The notes below the pieces were generated by a model. The model made no database searches and had not been told where the DNA came from. It saw only the letters and a program-made list of their open reading frames with translations. Below are positions 1 through 64,000 of a stretch of DNA of 64,000 nt, piece by piece. Positions within the stretch are counted from its first letter, which is position 1, and every line of letters begins with the position of its first letter. This DNA is from Vitrella brassicaformis CCMP3155 (lineage: Eukaryota > Protista > Chromerida), in the NCBI GenBank assembly GCA_001179505.1, contig CDMY01000500.1, forward strand, positions 1 through 64,000, read 5' to 3'. The translations under genes were made by a program, and so were the position numbers.

Positions 1-335
1 CCATGTATGGCATCATGAAGGGTGGTCAACACAGATCTCACTTCGGTGATGGCTGATAAGATCGTGTCTCCTCAGAATGCTTTCCTTGTCTTTCCTTGTC
101 TTCTCCTCTCTCTCTCCGTTGCACAGCAATCTACCCTAGCTCACAAGCTCGCAGTGGTTCGTCTTGCCAAGCTGGCAATCCTGACAGCAAGCTCCAGCGT
201 GCCCCTGCTCAGCTCAAGTACGCGGCAATGAGACCACAAACCTGCCGTATAAGTAAGCAAACGAACACACGACGGGCGCACTGCCCTTGTACAGGCAGAT
301 ACATGCGACGAGCGCATCGCATCCTCATGTGCTCT

Positions 336-370
<35 letters not shown>

Positions 371-812
371 CTTGTCGCTCAATGCGCTGATTGTCGGAGC
401 GTGCGGGCGTATGATCCATGTTTACCCATGTTTGCCAGTCAATCAATCAATCAGCCAGTCAGTCAGTCAGCCCAAATGTTTTTCAATCTCGCCAACCAGC
501 ATGCTATGTACACGGGACGGGTGGGTGACTTCTATGCAATATGTACAAGTCTGAGTGTCCTCCCCCCACCGCCTTCCGGCACACAAAGAGATCCGTCCAT
601 GGGCCGTCTGCTCCCTCCCTCCCCGTGTGTGTGTGTGCTGGGGGAAGGTTGTGTGGTCGAGAGTGACTGCCCCTCCACCGAGTCGTGTGACGGCGTGACT
701 TCGATGTGCCAGCCGTGGCTTCAGCTCAACAACCAGGGGCCCGTCTGTGTGCCCACACGCTCACGCGAACCTGGTAAGTCCGTGTGTGTGTGAGCGACTG
801 AGCCATGCATCC

Positions 813-845
<33 letters not shown>

Positions 846-1963
846 TGTGGCTCTTTCATGCAGTTCGTGTGCCGTCTCACTGTGTGGGCCGTGAGTGCGG
901 GGAGGCCTGGTACACTGTCAGCGGACAGCACTGGAAGGATCAGCACATCACTTTCGACGTAAGCCCGCAAACAGCACAGCACAGCGCCTGACGCAGACAC
1001 ACAGCCACACAAGAAAGGGATTCGTTCAGACGCACAGCGGCCCCTCAACCCCCACAATCGACCGCAGCACCAAATGGCGCGTGTGGCTCGGTATCCCATC
1101 CCTGATCACACCACAGACGTGTAGACCCATGTGTGTGTGTGTGCGTGGGGGATCAGGTGAGGCGCTGCACCAGTGGAACCACCGCGACAACCTCGGGACG
1201 CTCTGCATGAACGTCCTCGCAAGGCCGGCTGGTATGTGGCTGAGCGTGGACACACACGTCTGCACCCCTCTGTGTGTGTGTGTGTGTGTGTGTGCAGTTG
1301 CCTGTCCGGCGTTCCCCTTCTCCACACTCGACAACGGCACTCTCCAGGGCGTCGTTGCCATCAACCACACGTACGCTGCAGCCACACACACACACACACT
1401 CTGTGTGCCCCCCATGTCCCTCTCTCTCTCTCTCTCTGTGTGTATGTGTGTGTGCGTCAGCTCCTCTGACCGCTCCTTCATGGCGGGGGACACCGTGTCT
1501 GTGGCGTGCGACACACAGAGGGGATACCAGGCTAAACCAGGGTCGGTGGAGCATCTTGCAATCCATGCAGACGCTCACTCACTGATTGCATCTCTCTGTG
1601 TGTGTGGGTGTTTTGTTTGTGTGCACAGTCATGGTGGGCAGGAGGACCTGTTGTGTCGCTTCCGGGCCGACTACCGCACCGTCAAGTGGGACGACATCCA
1701 TATTCGATGCGCCGGTAAGCAGCCTCTCTCTCTCTCTCTCTCTCTGAGCACACTCACACACATGCATTGGTTGCCTGTTTAGAATCCACAATCGAGCCGT
1801 CATGCTCGCGCGACGAGCAGTGCCGCTGGCCCACACCTTTCTGCCACCCTGACAAGGGCACCTGTGTCGGTGAGTGAGGTGGCCTCTCTCTCTCCCTCTG
1901 CGTGTGTGTGTATGTGTGTGTTCGGTGTGTGCAGAGTGTGTGTCATCGTCATCGAGTGGCTGA
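1..1963 (+). CDS. Multi-exon Cys-rich extracellular protein with a Sushi/CCP-like module and C-x-x-D-x-x-C type Cys-rich modules; 5' end outside the window
   Basis: Phase-compatible GT-AG exons give ...CVVESDCPSTESCDGVTSMCQP... VACPAFPFSTLDNG...FMAGDTVSVACDTQRGY...EDLLCRFRADYRTVKWDDIHIRC (Sushi-like 4-Cys spacing), then SCSRDEQCRWPTPFCHPDKGTCVECVSSSSSG*. Stop TGA at 1961-1963. Confidence 0.65.
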
Positions 1964-1997
1964 CGAACTTCGTGGCTGTTGATGGGGGGTGACGAAC

Positions 1998-2385
1998 GAG
2001 AGATCTGCACGAACACAACAACGAAGATGCCGCTGTTTGCAGCATGTAGTGGCTTCTCCTGCCTCTCTGACTGCCACCCTACCCTGCAGTGAGTGGCTTG
2101 AGAGCTCCAGGGGCTTCGGCTCCCTTCGCCGATCTGCGAGCTTGGGCTGCAGGCAGCAGGCCCCGCTCTCTCTCGTGTTTTGCGACAGCGGGGCGTTGCA
2201 GGGTGTGTGGGAGATGCCCAAAGAGCTGTCGTGATGTCATCGATCGCACGCGCTTTGCCACTTCTCTCTGAGTGACGCTGATCTGACGCATTGAGGTGAG
2301 AGAGGGTGGGCAGGAGGGGCTGATGGCATCAGCAATGACAGTCTGTTCGACCTCTGTGTGTTTGTCTCAGATTTCCGGCACTTTT
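1998..2385. repeat. Diverged direct copy of 5622-6015 (spliced 5' leader/promoter module of the 4.5-5.5 kb gene family)
   Basis: Shared long blocks such as GTGTGTGGGAGATGCCCAAAGAGCTGTCGTGATGTCATCGATCG and AGATTTCCGGCACTTTT; minus-strand splice donors and acceptors are retained in both copies. Confidence 0.9.
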
Positions 2386-2545
2386 ATGGCGTCCAGCAAC
2401 AGAGCGACAGTCAAAGGCAGCCGAGGAGCCAACTGAGGTACTGCAAGCGAAAGACAAGCCACTCGGAGGCTCACAGATCGATGAGGCGACACTCATCGCA
2501 TTCACTGATATGATGTTCGTCCTGTGTTTGTTTGCAGGTGTGCAG

Positions 2546-3829
2546 ATGTCGGCTGCTGCTCGTGAAGGAGCTGCTGCCTCTACCGACGATCCATCTTCAT
2601 CTGCTGCGTCGGCTGCTGCCAATGGTAAGCAACACTGTCACTGCAAAATGGCACAATCATGCAGGCACGCAGCTGTGTGTGTGTGTGTGTGTGATTGTGT
2701 TGTAGGTGCCAGCAGTGCATCGTCACAGCAGCAGCAGCTCCACCACCACCAGGACACCACTCTCAGCGGCGTGTTGGGCGTCGCGACGTTGATGCCGAGG
2801 ATCGCCCAACACGTGACGAGCTACTCACAGCTGGCCTACTTCCGCCTCATCGACATCGACCGCCGGCCGCCCATCTCCCCTGTGCGGGCTGTGTCCCTGA
2901 CGCCTGACGTCGTGCTGCCCATCCTGATGCGGTTGCTGCCTATTGTGGTGGCGTCACTCGGCCTTTGTGTGTTGGTGGAGGTGCCCATCCCCCAGCTCAG
3001 CCAGGGTGTGGCCGTCACGGTGGCCCTGACCAGGGCCCTCATCGAACAGCTTAGCCGGCGGCTGTGGATTGGAGAGGGGCGGCAAGTGGGCCAGATGGAA
3101 ACCTGTGCTGGAGATGCTGTATGTGCTGAGAGGCAAGAGGCCACTGGTGCTGGGTGATGACAACTTCGGTGTCTTCGGCAGCCGGGCGGCCTTCATGAGT
3201 GAGACGGAGGCGGTCCGCCAGTGGAAGATACTCAGCTCGAGGGCCACTTTGATTACTATCAGAGACACCTGATGGACGGCGATAAGAATTTCTGCTGCGG
3301 CATTCGCTCAACCTACTATGTCCCCACCCTCCTCAGCTCGGCCAGCCCCCTCTTTCGTCATGCACCATTCGACCTCACCGACCCGCACACACAGCTGGCC
3401 GGCGGGGCGTACCCCAACTACACGTCCATGGTGGCCTTCGAGCTGTTCCGCTGGCTGATCACCAGCGGCCACATCAAGCGGATCAGAGCCTGGGCGACTC
3501 ACCGTCGTGATTCTGCTGCATCCCGGCGTGTGAGTGAGCTGCTCGCGGCCTCTCCCAGCGATGCGGGGCAGTGGGGGGCGACGGTGGTTGACACGAAGAG
3601 GGAGAGTGGATGGCGTTATCGGCTGGTGGTGCTTGGCAGTGAGGCGATGGGCGAGGGGCAGGTGGCAGCTGTTCTGCTGGCAGATGGGGTGGGAGACTAT
3701 CGCTCTGTTGAGATCTTCACGACCGAGTCGGCGCCCCACGACCAGACTCGCACTGTCGTGATGAGAGTGCTGGGGTTTCGCCTGGGGAACACGGTGTTGT
3801 GGCGCTTCCCCGGCTGCACGTATGACTAG
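2546..3829 (+). pseudogene. Lineage-specific hypothetical family member, apparently interrupted by two frameshifts
   Basis: ATG 2546, intron ~2626-2705. Protein-like sequence moves from ORF 2510-3157 (...LSRRLW) to ORF 3069-3272 (LERGGKWARWKPVLEMLYVLRG...QWKILS) to ORF 3221-3829 (LEGHFDYY...VEIFTTES...). The first frame has TGA at 3155-3157. Confidence 0.55.
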
Positions 3830-4125
3830 GAAACAAACACTGGTCGCTGTGTGCCGCTCCTTGACTGCCTGCCGTCCATGTGATTGACGAAACGCCTTAT
3901 GGTTATGCAATGAATCGATGTATCCGTCAGATGCGCACACAGATAAGCACTCCCCCACACACCCGAACCGAACAGCATCGGACGTTGACACGCATACACA
4001 CGCACGTGTGAAGAGGGAAAGGCTCCCTCCATCAGTAAACTGCTGTCTCAGTGCAGCCCTTTATCAACAGAACAACCCTTTCTTCGCAGCCACACAAATG
4101 AAGGGGTGGCCATCTGCGCAATGGA

Positions 4126-4162
<37 letters not shown>

Positions 4163-4469
4163 TGTGTGGTGACTTCCTGTGAAAGTATCAGGTCATGTGT
4201 ATCGAGCGCCCCCCAAAGCACACAAACCACCGCACTCAAGGGGTTTTCAGTTGCCGATGAAGTGTGCTGATCATTCGCTCATTTTTGTGAGTCTGTCAAA
4301 GATGAGCACGACGTCCACCCACCCATGGCACTCAGACAATGTAATCAGTCACGTCGCCCATTCAAACCCACTCAGTCCCCCTCCACCACTGCTCACACAG
4401 ACAGGCCCTCTCCACCCATCCAATCCAACAACACCACCCAATCGCCGTCCGGTCACCAGCACTCACCCC

Positions 4470-5495
4470 TCACACATCCACCGTCCCCCTGTCGATGACA
4501 TCACGCTCGAGACCGAAAGCCCTCAGCACACGGCGGACGGCACCGACCGACTCGGGGAAGCGCTGGGCGATTGGTGCCGGCGCATCAGCAGCAGATGGCT
4601 CAGTCGTGTACAGATCGATGCGCCCCGACCCCACCCACAGGTAAGCGGCGAGGGTCTCGTTGCGTCGGAAGCCGCTCACTATCACAAGACGACAGTCACT
4701 CGGGTTTGCAGCATTGAGATGGCCCCCGTCGTAGCGCCAGTCGACAGCGATGCCCTGATCCTCTGTGATGCCCTCGGTTAGCAGACGGCCATAGCGAGGG
4801 TCACCCCGCCCGATGTCTGCCCGCAGCACCCTTCTCTGGCCCACCCCCTCTTCATAGCAGCACTGCCAGAACAGCCGGGTCAGCAGATATGCCGAGAAGG
4901 AGGGGAAGAGATCGCTGCCCCAGCGGTTGGTGGGGTCGGTCCGCTTGTAGCCGTCAGCATAGCGATGGCCGCCCGGCAGATCACCATGAGATACCACACG
5001 AAACGACACATTACCAATCCGATAGGCCCCATCGTCGGCCTGCTGCAGCGCCAGGCTGGTCCCTCCGTATGTCAGCTGACGGCCGACGGTTGAGTAGATG
5101 GCCATAGTGAGGAGCAGCTGGTGGAAGGCCGTTGCTGTGGGCAGTGAGTCGGCCGACATCTGAAGGGGCCGAGTCGCATTGGGCGTCAGCCGATAGATGA
5201 AGGCCACGCGAAGGAACCGCCCCATCGCTCGCCACTCCTCACCGCTGCCCTGCTCCAGCAGCCAGACGACCCTCAAGCCGCCCTCCACGTTACCATCAAT
5301 GTCGAACGCCAAGACGTCCTCCAAGTCGAGACGCCTGATGGCCTTGTCGATGTGCCGCTGGGCGCCGTTGAGCAGCGTGCTGGTGACGGTCGCCGAGGTG
5401 TGGCCGAGCAGCTCCTGCTGCCGAGTGGGGGTGACGATCTGTGAGGGGAGAGCGGCTCGCGTGGCATCGTCAGTCGCCATGGCCATGGCGGCCAT
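4470..5495 (-). CDS. Lineage-specific hypothetical protein (~341 aa from MAAMAMA), no intron in this region; upstream spliced leader exons probably extend to ~6050
   Basis: Open ORF 4470-6059 with a protein-like C-terminal part; clear homology to the gene at 23.4-25.0 kb (AFIYRLTP vs ANIYRITP; AIYSTVGRQLTYGG vs AAYSIIGDQLTHRG; IDLYTTE vs VAIYTTE). Confidence 0.8.
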   Translation of the reverse strand: MAAMAMATDDATRAALPSQIVTPTRQQELLGHTSATVTSTLLNGAQRHIDKAIRRLDLEDVLAFDIDGNVEGGLRVVWLLEQGSGEEWRAMGRFLRVAFIYRLTPNATRPLQMSADSLPTATAFHQLLLTMAIYSTVGRQLTYGGTSLALQQADDGAYRIGNVSFRVVSHGDLPGGHRYADGYKRTDPTNRWGSDLFPSFSAYLLTRLFWQCCYEEGVGQRRVLRADIGRGDPRYGRLLTEGITEDQGIAVDWRYDGGHLNAANPSDCRLVIVSGFRRNETLAAYLWVGSGRIDLYTTEPSAADAPAPIAQRFPESVGAVRRVLRAFGLERDVIDRGTVDV

Positions 5496-5621
5496 CTTGC
5501 TGATGGGCAATGACAGGTCAAAGAGCTCGGCGGGCTGGAAGAGGGGCTGGGACAAAGGCGCTGCACCAGTGGGCTGCATCACTCGTGACTGTGGAAAGGT
5601 CCCAGAGAGGCGTGGTTTACG

Positions 5622-6015
5622 TGAGAGATCTGCATGCACACAACAGACACCAAAGGCATCTGGTTTTTGGCAGTTCGATGCTTCCGCTTCATCTCTGACT
5701 GGCATCTTACCCTCCAGTGGGTGGCTTGAGAGCTGCAACGCTTGAAAAGGGGAGCGATCCGTCTGCGAGCTTGTTTTGCAGATCTCGTCGCGTGGTTTGT
5801 GCATTTCGCTGACAGCGTGGCGTTGCAGAGTGTGTGGGAGATGCCCAAAGAGCTGTCGTGATGTCATCGATCGGCGCAGATACCGCCGCCCATCTGACTG
5901 AGCGACGCTGATCTGACGCGTTGAGGTGAGAGAGGGCGGGCAGAAGGGCCTGCTGGCATCAGTAATGACAGTGTGTGCGACCTCTGTGTGTTTGGCGCAG
6001 ATTTCCGGCACTTTT
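5622..6015. repeat. Second copy of the ~390-bp module at 1998-2385
   Basis: Visual alignment as above; lies 5' of the minus-strand CDS 4470-5495. Confidence 0.9.
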
Positions 6016-6439
6016 CCGGTGCAGTTCAGAGCCACAACACCAACATCACTGCCACCCACGATGTGTCAACTACTACTGACCTGCTGTGCAGCACTATGCG
6101 GCTGGTGTGGAGCACGATGCGCTTCACTATGCGGCTGTGTGATATGGTGTTTGAGGCCTCTGGGCGGACCTCTGAGGCGCTGTCTGACGTCATGGTGTCT
6201 TCGAAAGAGACTGCAGGTGCGGCGGGTGCTCGTGAATTGGGGCTTTCAACCACCCAACTATGTGCCTTGGTATCGCTTGGAGCCCGCTGAGTTGCGCGCG
6301 GTCTGGCGGTATAGGAACAGCTACCATCATATCAGAAATATAGCCATTGAGATCCGGGACAGCCGCCTGAGCAATCTGGTAGGCAGCACACACGAAGTCA
6401 CTGATATTCATTCCCCTCTGCAGTGACTGTCGATGTCGT

Positions 6440-6955
6440 TTGTCTACCCTTTGTCAGACCCCAGCGCCGATTGTCATTATCAAGCAGTGCTGCTGTGGCG
6501 TCATCACCGTGGCGGCCTTTGTGTGGTTCGCAATCGAGCTGATCAAGTGGTTCCGGCTGGATGAGCAGTCAACGAAAGGCAAAACAGCCGAAGAAGTCCG
6601 CGAGCGGACGATGGAGCTTTGGACTAGTGCAATCTTCGCTGTTTTTGCGGGTGCTGGTACCGCCTTCGGTGCGTGCATGATGGGGATCCTGGCGGGGATC
6701 TGCCCACCCGATCCTTAGTTAGTCTTTATGTACCCGCAGCCCCAACAACAAGCTCCCGCACCTCCTCCGGCTCTAATAGGGGTACCTGCTGCTATCCACG
6801 TACCTGCTCCTCTGACCGTGGGACTGACAGCGCAGCAGGTGCCGCCGCCGCTGCCCATGCCCCTCCATCAGTCGGCCCCAGCACTCGGCGGTGGTGGCGG
6901 TGCTGCTGCTACTACGGCAGCTGGTGGCACGGGTATTGGCATTCAGCTGACATAA
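6440..6955 (+). CDS. Possible small membrane protein (two hydrophobic segments) followed by a Pro/Gly-rich ORF; structure unresolved
   Basis: ORF 6440-6718 contains GVITVAAFVWFAIELI and AIFAVFAGAGTAFGACMMGILAG; ORF 6728-6955 is Pro-rich. No convincing splice joins them. Confidence 0.35.
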
Positions 6956-7429
6956 GACGCCGAGGGGAGGGACGGAGGGAAGTGTGTGTGACGTTTCTGC
7001 CTGCCTGTCTATGAGTCGTACGTGGCGTGCGTGTGGCGTTGCTTGCTTGTCTGTCTGTCTGTCTGTCTGTCTAGTGTGTGTGCGCTGACCGACTCACTGA
7101 CTGATTCCATTAGCTTTTTGCCTGTATATCGGGATATGATAGACAAAAGACGATTTAATGGATTGACTGACACGCGCATGGCCGGCAATGGGTACATCCA
7201 TCCATCTGTCCATCCAGCAGCTAGATACACAGAATATCAACGCACGAACACGGAGATGAAGGCACACACAAGAGTCACACAAGGCATGCAGGCACGCTCT
7301 ATGCAGGCATCCATTCACACACACACACACACAAACACACGCATTTCTCTTTCTCTCTCTGTGCGTTCGTGCGTGTGTGTGTGTCGGCCCACCCCCATCA
7401 GCCACCGACCGACCGACCCGACCGACACT

Positions 7430-8318
7430 CCTTCTTGATGTACGTCGACACCACTGTTGCGCTGCACCCAACCACGCCACAGCCGACACGCATCTGTGCA
7501 CTCTGTCTGTCTGTCTGTCTGAATGAGCTGCAACCGCCCCAGTGACACCGCTAATCAGACCTGCACACACACACACACACATTCATTTCTGTCAGTATGT
7601 GTGTGTGTGTGTGTGTGTACCCACACCATTTCTGTTGCCGAGAGCCGTGGCGAAGAGGCCCACAATCCATGTCGCGTGGAGGCCCACCTACACATGCACA
7701 CATACCATCAACGTGTGTCGTGTGTGTGTGTGGGGGGGGGGGGTCTGTCAGGGTGTGTGGCTACCGAGGGGTCGAGATTGGCCATGAGGGAGAAGGCCAT
7801 CGTCTCGGGCACCTGCGCACACACACACACACACACATCAGTACCCATGTGAGTGCGTGTGGGTGGGTGTGGGTGTGCACCTGTGCGAAGCACACAATGA
7901 GGCCGCTGAGTATCTCCGTCTTCCAGTACTGCCACCCCTTCCCCCCTCCCCAGCCATGCACCAGACCTGCACACACACACACACACACATCCATATGTGT
8001 GTGCCGTGTGTCTATGTGTGTACCTCTTCTCGGAGTCTGCTCTCTCTCTGTGGTGCTCCACATGGCTGTGGGAGTGGCGGATGGACGGCTTGAGCAAATT
8101 AGAGTCACTGCACACCCATCCCGTCCACACCGACACGGACACACAAATCGATAGATACTCGTGAATACACACGTACGATGGATCTGATCTGCCTCTGTTG
8201 TGCGCGTGTGCGCGTGCATGTGTGTCCCCACCCCTTCTCACCCACCTGTAAGTGTGCCAGTGTGAGGGATCCAGCATGACATTCTCGCTACTCGTCGAGC
8301 GGGACAGGGGCCACCACC
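7430..8318 (-). pseudogene. N-terminal fragment of a SulP/SLC26 sulfate-anion transporter
   Basis: Spliced exons read EILSGLIVCFAQ|VPETMAFSLMANLDPS|VGLHATWIVGLFATALGNRN|GLISGVTGA, the SulP TM1-TM3 signature. No further transporter exons were found before the neighbouring gene; there is a frame inconsistency at a G-run near 7941-7951. Confidence 0.7.
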
Positions 8319-8484
8319 TGCGCGCGTGTCGACAACCACACACAAACGGGATGGGATCATATGATCCCGTTCTTGTGCTTCGGTGATCGCGCCTCCAAAC
8401 ACACATACACGGACACACTTGTGCACAAAGAGGCGTACCTCTTCCCCTCCCCAAGTCGCTCTCGCTCACATTCGACACAACACA

Positions 8485-8935
8485 CACACACACATCCGAT
8501 GCCATTGCGATACAGCTGGATGGATGGATGGATGGATGGATGGAGAGATGGGCGGTCTGCCTACCTTGCCCAAGAGCTTGAGCTTCCGCCGACGTCTCTG
8601 CAGCCATAGATCAGCCACCCAATGTCCATATCGCAACAACAGCAGAAACCACACAAATATGGACAGATCTGCCACGATAGGAGGTCCATTCATTCGGTGT
8701 GTGGAGGTGCTGGTGGTGTAGTGGTGCGGCTTACGTCGGCCATGGGCGAGGAGAGGCTGTATGACGGCAGCCAGGCCAACCAACACGATGGCGGCAAGGC
8801 CGGAACGACCCATCATCATCGCTAAGGGTCTGCGAACGGAGTGTGCACTCAGCTGCGGAAAGATCTCTCCCCGGATGGACGCAGAGAGCGACAAACGCGC
8901 AGAAAAAACTCGCGCGCTCGACTGTCCTGGCCACG
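8485..8935 (-). repeat. Inverted dispersed copy of 63430-63872: promoter, signal-peptide exon, intron and a small second exon
   Basis: The reverse complement aligns with 63430-63872. Spliced product MMMGRSGLAAIVLVGLAAVIQPLLAHGRQTSAEAQALGQG versus MMMGRSGIVLVGLAALLQPLLAHGRQMSAEAETLGQG. Confidence 0.9.
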
Positions 8936-8965
8936 GATTGCGAGCTTTCTCTCGAGGGCATCTCG

Positions 8966-10722
8966 ATGCGGCCCCTTCCACCGGCCCTTCTGCTTCGCCT
9001 CCTTTTGGTTTGCCTTGCATCCATCTTGACGTCACAGGCGTCACGTGTTGTTGTTTCCTTCCTCTCCTCGCCAGCAGCTCATCCCAGGGGAAGTCTGAAG
9101 ATCTGGATGAGCACAAGATCTGCAATGACACAGGTGGGTGGGTTGGTGAGGGGGGGACGGTGTGCTCGTTCATGGTGGTGCTGTGGATGCGCGTGTATGG
9201 CTTCGTGTGGTGACTGATCTGCGGCGAGTGCTGCTCTTGTACTGCTTCTCTGTTGTCTGTTGACCCGGTGTTTGGCGCCTGCAATGCCTTGCTCCCTCAG
9301 CAAGTGAGCCAAGACAACCTCCCACCCACAACTGCAGAGGTAAGGACAGCATTTGGAGGAGGAGTGAGACGAGCATGTCACGTCGTGTCTGTTTGTGTGT
9401 TCCCTGTCAGGCCTCTTCTGCCGCCCTCCCCTCCCTCCCGCTCTCCCAACGCGTCGCAGTGGCCAAGTCCTTCGAGCCAGTGCCCTTCATCCCTCCACTA
9501 TGGGCGCGGAACCAGCACATCCAGACCATCTTCGGCTCAGAATCCGTCCGCACTCGGCTGTTCGGTCGGCACAGCCAGTGGCCCTTCATCGACGACCTTG
9601 TTCGGGCGCGTGTGGACACGCCGGACGGCGATTTCATCGACATGGACTTTTACTACTGGGATGGTGACCGTGCCCATGAGCTGCACCGCTGTGTGGCGGA
9701 GGGGCGTGTCGAGAAGCCGTCGACCAGCGACCCGCTTGTGCTGGTGCTGCATGGCCTGGAAAGCAACTCGAGGAGCCCTCTCTGTCTCAAGATGGCCCGT
9801 GCCTTCCACGCGAGGAACTTCGACGTTTGTCTGGTCAACTTCCGATCTTGCTCCGGCGAGTTGCCGAGAACGGTGAGCAGTCCTGACGCGAGAAACCGTT
9901 TGCACATACACACATTCTGACCACTCTCGCCTGATGCCTTGTGTTTAGGTCCGCGCATACAATGTGGGCTTCACGGAGGATCTGCAGTTCCTCGTCGAGC
10001 GGTTCCGTCACATCACTCCCTCGCGGCCACTGTTTCTCGCTGGCTTCTCGCTTGGCGGCAACGTGATCACCAAGTGGCTTGGTTCCATGGGAGAGGAGGC
10101 CTATGCGGTCAAAGGCGTCAGGGGCGCCGCGGTGGCCTGCGTGCCGTTCGATCCATTGGCAGCCCAGCCCAAGATCGACTCCCCTGGCTTCTCGCGTCTG
10201 GTTTACACCGGGAACTTTCTTCGCACTCTCAAAGTGAAGGCCGAAACTCACCATCAGAGGTGAGACAAACGCCCTCTCGCACACAAAATGGGCGCAGGCA
10301 TCCATGGGTTTCTTGTGCGTGTCAGGTTCCCTGGGTCGTTCAACCTCGATGGCGTCCGCGAGGCCAAGACCATCGGCGAGTTCGATCGCCACTTCATCGC
10401 CCCCATCTTCGGCTTTGCTGACAAGAAGGACTACTACATGAAATCGGCGTCCAAGCCGCACCTGCCCTTCATCCGCACCCCCTACATGGCCATCAACGCG
10501 CGGGACGACCCATTCGTTGACGATGAGTCGCTTCCACAGGAGCGTCACGTCGACCACGTGGCCAAGCAGCACACCGATGACGTCGGCGCGCCGGTGCGGC
10601 TCGTGTATACCGAGAAGGGAGGGCATTGCGGGTTCTACATGGGCAAAGGGGGGTGGTCGCTCGCTGAGGAGATGGGGAGGTTCTTGGGCGATGTGGACAG
10701 AGCCCATAATGGGCTGCTGTGA
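8966..10722 (+). CDS. Alpha/beta hydrolase, YheT/ABHD1-3 type esterase, with a hydrophobic N-terminal leader
   Basis: NQHIQTIFG; VLVLHGLESNS; nucleophile motif AGFSLGGN; DDPFV (Asp); GGHCGF (His). GT-AG introns near 9873-9948 and 10260-10326. The putative start MRPLPPALLLRLLLVCLAS at 8966 is less certain. Confidence 0.9.
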
Positions 10723-10865
10723 AGGCATGAGTGCGCGTGTGTGTATGAGGGAGTTGGGGGCTTTTTGCCGTTTTGGACAGCAGTCGATGCATTGCGCAGC
10801 AATGGACAGTTTTGTGTGTGTGTGTGGGTCCATTGGGACGAGGGCGGGAGTGGAATGACTCACTC

Positions 10866-11483
10866 ATGGCTCGTTCGTCAACAGATGTGTGCGTGCCGAG
10901 GGAGTGTCTTCACGGGCATGAAGCGTATGTCTTCTCTCTCTCTCCCTCTTCTTGTATATGTGTGTGTCTGTCTGCAGGTCGTAAACCGCGGGCAACAGGG
11001 GCGGCCGTCATCCATCCATTTCGTGACAAACAAGATGTGCCCCTTCGCCCAGCGCACCTGGATCGCTCTGGAGGAGGCGGGCCTGCCTTACAAGCTGACA
11101 GAGGTCTCACTCTATGGCGCGGGGGGCAAGCCAAAGTGGTTTCTAGACCTCAACCCAAAGGTACCAACACACACACACACACACATGCGTTCGTTCATTC
11201 CCTCTGTCTGTCTGTCTGTCTGTAATGGCAGGGCCTGGTGCCCGTACTCGTCATCGACGGCCAGCCTGTGGCGGAGAGCGAGGCCACCCTCGACGCCATC
11301 GCCGAGCTCGCCCCGTCCCTCGCCACCCCCACCCCCAGCAAGCGGCAGCAGTGGCGCGACATGCTCGAGCAGCGGCTGATCCCCGTCGGCAAGGCGGCGG
11401 TGCTCAACCCATCATCGAAGAACATGGCCGCGCTTCGAGTAGTCATTGCCGAGTGGGAGGCTAAGCTGCGGGAGAGGCCGGGG
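10866..11483 (+). CDS. Glutathione S-transferase, Cys-type (CPFA active site, omega/lambda-like), copy 1, truncated by the gap
   Basis: IHFVTNKMCPFAQRTWIALEEAGLPYKLTEV...WFLDLNPK|GLVPVLVIDG...ESEA; start MARSSTD inferred from splice phase. Confidence 0.85.
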
Positions 11484-11783
11484 NNNNNNNNNNNNNNNNN
11501 NNNNNNNNNNNNNNNNNNNNNNNNNNNNNNNNNNNNNNNNNNNNNNNNNNNNNNNNNNNNNNNNNNNNNNNNNNNNNNNNNNNNNNNNNNNNNNNNNNNN
11601 NNNNNNNNNNNNNNNNNNNNNNNNNNNNNNNNNNNNNNNNNNNNNNNNNNNNNNNNNNNNNNNNNNNNNNNNNNNNNNNNNNNNNNNNNNNNNNNNNNNN
11701 NNNNNNNNNNNNNNNNNNNNNNNNNNNNNNNNNNNNNNNNNNNNNNNNNNNNNNNNNNNNNNNNNNNNNNNNNNNNNNNNNNN
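11484..11783. other. Assembly gap (300 N)
   Basis: Run of n. Confidence 1.
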
Positions 11784-12990
11784 CTCGCACACAAAATGGG
11801 CGCAGGCATCCATGGGGTTTCTTGTGCCTGTCAGGTTCCCTGGGTCGTTCAACCTCGATGGCGTCCGCGAGGCCAAGACCATCGGCGAGTTCGATCGCCA
11901 CTTCATCGCCCCCATCTTCGGCTTTGCTGACAAGAAGGACTACTACATGAAATCGGCGTCCAAGCCGCACCTGCCCTTCATCCGCACCCCCTACATGGCC
12001 ATCAACGCGCGGGACGACCCATTCGTTGACGATGAGTCGCTTCCACAGGAGCGTCACGTCGACCACGTGGCCAAGCAGCACACCGATGACGTCGGCGCGC
12101 CGGTGCGGCTCGTGTATACCGAGAAGGGAGGGCATTGCGGGTTCTACATGGGCAAAGGGGGGTGGTCGCTCGCTGAGGAGATGGGGAGGTTCTTGGGCGA
12201 TGTGGACAGAGCCCATAATGGGCTGCTGTGAAGGCATGAGTGCGCGTGTGTGTATGAGGGAGTTGGGGGCTTTTTGCCGTTTTGGACAGCAGTCGATGCA
12301 TTGCGCAGCAATGGACAGTTTTGTGTGTGTGTGGATCCATTGGGACGAGGGCGGGAGTGGAATGACTCACTCATGGCTCGTTCGTCAACAGATGTGTGCG
12401 TGCCGAGGGAGTGTCTTCACGGGCATGAAGCGTATGTCTTCTCTCTCTCTCCCTCTTCTTGTATATGTGTGTGTCTGTCTGCAGGTCGTAAACCGCGGGC
12501 AACAGGGGCGGCCGTCATCCATCCATTTCGTGACAAACAAGATGTGCCCCTTCGCCCAGCGCACCTGGATCGCTCTGGAGGAGGCGGGCCTGCCTTACAA
12601 GCTGACAGAGGTCTCACTCTATGGCGCGGGGGGCAAGCCAAAGTGGTTTCTAGACCTCAACCCAAAGGTACCAACACACACACACACACACATGCGTTCG
12701 TTCATTCCCTCTGTCTGTCTGTCTGTCTGTAATGGCAGGGCCTGGTGCCCGTACTCGTCATCGACGGCCAGCCTGTGGCGGAGAGCGAGGCCACCCTCGA
12801 CGCCATCGCCGAGCTCGCCCCGTCCCTCGCCACCCCCACCCCCAGCAAGCGGCAGCAGTGGCGCGACATGCTCGAGCAGCGGCTGATCCCCGTCGGCAAG
12901 GCGGCGGTGCTCAACCCATCATCGAAGAACATGGCCGCGCTTCGAGTAGTCATTGCCGAGTGGGAGGCTAAGCTGCGGGAGAGGCCGGGG
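11784..12990 (+). repeat. Near-identical ~1.2-kb duplicate of 10276-11483 (last hydrolase exon plus GST 5' part)
   Basis: Both copies begin CTCGCACACAAAATGGG and end GAGAGGCCGGGG, with only a handful of substitutions or microsatellite differences, either side of a gap. Confidence 0.95.
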
Positions 12991-13185
12991 AAGGGCCACT
13001 TTCTGTGTGGCGAGGCCTTGTCCATCGCCGACGTGTCAGCGGTGCCTTTCTGGAGCCGATTGCAGGAGGAGATGGACTGCGTGGGTGCTGAGGAGTTCCC
13101 TCTCACACACGAGTGGCTGGCGGCGTGCAGGGCAAGGGAGGCGGTCCGCCGCACTCAGATGAGTTCATGGTGGTGGTGGTGGTGA
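12373..13185 (+). CDS. Glutathione S-transferase, Cys-type, complete copy 2
   Basis: GST-N (MCPFAQR) plus GST-C (FLCGEALSIADVSAVPFWSRL); stop at 13185. Confidence 0.9.
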
Positions 13186-13429
13186 CGTGAAGAGAACAGA
13201 GCAGATACATAGACTCCGTTGGTGCCGGCTGCATGCATGACAGTCGTGACAATGAATTCGCCAAGCTAGCAATCATCAAATCAGATCGCCGTGCTGGCGC
13301 ATAATGCCAGCCAGGCTCATGCAGCAGCAGCAGCAGCAAATTAAGCCAGGTGGGCTGGAGTGCACGTGGTAAAGGCGCACACAATTTGACCCGAGCTTTG
13401 TGTGTGTGTGTGTGTGACTGGCTCGAGCC

Positions 13430-14062
13430 ATGAAGGGCAATGTAGCCGCCATGAATGCCGCAAGGCTGCCCAAACCTGATGACGATGAGGTGAACCGTCC
13501 ATCCATCCACACGCATACCATCACACCACCGCTCATTCTCTCATCTCTTTCTCTGGTTATGCAGGAGACTGAGCCTCAAGATCACGCCGCCCATAACAAA
13601 TGTCAGCGAGGTGCGCAAGGTCAGCGAGGTACGCACACACACACACACACACAGATGGACGGATGGGATGAATGGATGGGTGTGGTGGATGTTGTGGTGT
13701 GGTGTACATGTGTGGTGTGTGGTGTGTGCGAAGGTCGGGGCCATTCTGCATCAGGGCATGAGCCTCTTGCCTAACTGGCGTCAACCTGACGCCCAACAAG
13801 CAGCTAACAAGGCCGTGGCGGTCGACTCAACCATCCAGGGCAACTCGCAGACAGTAAGTACACACACTCACACAGACAGACGGGAGGGTGGGGATGGATG
13901 GAGGGATGGATGGATGGGCCCATCCGGCCATGTCATTGGTGTGTGGTGCGCAATTTTCGATTCAGATGGAGTTCAAGCACAACCTGGTGCTGCGCGGTGC
14001 CTACCTGGAGCAGGAGGCCAACCCTCCCTTACTACATGAACGTAGCCTTCAAGAAGGCGCTG
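13430..14062 (+). pseudogene. Exon-like fragments of an unidentified protein, probably frameshifted
   Basis: GT-AG-bounded segments read RLSLKITPPITNVSEVRKVSE|VGAILHQGMSLLPNWRQPD...|MEFKHNLVLRGAYLEQEANPP, then a frame change to YYMNVAFKKAL. Family not recognised. Confidence 0.35.
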
Positions 14063-14295
14063 GTGAGTCACTGTGGTGAGTCGGTGACCCACACCAACCA
14101 CACATGTACACGGAGATGAACCACACACGCATTTGACGGATGCGCAGCGCTGCCACCTCAAACTGAGAGGCTCTGTTCAACGGCAACCTTGTACACGTCG
14201 GTTACATATTTGTATGGCGTGAGGCCCTCCAGCCAGACACAGACCATATCTCGGAAATCCCTACGCTACAGATTTCCGTCTTGGTGAGAGGACCT

Positions 14296-14876
14296 CACAT
14301 GCCGAGTTTCAGGCCGATTGGCCAAGAAGCCGCAGAGTTGTTTGCGATTTGGTGCCGATGGACATAAGAAACGTCACGTCGACCTAAGGAAAAGTCTACA
14401 CAGAAAGCATTTCTCGGGAATCCCCACGCTACACATGTGGGGAAGTGAGTGAGGCGTCCGCTCACCGAGAATCGTGGCCTGGGACCCTCAGGCCGTTGAG
14501 TTGTTAGCATTTTTCGACGGCCATGTCATGTGTACGTATATATCGACCCACCAGCATCTCCACAAACAACACCCATCTCCAAAAGCCGAGCTGCGTAAGC
14601 TGACAGGCGCACTCAGGGGCCTTCCCATGCCGATTTCCAGCCCGATTGGCCAAGAAGCCGCAGAGGAGATAGCGATTTTGTGTCGATGGACACATAGAAC
14701 GTCACGTCGACCTAAGGAAAAGTCCACACAGAAAGCATTTCTCGGGAATCCCCACGCTACACATGTGGGGAAGTGAGTGAGGCGTCCGCTCACCGAGAAT
14801 GGTGGCCTGGGACCCACAGGCCGTTAAGTTGTTAGCATTTTTCGACGGCCATGTCATGTGTACGTATATGTATGGA
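14296..14876. repeat. Two ~250-bp direct repeats, period 328 nt
   Basis: CATGCCGA at 14298 and 14626; CCATGTCATG at 14521 and 14849; long identical core between them. Confidence 0.9.
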
Positions 14877-14936
14877 TGAGATCTATCAGCAGCGATGGTG
14901 CAAAAGCTTCAACTCGAGACGGGGCTTGCAGACTGG

Positions 14937-15236
14937 NNNNNNNNNNNNNNNNNNNNNNNNNNNNNNNNNNNNNNNNNNNNNNNNNNNNNNNNNNNNNNNN
15001 NNNNNNNNNNNNNNNNNNNNNNNNNNNNNNNNNNNNNNNNNNNNNNNNNNNNNNNNNNNNNNNNNNNNNNNNNNNNNNNNNNNNNNNNNNNNNNNNNNNN
15101 NNNNNNNNNNNNNNNNNNNNNNNNNNNNNNNNNNNNNNNNNNNNNNNNNNNNNNNNNNNNNNNNNNNNNNNNNNNNNNNNNNNNNNNNNNNNNNNNNNNN
15201 NNNNNNNNNNNNNNNNNNNNNNNNNNNNNNNNNNNN
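14937..15236. other. Assembly gap (300 N)
   Basis: Run of n. Confidence 1.
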
Positions 15237-15499
15237 CCCCCCCCCCCCCCCGTGACGCATGCATTTACAGCAAGCAGCTGCAGGGTAGGAGCAATGAAGA
15301 GCGTTGGTAGCCCAAGGCGTTCTCTGTGCCTTCTAAGCCACCATGGGTCCAAAGAAGAAGAAAGGCCTCAAACGAAAGCCTTTCACATCTGTCAGCCATC
15401 CAAGAAAAAGCGCAGCCGCTCATTGACAACCGGTGAGCAGAGAAACCAATAGAGAGAAGCAGCACTGTTCAACGGCACCATTCATTCACTTGTCCATGT

Positions 15500-16602
15500 G
15501 TCTGCCTCTCACTCAGGTGCGAACAAGCGCCTGAAGGCGAAGCAGCAGGGTAAGCAATGATTGTCAGTCATTTCACTCTTGCACTGCGACTTCATTCACT
15601 CAATCACTCACTCCACCCCTCTCACCGTTCAGATGACGCTTCCGACCGCCATTCGCAGCCAGACGTGCGAAGGTGCGGATGACGATGCCCTCATGGACCA
15701 TGAAGACGACGGGCAGCAGCTCTTCTGCAGGCAGGAGGCCAACCGTCACGACGGCCACGCTGAGCTGGAAGAGATGGAGGAGGGAGAGGAGGGCGAGGCA
15801 GTCTGGGAGGAGAGGGCAGGGGATGGGACGGTGACGTGGATGAGGATATGGACGACTGGCCCGACAACGCCGAAGCCAATCGCACGCGTCGCGTCGGCGC
15901 CAAGGCCCTCGCACTGCAAAAGCAGCAGCGAGAGCTCGAGCGACATCAAAGTCCATGGCAATCAGCCCCGGCCCGACACAAAAGCCGTGAGTGAAGGATG
16001 GATGGATATATATATATCTCTCTCTCTGTGTGTGTGTGTGGCAGGTTGACTGTGACGGGCAGTGTGTCTGACTTCATGTCGCTGCTGAAGCTCAAGCCTC
16101 ACGACGGTCTGACCGAGATCGAGCCGTCGTGAGGCTTGAGCTTCAGCAGCGACCGCTGTCTGGAGTCGAGCACTCGTCCCACCCCATGCAGACCATCAGC
16201 CACCACGTGCGTGACCTGGAGGAGCCTCCTCTTGCCTACGACTGCTTTGTCGACTTCCTCGACCAACGAGCTGCCGCAAGCGCCCCGGCCACTGCAGTCA
16301 GGACGCAGGTGAAGCCAGCTGACCCCGTGCCCATGAGCAAGGTCGGCGACCTCAGTTGCCGTGTGCCCACCGGCCCTCCAGCGGCGGCGACGTCCGCATG
16401 ATGCTGACGGGCATCTGTGCCCTGCACGCCTGCATGCGTCTGCTGGAGCATCTGCTTCGGCGTGTCGCGCAGCGCTGCCCCACCCGCCTCAAGCACCGAG
16501 TGCGGCTTCCCACCCTACTGTCGGTTCACTGGCCAGACGAGAATGTCAAGGGCTTTATGGACCTGGCCAACTCAGAGGCTCATCTCAGTTCTCAGTGAAT
16601 AA
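15500..16602 (+). pseudogene. Fragmented coding-like region with stops and frame changes
   Basis: Overlapping short ORFs (15561-16049, 16129-16401, 16356-16598) with protein-like acidic and helical stretches that do not join cleanly. Confidence 0.3.
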
Positions 16603-17547
16603 GACCAAGAGAATCACCCACGCCCGTTTGTCGATGTTGGTGTCTCCAGACATGTGTGTGCATGTGTGCGTGTGTGTGCGTTGATGCAGGTTGAGTGTGA
16701 TGGACATTCCTGCTTTGTTGTATTACAACTGATTCGTCGACTTCCGGCAGAACGTGCATTCACTCATCCATGCGGCGGCGACAGGCTGGCCAGTGGCCAC
16801 CGGCAGTCGGCTGTGTGTCGGTCTGTGTGTGTCTATGTATTAATGTCTGTGTGTGTTGTCGCCTATCAAACTTTTGTGCCAACAGTTTTTGTCTGTTTCT
16901 CGTCTGTTTTGGTCGAACAAAGTCATGCGAATGTCTCAGTGAAGAGAGAGACACACAATCAGACACTCAATGACTGATTGCGTGTCCCACCATGACAGCT
17001 GCATGTACGGACATGTGTGATCGACATCCAAACACATGCACTCAATGACAGCTGCATTCAATGACATGCGGGAGGTCATTTTGTCACTCTGAGTGCATCT
17101 TTTGCTGGCCTCTATGAGCCCTCAAATCCCTTTGGAAAAATTCGCAAATATGTTCATAACATGACCGCTGAACAGCTGCTCTCAGCTTGCTGTGCCGTCT
17201 CAGTGTGCTCTATCATATGCGTGTCAAATAAGTGAGTCAACTTGGGTTGTGAGTGAGAGACATGAGTTTGACTGCTTGGTAGATCGACCGTTGTGACGGT
17301 TTGCTTCACTTGTCTGTACCTTTGCTTGTCAGTTGCTGTATGTTTGCTTGTCCTTCTACGTATTTCTCTGAAACCGATCGACCATATTGACTCAGAGTTT
17401 CGCCATACATATTGACTCACTACGTTGTGTCATCAGGGCATCGCTGGTGGTGGTGGTGCTGGACTCACACCAGGACCGATTGCCGCAGTGTGGTGTGATA
17501 CTTTCTGCATGTGTGTGTGTGTGTAAGAGGCCCAACTCTGGATGTAC

Positions 17548-17847
17548 NNNNNNNNNNNNNNNNNNNNNNNNNNNNNNNNNNNNNNNNNNNNNNNNNNNNN
17601 NNNNNNNNNNNNNNNNNNNNNNNNNNNNNNNNNNNNNNNNNNNNNNNNNNNNNNNNNNNNNNNNNNNNNNNNNNNNNNNNNNNNNNNNNNNNNNNNNNNN
17701 NNNNNNNNNNNNNNNNNNNNNNNNNNNNNNNNNNNNNNNNNNNNNNNNNNNNNNNNNNNNNNNNNNNNNNNNNNNNNNNNNNNNNNNNNNNNNNNNNNNN
17801 NNNNNNNNNNNNNNNNNNNNNNNNNNNNNNNNNNNNNNNNNNNNNNN
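17548..17847. other. Assembly gap (300 N)
   Basis: Run of n. Confidence 1.
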
Positions 17848-18413
17848 TATGGCGCGGGGGGCAAGCCAAAGTGGTTTCTAGACCTCAACCCAAAGGTACC
17901 AACACACACACACACACACATGCGTTCGTTCATTCCCTCTGTCTGTCTGTCTGTCTGTAATGGCAGGGCCTGGTGCCCGTACTCGTCATCGACGGCCAGC
18001 CTGTGGCGGAGAGCGAGGCCACCCTCGACGCCATCGCCGAGCTCGCCCCGTCCCTCGCCACCCCCACCCCCAGCAAGCGGCAGCAGTGGCGCGACATGCT
18101 CGAGCAGCGGCTGATCCCCGTCGGCAAGGCGGCGGTGCTCAACCCATCATCGAAGAACATGGCCGCGCTTCGAGTAGTCATTGCCGAGTGGGAGGCTAAG
18201 CTGCGGGAGAGGCCGGGGAAGGGCCACTTTCTGTGTGGCGAGTCCTTGTCCATCGCCGACGTGTCAGCGGTGCCTTTCTGGAGCCGATTGCAGGAGGAGA
18301 TGGACTGTGTGGGTGCTGAGGAGTTCCCTCTCACGCACGAGTGGCTGGCGGCGTGCAGGGCAAGGGAGGCGGTCCGCCGCACTCAGATGAGTTCATGGTG
18401 GTGGTGGTGGTGA
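17848..18413 (+). CDS. Glutathione S-transferase copy 3 (5' part lost in the gap)
   Basis: Near-identical to ~12620-13185 with a few substitutions (GEALS becomes GESLS); flanks diverge after ~18490. Confidence 0.85.
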
Positions 18414-18674
18414 CGTGAAGAGAACAGCGCAGATGCATAGACTCCGTTGGTGCCGGCTGCATGCATGACAGTCGTGACAATGAATTCGCCAAGCAATCAT
18501 CAAATTCAAATCAAAACATGAGATCCTCATAGCGTAGCTGTTTGCGCACCGCTCCATCATTGCAGAGCTGTTTGCGGTTTCCCTCCCCCCTCCCTCCATC
18601 ATTTGCGAGCTTTTCTGCGAAAAAGAGCAGGCGAACGGCTTTTCCCCGGTCGTCTTCACCTGACTGCAGCTGGA

Positions 18675-21600
18675 ATGGCGTCGTCATCGAGCGAAACGGC
18701 GCCTCCGTTTTACCCAGACATCTATGACGTCAACGACGACCTGCTGTCGGACGCCAGCAACCCGCCCCTGCTGCTGCGCCACGGGCCCCTGCTCAAGATG
18801 CAGAAGGCCATCCATCGACTGCAGGTAGGTCACACAGCTGCCACACACACGACTTATGACACACAGACAGACACCACACTGATCAGTGAGTGTGATGAAT
18901 ATGTCTGTCTGTTTCAGGAGCACCACGGATTCCTCTTCAACAACTGCCTGGTGAACACATTATAAATCTCGCGCATCTATGCGTGTGCGAATTTCCATCA
19001 CCTTTGTTGTGCAGGTCATCACCCACCCCTGTCAGCCGACCAACCGCTTCAAGTGGAAGCGGTCCGTCAGCTTCCGACACGCCGTGGTGAGGGACGTCCG
19101 CGAGGCCACGCAGGCCGTCAACGGCATCGGACACGGCATCGTCCTGCTCGAAAATCTGGTGCTCTCAACAGACAACCGAAGGCATGATAGAATGCCGTCT
19201 GTCTGTCTGTTTGTTTGTCTGTCTGTCTGCGTGTCTGTCTGTCCTAAGGAGGGCATCACGCGGCAGTCTCTCTTGTGTTGGCGATCTCATCAGGAGAAGA
19301 AGGAGTGGCTGAGTGCTCTACGGCGCGCCCTGGCCACCTTCGCGCACCCCAACGACACCCCCGCTCCCGTCCCTCAAGCAGGGGAGCCCTCCCAGCGTCT
19401 CAAAGGCCCGCTGCCCCCCCGTCTGGACGACATGACAGTGCTGGTGGCGCACGACCTGGTCAAGGACACGGTGCACGCCTTCGCATTGGAGGTCCGTGTG
19501 CGCAGACACACCCACAGACAGACAGAGAACCATTGGCTGTGTCTGTCCCCCCCTCCCTCGATGCGCTTGTCAGAACAAGTGGATACTGATCCAGGAGTGG
19601 ATACAGCATGCCGTCAACAGGCGAGGCGGGGCGGACATCGGCGACCTCAACGACACTGACGAGTGGGGGTGGTCGGCCGCACACGTCGCTGCACGGGTCG
19701 GCGGTGATGCTCATTCTGTCCTACAACGTCACCGTGTGTGTGTTGTGGGCATGCAGGTGGGCAGCCACGCGGCCATGACAGTGCTGGTTGACGGCGGCGT
19801 GGACGTTGACGGTGTCAGTGCTCAAGGCGAGACCCCTCTCCTTGTCGCATGTCGTGTTGGCAACGCGAAGATCGTCCGTCTGCTGCTGCGCAACGGCGCC
19901 AACCCACGGGCTGTAAGTATACAGTGCATTTCACCGCGAGGGAGAAACGTGTGTCTTGGATTGTTCTGCTTGTTCTTCATTTTCATCAGGTTGACAAGGG
20001 CGGGAGGAACGTCGTGTACCTGGCAGCATCTCACCCCTCTGCCAAGGGTGAGCTCAGGGCACCACACCACACACTGATTGCCCAAATGGAAGGGGCTTGT
20101 GTGGTTTGGTGGCGGTGTGTGGTTGGTCAGTGGCGGGCACGACCCTCAAGGTCCTTCGGATGAGCCACGTCAACCTCAACGGGTGCGTGTGCCGCCAACC
20201 ACAAGACGCTTCGTCCACCCCACACCTCTCAGCGCTCCATGTCGCCATACTCAGTGAGCACAGAGGGGGGGGAGGAAGGGAGGGAGGGAGATCTGTGAGA
20301 AAATGTATGTTATGTGTGTTCAGATCACGACGTCGAGATGGTCGGCCGTCTGCTGTCAGTGGGCTGTGACGCCAACATACAACTGGCCGACGGCTCCGGC
20401 AGGACAGCCGTCCACCTCGCTGTCCAGACAGACCACCAGTGAGATGAACAAATTACGGGTGCCACGGCGCTCGCGCGTGTGTGTACGTTGCTGCTTGGAT
20501 CAATCAGGCTGCTGGTGCAGTCTGTGCTGGAGTTCGGCGGCCAGCCAAACCTCCGCGACGCCGAGGGCCTGTCCCCCCTCCACCACTGCCGATCGCTCGA
20601 GTGCGTCATCGTCTTGGTGGAATACGGCGCCAGAGGGTGGGAGCAGCTCCCCAATCAGGTGCTCACACCACACCACACCACACAACACACAAGACGCACA
20701 TTCATCCTCGTGTGTGTGTGTGTGTGTGTGTCTGGGTTCTCGCCCGCCGTCAGATACGGCAGCAGCTGGGCCTTCCCCTCGAGGAAAAGGACGGCGAGCC
20801 TCCGACCGAGGAGGCCGCTGCGGCCCTCGAGGCCGTCAGGAGTGCGCGGCAGAAGTATCGGACTAAGAAATATGAAGACCACAGAGGCGAGCGGATCTCA
20901 CTGCCGTGGTGAGCACCCACATACGATGGGGTGGGTGGGGTGCATGCGTCAGATGATCGGATGGAGCGTGTGTGTGTGTATGTGTATGTGTGTGTGTGTG
21001 TGTGTGTGTGCAGGTGGGCGGTGACGTCATCAGCTCGGTGGACGAACGACGCCGATGTGGATGGCTGTCAGGCGTGCGGAGTCACCTTCACCGTCCGCAT
21101 CAGACGACACCATTGTACGTCAGTCACACCAACCAGTCCACGCCTCCCCTCTCCCCTCTCCCCTCTCTCATGCCATCTCTTGATCAGGTCGTTCGTGCGG
21201 CCTGTGTGTCTGCGACGAGTGCTCGTCGAAGCGAGCCGTGGTGCCCCACCCCTGCAAAGAGCCCGACAGGAGAGCATCCGGCTCACAGCAGCAGCAGTCG
21301 TCATCCCCCGACGGCTCACCAACCGCAGCAGCTGGTGGCAGAGGCAGGGGGGCCGGCCGGGCCGACCCAAGCTATGACCCATTGGCAGGGTATCAGACCT
21401 CCATTGAGTCGATGGACGCCGATGCAGAGGTGGAGCGGCAGGAGGCAGAGCAAGACGACCAGGCACCGCAGCCGGACAGAAGGAGGAGCGTGTTGGCTGG
21501 TGAGGGGGAGAGACGGGAGATCCTCATCTCTCTGTCTGTGTGCCCACTGTGTGTCTGTGAAGGTCTGTTCACGGGCCGCAGGCAGAGCGCCATGTCGCCT

Positions 21601-22720
21601 GTGAGTGTCACCGAGGCGGCGCCGGCGGCGTCGATGGTCCCGCGGTCGAGGCTGCCGATTGCCAAGGGTGCGTCGGGGTACCTGCGGACATGCGACGCCT
21701 GCTTCAATTTCCTCCAACACTTCGACGTCAGGCATGCACCACACCCACATGAGCGACCGATCAATCCGTTCCATGTGATGTGTTTAGGTGGAGGCTGCCG
21801 ACGAGACACAGCTGTCGTCGGCCAACGATGAGAACCAGGTGGGTGTCAGGACACCTACTACCCCACCCAGCCATCTCGTGTCGCCCCTCTCATTTCTGTC
21901 TGTCTGTCTGTCTGTCTGTCTGTCCATGCGATGCAGATGGCATCTGCCGACGACTGGGTGTTCCTAGACAACAGCCCCGCGTCACGCCAGCACCGCAACG
22001 AGCCGCCCCGAACACCCTCAGGCCGCTCGCTGGAGCCCCCGGCCGCCGCCATGTCCATACCCATCCCCACACAAACACCCGGGTCATCGCAACAGCGGCT
22101 GTCTGCCGATGAAGACGAGATCGCCTCCCTCGTCGGTGACGATGACGAAGGCGGTCCCAACACAGACAGCCGGAGGGACAGTGGTGGGCTGGGGTCGGTC
22201 GCGAGGTCGTTCCTGGGTGCGATGGGTCTGGGGGGTGGGGGGAAGGGGCGGACTCGGATGAGTGTGGCTGAGGGGGCCGTGGCTGCGGCGGCGAGAGAGA
22301 AACAGCCCCGCCCCCAGCCGCCCCCGCGAGCCAACACCGCCCACACGCTCAAGTACCACCAGGTCAGTAAGCAGATGAGAGCGTTGTTTTGTTGTTGGTT
22401 GTTGGCACGGCGTATGGGTCCTCCTGCTGTGTGTTGGTGCTCCATTCATTCAGAATGCGACTGATGCGGCAATGGAGTCGGCAGCCGCAGCAAGGGCAAA
22501 AGTGGCAGAGAGAGGTACTGAGGGGCGAACGAGGCCGTGTGCTGTCACGTCTGTGTGTGTGTGTTGGCCTGTGTGTGGCGTGTGGGGTGTAGGTGAGGCG
22601 TTGGTGTCACTGAAGGGGACGACCGATCGGCTGGCTGACAATGCCAAGCAATACTATGAGACGGCGAGGCAGCTCGCCGAGGCGCAGAGGGGATGGGGCA
22701 GGGGACGAGGGAAGAGGTGA
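18675..22720 (+). CDS. PH domain + ankyrin repeats + FYVE zinc finger protein
   Basis: PH: LLRHGPLLKMQK...FLFNNCL...EKKEWLSALRRA. ANK: GWSAAHVAAR, GETPLLVACRVGNAKIVRLLLRNGA, GRTAVHLAV, GLSPLHHC. FYVE: WTND..CQAC...RRHHC|RSCGLCVCDEC...CDAC. 3' end approximate. Confidence 0.85.
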
Positions 22721-23439
22721 TATTATTGTGATGGTGCAAGTATCGTGGGTGTGTATCGTTGCCGCGATGCGCTGGTGCAATGAACGCGACAGCTTGGTGT
22801 GTGTGCACTAGATCGTTCATGCCAGTATGTCACATAATTGAGTAATTGGTCATGCAATCGGGTCGCTGGAAAACACGCAGATGGAATCATGTCTGCAGAC
22901 AGTTCACACAACAGCACAAAAGAACGCCACGCCACTCACTGCAAGAATTGCATGCATCTCGTCGCGCTATTCTAGTTGCCTTTGTTACGACATAACAACA
23001 CATCCCAGTACTGCACGACAGCATGCAGCACAGACACGCACACACACATGCCAGCCATCCAGCCATGCCAACATGCAGCAGGGACACAGCTGCAGCAGCC
23101 ACCCGTATATGTCTTTCGCCCTCCCCGCCGCCATTGTCTACACGGGGTTGTCTACATGGTGCCCAACCCCCCGCCCCAAAGAAAAAAGGTAAGGCCAATC
23201 GATAACGCACGCCCACAATAGGCCTCCCTCCCTCCCTCCCTCCCTCCAAAGCCTCCGAAGATAGCTAGTTTTATGTACACCCACACACGCATGGCATGAA
23301 CAGATGCAATCAATGCCATTCGCCAGCCCCACCACTTCGAATGAATGGCACTCTGATTCACAATGGCCGCCCGGCCGGCCGGCTCTGGAGGTTGTCATGT
23401 GATGCATCACGACAACCGTCTATCTGTCTGTCTGTCTGT

Positions 23440-24955
23440 CTACTGCATCTGCATGACGAACATCCGCCGCCCACTCGCCGAGGTGACCGTCTCGATGCCG
23501 ATACGGCGCAGCAAACATTCCTCGCAGAAGCATGGCTCCTGCACACATGAGAAAACAACACAACACAACACCACACAAGAGCACACACCCACAGATGTGA
23601 TGCGCGGGGGCGGGGTGACTGGCCAGGCGTATCTCTCACCTGCTGTGCGGGATACTCGGCGTTCATGAGTGTGTCGGTCAGGTTGTACTGGTCGAGGATG
23701 GGACGGGCAGCCTCCACAGCGACGGGATGGCGAGCGGCGATGGCCGTGGCGCCCTCCACTGTGCTCTCCGTCGTGTATATGGCCACATGTCCGTTGCCGA
23801 CCTGACGCGCACACCAATGGGACACACACACATAGATATGGGGCGGCACGGCACACCGCAGCTTCCACTCACTCACCGAAATGAAACTGTTGACGGTGTC
23901 GCCGTGTTTCAGCCCCTTGAGCATGATGATTCGCCGCAGGCCATCGTCAGCGCCCCAACGGTAGCTGAGAGACAAGCAGGAGACTCCATACCTACGCATC
24001 GATCCATCTCAGTCAGTGTTCTGCACCGCACCGACCTGTCGTGATAGTCCACCGCCGTGTATCCCTCCAACCTGTCCGTCAGGAGCGAACGGAAACGTTC
24101 GTCCCTCTGACCGACACACCAGACGCAACACTCACTTCTGGTGAGAACTCGGTGGTGAGTACGGATCGTGGGGGATATATGTGTGTGCCCACCTTGTTGA
24201 GGTCTTCGCTAACGACCACGGTCTCCCGCACCCCCTCCCCCGCTTGCTTCCCGCAGCTGTTGATGAGGTGCCACACCAGCATGGCGCTGAAGTGGGGAAA
24301 CGTCAGCGTGCTCTGTACCGTCCGCACGGGCGGATCCTCTGGGTTGTAGCTGGCCCGATACATGTGGTTCACGCACATCTCGCTGAGCTGCACGACGTGG
24401 AATCGCAGTCCGAGGATGCTGTAGTTGCCTTCTCCGTCGCTGCGCTGCAGTGCCATGCTCCTTCCCCGGTGCGTCAGCTGGTCTCCGATGATGCTGTATG
24501 CCGCCATGGCGAGCGGCAGGCGGTTCGTCGACGGGGCGGGGCATGATGACACGATGAGACGTTTCTGCTGTGGAGGGGTGATGCGGTAGATGTTGGCCAT
24601 GCGTATGAACGACGCAATGACGCTCCACTCATACGTGCCCTGCTCAAGCCTAAGAGGTGCAAAGACGCACAGAAACGTAGATCAATGGATCCTTGGGCAC
24701 GAACGGTAGTGTCTGTTGGACTTACATATCAGCAGAATTCGATAGCCACCCCGCGTCATCCTCACCGGCACCCTTGATCTCAAGCAGGCCATCGAGAGAG
24801 TGGCGAGCGAGGGGGGTATTGATGCGCTCTATGACACGCGCCATTGGAACCTTCTTTCCCCGGGCCCTTGCGAGCTTTGAAGCGATCATCGGTGTCTTCC
24901 TTCCCGTCTCCATTTCTTCTTCCGGAGCTCTCTGTGGGGCATTCCCTGCCTGCAT
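23440..24955 (-). CDS. Lineage-specific hypothetical protein, intron-containing paralogue of 4470-5495
   Basis: Spliced exons: ...MLEQGTYEWSVIASFIRMANIYRITP...LAMAAYSIIGDQLTHRG...RIIMLKG...VGNGHVAIYTTE...; at least four GT-AG introns. Confidence 0.75.
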
Positions 24956-25058
24956 TCCCTATTCTCATTGCAAGTTTCATCCTTTCCTCTGACAACCATT
25001 CCCTATCCTTTCTCGGAGCGCCGATTGCCGCTTTATCCCTCTACTATCGTCAGCTGCA

Positions 25059-28000
25059 ATGAAGCGCTTTCTGATCCTGATTATCCTCTCACTCAGCCTG
25101 AGCGTCCAGTCTGCATCCACTTCTCAGCTGGGAGCACAACATGCCGGGGCCTCCTTCCCTTCTGAGACCACTCATCGAATCGTCGAGAACCTGGATGACG
25201 CTGCCACTGCAAAGCGGCTCCGGGATGAGTTCCGTCAGCTACCATCATTGCTGCAGCTCGTCAATCAGACGTCAGCTAAATCACTGCAGAATGCCACTGA
25301 CGACAGGTGGTCGGCGCTGGCGAGGATACTCCCTACTTCTGCGGTCCATGACACCATCAGTCGGCTGATATACATGGTAAAGGCCCTCAGAGACCTTATC
25401 CCGTCGAAGGCTAAGCCTCCCGTGAATGAATCGCATGTGCCCTACGCCCCTTCTTTTGACCGAAAGAACATCCCCTACTACAATCCCCTGAAGCACGAGG
25501 TCTCTCGTGCGCCCTCGATTACACCGACCTTCCCGCTGTATAGAGAAGGTGCGGCACAAGCCAAAGCTCAGAAACCGAAAGCTGGCTATCGGCCGGCAGA
25601 GGAGCATGTTTTCCCCGAGACAATCGCACCTGCAAAAATCGAGGAGCAAGTGCCTGTGGAAGTGCGGATCCCGCTGCCCTATCGGCCACCGACAGAACCC
25701 ACAATGCCGCTCCGCAACTTCTCTGATTTCAACCTGGGTGGCCAGCAGGTATGGCGAGCTCTTGCAGGTAGAGACATGGCTCCTCACGAGCTCGAAAGGA
25801 TTCCGCCGGCTCCTTACCCCTCTGAGAGACGTCCTCCCTCTGTCCCCCAAAAGATGCTTCCAGAGGAGCCCCCAGTGTCACCCTATATAGGGGAAATGAA
25901 ACCGAATGGGTATGCTACAGAGGCAATGAAAGAGGGACTACTGTCTTTGAGTGTGTGATGCTGGTCTGTTGGGCTGATCTGTTGAACGCAGGACGCGACA
26001 GCCTGTCGCGCCTGCCCCTTATCACGTCCACATCCATGTGAAGATACCCATGCCTCCGACCGCCCCAACCACTCCGCCTGCGCCAGTAGTTCCTAAGAAG
26101 AAGGCAGAGAGCAGTACTGCGTCACCGGCAGAAGAGGAGGAGACGACAGAAGAAGAGCTGGAGGAGGTGACAGGCCATCGCCCGTCAAGAGAGAAGCCCC
26201 TTGAGCCAGTGACGGGCCATCCCCCACCAGAAGAGGAGGAAACGACGGAAGAAGAGCTGGAAGAGGTGACAGGCCATCGCCCGTCAACAGAGAAGCCCCC
26301 TGAGCCAGTGACGGGCCACACGCCAACCCGAGCCCCTGCGCGCGGCAAATTAGAAGAAGGGGAGTGGATTCCAATCGAGAAAGAGAGGGCCCTGGAGAAG
26401 GTGACAGGCCATCCTCCTCCTTCGCCGCCTGTGACACCAAAGGAAGAAAGAGAACAACGACTCGAAGAGACACGGGGCCATCGGCCGCTAGAACAAAGGC
26501 ATGAGGGCGAGAAACAGCTCGAGAAGACAGAAGGGCATTCAAAGGAGAGGAAGGCTTTTCGTCGCGTGCCTGTGCCATGGTATGAGCCACGTGTCAGCTC
26601 ACCAGGCTTTCGACAGCCAGAAGCGCCAGCAAAAGAGCTCCCACCGATGCCCCCTGAAGTTGCTGAGAAGAAAAAAATCGAAGAGGAACTTGCACCAGAG
26701 GGAGAATCTTACTTGGACGAGCTCGACTGGATTCCTGTCAGCCATCCAATGTTTGAAAAAGAGTCACCTGAGCCCATGTCTGTTCGTGAGGTTCATCCAT
26801 TTCCAGCCGGAGCACCACCCGAAGCGCCTATAGCAGCCATGAGAAGAGGAGAGGAGCTTGAAGAAGAGTCACAGCCACGAGAGCGAGTTCGAGTCGGGAG
26901 GAAAGAAATCGCCCGCCGGGTCCATGCAGCAAAGCCAAAACCTCCGCCGAGGCGGACAAAGACACCAGTCCCTCTGGACATGGGTGCCACTCTGAAAGAG
27001 TCCCTCGAAAGATGTACCGGCATTACAGAGGAGTTGAGAAAGGAAAAAGCGGACATTCACGAGGAGGTAACCACAAAAAGCAATGTCAATGCCATGTGAT
27101 TGCCATTTGCATGCAATTCAGCTGATTCGATCCATCCGCACGGAAAACTATAATCGCTTCCTCAAAACCCTGTGCACACTGGTGAGAGTCCATTCAATGA
27201 ACTGTCCTCGCGAAGATCATGTGTTCTGTCAATTTCATCTCAGAAATCTCCAGAACTCAACTACAAGACGAGAGTGAGCGAATCGCGCGATGATTCGGCA
27301 CGCTTGCGACCGTCTTGTGCGTGTTGTTGCCAGGCGGGAGGAGACACTGCTTTGACCACTGCGATGAAGCTGCGGCTTGATGCGGAAAGGTTTGTAGAAG
27401 CCTTGTTGGAGGGCGGAGCCGACATAAACCTTCCCAGAGGGGTAACACAACATGCGGCACGCCAACCAGCTTACGTCTGTCGTTTTCGTCAGGATGGAAC
27501 GACGCCTTTGATGCGTGCTGTACTCGGCCATAATCCAGGCATCGTGCAGCTTGTCCTCGACAAGAAGGCTGACATGGATATTCAAGACGCGGCAAGTCGA
27601 ATCTCACAGTACTGCAGGATTTAAGGCATGAGCTTTCATGTCTTGTCTGGACAGAATGGCAAAAGTGCGTTGATGCATGCCGTCGAGGGCGGTGACGATG
27701 ATTTAATGCGCTTGCTGGTCAAGTCGGGCGCAGACCTCACAAAGAAGACAAAGGTAGAGATGTTTTTACCCATGTATACTCAGCATGTGCCACTGTGTCT
27801 CTCCAGAAAGGAGATACGGCGCTTCATCTTGCTATCCGTAGGGGAAGTGTTCCCGCCCTTCAAGCTTTCATAGCGGCTGTCGAGGACAGAGAGAAAGCAA
27901 CGGGCCCTACCGATGTCGGTGGTGAGAAAGGAAAAGAAGAGCCAAGGCCACCACCTCACAAAAGCAGCGACGAGGGAGTGGAGGAGAAGCCGACAGAGAT

Positions 28001-31000
28001 GACCGAGGGACACACGCCAACCCGACGCCCTGCGCGCGGCAAATTGGAAGAAGGGGAGTGGATTCCTATCGAGAAAGAGAAGCCCCCTGCAAGTCGCGAG
28101 GAGGAACCATCGACTGGCAAGAACGCCGCGACACCATCAGCGACTACGTCCGAGGGCGGCGCGGCATCTTTCGTGGAGCCTGAGGACGATGTGAGCTTCA
28201 GCAGCCTCGTAGATGCTTCTACAGAGACGCGAGTTTTCGTGCAGAGACATCGCGAAAGACGAGATGATGAGAGCCAGAGCGCGGCATCGCCTCTGCTAGA
28301 TATCACTGCGCCGAATCTGGTCAGGAGCAAGAGAGGAAAACGGGAAAAATCGATTAGTGCTTTGGACGTTTTGTGCTGTGCGTATGCTCGCTAGGTGTCC
28401 GACACGCCTCTTTCGACTGCATTAACTTATGCAGTTGAGCGAACGCAGAATTTTTCTGTTCTCTTTTACCGTGTTTTGTCTTTCTCAGGAAGATTCATTT
28501 GCACGGCTTTTGCTTGAGAAGGGCGTGGCGCCAAACCCCGAAAACCTGCACAAATACAATCCTCACGGTGTTTCACCAATTATCAACGCAGCATCCAATA
28601 ACTTTGCCGAAGATATTATGATGAAAGTCATTAAGGTGAAAAAACACACGACTGTCAGCAGGAATGTGTCTTGATGCTTTATCGATGCCTCTTTGTGTGC
28701 CGCGCTCAGCTGGCAGAAAAGGGGCGAGATGCTTTCCTGTGCACGGCCAAGGACGATAAAGGAAGGGGTCTCATATGGTACGCGGCAAGCCTGATGCGCC
28801 TTTTGTTGTCTCATCGGTTCTTGCTCTAAGTGGGAGGCGCACAATGGCCATGTACGAGCTATCAAGGAGCTCTTGAGCCATTTCAAGGCTGTAGTCGAAG
28901 CCAGACTGCCAGGATCCAAGTTCTGCGATCCACACAAACCAGATGAAGCAGGTACTCGATTGAGTCACTCAGTTCCGCCAACAGTCTGACATCGTGTTTC
29001 TTGGCAGGCGACACACCTCTGCTGGCGGCCATGGAGAGCGGCAACAACCTCGGTGACCTGGAGGGCATCAAGACACTTTATACCTGTCTCAACCCAGTGG
29101 ATGGAGACACAGCTATTCTCGATGCTCTCCAACAAACAAAGGACTTCGACATCATCAGCAGACTGATTTCGCGCAGGCCTTCGCCGGTAGAACCCACATT
29201 CATGCGATCGATATAGTGGCGCTCGGCTCGGTCTCCTTGTGTGTCTGTTTGTTTGTTTGTTTGTTTGTTTGTTTGCTGGCGCAGAGCTTCGACCTCCTCC
29301 GTTTCGACACACCGAACGATCTCTCTGAGACTGCCCTGCCGAAGTCTGTCGCCCTACAGAAGAAGAACAGCTTTCGACTGCTCCTCCGAGTTGCAGTCGA
29401 GGGCGAATTCTTCAAGGAAATCGACAAGGCCCTTTACACAGCGGCATGTAAGCAATCCGTACGAGCCTCGAATGGGCAAATGCCAATTTTTGGTTTGCAG
29501 TGATGATGAGTGACGATGAGGTCGACGCAATAATCGAGGCTCGTCCCAAGGCCGTCGAAAACGTGCTGTCGATGCTTCAGTACAAGTAAGAACTGTATCG
29601 TCTGCAGAAGGCCTTGATTGGTGGGTTGCCCGCTGCAGGGGTCCTCGAGATAGTAATGCAGCTCTCCACATCCTCGACATGCTGCCATCCAATTTTCCGA
29701 AATTCACAGATCCGAAAGATGCAAATCCCCTGCGGGTAAGCCTTCTCAATGAACAGTCACGTATGTTTCTCGGATAGCCATGCGTATTTCTGTCTGTATA
29801 GAGGGCGACACTTGCGTCTGAGCTGGCAGTTGTGCGCAAGATGACCGCCCCTAGCCACTACCCCTTCCTCACGCCGCGGCACTTGAAGCTCACATTGCAA
29901 GCGGTGATTGAACAAGTACGAAATCCACATATCTTTCTCCAGCAAAGAGCGATCGTGGAGAGGAGAGATAACAACACGTCAATATCGCACCGAGATGCAG
30001 AAGCCTTGAGCAGCACCAACTCGTCTGAAGCCCCGCCTAGTGAACCTGATTCGATACGGCGGCTGATGGCTTCACAGGGTATTCTCGCGGCGGTGCGGCG
30101 AGCAAACATCTCTGAGACGGCCAAGGAGATGAAGAAGAGGGGCGACGACAAGTATGCGTCCACCGATGCAGCCGACAGCGCCAGCCGCAACAAGCGAAGG
30201 ACGGCGATCCTTGCGACTCTTTTCAAGTAAATGACATGATGATTCGAAAATGGCTGTCAAGGCAATGCTGTCATTGTTGTGCAGCTGTCCGGTTGTCGAT
30301 GTGGATTCGTTTCTTAAGCGCTTCACTTTGATCGTGACCATAATCTCGTCGGTGTCTTATGCTTTGTGGCTTGTTGTGATTTCACTGCTCGTCTACATGA
30401 CTTCCTGGCCCCACATCGTAAGCAAAGCCATATCGCAGCCTGTGGGCTCGTATGGATGGATAGACGGATGGACGCGTACATCCATCCTCGTGGTCTTGCT
30501 GCATCCAGGATATTATAAGCCTTCTGCCTGAGCCATCCGACTACAGCTTTAGTAAAGGTGACCAAGGGCAAGGACAGAGCTAAGACAGACGTGAGCACCG
30601 GGTGTGTCTTGGCTCTTCACAGCGTCATGGATATCCGTCCTCTCGTTTGTCGGCCACCAAACGACTGCCTTTGCATGGTAAGACAGGAGACATGGTCCAG
30701 TCAAGTAGTCGCGTTTTGTATTTCTGTCAACCCAATCAGGGATGTGACGACTATGGAGATGATTATTCACTGGGCGATGATCGTCATGCGCCTTGTGAGC
30801 CTCTTCGGCGTCATCGCATACCTCTTCTACGTGCAGCGGTTCCTCCACGCCATCTTTCCCTTGGTGCTGGCCGTCCTGGTGGCAATGATTCGGGGCGTCC
30901 AGTCCTTTTGCTTCAACACAAAGGACAACCGAAGCATGGGCACAGGTGAGAAGGATCCACGGCTCCTGAGCCTCAGCCAAATTACGCCGACAATGTTAAT

Positions 31001-32372
31001 GTGCCCGATGGATGGCAACAGATCTGCTAAGGCCAGGCACAGAAGCCGAGGATTTCTGGGCGGACGACTTGGAGAACCTGATTGCCCAACCCGAGTACCA
31101 CGACAAACCCGAGCACCTCCGCGTGAGTAGTGCAAGCTGGTCTCCTTTTTTGTTTGCATCACTTGTTGCTGGTTGCTTTCCTCCTCAGGACTACTACGAG
31201 GGACTGAAGCTGGCGACTCGGGTGACGATGCCTCAGTACCTGACCGTATGTGTCGTCTCGGGCACGGCGGCCTTCATCTTCTCGATGGCTTCGTGCATCC
31301 TTCGGCTGGCATTCATGAACTATCTGGAGTTCTACCGATTCACTCGGGCTTATGAGCTCACCAGAGACTACCTGTGAGACAGAACCCATACAGACATCCG
31401 CTTGCATTGTCTCGTGTGTATTGCAGCTGGTTGGCCGTGATTGCGGAGCTGCTGCTGATTCTCAACACGTGGATCATCGCTATGGATTTCATGAAGCCCC
31501 TGAGTCTGCTTATTCTGCAGTCGTCGTCTCACTGGCGGCTGCTTAAGCACTTCATGCGTGATTATAACCACAGGGGGCTCATCGAGGTCAGCGACGAGGA
31601 GTTCAACCAGACACTCACCGACTGGCTGGACGCACGGTGGGCGGGACACACGCTTATTCGCGCGTCCATCTGTGCGCCGGCCATTTCATGCTTGCTGCCT
31701 GCCAGGCAAGACATACTTGACAAGTTGGAGCTCCGCCGCAATGCCTTGCGGGCGCCTTCTCCTCTATATCAGCAATCCTACTCAGTAAGTGCATCCTTGC
31801 GTACACGTCTTTTCTCGAACATCCTCTTTGTGTGCGGTGTGTTTGATGTGTCAGTCCTCTTGATATGGCAGGCGGCCTTTGCGGTGTACTGCTTCTTGTC
31901 GGGCGACACCGGCTATAAGTACCTGTCAACCATACTGACGGAGGAGCTGAGCTTCTACTTGTATATCCTGGCTGTGAGCGGCATCCTCTTGTGCATCGTG
32001 ACCATCATATTCGGCGGACTCGCAAACGATGTAAGCAAGGCAGAACGGGATCTGTATGTTGCGTTGTTTTTCGTTTGTGGATGGCCATCTGTCACCGATA
32101 AGGTGGCGTCCAAGCACTGGTTCCGTCTGAATGACCTGCTGCGCCGCCTGCCACACACAGCCGAGAGAAGAAAGAGCCTCGAGCGGGCATCCATGTCTCT
32201 CAAACCTGAAGACCCTGCCTTCACGGTATACCAAGCCGCTGGAGTATCCCCTCCCAACCCCATCTGTGTGCTCTTGTCTGTGCAGGTGTGGGGCATCACA
32301 CTGACTCCCATGGTGTCTTTCGTCCTTACCTTCCTCCTGGTGACGTGCATCATCCTTGGATCACTTGTGTAA
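25059..32372 (+). CDS. Large multi-exon protein: hydrophobic N-terminus, Pro/Glu-rich repeats, ankyrin repeats, C-terminal multi-TM domain resembling GRL/DUF3537 7TM ion channels
   Basis: Phase-compatible joins from ORF 25059 (intron 25910-25991) through ORF 26038 (donor ~27067) into ANK exons (GGDTALTTAMK, GTTPLMRAV, GKSALMHAV, GDTALHLAI, GVSPIINAA, GDTPLLAAM). About 7-8 hydrophobic segments from ~30290, ending ...GGLAND|KVASKHW...KPEDPAFT|VWGITLTPMVSFVLTFLLVTCIILGSLV*. ANK is confident; the GRL call and single-gene status are inferred. Confidence 0.7.
26129..26330 (+). repeat. In-frame 99-nt (33-aa) tandem repeat, 2 copies, plus further VTGH(R/P)P motifs
   Basis: EEEETTEEELEEVTGHRPSREKPLEPVTGHPPP / EEEETTEEELEEVTGHRPSTEKPPEPVTGHTPT. 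Confidence 0.9.
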
Positions 32373-33146
32373 GCATTCACAGGCATATTCTCGATTTTTC
32401 AGCATCATGATTGCGTGTATGCGCTGCAGCTATGCCGACAAGAGCGTTATGGACCGATTTGCACCGCAGGAAGACAGGCTGGCAATGCCCCAGGATACGG
32501 CATCGAGGCTTCAGCTAAACGAGGGAATGATAACGCATGCGGCACTCAGACGGCCGGGGACAGACGTGTTGGATCTGCCCACTGACGACAAAAGGAGAAG
32601 AGACCGTGTCAGTGAGTCTCTCCCAGAGATCAACGCGACCGTAAACAAGACATACCAGCACGCCGGCAACCGGACGTCGCTGTCCCATGGCACGCTATTT
32701 GAGTGGCTGCTGGGGCGCCCGTCGAGCTTGTCTGCATCCCTTATCAGCCTGAAACCGTATATACGGCATGACTCCGCCAGCGATGAGTCACAGGAACTTC
32801 AAGGCGAGATGAATAGCAAAAGATAGGGCAGTGGCGACCAGCGTACTGAGGATGGAAGGGCGACAAGGAAGGAGTGATGCATGTAGGCGGGAGGAGACAT
32901 AGATTGGTGACTGTCTTTGGTACAGTACTCTGTGGCTTGAAGCGATTGTTTGCGTCCGGCCGCAGTCCGGCGCTTAGCGAGTGAAGGTAGCATCTATGTG
33001 ATTGGCTTTTGGACATCATTGCAGTGTGTCGTGAGAGACCTTGAGTGCGTCTTTTTTTTAACTGTTTTCCAACGGCTGCCGTACGCGGTACTGTGGCTGT
33101 GTGTGTGTGTGTGCTGGGGCGGGAATCTCCGAGACTGCGTGTCGAG

Positions 33147-35244
33147 ATGCCACGCCCTCCATGCCCTTTTCCCCTTTGCTGTGTGCTCCTCCTTGCCACT
33201 CTCTCGCGATGTCAGCTCACACCAAAAGCGGAGGAACAACTCGAGAAGATAGTCGACCAAGTCGGCACACTCTTGACGGGCCGGCGAGAGAAACCTGGGA
33301 CTGAAGGTTGATGAAGCTCCCCAGTTGCCTGCGTAGGTATGTGCATGACATTGTATGCTTTGTTCCAGATGCCCCGATAGCGCCAGCGAACGGCTCCAGC
33401 CTCGGGTGTCCAGTGTTCAGCATGGTGCCTCCGCAGCCCAAAAGTGACGGTCGAGTCGACTTTTCATCCGCACCCGCAGAGACCCTGCCCGCAGACAGCG
33501 AGCACTACATCGCCCTGCAATTGGTGGGGGGTGCAAAGCGAAGCACCCACACAAGTAAAGCGACCAAAGCTCTTGGGTGCCGTCTGTGCATGGCATGCAG
33601 AGCCGGGCCGAGATGATGGGCTTCACCCACGTCATCCTTGCAGCCAACTCGCGAAGCGGCAACGCCGACATCCTCGTGCAGTCACACAATGGGTGGATCT
33701 GAACGCACAGAAGGCGGGCGGCATAGGTACCCTTTTCTTTGTCTGTGTCATGACAGCACGGTGTACGGGCGATCGAGCGCACCTTCTGATGGTGACAATG
33801 GGCTGTATGAGGATTATGTGGTGCTGCCTGTGGAGAGCGGGGCGACGGCCCATGCATTCGTCGTCCCTGTCGGCAACACACACGCCGATGTGGTCAGTCA
33901 ATTGCAGTCAGCGGACACACACACGGATCCATCTCTGTCGGCCTGTCTGAGTGCCTGTGTGTCCTCTGCCCATGTGTGTGTGCAGACGGTGTTGCTGTCG
34001 TTCCACAAAGACGGCGATTGTGTGGTGCCCTTCAAGATCACCGGCCTCGACAAACCCGTCAGCGACCCCTCAGTCGACCTGAGCGACAACGCAGCGCCGC
34101 AGCTGGCGGACGACGCTCCTCGCCCACTGCCGAACACTTCGATGCCCACATTCGCCACTTACAAGCAGCTGCCTGGGATGCCTGAGGGGCAAGCGGCTGT
34201 GGCCAAGCGATTGATCGACGGCATCAGACAGGGCAACGACACAGCCCAGCTGTTGGAGAATGGCGGGCTGGAGCCGGCGGAGTATCGACTTGCCGAGGGT
34301 GTCCTCCACACACTGTGGAAGGCCAAGGTCAGTGGAGGCGGGTGTCATGGTTGCCGGCCGGCTGTAGTGCGTGGCGTGGAATGGTCTCTGCAGGACGTCC
34401 CGGACCCCGAGCAATATTATTATGACTAGTCCGCGAGAGAGACGGGAGGGTGAGAGAAAGCAGACACGACCGTGCATGTTGCCATGTCGTTCTTGCAGCT
34501 ACTATTATTCTTATTACGGATAGTAAGACAAAATGAAGGCAGGCCGGCCGGCTCCCAGCGTGCAAGTGCCCATTCGTTTGTGTCCCTGTCCGCTCCGCTC
34601 CCTCCAGCTACCCCTACTAGTAAGTGTCGCTCACTATAGCCGCACACACAGCTTTCAGGGCTCACGTGTTGCGTTGATCTGATCCGTCGTATTTTCTGTC
34701 AGCTATTATTACTCCTACCCCTATTATTACATCTAGTCAGCGCAGCGCACAGCACACACTGTCGACACATGGGCCGAACTTATGGGTCGTTGTTGTGTGT
34801 GTTGATGTGCCTGCTGCTGTTGGCTCCCCCATTCTTATGCCGGCAAACGGCAGCTACTAGTGAGTCGCACACACACAGAGACACGACCGCATCTTGATGG
34901 GATGCACACAGAGACTGTGTGTGTCTCTGCCTGCCTGCCTGTCTGTCTGTATGTCTGTCAGTTACTACCCCTACTAGTAAGTGAAGACCTAACAAAGGGC
35001 GGTACAGGTGAGCCTGCAGATGCGATTGTCACTCCTGTCCCTCCTGTCCTGCATCGATATCGGCGCTCGTCTCATCTGAGCAGCTACTACTAGTAAGGAA
35101 CCCTTACTAGTACTACTATTATTAGTGCGTCTGGGCTCTGCGAAAAGATAAACATGGCCCTGATTGATCTCTTTCGTTTGTGTTGTGTGTGCGCGCGTCT
35201 GTGTGTGTGGTTCTGTGTGCAGCTACCGGCTAGGAGCCCAATAG
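33147..35244 (+). CDS. Secreted protein with a PPC-like domain and a poly-tyrosine C-terminal tail encoded by micro-exons
   Basis: Signal-like MPRPPCPFPLCCVLLLATLSRCQ; SGNADILVQSHNGTVYGRSS...NGLYEDYVVLP resembles a pre-peptidase C-terminal module (tentative). Exon 34394-34428, micro-exons 34499-34522, 34608-34619, 34703-34735, 34854-34859, 34962-34976, 35084-35092, terminal exon 35223-35244 (YRLGAQ*). Confidence 0.75.
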
Positions 35245-35938
35245 GATCCGGGAGAGCAGAGAGTGGTGGTCTAAGGCGTCTGTTGTCCTTTTGATTTATG
35301 TACTGTCTGCTTCTGTGTACCAGCACGTTTGTATGTATTTATGTGTGAGTCGAGCCAAGGCCTCAAGTAGATAGAAATCGGCCTTCTTTCCTTCTTTGTA
35401 GGCATGTTGGCGCTATGCTGCATGAGTATATGTATGTCAAGTAGGTCGTCCGCCTTGTGCCGTGACGTGCCTCGATATTCCATGTGTGCTTGTTGGTTGA
35501 GGGAGGGGTTTTCCGAGTCTTTCAGATAGCGACGAGGGACGGGCGATAAAAGACACGCCGTCTCACACTCGCTGACTCGCTCCCCTTCCATGAGTGTGAT
35601 GAGCTGGGTGGGTCGGGTTTGTCGGAGAGGGAGTGCGAGAGACAAGGGTCAGTTCATGGGTCATGCATGTAGTCACATGAACTCACACCCATCCAGCCTC
35701 TCGCCTCTCTCTCCCGTCTGCTGTCTGCAGCAGCCTCCCGCCTGACCCGCTCTATCGGCCTTACGGGCACACATCACACACACACACACCCCACTCATTC
35801 ACCGACCAAAATGCCTCACTCACTCATCAATCAAACACACAAGACAAGACACTGACAAGGCAAGACAAGACCCACGCACAGTGTTGCGATTGATTGAGCT
35901 AGCTAACGTACGTACAGGCCACGCACCGCACTGGTCGG

Positions 35939-37278
35939 TCATGAAGACGGCACGGTCACCTGTCCAGTCCCGTTGACGAGCTGCCCACCTTCCCCGCCCA
36001 GCCCGTAGTTGCGCGTGAGGGAGTCGCGGATGGGCGGCTCCATCCCATTCAGCATGGTCGTCCAGGCGGCCGCATCCACCTGCTGCCGAAGAGCTGCAGT
36101 CAGTGCAGTCAGGTCAGAGCCAAGAGAGAGAGGGATGGGTGAGTGTGATGATCTCCACTCCGTGTGTGTGTGTGTGTGTGTGTTATGGGGGGTTGGTTGC
36201 ACCTGTGATGACTTCGTGGAAGAGTTGCGCGAGGTTCTTTGGAGGGTTTGGGATGGACGCCAGCGAGTGGAGTAGCACAGGAATGTCCTTCATGGCCACG
36301 CTCGGGTTGGCCTTGATCAAGGCGTACAGACCTGCACACACACACACACACAGATACACACACGGGGGGATGGATGGATGGATGGATGTGTGTGTGTGGG
36401 TCCCTCTGCCACCAGGTCCCTACCGTGGAATGCGTTCATCTTTTCGTGGTCGTTCCTGGCGTAGATCATGATGAAGCACCAGCGGCTGTAGAACTGCTCC
36501 AGGTGAACCGCCACCTTAGCAGTGCACACCAACCCCAATCGGCCCTGCACACACACACACACACGTCTCTCTCTGTGCTCTGTGCGGGGCGCCCATCCGT
36601 CCGTCCCGCATCACATACGCTGTCTGTCTGCCTGTCTGTCCGACCAGTGTGATGCATCCGTTCTGGAGCAGCGATCTGTGAAGGTTTTCCCTTCTGACGA
36701 CGGTGATGAGCTGAGCGGTGATCTGGTCGACGTAGGGGCTCATGATGTCGCCCCCGCCGTGGACGGCGATCTCTCCTATCGCCCAGCTGGCGTTGTTGCA
36801 CACAGACACAGCCGAGTGCACCAGGTGCTGCGTCAGCTGACACACACACACACACACCACACCACACACACAGAGGCAATGCGTCCCCCTCTCTCTGTCT
36901 GTGTGGTGCGGGTGTGGGTGTGGCGGGGGGCGCTTGGTGACTGCCTTACCTCTGGCATGATTTGTGGGAGGTATGGTTTGAGCTGCTCCATGGCGCGGCC
37001 GGAGACGTCGCCCACCAGGGCGAATGACGACTGCTTCACCTGCATGTTAGAATCCTGGACAGGGGAGGGACAACACGGCGTCGTGTGGTGTGGTGTGGTG
37101 TGGTGTGTTGCTCGGCTTGATCTGATCTCGGGTCTCCACCCACCTGGCAGCACCGTGCGAGCAGTGGGATGAAGTCGTGTGTCTGCAGCAGCTGCGGGGT
37201 CTTCTTGTCCAGAGCCTCCACCACCGCCCCCAACGCGTCCAACGCCGCGCCCAACATATCTCGACGCGGGCGCTCACT

Positions 37279-37310
<32 letters not shown>

Positions 37311-40248
37311 GGATGCACTCCAGTGCACCGCAACCCTTGTGTGTGTGCGCATGGAAGCTGACCATTGCCTGTGTGGCGGATTTGTCGATTTCGTCAAGTA
37401 CGCAGTTGGTTGTCCGGATGCAGCGGACGATGAAGGGCTCCATGTAGGGGATGAAGTCCTCCCCCAGTGCGTGGCTGACGGCCGTGAGGCACTCGAATAT
37501 CGGGATCAGCTGCACGTCGTGGTCGGTGGCCTGGGACAGCCGGTGAATCAGTGGCGGGATCAGCGCCTACGGCATCCACGCCAGGATGCACACACACACA
37601 CAAGGTACCTTCCTGGCTGTCCAGTCTATGCAGTGTTCCCTCTCTCGCGAGAGATCTCCCTCGGCGGTTGTTTGGACCTCGATCTCACCTCAATGTACTG
37701 TTTTTGCCTGAGGTAGCTGCCCACTGCCTCCGCAAGAGTGCCGATCGCGTCATAAAGAATCAGCACATTCCGGGCCTACCAACCAACCAACCACACACAC
37801 ACACACACGGTCACACAGACGAACACCAGAGGGAGAGGGGAGAGGGCAGAGGACGCGCCCGCCCTTGCTGACCTGGTAGATGTTGAATGCGGCGACAAGG
37901 GTGTTAATGATGTCCTGCAGGTATGGCACGAGGAGGTCGCGCGCCTCCTCCTCCAGCGTGGCGAACGCGCTGCACGCCGCCTCCTGCACACGCTTGTTCC
38001 GGTCACTCATGTGGCTCAAGATCTATGGACACGGCAACACACACAAGGGAGACACACACACACACACACACAGATGGGTGGCGGGGCCGGGCCGGGGCGG
38101 GGCGGGGCCGGGTTGGCCAAATCACCCTCTCTCTCAGTCTGTTGCCTCTCACCTCTGCCAGGACGGTCTTGAAGTATCTGTCTCGGTTGGGCTTGTCGCA
38201 GATCCACACAGAGAACCGGGAAATGCACCAACACGATATCGTCCGAATCAAAGGCTACAACCACACACAGAGAGAACACACACAGACCAAGCACAGCAAT
38301 CCGCACATCGATGTGTGTGTATGGTTTGAGGGCGTGTGTGTGTCCGTGAGGTCTGGGGGCGAGCTTGCCTTCGGTTCTCTCGTGAGAGTGAGGAGGAGCT
38401 CGATGACCTTTGGCAGGAACTGGTTGAGCCCGGCCATGCAGCCCTGGGCTATCGCGCCAAGACACAGCACAGCGCTCTCCCGCACATCCCAACTCTCTGC
38501 CCGCAACCGCTCCTATCACACACACATACACACACACACACACTCATCAACTTTTGCTTTGTCTCCTCTCCCTGTGTGTGTGTGAGATGTGTGTAGGTCC
38601 ACCCACCTACCTCTATCGGCCCGAGTAGCTGGGGCAGAATGCTGACGCCGTAGTGGGTGCTGAGGTGGTCTAGCGCCAGTGCAGCCGACTTGCGCACCGT
38701 CCAGTCGCCGCCCCATGCCCCCCGCTGCGTATCGTCGCCCTCGTCCTCGTCAACACTCTCCTGATGACACACCAACCAGTGTGTGTGTGTGTGTGTGTGT
38801 ATGGGCGTCTTACTTGGCCTGCTCTCGGGTGTGACTGGTGGAATCTGGGTCCGATGTCGTGGGCCTCGTCGGGGACGGCGGTGTTGTCGTCCTCGATCTG
38901 ACTCACATCCATCGCCAGGTAGTCCCATTCGGTGTAGACCGTGTGGCGCAGCAGCACCGGGATCAGCCTGATAAACACGACATCACACAAATCAAATCAG
39001 CGGATGATGCAATCACACGGGCGGGTGTGATTGCCGAACCACCCTACTTACTTTGGGAGGAACCTGGCGAGCTCGTTCCTGCATTGGTCGTGTTGGATGA
39101 CGGGTTGCCAGAACTCCATGGCCTCCATCCTGAGGTTGTACGACTCGCTGTCGCTGCACCCTATCATGAACTCCAGCACCGCATCCACCGCAGTCAGTAT
39201 CAGCTGCACACACACACACACAGACACACACAGACCATCCCTCCCTCCCTCCCTCCCCACTGCAGCCACACCACACTCACGCAGCTCACCTCCATGTTGG
39301 TGTCGGCGAGGGATCCAAACCCCGTGCACACCAGCCGCTTAATGTTGGGGTCAGGGTCTGTCGCCAGCTGCCCCAGCGCCTCCCAGTAGCTCCGCAGCGA
39401 CCCGTGGAACGGCTCCCCCACGTCGAATGCCCGGTGGTTGGCGAAGTAGTTGAGGCACTGGATGGCGTACTTGCGGCACACGGGCCTGGCGCCGGCCTGG
39501 CAGAAGGCGAACAGCTTCGGGAACAGGTGGTGGGCCACGAACGACTGGAAGTCGGTGTCGTGCAGGTAGCGCAGGCCGTCGGTCTCGTCCTCGCAGACCT
39601 TGCATAACGCCGAGAAAGAACTGCACCCACACGCACACGCCCATGCGCCGCAGCCACGTGGTGTGGTGTGGTGTGGTGTGTCTGCCTGCGTGTGTGTGGT
39701 GTGGTGTGGTGTGGTGTGCCCACCCGTCGACGATGTCATCGTTCGCGTCGTCGAGGCTTGCGAGGAGCGCCGTGAGGGCCTCGGGCCACCCACCGGCACC
39801 ACCGGCCATGATGATGGTCGTTATCGCAGAACCTGCACACACACACACACACTCACGGGACAGATATGGCAGACCTCTTCCCCAGTCTGTCTGCCTGTCT
39901 GCCTGTCGGTCTGGCTGACCTACCTGCAGTGGACCGAATAGACCTGTTAGGGTCCCTGATGACGGCAAGCAGCTTGGCCTTGATATCTGCCAGCCTGTTG
40001 GGCGGCAGCGACGCCCAGTCGCTCCTGACTCGGTTCTTGAGCATCAGCCCGACCCGCTGCCGCACATCGGGGCTCTCCTCGGGCATCATGGCGAAGATGT
40101 GACCCAGGTAGTTGAGCGCATCCGGCAGGGCGAAGAACTCATTCAGGTGCGCGTTGATCTGCTGCTGCACCGCGGTGTCCGGGGTGGAGGCCTGGCGCAT
40201 CAGCTGCACCAGGGTGGACAGGTGCTGCGGGTTCGGCTGCCACGCCAT
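35939..40248 (-). CDS. TNPO1: Transportin-1 (importin beta-2 / karyopherin beta-2)
   Basis: MAWQPNP...[15 protein letters not shown]; acidic H8 loop [19 protein letters not shown]...DEDEGDD...[16 protein letters not shown]; [18 protein letters not shown]; [21 protein letters not shown]; [11 protein letters not shown]. Confidence 0.95.
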
Positions 40249-40479
40249 AAGAGATAGGTGTGGGCAGGGAGGGAGGGACGCCTGATTGTCAGTCAACCAA
40301 TGGTAGTGACGCCGACCGGGAGATCTGGCGGCAAAGATGTGCCGTGATCTCAGCTATCGAGGTGACATCTAGCAGCACACTGCACACCCGGGTTCTCTTC
40401 TTCTTCCCTTTTGCGCATGCGAGCTAAGAAGAGGTCTGCGAGCTTAGCGGACAGACGGAAAGCAGCAGACGCCGTGACC
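40249..40479. promoter_or_regulatory. Candidate bidirectional promoter between TNPO1 and eIF4G
   Basis: About 230 bp between divergent start codons, free of microsatellites, with a pyrimidine tract and TGCGCATGCG; function inferred from position only. Confidence 0.4.
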
Positions 40480-41140
40480 ATGTCGACCATGGTCACAGGG
40501 TGCATGTTCTGAGTGGACATGCACCATGCAGTTTCCACAAGTTCCGACGAGCGGTCCGTCGTGATCTGCCCGGACAAGCCAACCAGACAGCGTATCGAGT
40601 TCTCGTCCCCTCCGTCCCCCACCCCGCGCGAGCAACCGTGAGCGAGACAGCTTGTGGCTGACGATGTGTGCGTGTTGACCACCCGAGTGACGCCAGCCGA
40701 CAGGAGCCGCGCCATGCATCATGCCGGTGATCCAACCCTGGTAGGACGTCAGCCGGTCGGGAGCGTCCACAACGGCAGTCACCAGCGCTACGACGCGCCG
40801 CAGCCACAGCAGCATATGCCACCGGTGGGGGGCGTGGCCGTGGGAGCGCCGCCGGCCAGTGCCGCGCTCGGGGGGCATGCCGGACAGCCAAACAGCGTCG
40901 GGGGTGGCGGTGGCGGTGACGGAGGCGGGCCGTATGGCGGACCTCAGCAAGAGTATGTCTACGAGAACCTGCCGCCCTCATGTGAGCAACGGGGTGACGG
41001 GTGGGCGATTGAAGCGAGGCGATGTGTGTCAATCAGTCGGCCAGCCAGCCACCCAGGCAGACAGAAGTGATGTGATCGCTTCCTCCTTATCATCCACTGT
41101 CTGTGTGGCCTGCCTGTGCTCTGTGTTGGTGTGCTTGTGC

Positions 41141-41174
<34 letters not shown>

Positions 41175-44100
41175 ATGCGCCGATGAGCAAAGGGCCGATG
41201 AACAGCCAGGTGAGGTGGTGCTGAGCGCACTCACAGACAGGACGATTGTTGCTCCTCACAGACACTCACGTCCCCCTTTCCCGCCATGTGTGTGTCTCGC
41301 GTCAATGTGTTGTGTTGTGTGCTGGCTGGTCCCAGGGTCCCCCCGCGCAGCCCCCTCCGGTGACCCGGGCCATGTCGAGCCTCCTGGACGACAAACAAGC
41401 CAAAACGTTTCAGCCCTGGCACCTGGGGCCCCGCTCCAGGAAAGCCGTGGACGGCCAGGCCGGCATGGGTGACGGCAGCCAGGAGGGATACGGCCACCAG
41501 GACACAAACCACATGCCATTGGTCAGCAAGTGCACCGATCCCATCCATCGTGCACAGGAGGGAGCATTCTTGTATGTGTGTGTGATTGGGTCGCGTCAGG
41601 GTGGTCGTGAGGAGCAGCCGCCCATGTCTTCCCACGGCGGCCACAGCGGTGGTCTGGGGGCATCTCAGCTGTGGTACCCTGACCAGCAGCACCATCAGCA
41701 CCAGCAGCAGCAGCAGAGTGGGAGCTTCGTCCCCCCACCGCGAGAGAAGAGGATCCTCGAGATAAGGGACCCCAAGAGCGGTCAAACGATCAACCCCACC
41801 GGCAAGAGCGAGCAGCAGAGGGGCGACCGCGATGGCGCATCCAGCGATGCGGGCAGCACCGTCGACGACAAAGGCATGCGACCGTCGGGAATGGGCCCCG
41901 CGCCGATCGACGCCTCATCGATGTTGAGGCCCCCCCAGCATCCGGCAACGGCCGCGCCATCCATTGTGCCCCCCCAGGCCAATGGCGGGCCGGCCAGACC
42001 TCCAGCAAGCGTCCCGCCAGCACCTATGGCGGCTGGTGTTGGTGCAGGGGCAGGGGCGGGCGGTGGCTTGCCGCCCCAGCCGACCTCGTCTCAGCAGCGA
42101 CGGAAGAAGATCACCAACGTGGGATTGGGCAAGGGGGGCGAGAAGCCCTCGCCCAGCCCGCACAAGGAGGCCAGCAGCGACGAGCAGCGCACCATGGCGC
42201 CGCCAGAGAGCGCTCGCAGCAGCCCACAGCCGTCCAACGACGCCACCCAGATGGACGCCGTCGGCCATCCCCCAACCGACGGCCGCCCGTCGGCGTCGGC
42301 AGCGAGTATGGTCAGCAGCCACAGCGGGCCCCCGCCGTTCCCTGGCTACCCTGCTACGACGCCTCCTTACACGCAACAGCAGCAGCAGCAGCAGCAGCCG
42401 ATGCCCCCTCCCCCAACGTATATGGCGTCACACCACCCACCAACTGCCGCAGCTGCTGCTGGTGCCCCGTATGGCCCGCCTCAGGGCGATGGCGGCCCTC
42501 CTGCGTTCCAGACGCCCCCGCCCCCTCACCCCATGCCGCATCAGCAGCAGCAGCAGCAGCAGAAGAGACCTAACGGTGCGCCGGTGCGCCAGCCGCCACC
42601 GCCCGGCGCGCAGGGAATGTTGGCGAGCCCACAGCAGATGGGCCAGGGGGGCGAGTATCGGGGGATGCCGCAGGGGCAGCCGCAGCCCCCGCCCCCTCCA
42701 CCCCCTCCCCCGCCCACAACGGCTCCACAGCCCACAGGGGGCGAGCAGAAGAGGAAGCATCGCATCGAGAACCGCGGTCTGAAGCAGGAAGTGGCGGGGG
42801 GCAAGAAGCCGGCGGGCGCGGCCACTGGCTCCCTCCCGCCGTCGGCCATGCCGACACCGTCACAGCCACAGGTGCCGCCGCACGCGCACTCCCACCCGCC
42901 CACGCCCTCACAGATGCCTGGGGCTGGCATGAGTAGCGGACAGGGGCTGCTGCCACATCCGTCCATCTACCCTCATGGACCGTCGGGGACCGCCCAGCCG
43001 CCGCCGCCGCCCCAGCCGCCGTTCGCGACGAGAGGGCACACGACGGAGAGCTATGCCGAGTATCCCTATCCCGGGCCTCAGGTGGCGAGAGGGGGTGCAG
43101 CGGGGCCGGGCAGTCTGTCGCACCAGCATAGCCTAGCTGGGGGTGGTGCGGCGCAGCCCGAGGTGGGTGGGCCGTCTCGGCCTCCGCCGCCCCCGTTGAT
43201 GAGTCCTGACGTCGTGGTGGGTTCGCAAGGGCGGCCTCCCCCGCCCGCGCCCTCTTACCCGATGCAGCAACAACAGCCGCCACTGATGCAACAGCAGCAG
43301 CCGCCGGTCAGCCCGACGCCCCCAGACGCGGGCATGCAACAGCAGCAGCAGGTGGGCGGGGCCGAGGGTCGGGCCAAGCGCGGCAAGAACAAGATCGGCA
43401 ATGTGGGCATCACAGCCAAGAAACCACCACCCGCAGCCGCACCACCGACAGCGCCACAGCCTGCACCGTCGATGCCTCCCCCCCACCAGCAGCAGCCGCA
43501 GCCACAGCCCCATGAGAAGCCGCCCCCCGCGTCCATCCCCCCAACGCCCACTCAGCCGCCGGCCATGCCACCCCGAGACAGACGGGGGTCGGGGCTGCTC
43601 GAGACGCCCTCTCCCTCAGAGCGAATCGTTCCACCCAAGACGGCGCCCCAGGGCCGCGACCAAGACAGCTGGCGCAGCAGCCACGGCGGCCGGCCCGACA
43701 CTCGTGGTGCGCCGTCAGAGCCGTACAAGACGCCGCCCAAGACGATGCCCCAGAAAGGTGTGGCTGGGCCGTACATCCCGCCGCCACAGCGGAGCCGGCT
43801 GCAGAACTTCCCCATGGAGGGGGGCGTGCAGCGGATCGAAGTTCTCTCCACACCTACCCCGACACCGACGCCCAAGCGCGAGACCAACCTGCAAACCGTG
43901 CCCGAGAAGGGGGAGAGTGAGGCGACTGCTCCGGCGCCCACCGCGGCAGCTGTTGCTGAGCCTGCCCGGGCTGCTGCACCAGTACCAGCACCAGCACCGG
44001 CGCCGGCGCCATCGTCAGCGCCACCCCAGCAGCAGCCGGGGCCTCCTGTGGTGATTCCTTATCAGCCGCAGCCGGTGGTGCCATTCCCCGCCGACAGAAT

Positions 44101-47100
44101 CGCCGATGCATCGGCCGCCATGGCTTACCTGCAGTCACAGCAGCCGCCGCACCACCCTGCCCACCCAGCGGCAGGCGTGATGCCCCTGGTCACAGCCCCG
44201 CCCATCATGGCGATTCCCCAGGCGGTCATTCCGCCCATTCAGCAGCTGCAGCAGCCTCCGCCACAGCCACAGCCACAGCCGGTCGATCAGCCATCGGCTC
44301 TCGCTGCGGCTGCGGCATCTGCTGGTGCTGAGGAGGGGGCAGGGCGGAAGAAGAAAAAGAAGATCACCAACGCGGCGCTGCCGGCAGGCAAGACTGCCCC
44401 CACAGAGAAGGAGGGCGTCAAAGCGGTTGAAGACCAGACAGACGAGGTGAGACAAAAGGATATGGATGCACCCACCGACCTTTGGAGTGTATCTATTCCT
44501 CTGCTCTGTATGTCCTTCCTTCGAGCTGTCCTGTCAGGCGTCCCTGGCCCCGCCGTCCGGCCCCCCCACAGAACCCACCTCCCCAGCCCCCAAGCCCGAC
44601 GAGGCCCCCACCGAGCCATCCCCCACCCCACCACCCCTTCCCCCCACACAGGCCCCAGAGGCACCCCCCGCTGCACCCTCAGAGCCGCCTGCCCCGCCAC
44701 CCACGGCAGCAGGACCTCCTGCGCCACCAGCTGCGGCGGCTGCTGAAGGCGACACAGTCACTGACATAGAGGACCTCAAGCCGAGAGAGCGGCCAGAGGA
44801 GCCACACGTGGCAGACGAGACAAGGGAGGATGCAGCAGCAGCAGCAGCAACAGCAGCGGGAGAGCAGGAGCAGCCACCGACTGCACCAGCAGCAGCAGCG
44901 GCCGAGGAGCCTTCAAAAGAGGTTGCTGCTGAGGAGGGTGAGGCCGAAGTTGAGGAGGAGGAGGGTGAGCGTGAGCGTCGGCAGGAGGGTGATGAGGCGG
45001 CTGTGCCGATGGCTTTGCCGGTGTCTGTGCGCGAGAGCCCGTCCAAGCCGGGCGTGGTGGTGGTCCAGGGCAAGAAGCCCCCGCCGACCCCCACAAAGAC
45101 GTCGTGGAAGGAGAAGGAGGGCGACCTCGACAAGGACCCCTTCGCCGCACCCAAACCAGGTCAGTCAGTCACTGAATCAATCCAACCAATGGGGCGACGA
45201 ACGACCGAACCAAGGAAGAATGAGCCGCCCACCGGTCTGTGTTTATTGCATTGCAGGTTCAGCCGCGGCAGCTGCTGGTGAGATGGAGGAGCCCGGGGCG
45301 CCCGAGGTTGAGGGCCAGGAGGAGGAGGGCCCACCGGAGGGGGAGGAGCCACCGCTAGATGAGGAGGAAGAGGTCAGCGGGCGGGGAAATGAACGCTGCA
45401 CTGCACTGTACTGCACTTCATTGCCTGTCTGTCTGTCTGTCTGTCATTGCGTGTGTGCATCAGAATCCCGACAATTGGGAGGACATGGCTGAGGCGAGAG
45501 TGAGCCAGCCACCCACCATTGTCCGCAGACAACAGCTTGCAGACGACGTACGCTGTCACACACACACAACACACACACACACACACACATCGACAGCCGT
45601 CAGCTCAGCTCGTGTGCCATTTATTATGTGTTATGCAGGATACCTCCCGCCGCGTGTACTCCCGAGACAGACTACTCGCCTACAAGCCGCCGGTAGTAAG
45701 CCACCAGAGCCCCCACCCCACACAGAGAGACTGACAAGCCAAGCCATGTGCCAGGGTGCATAGCATCGGTGCTCTCTCTGTGTGCAGGTGAGCGACGAGC
45801 CGCCCGAGGAGGTGGCCAATCTGCGGGATGCGGCCGTGGAGCGGCAGCCAGGAGGCGCCTTCGACTCCAGGCCTGGGTTCCGGGGCGGCTTCGGCTCACG
45901 GGCGACAAAGAAGCTGTAAGTGCCACATCGCGTCGCATCAATCAAACAAGAGAGAGCACCATTCACGAATTAATGAATGGGGAGATGTGTGTGTCGCATC
46001 GCTTTGTGTGTCAGCGGCGAGCCTCCCGGCCGCTTCGGCGTCAGTCTGCGGCCTGGCGGAGGGGGAGGACTGCCATCTACTGTCCCGGTGCGTCTGTCTG
46101 TCTGTCTGTCTGCAAACGCCGACACACATGCACTGATTCTTTGCACCTTTGCTTGCTGCAGAAGTTTGGCCAGGACTTCAAGCCGTCGACAGCCCGGCTG
46201 GACAGCTACCCCAAGAAGTCCCCTCCGAGCGACCGGCGGGCGCCCCCCTACGGGGGCTACGGCGGCTACGGCGGCGGGGGCGGGTACAGCTACGCATCAC
46301 CTCCCGGCTCATTCGGCAGGGGTCAGTGCAATATTCATTGTACAAGGATGGATGGATGGACGGATGGCTTTGTGTGTATGTGGCTGGCAGCGCCCCCCCC
46401 TGGAGCGGACGGTGGGTACGTTCCAGTGCCGAAGCCGAGTGCCAACGCGTACCGTGTGACGAAGCCGACGGAGAGGAACCAGGTCATCGAGCGGGACGCC
46501 AAGAGCAAACTCAACAAGCTCACCATCGAGAAATTCGAAGTCATCGCCGAAAAACTTGGTGGGTGGGTAGCTCAGCTCGGTGGCACTCACGGGGAGGGAG
46601 GGAGGGAGGGAGGGAGGGGGGCCACGCTTCGTCACGTGTGTGCCTTGTCCGTGTGTGTGTGCGCGTGCAGCCCAACAAGGCGAGCAGCTGCAGAGTGAAG
46701 AGGAGCTCGACCTGTTTGTCGCTATCGTTTTCGAAAAGGTCACTCACACCCATATCCCCACCCTCCCCACCCTCCCCCACGCATTGGAGCATTGGATGGA
46801 TCCATGTCTGTCTGTCTGTCTGTCTTGTCTGTGGTGTGTCTGGTGTGTGGTGTGGTGCAACGCATGAATGAATGAAGGCTGTGTCCGAGCCCAACTTCAG
46901 CGAGATGTACGCTGACCTCTGCCAGATCCTCCGCTGGCGGTCACCCGAGTTCCCACACGAGAAGGAGAAGGGCAAGACCTTCTACAGGGCGCTCCTCAAC
47001 AAGTGCCAGGAGGAATTCGAAAAGTGGGCGGGGCGACCGAAGCACTCACACAACAGACACACACAACTTTGATCATTCCTGTGTGTGTGCGTGTGTAAAC

Positions 47101-50100
47101 AACCAGGCTGCCCGAGACCAAGATGACGCTGAGCGACGAGGACAAGGCGAAGCTCTCGTCCGACGACCAGGAGATCAAGCTCAAGAAACTCAAGGACCGA
47201 ATACTAGGAAGTGAGCACCTCCAATCCACTCACGACACTCTCTCTGCTATGCCTCTGTGTGTGTGTGTGTGTGTAGACATCAAGTTCATCGGGGAGCTGT
47301 TCCTGCGTCGGTTGCTGTCGGCCAAGGTCGTCAAGGAGGTCGTCACCTCACTCATCGGCGCGGACGCCTCCTACTCGCCAGAGGAGCTCTTCATCGAATG
47401 CCTTTGCAAGCTCATCACGACCATCGGTCGGTACTCTTAACTAACACACAGAGGGAGAGAGAGGGAGGGAGGGAGGGAGGGAGAGGACAGGCAGACAGAC
47501 AGGCAGACAGCCGAGGTGCGGTCGCTATGGCTTCAGGATCGACGCTCGAGTCCACTGACGCCGGCAAGCAGCTGCTGACGCACTTCAGCAGCCGAATGAA
47601 GGAGCTCAAGGCCCAGGACAAGTACTCCAAGCGGATCAAATTCGCACTACAGGTACGCACCTGGGCACGAGGGCATGTCCATTTGTCGGTCTCTCCCTCC
47701 CTCACGCCATCGTGTGTGTGTCTGCGCAGGACGTATTGGATTTGCGTCAGAACGACTGGCGGCAGAAGGTGCACAAGGAGAAGGCAAAGTCGCTCAGGGA
47801 CATCAGAAAGGACGTGAGCACACTCCCCTTCCCCCCCACACACATCGCACACAGAGGCAGCAAAGCTCATACGCCGTTTGTTTGTCAGGTCGAGAGGGAG
47901 GAGGCCATGGGCGGTGCCATCCACGCGGCGCAGCAAGGCACCTTCCAGTTCGTCGGCAGAAAGACCGACGTACGCACGCACACCATTACACACACACCAA
48001 CCAAACACACTTTGACGCATCCACCATGTCTTTTGGTTGGTCGGTTCATCCATCCTTCAGACGATCTACGCGTCCTATATGGACAAGCAGCGCGAGGCGT
48101 TCGACTCCAAGGAGAAGGCCAAGAAGGAGAAGTCCCAGACCAGCACGCCCACACAACAACCGGCCGCACCGTAAGCAAGCTGAGCTAAACGACACACACC
48201 TAGAAAACGTCCCTCTGATGACCGTCCTTGCCCTGCTGTGCTGTCCTCTCTGTGTGTGTGCGTGTGTGTGTGTGTGTGATGATGATGATGATGCACACAG
48301 CATTCGTGTGGTGCACATGACCAGTGCCGGCACCCACGCCGGCCCGCTGGCGCCCATTCGCGAGAGGGAGAGCAGGGCCGAGAGACACGCCGCACAACCA
48401 GCACCACTCGACGGTACGCCACACACACACACAGAAGACCATCCCCTCACACGCACGACATCCATCCATCCATCCACGTGCAGTGCGTCGCGACGCGGAC
48501 CGTTCAGCGCCCCCCACTCCCGCGACGCCCACTTCTCTGGGCTTCGCGGCGCCGACCAGCCCGCCCGAGGGTTCCCCCGGTGTGCCGCCCAAGCAGGAGA
48601 GCGAGGGCGACGAGTTCGTGCTGCGGGACGACGTCAAGCGGGTCGTGTCGGACTATGACACTCACTACTGGGAGTGAGTGGGCAGCATAGCAACCGGCTG
48701 GCGATTGTGACTGTTGAGTGCACTGGTTGCGTTGTGTGTCGTTGGCTGTTGGTTTAGGCGCACGGTGCATGAGTGGAAGGCTCTCGGACTTGACGAGGAG
48801 ACTCACCGGACCCAGCTCATGGCGGTCAGAGAGACTGACACAACTCCACTCGGATCACTGCTCTGTGTGTGTGCCTTGCACAACTGTCTGTCTGTCTGTC
48901 CCTCTCTCTGTGTGTGACTTGTCTTGTATCGTGTGCAGATCTTTTCGCAGGGCCTGGAGGACGTCAAGAAGTGCCAGCAGAACGCCGACTTGCTGGTCCT
49001 GCTCGCATCCGAGGGCGTGGCCTCCTTCGCCGACATCGTCAACATGTCCGCCCGCACCGCATCACTCACGCACACAGACGACAGACGGCCGGACGGACAC
49101 ATCCTTCTGTGTGTGTGTCTCCCTCGGTGGTGCAGGTGGAACCACTTTGTGGAGCTGGGCGAGGACGTGGGCGAGGACGGCGAGCGGCGAAGCTCGCTCG
49201 ACGACTACTGCCTCGACAACCCCAAGGCCACACACATGTACGCTGAGATCCTCTACCAGACCCTCAAGGAGGCCTTCCGTAAGCCAAGCCACAAACACAC
49301 AGCACAGACAGGGTCCTCACCCACACAACACAACACAACACACGTGTGCTGTGTGTGTTGTGTCCATAACGGGTGTGTGTCAGGCAATACGCCGGGTGTT
49401 GACGAGGCCTTCTTCGCCAGCCTCAACTCGCCCAACTCGCCAGAGAATGAGCATCGCGTCAACGAGGTACGATACGGTGCATCGTTAGGCAGTCTGGCTG
49501 CACCCGGCCGCCCATCCTTCGGTGTCTGTGGCGGGGCGGGCTGTGTGCAGATCCTCCGACAGGTGTGTGGCACTTGCTTCAAGAGGCCCGTCCGCTGGCT
49601 CCTCGCCATCAGGAAGCTCCGGGCGTTCCTCAACAAAAACGACACCAGGGACCTCAGCGACATTCAACAGGTCTGCTCATCATTCACCAACACGCACACG
49701 CCCACACACACACGCGCATATTCTCTCCCTCCCTGTCCCATTCAGGATCTTCTCGGCCCCTACGCGCCGTTCGTGTCGGCTCTGCGGAGTCAGCTGGAGC
49801 AGGGGCCCATCGGCAGGCCGCAGCTCGAGGATCTGCTGACCCGGGCGCACGACCTGGTCGGCGAGTTCGACGACTACGGCACCCTCGTGTTGGCGGAGCT
49901 CCATGCAGCGGCAGAGACCAAGCAGGAGCCGTGGAAAAGCGCCCTCGAGCAATGTCAGTCAGAAGACAGAGACAGAGAGAGAGAGAGAGAGAGAGAGGCC
50001 AGAGAGGCCGGCCAGCGATTGCCAGTGGTTGCATGTGTGTGTGTGTGTGTATCGTCTGTCAGCTCGCGATGCGTTGGACTCTCTGTTGGGTCCGTCTGCC

Positions 50101-50381
50101 ATCGGCGCGGTGCCGAGCCTCAGCCGCACGGCCAAGGAGAAACTCATCGAGGACTTTGGCAGGGACTACGTCATATCCCGACATGGTACGGTCAGACAGA
50201 CAGTCAGGCCGCACACGCAAAGCAAAGCCGGTGTGTATGCTCATGTGCTTCTGGCGTGTGTGTGCGTGCGTGCGTGTGTGTGTGTGCAGACGAAAGTGTG
50301 CTGGCGTCGATGTTGCAGGAGTGGGGCTTCATGGGCGAGGGCGACGCGGCTGCCGAGGACTCGACAGCAGGAGATGCTTAA
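40480..50381 (+). CDS. EIF4G: Eukaryotic translation initiation factor 4G: long Pro/Gln-rich N-terminus, eIF4E-binding motif, MIF4G and C-terminal HEAT (MA3-like) region
   Basis: YSRDRLL (YxxxxLphi) at 45657-45677; MIF4G KSKLNKLTIEKFE...FEK|AVSEPNFSEMYADLC...LLNKCQEEFE...IKFIGELF...IECLCKLITTIG...LDLRQNDW; REKRILEIRDP resembles the eIF4G PABP-binding segment. The exact start codon is uncertain (40480 or ~40712). Confidence 0.92.
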
Positions 50382-51921
50382 ACCAAACCAACAGTAATGG
50401 AGCACTCACACACAAGGGGGCGCTCCGATTTTTCGTGACGACGAGCAGACAGACAGACAGACAGAGTGCTGTGTGCGGGCGAATGAGTGAGGGAGGGCTG
50501 TGAGAGAGAGAGGGCTGTGTTGTTTGTTTATCGCACGCTGCTGCTCAGTCCATCCGTCGGTCAGGTGGTTCGGTCAGTGTGTGCTTGGTTTAATGTTTGT
50601 GGGCTTCTGTGTGTTTGTCTGTCTGTCTGTCTGTCTCTCTCTAGCTACCTAGGGTGGCACCACACACACATCCAAGACCAGACCTCACTCAGCACACATG
50701 GGGAGGGAGGGTGATTCCAGAATGAGTCTTGGTGCGTGTGCGACTCTTTCTCTTTGCCGCTCTGCCCCGGCCGCTGTTTGTTTGTCTGTCTGTCTGTCTG
50801 TCTCTCTGTCTCTCTGTCTCTCTGTCTGTCTGTCTGTCTGTCTGTCGCGCTGAGCGATGCGACGCGATGCGAGGCGTGTGTGTGCGGCCCTTTTTTTCCT
50901 CAAGTGGCAGGGCAGGCAGACACAGGCAGTCAGTCCATGTGAGCGGGTTCTATCTATCCACCGGACGGTGACGTGACTTTTGGCTTCGCTTCGCTTCTCT
51001 TCTCTCTGTGCGTGGGGCTTTCAACAGGGCGGGCGGCATCCATCCATCCATCCATAACCAACCAGCACACCCGCGCACATCCATTATATGCAAGAAACAC
51101 ACGGGAAGGCAGGCAGGCAGGCAGGCGGCCCTTGGTCGTCTGTGGCTCTTGGGGGAGAGACGCAGACCGACTGAAGGTGCTGTTGGCACAACCAAGGCAG
51201 CCCTTTCGCCTCGCTCAGCGGCGACCTACCTCCATGTGGGTGGTGCATACGCTGTAGGTGGGTCAAGGGGGGCGGGTGTTGTGTCTTGCAGCGGGGAGCG
51301 GGTCGGGTGGATGGGATGGGGTGAAATGGGTTGGAATGGGAGTGGGGTGTTTTGCAGTCTTTTTCTTTCCCTGAGAGTGAGGGACACCGGATGGATGGAT
51401 GGATGGTCGGTTGCCCGCCTGCTGAGTGTTTCCGTCAGCCTGCCTGCCGCCCTCCCTCCCTCCCCGCCTGTCGGTCTGTCTGTCTGTGCATGCAGCCCGC
51501 CTGCCTACCTGCTGACTGAGGTGAGTGAGAGCGTGGCCGGCTGGCTCATTCAGCGAGGTTGCAGACATGTGAGTGTGTGTGTGTGTGTTGAAGAGGAGTG
51601 TCTGAATGCTGCCCGCCCGATTCATCGACTGACTGACTGAATGAATGTCTGGCTGTCTGCCTGCTTGTGGGGATGGCTTGCTTGAGAGTCTCGTCTGCAT
51701 GACCTGAGTGTGTGTCCGTGTGTCCGTGTGTGCGTTGAGATGCCTGCCTGCCTCCGATGGATGGATGGATGAGAACTGACTGACCTGCAATTTAAGTCGA
51801 GCTATTATCACACGCACACACACACACACACACACACGCAGGCACGACACTACTCAACCTCCCCACCTCACTCACAAGCAGTCAGCTGCTTATCAACAGT
51901 CCTTTCTGCCACATCAGTCAG

Positions 51922-52645
51922 TCAGTCAACTCGGCCTCTCCTTTTCTTCCGCAGCTGATAGATATGCACAAAGCCGCTCCCCCCTCTCCTGACATACACC
52001 CGCTTGACGCCGAACCTCTCGCCAGCCACGCTCAGAAACGCCGCGTACGTCACATCACAGCGTATCTCAAACGCCACGAGGATCTCTGTCGCTGCGTCTG
52101 ACAGCGCGTCGAGGCTGTCAATCAGCGGCCGCACCAAGTCGAGGCGGAAGACCACATCGGCCCCAAGGATGAGGTCAAACGGCGCCACTGAGGACAGCTC
52201 TGGCCGCGGTGGCAAATCTCTCCAGTCGAAGGCAAATATGCTCACTTGTGTGTCAGGGTGCAGAGTGTCCCGGTTCAGTGAGACGTTCTGGGTGAGCAAG
52301 GGAACAATACCTGACCACGTCGCGTCGCAAGCAGAGAAAATGATCCATCATGCGCAGAGGACACGGATCTCTGTATCAGGCACCTGGCAGATCAGTCAGG
52401 ACGAGTGCCGCCGGTGGCTGGCCCACCGTCGCAGACGCAATCCCAGCGAGGCCGCACCCCGCGCCCAGCTCCAGCACTCTCCCGCGCTTCCTTAGAGCCC
52501 GCAACGTCGTCCTCTGCTGCTCCAGATACCTGGCCAGATCTCGTGCCGAATCCCACACATGGACGCCCGTCCCGAGATTTTCGGCTTCATCAGGCCTTGG
52601 ACACAGCGTCAGACGGTGCCCAGCCACCTCAAATCCCTCCTCCAT
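51922..52645 (-). CDS. SAM-dependent protein lysine methyltransferase, METTL21/Methyltransf_16 family
   Basis: TGVHVWDSARDLARYL; VLELGAGCGLAG; LTDLP|GIVPLLTQNVSLN; FDW; FDLILGADVVF; one intron (~52313-52382). Confidence 0.9.
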
Positions 52646-53101
52646 TGTAGATGCGCGCTTCGGAGAGGCGAGCTTTTCCGCAAGCTCAAGAGGGAGAGGA
52701 CGGTGATTTGTATGAGGGCGGAGGCGTGCCCGCCGTCAGAAGGAGGAGTTGAAGGTATAGCTTTGCTAGAGGGGGGGCTGAGAGGACGGCCGAAGGACTC
52801 GACCAGCTTCGCCGGCGCTCTGGGCAAGGCCGTCGGAGCTATGACCAATCGGTGAGGCACTGGCGAAGCCGGGGAAGCCGGCGACACGACGGAGTGGCTC
52901 CTTATGGCGGTCTGTCAGGGTATACGGTCACATGTGGCTGTGCTGTTTGCTCTGTGTGCCTGCAGGAAGCAGAGAACAAAGGATTCTGCTGACAAGAAGG
53001 AACAGCGACAGTCGGTGAGTGAGTGGCCATGTCAATCATTCTAGAAAAGTCGTCGGATACCTCCGACACCCTTCGCCCGGCATGTCTGTCTCGTCTGCCA
53101 G

Positions 53102-54247
53102 GACACGGGAGACCCACCCACTCTGCCTTTGAAGGGCGTTGGTGGTTCGCAGAAGGCCTCCGGCGTCAGTAGCAGCTGCGGGATGTCCCCCCCGACGGCC
53201 AGCGAGGCGTGTGTGGACAACCAGGACAGTCTCAGCACCGAGTGCGACTCTGACGGGGCGTGCTCGAGCCACAGCCAGACCACCACCAACACACACGGCC
53301 GCTCCGGGAACGGGCTGGACGACCGCTCCCTGACGGCATCACCCATTCGCGACCCCCTCCAGGCACCCACTACGGACAGCTGCAAGCCGGCCGGCGCGGG
53401 CGGCGGAGGCGGCGAGATTTTGGACCAGGATGCGGACGGACCGAGCTCGTCTTCGTGCTCATCCACGGCCGCGTCGCGTCGCTCGCGTCACTCGCTGTCG
53501 CAGCACTTTTTGCTGAACTGCAAGGGGGTGGGGCTGGGCATGGGCGAGTTGGGGGACATCCAGGCCGACGGGCGGGACGAGGACGGCGGTACCAGCTCGG
53601 GCGACGACGGACACGGTGGTGCCGTGGGTGGGGCCTCCTTCCCTCTCACACCGTCGGGTGGCAATGGGTCCGTCAAGACGGCACAGCAGGGCGTGCAGGC
53701 CACCGCCCCTTTGGCGGGTGCGGCCGGTCGCAAAGGCAAGGAGGGCGGGGGAGGGGGCAAGGGCGGGAGCGGCAAGGGAGACGAGGGCGATGACAAGGGC
53801 GGCGGCACCAGCACTAGCGCATCTGCGTCCGCGTCGGCATCAGCGGCGGCCACCAAGGGCGGCGGTGCCAGTGTGGCCAACATGCAGATCAAGACCAACC
53901 ACGCCGCCAACGCCAACCCTTCGCTCGGTGCCAGTGCCAGCGCATCGGCCTCTGCGGCGGCTGCAGCTGCCGCCGCCATGCCACCGCCCCGCGCCACCCG
54001 CCTCACCGAGCCAGATTACCGCCGCATCACCTACTACTCCAACCGTGTCAAGACTGCACTCGGCCGCGTGCTGGCCCACCAGGCCACGCTCCGGGCTGGC
54101 GCCCAGACGGGAGGAGGAGGAGGAGGAGGCGGCGGGGAGGAGGGCGGCGGCGGGGCCAGTGCGGCTGCCGCTGCCCCTGCTGGTGGTGGTGGTGGCGATT
54201 GTGGAGGAAAGGGCAAGGGGGGCAAGGCCAAGAAGGGGGACAAGTGA
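53102..54247 (+). CDS. Low-complexity Gly/Ala/Ser-rich hypothetical protein with one short ordered motif; upstream exons likely at ~52.9-53.0 kb
   Basis: 372-aa ORF; the only complex segment is TRLTEPDYRRITYYSNRVKTALGRVLAHQ. Confidence 0.55.
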   Translation, partial: DTGDPPTLPLKGVGGSQKASGVSSSCGMSPPTASEACVDNQDSLSTECDSDGACSSHSQTTTNTHGRSGNGLDDRSLTASPIRDPLQAPTTDSCKPAGAGGGGGEILDQDADGPSSSSCSSTAASRRSRHSLSQHFLLNCKGVGLGMGELGDIQADGRDEDGGTSSGDDGHGGAVGGASFPLTPSGGNGSVKTAQQGVQATAPLAGAAGRKGKEGGGGGKGGSGKGDEGDDKGGGTSTSASASASASAAATKGGGASVANMQIKTNHAANANPSLGASASASASAAAAAAAAMPPPRATRLTEPDYRRITYYSNRVKTALGRVLAHQATLRAGAQTGGGGGGGGGEEGGGGASAAAAAPAGGGGGDCGGKGKGGKAKKGDK

Positions 54248-54249
54248 AG

Positions 54250-57200
54250 GTAGGTGAGCAAAGTCATCTCTTGCCACCCGCGAGTTACACACACTGGACA
54301 GACAGACCGATACGATACGTGTGTTGTGTTGTGTTCAATGTCAGGTTGTTTCCTCGCGCGTCCGCCTGATTTGCCGGTTCCGTTCGTGTGGTTAACGCCA
54401 CTGATGGATGGATCTCCCCCACTCTCTCCCCCCCTCTCTCCCTCTGCATCTCTCTCTGCCTGCCTGCCTGCCTGCCTGTCGTGTGTGTGTGCGGTGATAC
54501 ACCGCACCCACCGCGACCACCATCGTAGCCTGTAGTAACGACCGGACTGTCGACCGAACGGCTGGCGTGCGTGTTGTTGTGTTGTTTGCGTGGATGTGTA
54601 CGTGCCTGCCTGCCTGCCTGCCTGCCTCCCCCCTCTTGCCCATCCAATCCATCGTGTGTGTGCGTAATCCTCTCCTCTCTCGCCGCCTGGTGCCTGCCTG
54701 CCTGCCTGCCTGTCTCCTAGCTGATACGGACGGATGGCGGGTGTGTTGGCGGGCAGAGAGGGGGGCGGGGCGGCATGCGTGAGTACTTGAGGGTCGGAGA
54801 GGGGAGGGGGAAAAGGTGGGTTGGCGGGGCTGCTGTGATATGGCGTGGAGTGGCTCTCGTACTCTCGTTGTGTATGTGGGTATGTATGCGGCTATGTGGG
54901 GGGGTGAGTGAGTGGTGTCTGGCTGCAACTTTCTGCCTGTGTGTCGTCCCTCCCTCCCTACGGCAACACTGCCTACCTTCCACTTCTCTGCCTGTCTGTC
55001 TGTCCGTCTGCGTGTCGTGTCCATGCGCCACTTTCGCCCTTTTTGTGGCGAGGACACCCATCTGGACGCGCCCACGGGACGGACGGACGAACGGACACAC
55101 ACGGTGGTTCCTCTAGTTTCACAAACAGCACAGCAGAGAGAGGGGGCGGCACACACGGTGAGGTATTTCTTTGAAGCATGGCTGTGCCTGGCTGGCTGGC
55201 TGGCTGCTGTGTTACGGAAATGAGAGGGTCTGTCGGGTGTTTGGCCGGGTGTGGTGGCTGACGGATGGATGGATGGATGGACGGAAGTGATTTGATTTTG
55301 TTGAGAGAGAGGCACACGAAGAACAGACAGACAGACGGGGAGGGAGGAGGGCGGAAGTGACACACACCAACAAAGACACCCCACCCCCCACACCCACTCG
55401 CACACACACACCACCGACCAGGAGGTAGCTGCGTCCTCTGTCTCTGCAACACATACGGTCTCTCTCTTGGCGGCGTGTGTGGGTGTGTGGGTGTGTTCGT
55501 GTGGTGTGGTGGCTGCGGTGCCTAAGTGGGTGGCCTGGCTGGCTGAGTGGGCGGCGAAGAAAGGAAGAACGAAGGAAGGAACGGTTTCATCGCAGCCAGA
55601 CCTCTCTCCCTCTCTCCTTTCCTCTCTCTCTCCCTCTCTCTCTCTCTCTCTCCCGCGGTTGCTGGTGCCTGACTGCATGGGGCGGGTGGGGTGGGTGCAT
55701 GCCAACGTATGTGGGCGTGTGCGTGGATGCATCGGACGGACGGACGGACACGGACACAAACACTACACAGGGGTTCGTCGGGTGGTTAACACCTACCTGC
55801 CATTATTCTTCATCTTCTCGTGAGCCGACGGAGTCAATGCGTGGATAAAGAGAGCAACCACTTCTGGCAGACAGACAGACAGACAGACAGGAGGGAGATA
55901 GGTGGGTGACCTGAGCTGACGAGAAGAGGGAGCGAGCAACCACCACCACTCGCCCCGGCATCTACAGTTTTGCGGAGAGAGGCCGAGAAGGGGAGGGACC
56001 TGACTGACTGACTGACTGTCCGTGTGTGTGTGTGTGTGTCTGTACACTATAGGCGAGCGCTGCATGACACCCATCTGCCCGTCTTGATCACGGAATGGAA
56101 TGATGCAATATTGGTGTCCAGTGTGTCTGTCGCGGCTCCCCGCAACACGTGCCTTCCACGCCGGCGAGGGCATTGAGGCTCCAGGCCAACAAAAGGCCTG
56201 GAGAGACCTTGCCTTGTCTCGTTGGAAGGCATGTGGCAGGGGGATCGTGACGCGTCCACACTAGCCTAACCGTCCGTACTCACCGCGCACAATCTGTCTG
56301 TCTGGCACAGATTTTTTGTTCCAAGAGCAGAAACAGGTCACATGGTCCTCTCTCTCTGTCTCTGCCTCTCCCTCCCTCCCTCCCTCCCTCCCTCCATCTG
56401 TCTTTCTGCTTCCTTGCGCTTGTCTAGCGGCTTTGCGAGAGCGTTTGGGCGTGGGCGTGAGGGTGTGGCTGTGTGGTTGACTGGCTGGCTGCATGCCTGG
56501 CTGGCTAGTTGACCCCATGGATGGATGGACAATCGACGACAGACACTACATCACATCGGTTTCAAGCCATACGTACGATACGAGTGTACACGCCTACCTG
56601 CGGCAGGCAGGCTGGTGAGCAGTGGGTGGCCTAGAGCTTTCAACGGCCGGCCGTCCGCCTTCACGACACGAGTGAGTGACTAACTTAAGTACTTGACTAA
56701 CTGGCTGAGGGATACTGACTGACTAGGGAAAGTTAACTGACTGGGGAGGGAGGGAGGGTGAAGTCATGCTTCCTCTGGCAGACAAGATGGACGGGTGGGT
56801 GCCTGGGAGGGTGTGGTGGTGGTGCGGTCGCTGACTAATGCATGAATGCATGGAGCGATGGGATGGCTGGACATGTCTCCTCCCCCGCTCCCTGCCTGCC
56901 TCCCTGCATCGCACGGATGCCATCCGTAGTCACGCACACGGACGGGCGGCGTCGTGTGTGTATGACTGCAGCACTCATTATGTGCGGTGCGGGTGTGGAT
57001 GTACCCCTTGATTGATGGCTGGCTGGCTGGACTGGGCTTCTTTCTCGTGTGTGGTGTGAGTGAGTGACTGAGTGAGTTGATTCATGTGTGTGGACGACTC
57101 GGCCATACACTCCTTCGTTCGTAGTCAACTCAACCGGTGTTCTCATTCCCTTCTCGTAGACGGACTAGAAAAGTTCAGCCACCGACCCACCCGTCCCACA
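54250..57200. repeat. Microsatellite-rich intergenic/UTR region
   Basis: Dense (GT)n, (CT)n, (GCCT)n, (GACA)n and (GGAT)n tracts; ORFs here translate to CVCV/HTHT/QTDR junk. Confidence 0.7.
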
Positions 57201-57208
57201 CACGCTAT

Positions 57209-57894
57209 TCACTCCGTCACCACCAGCGTCCCCCCTGTCGGCTTTCCCGTGCTGCCGCTGCTGGTGGGTCCGGCGGCACTGCTGACGTGCTTCTGCACCA
57301 TCTGCAGCAGCTCAGCAATGTCCTCGGCAGAGAAACGCTCATACAAACTCTCAACCACCTGTGGAGAGAGAAGAAGCAACTCACGAGGCTTGATTGCCTG
57401 CCATGGCCGGTAGTTGCCTGGTTCCCCTCGAGATCTCCCCTCGCCCGCCCACCATTTGCAGCTCCACTTCTCTGGTCGGCGCGTGATTGATGATCTGCAG
57501 CACGTCCGCCTCGGCCAGGTCGAACCGCCCGATCAGCTCCCCTGTGAGCGCCTCGGCATCGCTCACACGGAAGCGGCCGCACGGCAGCCTCTCGATGTGG
57601 TCAACAACCTGCAAACAGAGCGCGGCATCACTCAATTGACCTGTGCGTGTGTGTGCCCTCATTGATCATTCATTCTGCCTCACTCACCCCCTGGTGCAGC
57701 GTCCTGGCCCTAAGTTCATCGTCGGAGATGTCAGCAAGGGTGGTGTGTGCGTCCGCGGCCTTGGCGAGGCTCTCGCGCAGCAGCTCTGCCACCTCGACGT
57801 TAGTCAGGTTGCCCGCGTTGCTGTCCACTCTGGGAGAGAGCAGAAAAAACCACAGACAAACACAGTGGATGTGTGGAACTTTGCGGATCTTCAT
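57209..57894 (-). CDS. RPC17: RNA polymerase III subunit RPC17/RPC9 (CRCP, Rpb4 family)
   Basis: MKI|VDSNAGNLTNVEVAELL...FDLAEADVLQIINHAPTREVELQM|VVESLYERFSAEDIAELL, matching the RPC17 N-terminal (N.a.L.N.EV..LL) and HRDC-like motifs. Confidence 0.85.
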
Positions 57895-58327
57895 TTCTGG
57901 TGTTACACTTTCATTCGACGCCTCCCTGTGAGCTCATTGCTTCGCCACTCCAGTTCCTCCTTTCTTGGTCGCTCTTAAGCTCGCAGGCGCGAAGTTCGGC
58001 ACAAATCGTTGTTTCCCAAGGCTCCACGAATCACCTGTGAGTTCGCGAGGTAGTCCCACTTCATCCCCATCCAGATCGACCAAGCTCTTTGTGCCTTTCG
58101 ACATCGTGTGGAGCGAGGCAGTGGAGGGAGCCCTTAGGGCATTCATCGACACGAAGCCTCGCATCGCCCGATGGCGGTAAGGACAGACTTTATCCGAAGG
58201 GTCCAGAACGGACATTTCGAGGTCACATCGATGCGTGTTTCGCGATTAGTCAAGGAGGGCACCAGACGGCGTCCGGAGGGCCTGAGAGTGTCACCCCTTC
58301 GCTCGGTGAGCGAGTCATTGTCTTCCG

Positions 58328-61300
58328 ATGGACCGCTCCGCTTATGGTGTGCCGACCGGGAGCGCACCCGGACTGGACGCTTCTCCCGCAGCCTCCTCGT
58401 CGATGCCAGCAGGGTTCGTCGGCTCTGGTGCCGCATCCCATGCCCCACCAGCCACCGCCGACCAGGCAGCATTCTCGCAGCCCTACAGCTGCCAGCCGTC
58501 CCGCAGCCCCCCGCCGGCCACGCCGCTGCCAGTGAATGAGTTGAGCAAGGCCGTGCCCGACGTGCCGATGCCCGTGCTGGCCAACCTCCTGGGCAGCCTC
58601 TCCCAGGCGGACCTCAAGCGGGTCATCGATGACCCATCGGTGCTGCCGTCGCTCGTGGCCAATGCCAATGCCTCCTGCTGGATGACCCCCCGGCAGCAGG
58701 CAGGATCGGCCAATCCCCCCACCATGGCCTACTCGGGGCCACTCAACTGCCCCTCGCCACACCAATCGCCCGGATGCCCACCTCCAGGCGGGCCGTTTGG
58801 ACCTTGGCCGATGGGCGGCCCTCTGGCTCCTGGGCCAGGCATGCTGGACATGAGTGTCGGTGTTCCGGGTTTTGCGTGCCTGGCGGCGACCAACCCTGAA
58901 ATGCCCAACCCTGGACCATGCCCAAAGTGCGGCGATCAGGTGAGGAAGAAACACACACACAAACACGACGGGGGAATGTGCTTGGGAGGACACAGATATC
59001 TGAGTATTGGGGCTTTGTGGTCGTGTGTTCAGTGGATTCCCTTCAAGAACGACTCCGGTGTGCTGTATCTGTGCCGCTCTGGCGACCGTACGCACCACTA
59101 CCAGTTCCCCTGCTGCGTCCGGTGCGGGGGCGACTGGGCGCTCTCCTACAAGGACGAGAACAGCTACGAGCTGGTGTGTCTGGGCCACGAGCCCAGCGGC
59201 ATCCCCCCCAGCCCCGACCACAACCTCCCCCTCCCCTCCCTCTTCTGCCAAAAGTGCGGGGGCAAGTACAAGGCCGAGTTCAAGGACGACACCTACGTGT
59301 TGCGCTGCCTCGACGACAAGTGGCGCGAGCACGACTGGTGGCGTGAGAACGACCGGTGGTGCAGACGACGCACACACCAGAGGCACAGGAAACTCGCCGG
59401 CGCGCGCAAGTCCAACCGATCTATGACGGAGCCGCACAGCAAGTCCCTGGACCAGATGCTCGGGAGGAGCAAACATCGCGGGAGTCAGCACCATCACCAG
59501 CACCAACACAAGAACGGGGAGCCACAGCCACAGCAGCTGCCGGGCGGGCCGCTGGCCGTCGAGCACCCGCCGCCCGTGCCGTTGTCGTTCGGTTTCAGTG
59601 CGCTCGGCAACCCGGGGGCGCCGCCTGTCCAGATGCCTCCACCAGGACCTGGACCTGGACCAGGTATGTGCACACGAGAGGGAGAAAGGGCACCGATGCG
59701 TTTGCACGTCCTCAAGCATCGCCTTGTGCCGTCCATGTCTGTGTTCAGGGTTCGTTCTGCCCCCTTCCTTCGGAGGCGGCGCCCGCCCCTTCGAGACGCC
59801 GCCCAGCTTCTCGTACGGCGCCCCCGTCGTGGAGCCCCTCTTCTCAGCCCCATACACGCAGCCGTTCCCCCAGCGCCCCTACGCCAGCGGCCCACTCGCC
59901 TCTTTTGACGCATCTCGCAGCGCCTTCGCCGACACCACCAACGCACCACCGCCGAGCAATGCGTTCGGCAGGCGCGCCACCCTACCGGATGTGCCCAGAC
60001 TCCCCCACACATCCGCCCCGCGGTTGATTAGGGAGGAGGGAGATGGCAGAGAAGGGCAGCGGGACCCCTCGGCGTCGCAGCAGCGTGAGGGGACCGATAT
60101 GGGGCCTCCCTCCCTTGCTGACACGCCTCAGCTGGGGATGCTCGGCATGGGCGAGGGTGACGTGGACTCGTTCCCACCGCCCCCTGCATCAGACATGGGC
60201 GACGGCAACCCTCTGGGCGGTCTGCCGGCCCCGGCGATAGACGTTGACTCCGGTTTCGACCTCTCGAGTGCCCGCATTGCTATCGAACACACGCCGTCGA
60301 ACCTCTCCGAGCTGGATTTGTCCATGGCCATGTCGCCCGAGCAAGTGGCGTCATTCTTCGACCCATCCAGAGGACAGTCGTGCGACCCGCCGCGTCAGAC
60401 GACTGACCAGCTGTCGATGGACACCGACCAGCCTGTGGACGCGAGCACAGCGCCCAACCTGCCGGTGCCGGTCAATGTCGTCAAGAAAGAGTTGAAGGGA
60501 GACGAGATGGCCGCTGCTGCGGCTGCGGCTGCTAGTGGTGCTGGGGCGGCAGGGGGGCGGCCGCGTGACTCCGTCTACAACCAGCCCAAGCAGCTGCGCG
60601 TTGTCATGGACCTCACGGCCTACAAGTGGAACATCCAGCGCATCGGGAGCCTTCTTGGCCCGCAGCAGCAGCTGGGGACCATCATCAAGGCCCCCAGCGG
60701 CGACAACATGCGGGTCATGGCCAACACCGCCATCCAGGCGGGCGCCGGGGCCATCTGTGTGTCGTCCAATGCCGATGCAGTCGTTGTGCGGTCCCTCTCT
60801 GACACCACGCGCATCATCCGGGTGCGGCCCGCCTTTGCTGACGAGGTGGCGTGCGCTCTCCCCTATCGCGTGGAGGAGCTGGTGGGCGACCTGGAGAACG
60901 CCCGGGAGCTGAGCCTCATTGCGCAGAGGCACCGTGCGCAGATTCCCGTGCACATCGAGATCGACTCAGGGATAGGGCGGGCGGGGTTCTTTTTGCACCA
61001 GATGGCGGACCTCAAGCAGGTGGCCAACATGGCGGGCCTGCGGGTGGTGGGGCTGGTGACGACCTTCCTGGACAGCGGGGGGCCGAGCAGCAACATGGGC
61101 GACCTGGAGAGGCTGCTACAGGCATTCCACCGGTATGCAGACCACCTCGAGAAGGAGGGGGTCATCCCCCCCAACACGCCACGCTCATGTGGGTCTGTCG
61201 CCACCGATGCCGCGCTTATCCGCCTCTTCGTCAAGGTGGGGAAGGAAGCCAAAGAATGGATCCACACATTGATTCGTTTCTAGTTCACACACCGTGTGTG

Positions 61301-62025
61301 CGCCTCGCCTGTGTGACACATGTGTGTATCATCAGATGAAGATGAGCATCATCCGCATCGGGCGCATCGCCTACGGCCTCAAGGAAGCCGCCGCACTCGA
61401 GCGCGTCCGGGCCGACCCCTCCCTGTCCTGGGCGGCGGAGCTGCGACCCGTCATGAGTGCACTCACCTGGATCGTGTCCATCCGCAAGAGCCCGGCCGCC
61501 GCCACCGCCAGCCAGGCCACTGGAGCCAAGGAGGACACCATCCTGGCGACCGTGCCCGTGGGCTTCGGGCAGGGCTACCCCCGGTCGCTCTCACACCGTG
61601 GTGTGGTGCTGGTCAAGGGCCACCGGTGCCGGCTTGCGGGGGCGGTGTCGATGGACATGACCACCATCGACGTCACGCCCATCGCATCGCAAACCAACGT
61701 GCAGGTGGGCGACGAGGTGGTGCTGTTTGGCGAGAACCTGGCCCTCGACGAGATGGCATCTGGGGGAGGGGCCGTGAGCGCCGAGGTGCTCATGTCGCTG
61801 GCGTGGCTCAACCCGGTCGAGTACATCGGCCAGGGCGACCAGGAGGAGGAGGACGGCCCGCAGCCGACGGTCGTTAAGGTGGAGAGGGACTCGCCCAGGG
61901 GATGGGAGAACAGCGGAGGGGAGGCCGCCGCGTCGTTTCCAGCAGCCAACCAGGGCGACAGGTCCCCCCTGGTGGCGATCGGGCAGCCTGTCGATGGCGA
62001 TACGAGGGGGGCGGGGCAGACATAG
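58328..62025 (+). CDS. Fusion protein: Pro-rich N-terminus, three C3H zinc-ribbon-like repeats, degenerate alanine-racemase (PLP fold III) domain
   Basis: Phase-compatible introns ~58940-59031, 59664-59748 and 61237-61335 join the ORFs. Alr-like motifs: MDLTAYKWNI, IIKA, VHIEIDSGIGRAG, IRIGRIAYG, LRPVMS, ATVPVGFGQGYPRSLS, GAVSMDM, VGDEVVLFG. Confidence 0.8.
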
Positions 62026-62799
62026 CAGCTTAGTCGTAGATTCGTTGCAGCCAGGTATGGCGTGGGTGCTTTGGGGGCAGTGAGTGCGTGAGTCACTTTT
62101 TGCTGCCTGTGGGGCGGGGTGGTGGGTCATTCTCTGCATGGTGAATTGGGGTTGCATACGGTGGGCGTGGTCGGGTGGGCCTTCACAGCACTAAACTAAT
62201 GGAGACCAGACCGGCCGTATTTTTCGGTGTGTATGCGTCGATTGCATTTATCGGATCAGATCGGGTTGTGTTGGTGTGGTTGATTCATTCGTCAAGGCTC
62301 CATGTGATGTGACGGGTCAGGTCAGATGTGTGGGTGTACGTGTCTGTCGAACCAACAGCTTGACTGACAAGGATAAGAGTGTCATCAAGAGGAACCGGAT
62401 GCCGTGTACTCAGCCAGCTCACAACAGCAGTGAATCGGTGACCCAGCCATGCCCTCTAAATGCCAAGTGCTCAGAGTGCAGAGAGCTCACGTGAAAGACC
62501 TCTTATTCCGTCAACGCAGCGGAACACTCAGAGCAGCAGCCGCTACTACAAATTGACCGTCATGGAAAAAGGGACACCCATGCTGCAGGTCACTAGTTGG
62601 CATGTGCGATCACACGACGCGATAAAGAAGGACGTCGGGAAACGGATGGACCATGAAGCCACGCGCACGAATTATCATCATCCCTCGCCGCCGCCCCTCT
62701 TGGAACGATGACTGATGCCATACGGAGAAGGATCAGACACACTCGGCGATGCTCTGGATCAGCAAACACAGGCAGGAAGCGATAGCTGGGTGCACGCCC

Positions 62800-63334
62800 T
62801 TCCCGGTGAGTGAAGGGTTTGGTTGCTTACCCTCTGTTATCTGGCGAGGAGTGTGGTCTGACGGGTTCTGAGAAGAAGCTGCCAATCCACCGAGTAGCAT
62901 CCAACACCACATCTGCACACACACACACACACACAGGCCAGACGGCAGGCACAATGGAAAAGTGCAAGAAACACCGTGAGTGAGGCTCTCTCTTCCCTCA
63001 CTTGGCTCATCTATCTCGACGACGATGGGGTGCTCAGGCGTTCCCCCCTCCCTGCCAAACAGGTCCTTGACGAGGGGGTTGGGGATGATGCCCTGCTGCA
63101 GCGACTCCACCCACAGGCGCACTGATACCTGAACCCCGGCGGCATTCTCCAGTAGCTTCTCTCGAAGACCACGTGTGGGAGAGCTGCGTGAGCCTTGGCG
63201 TATTGGATCGCAGCCACGGTGAAGTCGAACAGCTTGGTGTTGTCCTTGTACGACACCGTGAAGGGACGGACCAAGACGAACTTCTCAAGGTGCCTGCTCT
63301 TCTGCTGAACCTCCACCCACTTGCGGTGCTCCAT
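62800..63334 (-). pseudogene. Frameshifted hypothetical gene fragment
   Basis: MEHRKWVEVQQ...RMPPGFR continues only after a frame change as VRLWVESLQQGIIPNPLVKDLFG; a downstream GT-AG-bounded exon is present. Confidence 0.35.
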
Positions 63335-63429
63335 TGCTTCACTCGTTCTTGGGGGAGATCTGCTTTCCAGCGGCTGATGGGATGAGGGGGTCCAACCCTT
63401 CAGGGTGGGCTAAGCTCGCAACTCAACCG

Positions 63430-63872
63430 CTCTCCTTTGGCCAGGACAATCAGAGGGCCAGTTTTTCTGCGTTTGTCGCTCTCTGCGTCCGTCCAGGGAG
63501 AGATCTTTCCGCAGCTGAGTGCGCACTCACTCCGTTCGCAGACCCCTAGCGATGATGATGGGTCGTTCCGGCATCGTGTTGGTTGGCCTGGCTGCCCTCC
63601 TGCAGCCTCTCCTCGCCCATGGCCGACGTAAGCCGCACCACACTACACCACCAGCACCTCCACACACCGAATGGACCTCACATCGTGGCAGATCTGTCCA
63701 TATTGGTGTGGTTTTCTGCTGTTGTTGCGATATGGCCTTTGGGTAGCTGATCTATGGCTGCAGAGATGTCGGCGGAAGCCGAAACTCTTGGGCAAGGTAG
63801 GCAGACAGCCGATCCATCCATCCATCCATCCATCCATCCATCCATCCATCCGTCGGATGTGTGTGTGTGTGT
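63430..63872 (+). repeat. Copy of the leader module found inverted at 8485-8935
   Basis: See the 8485-8935 alignment. Confidence 0.9.
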
Positions 63873-64000
63873 TTTGTGTGCAGGGGGGGAGATGGCGGCG
63901 TTTCAGCAGCAGATGTCGCTCGTGCAGCTGCAGCTGGACCACGTCGCCAGCAGCATCACCGCCGCCCACAAGATGACGGCCGCCGCCATGGGAGCCATCG
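63552..64000 (+). CDS. Secreted hypothetical protein, 5' part (continues beyond the window)
   Basis: Spliced: MMMGRSGIVLVGLAALLQPLLAHGR|QMSAEAETLGQ|GGEMAAFQQQMSLVQLQLDHVASSITAAHKMTAAAMGAI; signal peptide followed by a helical, possibly coiled-coil segment. Confidence 0.7.

What the first reader, a model, noticed from the sequence alone, without database searches (positions are those of the whole stretch)
27340..32372. Ankyrin repeats fused to a gustatory-receptor-like (GRL/7TMIC) membrane domain
Seen in sequence: at least six ankyrin-type repeats are followed in the same splice chain by ~7-8 hydrophobic segments. The C-terminus, ILLCIVTIIFGGLANDKVASKHW-(helical loop)-KPEDPAFTVWGITLTPMVSFVLTFLLVTCIILGSLV*, follows the TM6 / loop / TM7a-7b layout of insect Gr/Or and plant DUF3537 proteins (cf. 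GITV.GF.LDR). There is no TRP-type pore loop or TRP box. Established: ANK plus channel is the TRPA/TRPN architecture, and GRL homologues have been reported in unicellular eukaryotes including Vitrella (from memory; verify whether this locus is one of them). Inference: a chemosensory-type tetrameric channel with a TRP-like cytosolic ankyrin module.
Basis: partly seen in the sequence, partly recalled or inferred. Interest (0 to 1): 0.8.

Follow-up and report, generated by a model that had tools for sequence, protein, structure and literature searches.

The report
Ankyrin-repeat membrane protein gene, frame-broken transcript
This alga (Vitrella brassicaformis) gene joins ankyrin repeats to a many-pass membrane domain on one spliced RNA, but that RNA breaks the reading frame twice, and the suggested kinship with insect taste and smell receptor channels could be neither shown nor excluded.

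Summary
One 6,352-nt RNA contig matches a 29-exon chain (window 24896-33059) base for base. It links a signal-peptide-like start, a Pro/Glu-rich region, about 10 ankyrin repeats, 8-9 hydrophobic helices and a 133-aa tail.

Two junctions in the assembled mRNA (28777|28831 and 31784|31855) shift the frame. The RNA therefore carries three ORFs (1044, 699 and 249 aa), not one fusion protein.

An intact paralogue, CEM20858.1 (1165 aa, ankyrin repeats plus the same membrane domain), lies elsewhere in the Vitrella brassicaformis genome. No other relatives were found. Neither gene is one of the published VbraGRL1-6.

Membership of the GRL/7TMIC family is not shown. Pfam, PDB-profile and hhalign comparisons with VbraGRL1 were negative, and the AlphaFold models were too poor to use (pLDDT 43-44). 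What supports it:
- protein-language-model neighbours (DUF3537, 7tm_7);
- long intracellular and short extracellular loops;
- a long-helix / short-helix / hairpin / final-helix pattern;
- an FTVWG motif.

I put a 7TMIC-like channel at about 0.4. The scan also noted this stretch in an overlapping window (s1-201793).

The parts
24896..25058 (+). 5' UTR of the transcript
   Evidence: The first 163 nt of RNA contig L013 map here without a gap.
25059..25909 (+). Exon 1: ATG and a signal-peptide-like start (MKRFLILIILSLSLSVQS), then a Pro-rich region
   Evidence: ORF list, sequence. The gene called on L013 at 164-3298 starts at this ATG.
25992..27066 (+). Exon 2: Glu/Pro-rich low-complexity region with a tandem 99-nt repeat (26129-26325) and one copy of an 80-nt duplicated segment (26313-26392)
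   Evidence: No Pfam domain.
27122..29735 (+). Exons 3-16: about 10 ankyrin repeats. Exons: 27122-27181, 27244-27273 (30-nt micro-exon), 27334-27441, 27493-27591, 27655-27753, 27807-28319, 28395-28433 (39-nt micro-exon), 28489-28635, 28710-28777, 28831-28951, 29008-29186, 29285-29447, 29501-29585, 29639-29735
   Evidence: Joints and record arithmetic, exact match to L013, Pfam Ank families.
27592..27654 (+). GC-AG intron, confirmed in RNA
   Evidence: Joint 27590>27654 with 1 ambiguous base; splice-site table.
27880..28319 (+). Low-complexity insertion inside an ankyrin repeat. It holds the second copy of the 80-nt duplicate (28007-28086, 91% identical to 26313-26392) and is absent from the paralogue
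28778..28830 (+). 53-nt GT-AG intron used in the RNA: first frame break. It ends the 1044-aa ORF 16 codons later and creates the ATG of the 699-aa ORF. The in-frame alternative would be a GC donor at 28785 with an acceptor before 28837 (52 nt), which gives 'LIWYA|AHNGHV'. The paralogue has no intron here
29802..30226 (+). Exon 17: helical and charged linker between the ankyrin repeats and the first membrane helix
30285..32368 (+). Exons 18-28: membrane domain, helices A, w, B-H. Exons: 30285-30417, 30509-30557, 30623-30677, 30740-30945, 31022-31122, 31189-31373, 31427-31636, 31706-31784, 31855-32030, 32103-32225, 32286-32368
   Evidence: Joints, match to L013, hydropathy, 43-46% identity to the paralogue.
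31785..31854 (+). 70-nt GT-AG intron: second frame break, giving 'QQSYSSS*'. It falls in the helix that corresponds to the paralogue's helix F. A possible alternative acceptor before 31872 (87 nt) would keep the frame
   Evidence: P0001 ends ...QQSYSSS. L013 matches. An X1 contig ends exactly at 31872 and depth steps from 7.5 to 12.6. The paralogue's intron here is phase 1.
32369..32429 (+).
   Evidence: Joint 32368>32430 in X1 and X6. P0003 and P0005 read ...GSLVYADKS....
32430..32826 (+). Exon 29: 133-aa hydrophilic C-terminal tail and the true stop (32824-32826)
   Evidence: No Pfam hit.
32827..33059 (+). 3' UTR covered by the RNA contig

Best explanation
Window 24896-33059 holds a 29-exon gene of Vitrella brassicaformis. 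It is one of only two members of a lineage-restricted family. The family's ancestral architecture, kept intact in the paralogue CEM20858.1, is about 10 N-terminal ankyrin repeats, a charged linker and a roughly 470-aa membrane domain.

The most likely mechanism (inferred, not shown) is an oligomeric ion-channel-type membrane protein. Its last seven helices (B-H) would be arranged as in 7TMIC channels (insect Or/Gr, GRL, DUF3537): long cytosolic extensions of the 4th-6th helices plus a short 'TM7a' helix form an anchor domain, a hairpin (FTVWG) leads into a pore-lining last helix, and the ankyrin repeats act as a cytosolic docking or gating module. One or two extra helices (A, w) precede this core.

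The window copy is a derived and probably decaying or only weakly productive copy. It has gained a 640-aa N-terminal extension, a low-complexity insertion and a C-terminal tail. Its predominant mRNA breaks the frame twice, so that mRNA cannot encode the fusion protein.
For: SHOWN
- One RNA: contig L013 (6,352 nt) equals my exon chain with 0 mismatches. A second assembly (JGI L014) carries the same ORFs.
- Ankyrin repeats.
- Paralogue with one uninterrupted ankyrin-plus-membrane ORF, and conserved intron positions in the membrane part.
- Only two loci in the genome. The exhaustive search, run with the C-terminal 313 residues only, found no other relative among 1.84e9 representative proteins. 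None in metagenome contigs.
- Frame breaks.

SUPPORTING THE 7TMIC-LIKE READING
- Language-model neighbours of the paralogue's membrane domain: top scores 0.95. The named hits are almost all 7TMIC families: DUF3537 (7 hits, 0.92), 7tm_7 (20 hits, 0.90), Trehalose_recp and DUF267.
- Both AF2 runs give the same helix pattern: 52-54 aa, 25+37 aa, 50-51 aa, a 14-aa helix, a beta-hairpin, then a 28-aa helix. This matches the long TM4-6 and split TM7 described for 7TMICs.
- With B-H mapped to TM1-7, the loops are IL 68/70/60 aa against EL 4/23/33 aa. In the window protein K+R counts are 27 inside against 6 outside (my count on the sequences, segments as).
- 'FTVWGITLT' resembles 'FTVLGISIT' of PfunGRL1 at the same place.
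- The paralogue has SYFITAFLL, 3 of the 4 TM7-motif positions.
Against: - No Pfam hit for the membrane domain even at E<=10.
- Six-frame DUF3537 and 7tm_7 searches of the genome do not touch either locus.
- Profile against PDB sequences: 0 hits.
- hhalign against VbraGRL1 plus its relative: probability 0.09%. BLASTP: nothing.
- 8 strong and 1 weak hydrophobic segments, not 7.
- The TM7-motif-like residues lie in the N-terminal half of the last helix, and the window copy keeps only 1 of 4 (plus Y>F).
- The window protein has a 133-aa tail after the last helix.
- AF2 models have pLDDT 43-44, and Foldseek and VIA-align gave only helical noise.
- The N-terminal two thirds of the window's membrane domain had no usable language-model hit.
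- The signal-peptide-like start conflicts with cytosolic ankyrin repeats.
- Long stop-free ORFs downstream of both frame breaks argue that the copy is not long dead.
Confidence: 0.4

Rival explanations
1. The membrane domain is an orphan polytopic fold unrelated to 7TMICs, for example a transporter, a membrane enzyme or a membrane-anchored scaffold, to which ankyrin repeats recruit partners. The 7TMIC-like features are generic properties of helical membrane proteins.
For: All sequence and profile tests against 7TMIC families were negative. There are 8-9 helices. His-containing motifs are conserved between the paralogues (SWPHID, GHQ, IIHW, R..HA). AF2 does not recover a 7TMIC fold. The second language-model query gave nothing. 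The tool's own heuristic says the best named family is probably wrong.
Against: Named language-model neighbours are almost only 7TMIC families rather than a mix of transporters and GPCRs. The helix-length pattern, hairpin, loop asymmetry and FTVxG motif all fit one specific family. 7TMIC families are known to lack mutual sequence similarity.
Confidence: 0.38
2. The window copy is a fully functional gene. Minor in-frame isoforms (GC donor 28785 with acceptor 28837; acceptor 31872 or retention of 31785-31854) make a protein of about 1,980-2,010 aa, and the frame-broken isoform is regulated unproductive splicing or assembler bias.
For: In-frame alternatives exist and give single ORFs of 1979 or 2008 aa. 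GC-AG splicing is used elsewhere in this gene with the same GCG|GCAAG context. An X1 contig ends exactly at the 31872 acceptor and depth rises from 7.5 to 12.6. ORFs stay open for 699 and 258 codons after the breaks, with 43-46% identity to the paralogue throughout.
Against: The Logan contig (L013) and the JGI contig (L014) carry the same frame-broken ORFs, and run X1 shows eleven of the same joints but has no coverage at the first break. No in-frame junction was directly seen. The 87-nt variant leaves the helix that corresponds to paralogue helix F only about 11-13 residues long. The paralogue's intron phase suggests a 1-nt loss at the end of exon 25.
Confidence: 0.3
3. It is a TRP-like or other six-helix P-loop cation channel with N-terminal ankyrin repeats (TRPA/TRPN type).
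For: Ankyrin repeats followed by a membrane domain is the TRPA/TRPN/TRPV layout (established knowledge). Helices A, w, B, C, D and E could be counted as six.
Against: No Ion_trans or any TRP family hit at E<=10. The loop between the 4th and 5th helices is 68 aa and acidic. The D-E loop is only 23 aa, too short for a pore helix plus filter. Three more conserved helices follow.
Confidence: 0.03
4. The ankyrin and membrane parts are two neighbouring genes merged by read-through or by the assembler.
For: The assembled RNA holds three separate ORFs. The tool warns that a contig across two genes does not prove one transcript.
Against: The 699-aa ORF itself contains ankyrin repeats and membrane helices A-E in one frame. 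The paralogue has the whole architecture in one 1165-aa ORF, and on a 3,999-nt transcript contig. All 28 introns are spliced in one contig.
Confidence: 0.03

Closest known systems
7TMIC superfamily (insect Or/Gr, animal and protist GRL, plant DUF3537), including the published VbraGRL1-6
   Same: A core of seven helices (B-H) with long intracellular and short extracellular loops. Long helices before a short helix, a hairpin and a last helix (TM7a/TM7b-like). An FTVxG hairpin motif. Language-model neighbours from DUF3537 and 7tm_7. A short C-terminus in the paralogue. It occurs in an alga already known to have six GRLs.
   Different: No detectable sequence or profile similarity, even to VbraGRL1 (which itself carries a 7tm_7 hit). 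One or two extra N-terminal helices. About 10 ankyrin repeats: among the roughly 8.4 million papers searched, only one review holds both '7TMIC' and 'ankyrin' (I did not open it). The TM7 motif is poorly kept. The window copy has a 133-aa tail. The fold is not verified.
TRPA/TRPN/TRPV channels (ankyrin repeats plus a six-helix pore domain)
   Same: An N-terminal ankyrin array followed by a multi-pass membrane domain. The ankyrin repeats plausibly act as a cytosolic docking or gating module.
   Different: No Ion_trans/TRP profile hit, no P-loop-sized pore loop, no TRP box, and 8-9 helices.
Plant ACD6/ITN1-type ankyrin-transmembrane proteins (PGG domain, PF13962); recalled from my own knowledge
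   Same: N-terminal ankyrin repeats fused to a C-terminal multi-helix membrane domain in a photosynthetic eukaryote.
   Different: No PGG hit at E<=10. The membrane domain is about four times longer.
CEM20858.1 / A0A0G4FZA7 (Vitrella brassicaformis, 'unnamed protein product')
   Same: True paralogue: 43-46% identity across the membrane domain, collinear ankyrin repeats, and shared intron positions in the membrane part.
   Different: It is intact in one ORF. It lacks the signal-peptide-like/Pro-Glu extension, the low-complexity insertion, the intron at 28778-28830 and the C-terminal tail. Its helix F is complete.

Membership tests
Ankyrin repeat (Pfam clan Ank) | 33-residue repeats that match the Ank profiles above the gathering score | tested here: met
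   Ank 38.4 bits and Ank_2 33.1 bits on exon 27328-27591. Ank_2 83 bits, E 2e-23, on the cDNA ORF. Paralogue Ank_2 E 5.6e-25.
7TMIC / GRL | Sequence or profile similarity to a known member (reciprocal BLAST / HMM; Benton 2020 criterion i) | tested here: not met
   No 7tm_7, 7tm_6, Trehalose_recp or DUF3537 hit at E<=10. Genome-wide six-frame searches miss both loci. hhalign against VbraGRL1/P0007 gives probability 0.09%. BLASTP E>1.
7TMIC / GRL | Seven transmembrane helices | tested here: inconclusive
   Kyte-Doolittle finds 8 strong segments and 1 weak one in the paralogue. Seven fit only if B-H are the core and A and w are extras or TM0. No dedicated topology predictor was available.
7TMIC / GRL | Intracellular N-terminus and extracellular C-terminus | tested here: inconclusive
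   The K/R-rich stretch before helix A, and K+R counts of 27 (C-D, E-F, G-H loops) against 6 (B-C, D-E, F-G), fit N-in/C-out with 9 helices (my count on the sequence). The signal-peptide-like start of the window gene argues the other way.
7TMIC / GRL | Intracellular loops longer than extracellular loops | tested here: met
   With B-H as TM1-7 in the paralogue: IL1 68, IL2 70, IL3 60 aa against EL1 4, EL2 23, EL3 33 aa. This is conditional on that mapping.
7TMIC / GRL | Long TM4-TM6 projecting into the cytosol (anchor domain) and a split TM7a/TM7b | tested here: inconclusive
   DSSP of both AF2 models gives helices of 52-54, 25+37 and 50-51 aa, then a 14-aa helix, a beta-hairpin and a 28-aa helix. 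At pLDDT 43-44 the three-dimensional packing cannot be judged.
7TMIC / GRL | TM7 motif (T/S)Yhhhhh(Q/K/E)(F/L/M) in the C-terminal half of TM7 | tested here: not met
   Window: SFVLTFLLV, 1 of 4 positions plus Y>F. Paralogue: SYFITAFLL, 3 of 4. Both lie in the N-terminal half of the last helix. The motif is diagnostic but not obligatory for the family.
7TMIC / GRL | Short extracellular C-terminus straight after TM7b | tested here: not met
   The window gene continues for 133 aa. The paralogue does end soon after the helix.
7TMIC / GRL | Tertiary fold superposable on Orco/Or/Gr structures | tested here: inconclusive
   Foldseek against the PDB: no match at E<=0.001; AaegOR10 at rank 29 with TMq 0.16. 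VIA-align wide: only helical-bundle noise. The models are too poor. AlphaFold DB was not available.
7TMIC / GRL | Homo- or hetero-tetramer through the anchor domain | tested here: inconclusive
   Complex prediction with 4 copies of P0004:920-1165 returned 'no answer'.
Published VbraGRL1-6 (Benton et al. 2020) | Identity with one of CEM13019.1, CEL93132.1, CEM19221.1, CEM01650.1, CEM10760.1, CEM25255.1 | tested here: not met
   The paralogue is CEM20858.1. Four peptide words from the window protein and the paralogue are absent from the paper's 176 supplementary files, while a control word from VbraGRL1 is found.
TRP / voltage-gated-like cation channels | Six-helix Ion_trans domain with a P-loop; TRP box after S6 | tested here: not met
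   No Ion_trans or TRP family at E<=10. The D-E loop is 23 aa. Three further conserved helices follow.
ACD6-type ankyrin-PGG proteins | PGG domain (PF13962) after the ankyrin repeats | tested here: not met
   No PGG hit at E<=10.

The most novel reading that the evidence does not exclude
The family (CEM20858.1 and this locus) is a true 7TMIC channel that has acquired an N-terminal ankyrin array and one or two extra helices. That would be a chemoreceptor-superfamily pore combined with a TRP-style cytosolic ankyrin module, arising in a chromerid alga and too diverged for every sequence method.
Probability: 0.35. Interest if true: 0.7.

Novelty: new variant of a known kind. Interest (0 to 1): 0.4.

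Why it matters
If the membrane domain is a 7TMIC, this would be the first member seen here with a large folded cytosolic domain. It would show that the Or/Gr-type pore can be coupled to an ankyrin module, as TRP channels are. It would also give a tractable protist protein (the intact paralogue) for asking what non-animal 7TMICs do.

If it is not a 7TMIC, it is a lineage-restricted ankyrin-membrane architecture with no relatives among the 1.84 billion representative proteins searched.

Independently, the locus is a clear case in which the genomic ORF misleads. Three in-frame, stop-free introns and a stop codon hidden in a splice donor produce a plausible but wrong C-terminus. The real mRNA is frame-broken at two junctions.

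Tried and rejected
SEARCHES THAT FOUND NOTHING
- Word-based protein searches with the C-terminal genomic ORF and with the paralogue's membrane domain. even missed the window's own protein, so this tool's blanks mean little.
- Metagenome scans by profile and by a DNA pattern.
- Pfam DUF3537 and 7tm_7 six-frame searches of the genome: no relevant hit. The DUF3537 control rang nowhere, so that blank is weak.
- Profile against PDB sequences: 0 hits.

STRUCTURE
- Two AF2 jobs: pLDDT 43 and 44.
- Foldseek against the PDB and VIA-align wide on those models gave only 14-3-3 and helical-bundle noise. I draw no conclusion from them.
- Complex prediction on a tetramer of the C-terminal 246 aa: no answer. 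This is neither for nor against.

OTHER TESTS
- Second language-model query, on the window's helices A-E: no usable hit.
- hhalign and BLASTP against VbraGRL1: negative. This was expected even for true 7TMIC relatives, so it is only weak evidence.
- Three brute-force exon-chain scripts timed out. The exon structure was solved by record and depth arithmetic instead, and then verified against L013.

IDEAS DROPPED
- Programmed -1 ribosomal frameshifting at the two breaks: no slippery heptamer at either junction.
- Plastid bipartite leader for the N-terminus: no Phe right after the predicted cleavage site. This rests on memory, is weak, and was dropped.
- A similar N-terminal extension in the paralogue: none within 2.3 kb upstream.


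Full report
**1. What is at the locus**

The window is from Vitrella brassicaformis CCMP3155. ORF listing and three-frame reading show many short exons on the + strand.

Laying public runs on 26600-32500 showed that run X6 holds one 6,352-nt contig with every intron removed, and run X1 shows eleven of the same joints. I rebuilt the exon chain from three sources:
- the listed joints;
- the record coordinates of the pieces;
- the depth per bin (depth / 61.7 x bin width = exonic bases).

This recovered a 30-nt micro-exon (27244-27273), a 39-nt micro-exon (28395-28433) and a GC-AG intron (27592-27654).

The look-up of encoding contigs then returned that very contig as L013 (Logan, ERR558152). My 29-exon string from ATG 25059 to stop 32826 is found in it with 0 mismatches. 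The 5' UTR starts at 24896 and the 3' UTR ends at 33059. All 28 introns are 51-98 nt; 27 are GT-AG and one is GC-AG.

**2. Check of the observation**

Ankyrin repeats are real (Pfam); I count about ten. They are followed on the same RNA by a roughly 190-aa charged linker and then the hydrophobic segments. So the core observation holds and is far beyond chance.

Four details are wrong.
- The 'stop' after GSLV is the taa inside the donor GT|AAGC of intron 32369-32429. The intron is spliced in X1 and X6, and the ORF continues for 133 aa (YADKS...EMNSKR*) to 32826. Database proteins P0003 and P0005, called on independent transcript assemblies, read straight through it.
- The gene begins at 25059 with MKRFLILIILSLSLSVQS. 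About 640 aa of Pro/Glu-rich sequence precede the first ankyrin repeat.
- The long genomic ORF 31374-32372 exists only because three real introns (31637-31705, 32031-32102, 32226-32285) are in frame and stop-free.
- The intron after '...QQSYS' is 70 nt, not 69 nt.

**3. The mRNA is frame-broken twice**

In L013 the ORF from the ATG stops after 1044 aa. Intron 28778-28830 (53 nt) is spliced out of frame, giving '...GRGLICGRRTMAMYELSRSS*'.

The same junction creates the ATG of a 699-aa ORF (P0001: three to four ankyrin repeats, the linker and helices A-E). That ORF ends '...QQSYSSS*' because intron 31785-31854 is 70 nt. A 249-aa ORF (P0005: helices G-H plus the tail) follows. The JGI/MMETSP assembly L014 carries the same second and third ORFs.

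In-frame alternatives exist on paper:
- GC donor at 28785 (same GCG|GCAAG context as the confirmed GC-AG intron) with an acceptor before 28837. This gives 'LIWYA|AHNGHV', which is in register with the paralogue's 'LWWAAYHGQ'.
- Acceptor before 31872 (87 nt), or retention of the 70-nt intron.

These give single ORFs of 1979 or 2008 aa. The only indirect sign of any of them is that an X1 contig ends exactly at 31872 and depth rises from 7.5 to 12.6 there.

Comparison with the paralogue adds two points. It has no intron at the first site. At the second site it has a phase-1 intron (CTT G|gtcaga...cacag|CC). The window gene would need TCAG|GTAAGT for the same phase, but DNA and RNA both read TCA|GTAAGT, which looks like a 1-nt loss at the exon end (inference). 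The helix affected, F in the paralogue, is the one segment that no longer aligns between the copies.

Against long-standing decay: 699 and 258 codons stay open after the breaks, and identity to the paralogue is 33-57% in every alignable segment.

**4. Relatives**

An exhaustive phmmer search of 1.84e9 representative proteins, using the C-terminal 313 residues, found only three proteins:
- P0001, from this locus;
- P0003, from this locus;
- P0002, which is CEM20858.1 / A0A0G4FZA7 (1165 aa).

CEM20858.1 is encoded at G000:C531 (~119.2-124.2 kb, minus strand), at 76-100% identity exon by exon. It is therefore a paralogue in the same genome, 39-46% identical to the window protein. It has about 10 ankyrin repeats and the same membrane domain in one ORF, and it ends soon after the last helix.

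A profile search of the genome finds only these two loci. A metagenome scan found nothing.

The paralogue's accession is not among VbraGRL1-6. Peptide words of both proteins are absent from that paper's supplementary sequences, while a control word is found. The published sequences, printed, have no ankyrin repeats and look unrelated.

**5. Is the membrane domain a GRL/7TMIC?**

Defining features were taken from Benton 2020, Benton & Himmel 2023 and Himmel 2023.

Negative or inconclusive results:
- No Pfam hit at E<=10.
- No PDB-sequence hit with a family profile.
- I located VbraGRL1 in the genome with a back-translated pattern. I retrieved it (P0006, which carries a precomputed 7tm_7 hit) and a relative, then ran hhalign against the family alignment: probability 0.09%. 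BLASTP found nothing.
- Two AlphaFold2 runs on the paralogue's domain, with the only possible three-row alignment, gave pLDDT 43 and 44. Foldseek and VIA-align searches with those models returned only generic helical matches. The decisive fold test therefore failed technically.
- A tetramer prediction gave no answer.

Positive indications:
- A protein-language-model search with the paralogue's domain gave top scores of 0.95 (reached about once in 100 by shuffled proteins, per the tool). Among the named neighbours nearly all are 7TMIC families: DUF3537, 7tm_7, Trehalose_recp and DUF267 mixed with 7tm_7.
- Both AF2 runs predict the same secondary structure: very long helices E (52-54 aa), F with a 25-aa N-terminal extension, and G (50-51 aa), then a 14-aa helix (RRKTSERIYLSIKP), a beta-hairpin (PLVSVWGIP) and a final 28-aa helix. 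This matches the description of long TM4-6, TM7a, hairpin and TM7b.
- With B-H as TM1-7, the intracellular loops are long and the extracellular ones short. In the window protein K+R is 27 inside against 6 outside.
- The weak segment 'w' sits where the re-entrant TM0 would be.
- 'FTVWGITLT' resembles 'FTVLGISIT' of PfunGRL1 at the equivalent place.

Counter-points:
- There are 8-9 helices.
- The TM7 motif is poor and misplaced.
- The window copy has a long tail.
- The window's helices A-E gave no language-model hit.

I put 7TMIC homology at about 0.35-0.4, an unrelated orphan fold at a similar level, and a TRP-like fold at about 0.03.

**6. Mechanism (inferred)**

The intact family member is most plausibly an oligomeric channel-type protein with three parts:
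- a cytosolic ankyrin array;
- a bundle of membrane helices;
- a cytosolic helical 'anchor' made from the extensions of E, F and G and the short helix, with the last helix lining a pore.

The window copy, as transcribed, can give at most the 1044-aa N-terminal product (signal-peptide-like start, low-complexity region, six ankyrin repeats). A full-length product needs minor isoforms to restore the frame.

The signal-peptide-like start conflicts with cytosolic ankyrin repeats and remains unexplained. If helix A crossed from outside to inside and 'w' were re-entrant, an extracellular N-terminal region would still leave the B-H core in the 7TMIC orientation.

**7. Rule compliance**

Searches used single exons, stop-free genomic stretches, database proteins (P0001-P0007) or the cDNA contig L013, always by reference. 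Exons were joined only inside local scripts, for translation, hydropathy and the identity check against L013. Read laying was given 5,901 letters.

**8. Verdict**

This is a real but mis-delimited gene. The architecture is interesting and apparently undescribed. The GRL idea is plausible but unproven, and the window copy is compromised. The paralogue CEM20858.1 is the protein to study.

Noticed in passing
window 25059-25112: The ORF starts with a textbook signal-peptide-like segment (MKRFLILIILSLSLSVQS|AST) upstream of 640 aa of Pro/Glu-rich sequence and the ankyrin repeats. This is topologically odd for ankyrin repeats. The paralogue has nothing similar within 2.3 kb upstream.
   Followed up: partly
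window 26313-26392 and 28007-28086; 26129-26325: An 80-nt coding segment (GHTPTR.PARGKLEEGEWIPIEKE) is duplicated at 91% identity, once in the N-terminal low-complexity region and once in an insertion inside an ankyrin repeat. There is also a tandem 99-nt repeat at 92% identity. This duplicate probably explains the 'goes back' joint and the G>A at 28046 in the DNA runs.
   Followed up: partly
window 27592-27654 and 28785-28836: One GC-AG intron is confirmed by RNA (GCG|GCAAGT). A second candidate GC donor with the same context sits 7 nt downstream of the GT donor actually used, and only the GC donor would keep the frame.
   Followed up: partly
window 27244-27273 and 28395-28433: Two micro-exons of 30 and 39 nt inside ankyrin repeats, both present in the RNA contig.
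   Followed up: yes
window 31637-31705, 32031-32102, 32226-32285: Three consecutive real introns are multiples of three and stop-free, so the genome shows a misleading 332-aa ORF (31374-32372) that reads through them.
   Followed up: yes
window 29233-29284: A (GTTT)n microsatellite inside intron 29187-29284. Read laying skipped it as a repeat, and the DNA contigs break there.
   Followed up: no
L015 = G000:C441:53023-56057: The VbraGRL1 gene (CEM13019.1) has a single intron. Exon 1 is at L015:817-1935, and exon 2 ends at the stop codon at L015:2496-2498. Its database entry carries a precomputed Pfam 7tm_7 hit.
   Followed up: partly

What the first reader, a model, noticed from the sequence alone, without database searches (positions are those of the whole stretch)
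34394..35244. Poly-tyrosine tail assembled from six symmetric micro-exons (micro-exon gene architecture in a secreted protein)
Seen in sequence: after the last ORF-track exon (...DVPDPEQYYYD) come six short segments, each bounded by YAG and GT: 34499-34522 (24 nt), 34608-34619 (12), 34703-34735 (33), 34854-34859 (6), 34962-34976 (15) and 35084-35092 (9). They are separated by 70-130 nt introns and followed by a terminal exon 35223-35244. All are multiples of 3 and in phase 2. Spliced, they give DVPDPEQYYYDYYYYSYYGYYPYYYYYSYPYYYIYYYYYPYYYYYYRLGAQ* (31 Tyr in 39 residues). The protein has a signal-like N-terminus. Established: symmetric micro-exon arrays generate variant secreted proteins in schistosome MEGs, and Tyr-rich domains are dityrosine cross-linked in coccidian oocyst walls (Eimeria GAM56/GAM82). 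Inference: a wall or adhesive structural protein whose cross-linking valency is tuned by combinatorial exon skipping (up to 64 in-frame tails). The ORF track misses it entirely.
Basis: partly seen in the sequence, partly recalled or inferred. Interest (0 to 1): 0.92.

Follow-up and report, generated by a model that had tools for sequence, protein, structure and literature searches.

The report
Poly-tyrosine micro-exon tail behind a stop
A secreted-protein gene of the alga Vitrella brassicaformis ends in a chain of tiny tyrosine-coding exons (down to 6 bases) that really are spliced into its mRNA, but every assembled transcript keeps a stop codon ahead of the chain, so the poly-tyrosine tail is at best a minor or conditional product.

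Summary
The sequence observation is correct, and most of it is backed by RNA. The window is Vitrella brassicaformis. After exon 6 (from 34394) lie six 3n, phase-2 segments of 24, 12, 33, 6, 15 and 9 nt made almost only of Tyr codons. This pattern occurs six times in 64 kb, all here; shuffles give 0.045. Transcript contigs from four sequencing runs and one JGI assembly show the joints 34619^34703 and 34735^[34854-59]^[34962-76]^[35084-92]^35223 exactly. One run also uses the acceptor at 34499. So 11 of the 14 proposed tail splice sites are confirmed.

The link from the ORF to the tail is not confirmed. The in-frame donor at 34429 is never seen. Transcripts either leave 34394-34619 unspliced or use a donor at 34450. 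The 85-nt intron 34523-34607 is retained in every contig. The TAG at 34427-29 therefore closes the ORF at ...EQYYYD in all assembled mRNAs.

Two paralogues (P0002, P0003) carry Tyr-rich tails at the same position; mRNA confirms P0002's, so the tail has a coding origin.

Best reading: a splicing-gated or minor-isoform tail. Main rival: a recently orphaned 3'UTR relic. No exon skipping was seen. The scan had noted this same stretch before (s1-201626, s1-201749, s1-239581).

The parts
33147..33306 (+). Exon 1, with the start codon and a signal-like N-terminus (MPRPPCPFPLCCVLLLATLSRC...)
   Evidence: Joint 33306^33369 in RNA contigs X1 and X7. Translation. Similar N-termini in P0002 mRNA, P0004, P0006, P0008 and P0013.
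33369..34327 (+). Exons 2-5 (33369-33523, 33601-33692, 33757-33892, 33986-34327), encoding the conserved PPC-like beta-sandwich and helical region
   Evidence: All joints are seen in RNA contigs. Family alignment A3. Structure model with pLDDT 76. Fold matches.
34394..34428 (+). In RNA it runs on to 34449 (X7) or to 34619 (X6, L004).
   Evidence: Acceptor 34394 confirmed. The donor at 34429 was never observed.
34427..34429 (+). In-frame TAG stop, present in every assembled transcript
   Evidence: P0001 (the JGI model of this gene) ends ...EQYYYD.
34429..34498 (+). First gate intron. The proposed in-frame donor GTCCGC at 34429 is unobserved. The observed alternative is the 49-nt intron 34450-34498 (donor GTGAGA), or full retention.
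   Evidence: X7 joint 34449^34499. Retention in X6 and L004. A GTCCGT donor is used elsewhere in Vitrella, at L009:6038.
34499..34522 (+). Micro-exon 1 (24 nt, YYYSYYG)
   Evidence: The acceptor is used in X7. The donor 34523 is not seen used.
34523..34607 (+). Second gate intron (85 nt, GTAAGA...CAG), retained in all RNA contigs. A local hairpin at 34517-34592 covers the donor.
   Evidence: Contiguous in X1, X2, X6, X7 and L004. Hairpin of -30 kcal/mol, z = -2.57, equalled by 3 of 200 shuffles.
34608..34619 (+). Micro-exon 2 (12 nt, YPY)
   Evidence: Donor joint 34619^34703 in X1, X2, X6, X7 and L004. Its acceptor is not seen used.
34703..34735 (+). Micro-exon 3 (33 nt)
   Evidence: Both joints are in all RNA contigs.
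34854..34859 (+). Micro-exon 4 (6 nt, CTACTA)
   Evidence: First 6 of the 30 letters between 34735 and 35223 in X1, X2 and X6. Exact chain alignment of L004.
34962..34976 (+). Micro-exon 5 (15 nt)
   Evidence: The X7 contig ends exactly at 34976, where a partly unspliced form branches off.
35084..35092 (+). Micro-exon 6 (9 nt)
   Evidence: Joint 35092^35223 in X7.
35223..35244 (+). Start of the terminal exon. In the Tyr frame it reads Y-RLGAQ-stop. The exon continues as 3'UTR to at least 36096.
35100..35131 (+). Degenerate Tyr-codon unit inside the last intron (..TACTATTATTA|GTGCGT) with no AG acceptor. It forms an inverted repeat with micro-exon 6 and its donor.
   Evidence: Repeat family D3 and inverted repeat I7.

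Best explanation
This is a Vitrella brassicaformis gene for a secreted protein. It has a signal peptide and a PPC-like beta-sandwich domain, and it belongs to a small family found mainly in chromerids, whose members carry low-complexity C-terminal tails rich in Tyr or in Cys and Tyr. In this copy the Tyr tail has been broken into six symmetric phase-2 micro-exons plus a terminal exon. The spliceosome removes the five distal tail introns efficiently. The two proximal introns at the boundary between ORF and tail are handled poorly: the in-frame donor GTCCGC at 34429 loses to retention or to a donor 21 nt downstream, and the 85-nt intron 34523-34607 stays in. The major mRNA therefore encodes a tail-less protein ending ...EQYYYD, and the micro-exons sit in its 3'UTR. 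The full poly-Tyr protein (346 aa) can arise only when both gate introns are removed in frame. I infer that this happens in a minor isoform or at a particular stage, for example during wall building, where the tail could serve oxidative Tyr cross-linking. Shown: the gene structure, the micro-exon splicing, the retained stop, and the Tyr tail of P0002 in mRNA (P0003's tail is annotated only). Inferred: that the gated isoform exists, and what the tail does.
For: Organism and paralogues. Micro-exon joints. Retention of 34523-34607 in 5 of 5 assemblies, and TAG 34427-29 kept in all of them. P0002 splices the homologous donor (CTA|GTGGGT) and its Tyr-rich tail is in the mRNA (L002 against L001). 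P0003 also has a Tyr-rich tail. There are 35 tail codons with no stop, although 2 of every 9 single-base changes in TAY give a stop, and all exon lengths are multiples of 3. The gene body uses no CTA or TTA among 31 Leu codons, so Tyr is the frame of origin. A GTCCG donor is used elsewhere in this genome. A hairpin lies over the donor of the retained intron. The pattern is far above chance.
Against: No contig shows 34428^34499 or 34522^34608. The retained intron has near-consensus splice sites, so its retention is unexplained; the hairpin is only a weak lead (z = -2.6). The available runs are only assembler contigs, which drop minor isoforms, so the gated isoform is neither seen nor excluded. 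A fourth paralogue (L009) is a decayed, tail-less copy, which shows that this family does lose tails. No proteomic or cross-linking data exist.
Confidence: 0.5

Rival explanations
1. Orphaned coding relic. The gene once had a translated Tyr tail like its paralogues. A change in the exon-6 donor (GTCAGC-like to GTCCGC) and failure to splice the next intron fixed the TAG as the real stop. The micro-exons are now 3'UTR exons that are still spliced and have not yet decayed.
For: All five assemblies keep the TAG and the 85-nt intron. The end of exon 6 with its donor resembles the end of micro-exon 3 with its donor, apart from A to C at +4, and the micro-exon 3 donor is always used. Paralogue L009 has lost its tail and is frameshifted but still transcribed. 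A dead Tyr unit lies inside the last intron.
Against: The tail shows no decay at all: no stop in 35 stop-prone codons, all six exon lengths are 3n, and all 14 splice motifs are intact. GTCCG donors work in this genome. A stop followed by five or six exon junctions would usually be costly, yet transcript depth is as high as over the upstream exons.
Confidence: 0.3
2. The tail is a constitutive part of the protein, and combinatorial skipping of symmetric micro-exons tunes its length (up to 64 variants), as in schistosome micro-exon genes.
For: All micro-exons are 3n and in one phase, so any skip keeps the frame. Micro-exons 3 to 6 are included in mRNA.
Against: There is no assembled isoform with a skipped micro-exon. 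The same chain, from the micro-exon 2 donor through 3-4-5-6 to the terminal exon, is seen in X1, X2, X6 and L004; the X7 contig breaks at the end of micro-exon 5. The ORF is closed upstream of the chain in all assemblies.
Confidence: 0.07
3. The fully spliced form is in fact abundant, and the retained-intron paths are an artefact of how de Bruijn assemblers resolve bubbles in low-complexity sequence.
For: Contigs X1 and X2 start at 34486 and 34492, just before the 34499 acceptor, and the X7 contig breaks where two forms coexist. Logan contigs drop the rarer variants.
Against: Four Logan run assemblies (at least three samples) and one separately held JGI assembly (which may derive from the same reads as X1 or X2) all chose the same retained path. 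The same assemblers resolved the equally low-complexity chain of micro-exons 3 to 6 in its spliced form.
Confidence: 0.1
4. The retained-intron mRNA carries a downstream ORF. It starts at the ATG at 34533 and reads the micro-exons in the Leu frame, giving a 75-aa peptide with a poly-Leu core.
For: The ORF is open across the spliced micro-exons in the observed isoform.
Against: It would use only CTA and TTA Leu codons, which appear 0 times among 31 Leu codons in the gene body. It lies downstream of a 306-codon ORF. TAY repeats are open in all three frames by construction.
Confidence: 0.03

Closest known systems
Schistosome micro-exon genes (MEGs; bioRxiv 10.1101/2023.06.21.545858)
   Same: Runs of symmetric exons with lengths that are multiples of 3, down to a few bases, in a gene for a protein with a signal peptide. 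Any exon skip would keep the reading frame.
   Different: Only the last 121 nt of a 1041-nt conceptual CDS are micro-exons. The introns are 49-130 nt rather than kilobases. The encoded sequence is a homopolymer-like Tyr tract. No skipping isoforms were seen. There is no sequence homology, and the host is an alveolate alga. The chain lies behind a stop codon in the major mRNA.
Coccidian tyrosine-rich oocyst and sporocyst wall proteins (Eimeria GAM56/GAM82, EtSWP1, Toxoplasma TyRPs; PMC2726925, PMC4776368)
   Same: A secreted protein with a Tyr-rich region in a relative of Apicomplexa. Oxidative dityrosine cross-linking is a plausible use for such a tail.
   Different: No detectable homology: the family profile finds only 12 representatives, and the three Vitrella members scanned have no Pfam domain. 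Here the Tyr content is concentrated in a short C-terminal tail. Cross-linking, wall location and stage of expression are all untested.
Regulated or detained intron retention that introduces a premature stop
   Same: Specific introns stay in polyadenylated transcripts while the neighbouring introns are removed, and retention truncates the ORF.
   Different: No evidence yet that retention is regulated or ever relieved. It may simply be a failing splice site.
PPC (pre-peptidase C-terminal) and P-domain-like beta-sandwiches, such as the collagenase collagen-binding domain and the Tk-SP C-terminal domain
   Same: The predicted fold of residues about 38-135 matches these modules. It carries a G-(D/N)-A-D-(I/L/V) motif.
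   Different: TM-scores are low (about 0.3), E-values are only 5e-5 to 1e-2, and there is no Pfam hit. The domain stands alone, without a protease.

Membership tests
Schistosome-type micro-exon gene (MEG) | Most of the coding sequence is built from symmetric micro-exons lying between ordinary terminal exons | tested here: not met
   The exons are symmetric (6 of 6 are 3n), but the micro-exons make up only 99 nt (121 nt with the terminal piece) of the 1041-nt conceptual CDS. Exons 1-5 are 92-342 nt long.
Schistosome-type micro-exon gene (MEG) | Protein variants produced by micro-exon skipping | tested here: not met
   X1, X2, X6 and L004 show one and the same inclusion pattern; the X7 contig agrees as far as micro-exon 5, where it ends. 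Minor isoforms cannot be excluded from contigs alone.
Schistosome-type micro-exon gene (MEG) | Secreted product with a signal peptide | tested here: inconclusive
   A hydrophobic N-terminus is seen by inspection and is conserved in the paralogues. No signal-peptide predictor was available.
Coccidian Tyr-rich wall proteins (GAM56/GAM82 type) | Sequence homology to the family | tested here: not met
   A profile search of 1.84 billion representatives gives 12 hits, all of this small family. A Pfam scan of P0001-P0003 finds no domain.
Coccidian Tyr-rich wall proteins (GAM56/GAM82 type) | Dityrosine cross-linking into a wall, with stage-specific expression | not testable with these tools
   This needs proteomics, UV autofluorescence and stage-resolved RNA.
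Chromerid PPC-like secreted family with low-complexity C-tails (P0001-P0013) | Conserved domain (..GF..V.LA.NS..G.AD..V...YED.V.VP...C.VPF.I) following a signal peptide | tested here: met
   Alignments A1 to A3. Profile E-values of 7e-138 to 2e-4.
Chromerid PPC-like secreted family with low-complexity C-tails (P0001-P0013) | A translated Tyr-rich tail after ...LWKAK-x-EQYYY | tested here: inconclusive
   Met in P0002, where mRNA L002 confirms it, and in the P0003 gene model. In this gene the tail is encoded, but the major mRNAs place it behind a stop codon.
Retained or detained-intron regulated transcript | Particular introns are retained in mature RNA while the neighbouring introns are spliced, and this creates a premature stop | tested here: met
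   34523-34607 is retained in 5 of 5 assemblies. 34429/34450-34498 is retained, or spliced in a way that keeps the TAG. The five distal tail introns are spliced.
Retained or detained-intron regulated transcript | Retention is relieved by a signal or at a particular stage | not testable with these tools
   Only assembler contigs from bulk cultures were available, and both read-laying runs are used.

The most novel reading that the evidence does not exclude
A splicing-gated cross-linking module. Two detained introns at the boundary between ORF and tail keep a secreted PPC-like protein tail-less in vegetative Vitrella cells. Removing them at the wall-building or sporangial stage would append a 35-residue, 80% Tyr tail assembled from six micro-exons. 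That would switch the protein into a form that can be cross-linked into the wall. It would also point to a wider habit of this genome, which appears to encode low-complexity peptides as arrays of symmetric micro-exons.
Probability: 0.3. Interest if true: 0.8.

Novelty: new variant of a known kind. Interest (0 to 1): 0.6.

Why it matters
The locus gives RNA-verified 6-, 9- and 15-nt exons in a chromerid, strung together to spell an almost pure poly-Tyr peptide. My literature searches found nothing on micro-exons, intron retention or Tyr-rich proteins in Vitrella. The public protein collection holds no model of this gene with the tail. If the tail is translated conditionally, this is a compact natural example of splicing switching a structural property of a secreted protein, namely its capacity for cross-linking. 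It would also link chromerid wall chemistry to the Tyr-rich oocyst walls of the apicomplexan relatives. If the tail is a relic, the locus captures a coding tail at the moment it is orphaned into a 3'UTR that is still spliced. That would bear on how micro-exons and introns are gained and lost. In either case it warns annotators that ORF-based and standard gene models miss such tails. The annotated stop of P0002 also sits on a TA|GT.

Tried and rejected
Two metagenome-contig scans found nothing: one for the junction of micro-exons 1 and 2 and one for the verified junction chain of micro-exons 3 to 6, used as a positive control. Because the control also failed, that collection lacks these transcriptomes and the negative result means nothing. 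Pfam gave no hit for P0001-P0003. Literature searches on Vitrella or chromerids combined with microexon, tyrosine-rich, dityrosine or intron retention returned 0 papers. Folding the whole stretch 34394-34740 showed no unusual structure (z = +1.34); only the local hairpin over the intron-2 donor stands out slightly. The tail introns share no similarity beyond their splice-site edges, so recent tandem duplication and an introner burst are both rejected. The Leu-frame and downstream-ORF readings are rejected on codon usage. Read-through of the TAG was considered, but nothing in the sequence context supports it. P0004 could not be traced to a contig. The near-identical environmental DNA in X13 has too few differences to test for constraint. 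The built-in TAG at every junction is not treated as design, because it follows automatically from a phase-2 intron inside a TAY codon.

Full report
**What is in the sequence**

From 34394 the + strand reads cag|GACGTCCCGGACCCCGAGCAATATTATTATGACTA|gtccgc. Six short segments follow. Each is preceded by a pyrimidine-rich (Y)AG and ends in ...TA|GT:

| Segment | Coordinates | Length (nt) |
|---|---|---|
| Micro-exon 1 | 34499-34522 | 24 |
| Micro-exon 2 | 34608-34619 | 12 |
| Micro-exon 3 | 34703-34735 | 33 |
| Micro-exon 4 | 34854-34859 | 6 |
| Micro-exon 5 | 34962-34976 | 15 |
| Micro-exon 6 | 35084-35092 | 9 |

The last piece, 35223-35244, ends in TAG. All segments start in phase 2, and all lengths are multiples of 3. 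A regex for this unit finds six copies plus one overlapping variant in the 64-kb window. All lie in this stretch. Block shuffles give a mean of 0.045.

**Organism and gene**

Homology searches place the window in Vitrella brassicaformis CCMP3155. The gene starts at 33147. Exons 1-5 are 33147-33306, 33369-33523, 33601-33692, 33757-33892 and 33986-34327. Every one of these junctions is seen in RNA contigs. The N-terminus looks like a signal peptide. So do those of the P0002 mRNA and of P0004, P0006, P0008 and P0013.

**RNA evidence for the tail**

Contigs of four RNA-like runs (X1, X2, X6, X7) and one JGI transcriptome contig (L004) were laid on the window. L004 may come from the same reads as X1 or X2.

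- X1, X2 and X6 show the joint 34619^34703.
- X1, X2 and X6 also show a joint 34735^35223 with 30 letters in between. Those letters are CTACTA + TTACTACCCCTACTA + CTACTACTA, which are micro-exons 4, 5 and 6 to the base.
- My exact spliced alignment of L004 recovers the same chain, 34703-34735 / 34854-34859 / 34962-34976 / 35084-35092 / 35223 onward.
- X7 adds 35092^35223 and the use of the acceptor at 34499.

So 11 of the 14 proposed tail splice sites are verified, including a 6-nt exon.

**The entrance to the tail is not verified**

- X6 and L004 run unspliced from 34394 to 34619.
- The X1 and X2 contigs begin at 34486 and 34492, inside the first tail intron, and run unspliced to 34619.
- X7 splices 34449^34499. 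This uses a GTGAGA donor 21 nt downstream of the proposed one, so the TAG at 34427-29 stays in the mRNA.
- In all five assemblies the 85-nt intron 34523-34607 is retained, although it has GTAAGA...CCCTCCAG ends.

Retention of 34523-34607 and splicing of 34619^34703 must occur on the same molecules. Micro-exon 2 is only 12 nt long, so single 31-mers span both features.

The major mRNA therefore encodes a 306-aa protein ending ...EQYYYD. The JGI model P0001 has that same C-terminal end. The micro-exons lie in the 3'UTR of this mRNA. Contigs drop the rarer variants, so a minor in-frame isoform is not excluded. X7 shows that these assemblies break where two forms coexist, as at 34976, and no such break is seen at 34522.

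**Is the tail coding in origin? Yes.**

- Paralogue P0002 (383 aa) continues after ...LWKAKDVSDFEQ with a long Tyr- and Pro-rich tail.
- Its mRNA contig L002, aligned to genomic L001, shows that the homologous donor (...CAATACTACTA|GTGGGT) is used. It is followed by exons of 71, 94 and 66 nt.
- P0003 also ends in a Tyr-rich tail, encoded by three small exons.
- The body of this gene uses neither CTA nor TTA among its 31 Leu codons, so the alternative Leu reading of the repeats is implausible.
- The 35 tail codons contain no stop, although 2 of every 9 single-base changes in TAY create one.
- A GTCCGT donor is used at L009:6038, so GTCCGC at 34429 is a credible, if weak, donor.

**Signs of turnover in the family**

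- The end of exon 6 with its donor (TATTATTATGACTA|GTCCGCG) resembles the end of micro-exon 3 with its always-used donor (TATTATTACATCTA|GTCAGCG).
- A third, degenerate copy without an acceptor lies inside the last intron at 35100-35131.
- A fourth paralogue (L009; P0005 and P0007) is frameshifted and tail-less, yet transcribed.
- The tail introns are otherwise unrelated to one another. Neither recent tandem duplication nor an introner burst explains the array.

**Why the two proximal introns are handled poorly**

This is not settled. The first has a weak donor that competes with a stronger one 21 nt downstream. For the second, the only lead is a local hairpin at 34517-34592 that covers the donor. 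It folds at -30 kcal/mol with z = -2.57, matched by 3 of 200 shuffles. The wider region shows no unusual structure.

**The protein**

A profile of the conserved region finds only 12 cluster representatives among 1.84 billion proteins. None of the three Vitrella members scanned (P0001-P0003) has a Pfam domain. Several representatives carry Cys- and Tyr-rich C-termini or two tandem copies of the domain. One of them, P0004, is also a Vitrella transcript, as a loose end in X7 shows. An AlphaFold model built on 12 sequences has pLDDT 76 and shows a beta-sandwich followed by helices. Foldseek matches are weak but consistent, with E-values from 5e-5 to 1e-2 and TM about 0.3. They include PPC domains, the collagenase collagen-binding domain, the C-terminal domain of Tk-SP and the P-domain of Kex2. 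A binding module joined to a Tyr-rich tail fits a wall or matrix protein, but that is inference.

**Comparison with known systems**

- Like schistosome micro-exon genes (10.1101/2023.06.21.545858), the exons are symmetric and the product has a signal peptide. Unlike them, only the tail is micro-exonic, the introns are short, no skipping is seen and there is no homology.
- Like the coccidian Tyr-rich wall proteins (PMC2726925, PMC4776368), the protein would be Tyr-rich and secreted. There is no homology, and no biochemical data exist.
- The pattern of selective intron retention that creates a stop matches retained or detained-intron regulation in form. Whether it is regulated here is untested.
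- No paper in the searched library mentions micro-exons, intron retention or Tyr-rich proteins in Vitrella.
- Other first-stage notes report further micro-exon arrays in this genome. I did not check them.

**Verdict**

| Reading | Confidence |
|---|---|
| Tail of coding origin; entry needs two poorly spliced gate introns, so the poly-Tyr protein is a minor or conditional isoform | 0.5 |
| Freshly orphaned relic, now a spliced 3'UTR | 0.3 |
| Assembler bias hiding an abundant spliced form | 0.1 |
| Poly-Leu downstream ORF | 0.03 |

Noticed in passing
L001:4775-4925: The annotated stop of paralogue P0002 (..CCCCCTTA|Gtatgt) again sits on a TA|GT, and the mRNA contig L002 ends exactly at that TA. 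Downstream, cag|CTACTATGGAAGCAACGGCGACCAGAACGTCTGA would add YYGSNGDQNV in frame. The public model is probably truncated at a splice donor.
   Followed up: partly
L009:5999-7080: A fourth Vitrella paralogue (pieces P0005 and P0007) is frameshifted and lacks both the LWKAK motif and any Tyr tail. It is still transcribed (L005-L008). It looks like a decaying copy.
   Followed up: partly
window 35085-35131: Micro-exon 6 with its donor (TACTACTAGTAAGG) forms a 14-nt inverted repeat, 93% complementary, with 35102-35115. The second arm begins a degenerate Tyr-codon unit that has no acceptor. CTTACTAGTAAG is a perfect palindrome, because TAC is the reverse complement of GTA.
   Followed up: no
window 34533-35300 (spliced): In the observed intron-retaining mRNA, an ATG inside the retained intron opens a 75-codon ORF that reads the micro-exons as poly-Leu. 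It would need CTA and TTA codons that the gene body never uses, so it is probably meaningless.
   Followed up: partly
window 35940-40403, - strand: A convergent importin-beta/HEAT-repeat gene lies here. Its transcript overlaps the 3'UTR of this gene, and the two assemble into one contig (L004). One of its introns appears to be GC-AG (donor gcaagc just downstream of the exon ending at 38369).
   Followed up: no
window 33804-35454: Marine-sediment metagenome runs from 2025 (X13-X15) hold DNA about 99% identical to this locus. Vitrella, or a very close relative, is present in those environmental samples.
   Followed up: no
window 33147-35244: The public protein collection returned no NCBI gene model for this locus within 123-476 aa, only the JGI transcript ORF P0001, whose N-terminus comes from a retained first intron. 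The reference annotation may lack this gene or model it wrongly.
   Followed up: partly
window 33307-33368: The first intron of the gene is retained in the JGI contig L004 but spliced in X1 and X7. Partly spliced polyadenylated RNA seems common in these Vitrella data sets.
   Followed up: no

What the first reader, a model, noticed from the sequence alone, without database searches (positions are those of the whole stretch)
60570..62025. Alanine-racemase fold that keeps the PLP lysine but has lost the catalytic tyrosine: a probable pseudo-enzyme or new activity
Seen against the canonical Alr motifs (established, Geobacillus numbering): Lys39 is kept (IIKA, AAG at 60687), but KANAYGHG becomes KAPSGDN (Tyr43 lost). 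HF becomes TF (His166 lost). The VSYG loop carrying Tyr265' reads ATAS-QATG (Tyr absent), GYADG becomes GFGQG, and YE becomes AE (Tyr354 lost). GR.G, R.G..YG and SMDM are retained. Two-base racemisation needs Tyr265'. The ORF is intact and spliced, so it does not look like a decaying pseudogene. Inference: a ligand-sensing or scaffold domain, or an altered PLP chemistry, in a eukaryote that has no peptidoglycan need.
Basis: partly seen in the sequence, partly recalled or inferred. Interest (0 to 1): 0.72.

Follow-up and report, generated by a model that had tools for sequence, protein, structure and literature searches.

The report
Alanine racemase domain without catalytic residues
The alga Vitrella brassicaformis expresses a long protein whose end is a well-folded copy of a bacterial alanine racemase. 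That copy has lost the residues needed for normal racemase chemistry, so it is probably a binding or pairing module, and it is a single-species curiosity.

Summary
Window 60570-62025 is the C-terminal part of a four-exon, transcribed gene: Vitrella brassicaformis CCMP3155 CEM18466.1 / A0A0G4FV35, 1114-1139 aa. It carries Ala_racemase_N and Ala_racemase_C domains.

An AlphaFold2 model is confident (pLDDT 89) and best matches the bacterial broad-spectrum, lysine and alanine racemases.

Compared with 120 bacterial homologues:
- **Kept:** the four invariant PLP contacts, Lys39, Arg136, Arg219 and Gly221.
- **Lost:** Tyr43 (deleted), His166 (Thr), Tyr265' (Gln, with no Tyr anywhere in the loop), Ser204 (Asp) and His200 (Ser).

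An exhaustive search of 1.84 billion proteins finds no relative above 36% identity, so dN/dS cannot be computed.

- **Most likely (0.55):** a non-racemase binding or dimerising module in a regulatory or scaffold protein.
- **Not excluded:** altered PLP chemistry. Ornithine racemase also lacks this Tyr and His and is still active.

The scan noted this same stretch before (s1-201914, same genome).

This is a new variant of a known kind, of modest interest.

The parts
58328..58939 (+). Coding exon 1. The first in-frame ATG is at 58328. The database model P0121 starts at Met26 (58403). The sequence is rich in Pro/Ser/Gly/Ala.
   Evidence: ORF and splice sites read. The joint 58939|59033 is seen in X6 contig record 15.
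58940..59032 (+). Intron 1: 93 nt, GT..AG, with a length divisible by three.
   Evidence: The joint is skipped in the X6 contig (table 5).
59033..59663 (+). Coding exon 2.
58919..59340 (+). Three CxxCG...C...H zinc-ribbon-like repeats, starting at P0121 residues 173, 207 and 251. The first repeat is split by intron 1.
   Evidence: Pattern listing. Pfam gives only sub-threshold zinc-finger hits. The single-sequence AF2 model has pLDDT 43.5 with beta-hairpins and is inconclusive. No homologues were found.
59321..59515 (+). Cluster rich in Lys/Arg/His (P0121 residues about 276-340). It could be a nuclear-localisation or nucleic-acid-binding stretch; this is inference.
   Evidence: Composition scan.
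59664..59748 (+). Intron 2: 85 nt, GT..AG, phase 1.
59749..61235 (+). Coding exon 3. It holds a low-complexity acidic and proline-rich linker, then most of the racemase-like barrel from about 60594.
60609..61383 (+). Ala_racemase_N (PF01168) match, P0121 677-901. It is interrupted by intron 3.
   Evidence: (E 8.8e-28).
60687..60689 (+). Lys703, equivalent to Lys39 (the PLP Schiff-base lysine). Kept.
   Evidence: K in 120/120 homologues.
60696..60707 (+). S-G-D-N in place of A-Y-G-H-G. The Tyr43 column is deleted between 60698 and 60699, His45 is Asp and Gly46 is Asn.
60978..60980 (+). Arg800, equivalent to Arg136 (contacts PLP O3' and the substrate carboxylate). Kept.
   Evidence: Invariant column.
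61062..61064 (+). Thr828 in place of His166.
   Evidence: H in 119/120 homologues.
61194..61208 (+). S-V-A-T-D in place of H-x-x-N-S. His200 is Ser, Asn203 is Thr and Ser204 (a phosphate ligand) is Asp876.
   Evidence: The role of Ser204/Thr245 comes from PMC3485190.
61236..61335 (+). Intron 3: 100 nt, GT..AG, phase 0, inside the barrel.
   Evidence: The joint is seen in X1, X2 and X6.
61336..62025 (+). Coding exon 4, including the TAG stop at 62023-62025.
61354..61362 (+). Arg892-Ile-Gly894, equivalent to Arg219 (contacts the PLP N1) and Gly221. Kept.
   Evidence: Invariant columns.
61450..61803 (+). Ala_racemase_C (PF00842) match, P0121 924-1041.
   Evidence: E 4.2e-25.
61513..61515 (+). Gln945 at the Tyr265' column. 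HMMER puts a gap there instead. The whole loop has no Tyr.
   Evidence: The same letters appear in RNA-derived contigs X1 record 6, X2 record 9 and X6 record 15.
61829..62022 (+). Acidic, low-complexity C-terminal tail beyond the racemase fold.
   Evidence: The model has pLDDT below 50 at its end.
58177..58249 (+). Probable 5'-UTR intron (about 73 nt, GT..AG).
   Evidence: The loose end of X6 record 15 at 58249 (table 7) equals window 58146-58175.

Best explanation
This is a bacterial alanine/broad-spectrum-racemase gene that entered the Vitrella lineage. It acquired spliceosomal introns and became the C-terminal domain of a long, mostly disordered protein. That protein also carries three zinc-ribbon-like repeats and a basic cluster.

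The domain keeps the whole two-domain racemase fold and the residues that hold the pyridoxal ring (Lys39, Arg136, Arg219, Gly221).

It has lost the proton-transfer pair (Tyr265', His166) and the side chains that bind the cofactor phosphate. Tyr43 is deleted and Ser204 is now an Asp.

It therefore most likely no longer racemises amino acids. It probably serves as a non-catalytic module: a dimerisation and/or small-ligand-binding domain within a regulatory or scaffold protein.

Shown: the gene structure, expression, fold, which residues are kept and lost, and the absence of close relatives. Inferred: loss of racemase activity, weakened PLP binding, and the binding or dimerising role.
For: - **Gene model and expression.** All three coding introns are removed in one X6 contig, with no sequence differences.
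- **Identity.** P0121 is CEM18466.1 of Vitrella brassicaformis.
- **Fold.** Pfam finds both domains. The AF2 model has pLDDT 89.4 and pTM 0.89. Foldseek's best matches are BsrV, Lyr, Bsr-Ah and Bar at E 1e-32 to 1e-30 and TM 0.75-0.83, followed by alanine racemases.
- **Residues lost.** Y43 (120/120), H166 (119/120), Y265' (118/120) and S/T204 (119/120) are all replaced.
- **Residues kept.** K39, R136, R219, G221, Y225, M312 and 9 of the 10 conserved glycines are retained.
- **Model confidence.** The three lower-confidence stretches of the model are exactly the His166, Ser204 and Tyr265' loops.
- **Family score.** TIGR00492 scores 152 bits, below its cut-off of 168. The nearest bacterial relatives score 252 and 301.
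- **Published roles.** Tyr265' and Lys39 are the two catalytic bases, and Tyr43 and Ser204 bind the phosphate (PMC3485190; PMC6411801).
- **Context.** The domain follows about 650 residues of low-complexity sequence with CxxCG repeats and a basic cluster, and there is no signal peptide.
Against: - No biochemical data exist.
- Keeping all three invariant ring-binding residues on a long branch (1.09 substitutions per site) suggests that PLP binding may still be selected. That fits a sensor or an enzyme better than an inert scaffold.
- Ornithine racemase is active without Tyr265' and His166.
- The Y265A alanine racemase gains aldolase activity.
- No orthologue exists, so purifying selection cannot be shown.
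- The zinc-ribbon assignment is unconfirmed.
Confidence: 0.55

Rival explanations
1. This is an altered PLP enzyme. The domain still binds PLP through Lys39, Arg136, Arg219 and Gly221, and uses the lysine alone as a base on the D-face. Possible activities are aldol cleavage, beta-elimination or transamination of D- or beta-hydroxy-amino acids.
For: - The four invariant PLP contacts, Met312 and Arg290' are kept.
- The fold is intact.
- Y265A turns Geobacillus alanine racemase into an aldolase for D-beta-hydroxy-amino acids (Seebeck and Hilvert, as summarised in PMC6411801).
- The N-terminal half shows weak similarity to D-3-hydroxyaspartate aldolase.
Against: - The phosphate pocket is damaged. 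Tyr43 is deleted and Ser204 has become an acidic Asp.
- His166 and His200 are gone.
- The entryway residues Arg309' and Asp171 are replaced.
- No new conserved catalytic residue can be identified, because there are no orthologues.
- A fusion to about 650 disordered residues is unusual for a metabolic enzyme.
Confidence: 0.22
2. This is still a racemase that uses a different second base, as ornithine racemase does with Cys164.
For: Ornithine racemase lacks Tyr265' and His166 yet is active (PMC13397332). At the position equivalent to Cys164 (His166+3), the alga has Asp831.
Against: - Asp occurs at that column in 20 of 120 ordinary Tyr-containing racemases, so it is no signature.
- There is no Cys, Tyr or His in the His166 or Tyr265' loops.
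- The match to the NCBIfam ornithine-racemase model is negligible: 18.7 bits against a cut-off of 480.
- The phosphate ligands are also lost.
Confidence: 0.06
3. This is an evolutionary relic. The racemase-like part is a functionless remnant carried along in an expressed gene, and it is drifting.
For: - It is a singleton with no orthologue.
- It is among the most divergent family members. Its median identity to the bacterial rows is 27.5%, against a bacterial median of 34.9%, and only 2 of 119 rows are lower.
- Its end branch is twice the median length.
- Active-site residues are lost.
Against: - There is no stop or frameshift over about 390 codons.
- The AF2 fold is confident.
- It retains 17 of the 23 most conserved columns, including nearly all structural glycines and all ring-binding residues.
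- The in-domain intron is spliced correctly.
Confidence: 0.15

Closest known systems
Bacterial broad-spectrum / lysine / broad-specificity racemases (BsrV 4beu/7agz, Bsr-Ah 4bf5, Lyr 4dza, Bar 4dyj) and a clade of unnamed bacterial 'alanine racemases' (e.g. Kovacikia minuta WP_224343125, Ca. Hinthialibacter MDP8244558)
   Same: - These are the best sequence and structure matches.
- They share the same two-domain fold.
- Lys39, Arg136 and Arg219 are shared.
- The non-Tyr residue at position 354 and the GFG(E/Q)GYPRSL motif are shared.
- In a quick tree the domain falls in a 27-row clade with them (SH-aLRT 98).
   Different: - All of them keep Tyr43, His166, Ser/Thr204 and Tyr265'.
- The Arg-Asn pair (Lyr N174 is essential) reads Arg-Ala here.
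- They are free-standing enzymes of about 370-420 aa.
- Identity is at most 36%.
Ornithine racemase OrnR (NCBIfam NF040742)
   Same: It is a member of the alanine racemase superfamily that naturally lacks Tyr265' and His166 while keeping the Lys and the two Arg (PMC13397332).
   Different: OrnR has a strictly conserved catalytic Cys (945/945 sequences), and the alga has Asp at that place. Sequence similarity to the OrnR model is negligible. OrnR keeps its phosphate ligands.
MocR/GabR regulators (a DNA-binding domain fused to a PLP fold-type-I aminotransferase-like sensor)
   Same: The logic of a PLP-enzyme fold reused as a non-turnover effector-binding, dimerising domain next to a nucleic-acid-binding module (PMC6917764). 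This is a resemblance in how it might work, not in ancestry.
   Different: They have a different fold type (I, not III), are bacterial, and use a winged-HTH and not zinc-ribbon-like repeats. PLP binding is proven for GabR and untested here.
Antizyme inhibitor (AZIN), the ornithine-decarboxylase-like pseudoenzyme (from my own knowledge; no paper was retrieved)
   Same: It is a fold-type-III PLP-enzyme homologue that has lost catalysis and cofactor binding and acts by protein binding.
   Different: It comes from the decarboxylase branch (PF02784/PF00278), not the racemase branch. It is an animal protein with a known partner.

Membership tests
Alanine racemase family (PF01168 + PF00842; EC 5.1.1.1 and relatives) | A two-domain fold: an N-terminal (alpha/beta)8 barrel plus a C-terminal beta domain. 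| tested here: met
   Pfam E 8.8e-28 and 4.2e-25. AF2 pLDDT 89.4. Foldseek TM 0.73-0.83 to more than 50 racemase chains.
Alanine racemase family | The PLP Schiff-base lysine (Lys39). | tested here: met
   Lys703 lies in an invariant column.
Alanine racemase family | Arg136 and Arg219, which contact PLP O3' and N1. | tested here: met
   R800 and R892 lie in invariant columns.
Alanine racemase family | The second catalytic base, Tyr265', from the partner subunit. | tested here: not met
   Gln945 or a gap stands there. There is no Tyr in residues 899-965, and Y is found in 118/120 homologues.
Alanine racemase family | His166, which bridges Tyr265' and Arg219. | tested here: not met
   Thr828 stands there, and H is found in 119/120 homologues.
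Alanine racemase family | The phosphate-binding side chains Tyr43 and Ser/Thr204. | tested here: not met
   Tyr43 is deleted (Y in 120/120). Ser204 is Asp876 (S/T in 119/120). Roles are from PMC3485190.
Alanine racemase family | The NCBIfam TIGR00492 equivalog score cut-off (168 bits). | tested here: not met
   The domain scores 152 bits. The nearest bacterial relatives score 252 and 301.
Alanine racemase family | A head-to-tail homodimer forming two shared active sites. | not testable with these tools
   Only monomer prediction is available, and no coordinates are returned.
Alanine racemase family | PLP binding and racemase activity. | not testable with these tools
   This needs protein expression, a 420-nm spectrum and an activity assay.
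Broad-spectrum racemases (Bsr/Lyr/Bar) | The Arg-Asn pair (Lyr R173-N174), and a residue other than Tyr at position 354 that widens the pocket. | tested here: inconclusive
   Position 354 is Ala, as in Bar. The Asn is Ala801, and Lyr N174L is inactive. The full published Bsr signature was not available to me.
Ornithine racemase (OrnR) | The strictly conserved catalytic Cys at His166+3. | tested here: not met
   Asp831 stands there. The position was mapped from the text of PMC13397332, not from an OrnR sequence alignment. The NF040742 model scores 18.7 bits against a cut-off of 480.

The most novel reading that the evidence does not exclude
The domain is a eukaryotic, fold-type-III counterpart of the GabR/MocR principle. 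It still forms a PLP internal aldimine on Lys703 and captures an amino acid (possibly a D-amino acid) as an external aldimine. Because both proton-transfer residues are gone, it cannot turn the amino acid over. The resulting conformational or dimer change would then control the zinc-ribbon and basic N-terminal part, which may bind nucleic acid. That would make it an amino-acid sensor built from a horizontally acquired racemase.
Probability: 0.1. Interest if true: 0.7.

Novelty: new variant of a known kind. Interest (0 to 1): 0.36.

Why it matters
If the reading holds, this is a natural alanine-racemase-family pseudoenzyme. I found no report of one. The case is clean: a bacterial metabolic enzyme acquired by a eukaryote, given introns, fused to regulatory-looking sequence, and stripped of its proton-transfer residues while the cofactor-ring contacts stay.

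It also offers a natural experiment alongside the engineered Y265A aldolase and the Cys-dependent ornithine racemase. It asks what an alanine-racemase active site does with the lysine alone.

Its reach is limited. It is a single-species orphan with no orthologues, so general lessons depend on biochemistry that has not been done.

Tried and rejected
1. **Word-index search, barrel half.** The search with the barrel part of exon 3 found nothing. This was a limit of the index, because the exhaustive search found 1455 relatives.
2. **Orthologue search for a dN/dS test.** The exhaustive search gave only the protein itself at or below E 1e-30. The next hit has 36% identity, so the test is impossible.
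3. **Donor lineage.**
   - Cluster look-ups named only a cyanobacterium (Kovacikia), Ca. Hinthialibacter, a gammaproteobacterial MAG and a Pseudarthrobacter.
   - The genome scan returned many phyla at no more than 32% identity.
   - The donor is unresolved. An endosymbiotic (cyanobacterial) origin is neither supported nor excluded.
4. **N-terminal region.** There are no Pfam hits above threshold, no Atlas hit and no homologue. The single-sequence AF2 model is unreliable (pLDDT 43.5).
5. **Alternative catalytic base.** No Tyr, Cys or His lies in the two active-site loops. Asp831, at the OrnR Cys position, sits in a variable column.
6. **Literature.** No paper links alanine racemase with Vitrella or Chromera, and none describes an alanine-racemase pseudoenzyme.
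7. **Bacterial contamination.** Rejected. The gene has four GT..AG introns, lies on a 64.7-kb eukaryotic contig, and its spliced form is present in three runs.
Full report
**How the spliced gene was handled**

- window:60570-61235:+ for the racemase part of exon 3;
- window:61336-62022:+ for exon 4;
- window:58328-58939, 59033-59662 and 59751-60569 for the upstream parts.

Whole-domain analyses used the database's own protein P0121, which the exhaustive search returned. That is the annotated product of this gene.

Read laying was given 4001 letters.

**Gene model and expression**

Reading the sequence and checking frames gives four coding exons on the + strand:

| Exon | Window coordinates |
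|---|---|
| 1 | 58328-58939 |
| 2 | 59033-59663 |
| 3 | 59749-61235 |
| 4 | 61336-62025 (TAG stop at 62023) |

- The introns are 93, 85 and 100 nt long, and all are GT..AG.
- One 4283-nt contig of run X6 lies on the stretch with exactly these three parts skipped. Runs X1 and X2 carry the 100-nt skip. X3 holds the unspliced, colinear DNA form.
- No run differs from the window in sequence.
- The locus is therefore transcribed and spliced as modelled.
- The product has 1139 aa from the first ATG. The database model P0121 has 1114 aa, starts at Met26 and is otherwise identical.
- P0121 is CEM18466.1 / UniProt A0A0G4FV35 of Vitrella brassicaformis CCMP3155. It is automatically named 'Alanine racemase C-terminal domain-containing protein' and lies on a 64,666-nt contig.

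**The fold**

- Pfam finds Ala_racemase_N (P0121 677-901, E 8.8e-28) and Ala_racemase_C (924-1041, E 4.2e-25), and nothing else above threshold.
- An AlphaFold2 model of P0121:655-1060, built on a 121-row alignment, has mean pLDDT 89.4 and pTM 0.89.
- Foldseek against the PDB puts the following first, at E 1e-32 to 1e-30 and TM 0.75-0.83: the Vibrio broad-spectrum racemase BsrV, the Proteus lysine racemase, the Aeromonas Bsr and the Pseudomonas Bar. Dozens of alanine and serine racemases follow.
- Sequence searches of the PDB agree.
- The only stretches of the model with lower confidence (pLDDT 74-80) are residues 825-844, 865-884 and 935-954. These are the loops that normally carry His166, Ser204 and Tyr265'.

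**Residues, checked against 120 bacterial homologues** (alignment A2; column counts)

Kept:
- Lys39 (K703, AAG at 60687), invariant;
- Arg136 (R800), invariant;
- Arg219 (R892), invariant;
- Gly221 (G894), invariant;
- Tyr225, Met312, Asp313 and Arg290';
- 9 of the 10 near-invariant glycines.

Lost:

| Canonical residue | In Vitrella | Bacterial homologues |
|---|---|---|
| Tyr43 | one-residue deletion | Y in 120/120 |
| His45 | Asp | H in 106/120 |
| Gly46 | Asn | G in 115/120 |
| His166 | Thr828 | H in 119/120 |
| His200 | Ser872 | H in 112/120 |
| Ser204 | Asp876 | S/T in 119/120 |
| Tyr265' | Gln945, or a gap in HMMER's alignment | Y in 118/120 |
| Arg309' | Ala988 | R in 75/120 |
| Asp171 | Gly833 | D in 78, E in 22 of 120 |

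- No Tyr exists anywhere between residues 899 and 965.
- In all, 6 of the 23 columns that are at least 93% conserved are missed. Bacterial rows miss 0.57 on average and 4 at most.
- The published roles of these residues are as follows. Lys39 and Tyr265' are the two bases. Tyr43 and Ser204 (Tyr78 and Thr245 in Lyr) bind the phosphate. Arg136 and Arg219 hold O3' and N1 (PMC3485190). His166 tunes Tyr265' (PMC6411801).

- The Tyr354->Ala change and the Phe in GFGQG are not losses peculiar to this gene.
- In the 27-row clade around it, position 354 is T10/A7/Y4 and the GY position is F in 10 of 26 rows.
- The nearest relatives, such as Kovacikia minuta, read GFGEGYPRSL and SVHTE while keeping KANAYGHG, TH[FL] and IGYG.
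- In Lyr and Bar the 354 position is Thr or Ala, and water binds that phosphate oxygen.
- Lys129->Glu lies in a variable column.

**Relatives and origin**

- An exhaustive HMMER search of 1.84 billion representative proteins with the barrel part found only one protein at or below E 1e-30, namely P0121 itself. The next hit has 36% identity (Ca. Hinthialibacter antarcticus alanine racemase, E 1e-21).
- The word search with exon 4 gave only bacterial or metagenomic alanine racemases, at 33-47% local identity (36-38% among the top hits).
- In a quick LG+G4 tree the domain falls in a 27-row clade (SH-aLRT 98) with these sequences and Bsr-like proteins. Its end branch is 1.09 against a median of 0.55 (rank 7 of 121).
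- Its median identity to the bacterial rows is 27.5%, against 34.9% among the bacteria themselves.
- The origin is bacterial, the donor is unresolved, and no orthologue is known. dN/dS cannot be computed.
- NCBI's equivalog model TIGR00492 scores the domain at 152 bits, under its cut-off of 168. Two close bacterial relatives score 252 and 301.

**Context within the protein**

About 650 residues precede the domain:
- a Pro/Ser/Gly/Ala-rich start with no signal peptide;
- three CxxCG...C...H repeats at P0121 173, 207 and 251 (window 58919-59340, also noted by s1-201929);
- a Lys/Arg/His cluster at 276-340;
- a Pro/Gly-rich and then acidic linker.

These parts have no family match, no homologue and no reliable single-sequence model.

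**Interpretation**

- Canonical two-base racemisation is very unlikely. The second base and its helper His are gone, and no substitute is visible.
- PLP binding is doubtful, because two phosphate ligands are lost and one of them is now an acidic residue.
- Even so, the three invariant ring contacts survive on a long branch. That argues for continued constraint on at least part of the pocket.
- I therefore favour (0.55) a non-catalytic binding or dimerising module in a regulatory or scaffold protein.

The rivals are:
- An altered single-base PLP enzyme (0.22). The precedent is the Y265A aldolase.
- A functionless relic (0.15).
- A racemase with another base (0.06). The precedent is ornithine racemase, which lacks both Tyr265' and His166 and uses a Cys at His166+3 (PMC13397332). 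The alga has Asp there, but that column is variable in ordinary racemases.

The most novel reading still open is a GabR-like aldimine sensor (see PMC6917764).

**Verdict**

This is a new variant of a known kind, and because it is a single-species orphan without functional data, the interest is modest.

Noticed in passing
window 58146-58249: The X6 transcript contig carries 183 further letters upstream of 58249. The last 30 of them equal window 58146-58175. This implies a fourth GT..AG intron of about 73 nt (58177-58249) in the 5' UTR.
   Followed up: partly
window 57200-58105 (- strand): A small multi-exon gene appears to start head-to-head with this one (ATG read on the minus strand near 58105). 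The 5' end of the X6 contig would overlap its first exon. That suggests a shared promoter region or overlapping 5' UTRs.
   Followed up: no
window 58919-59340: There are three CxxCG-x(12-17)-C-x(2-7)-H repeats, the first one split by an in-frame 93-nt intron. They have no Pfam family, no homologue elsewhere, and a low-confidence model with beta-hairpins after each CxxCG.
   Followed up: partly
window 60510-60543 and 61495-61516: Short GC-rich alanine-tract codon runs (GCN repeats) attract pieces of unrelated contigs in runs X3 and X6. These are low-complexity cross-matches, not alternative joints.
   Followed up: no
another piece of the same genome (earlier notes s1-231258, s1-227121): Unchecked first-reader notes report a second bacterial-type racemase fold with both catalytic Cys replaced, and an otubain fold with its catalytic Cys replaced. 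If real, this genome may hold several enzyme folds with dead active sites.
   Followed up: no
bacterial proteins P0002, P0003, P0005-P0008, P0010, P0014, P0127: This is a distinct bacterial 'alanine racemase' clade of about 371 aa (Kovacikia minuta, a gammaproteobacterial MAG and metagenomes). It reads GRVSLNVTT in place of GRVCMDxxM and SVHTE in place of TIPYE. Its specificity is apparently uncharacterised.
   Followed up: no
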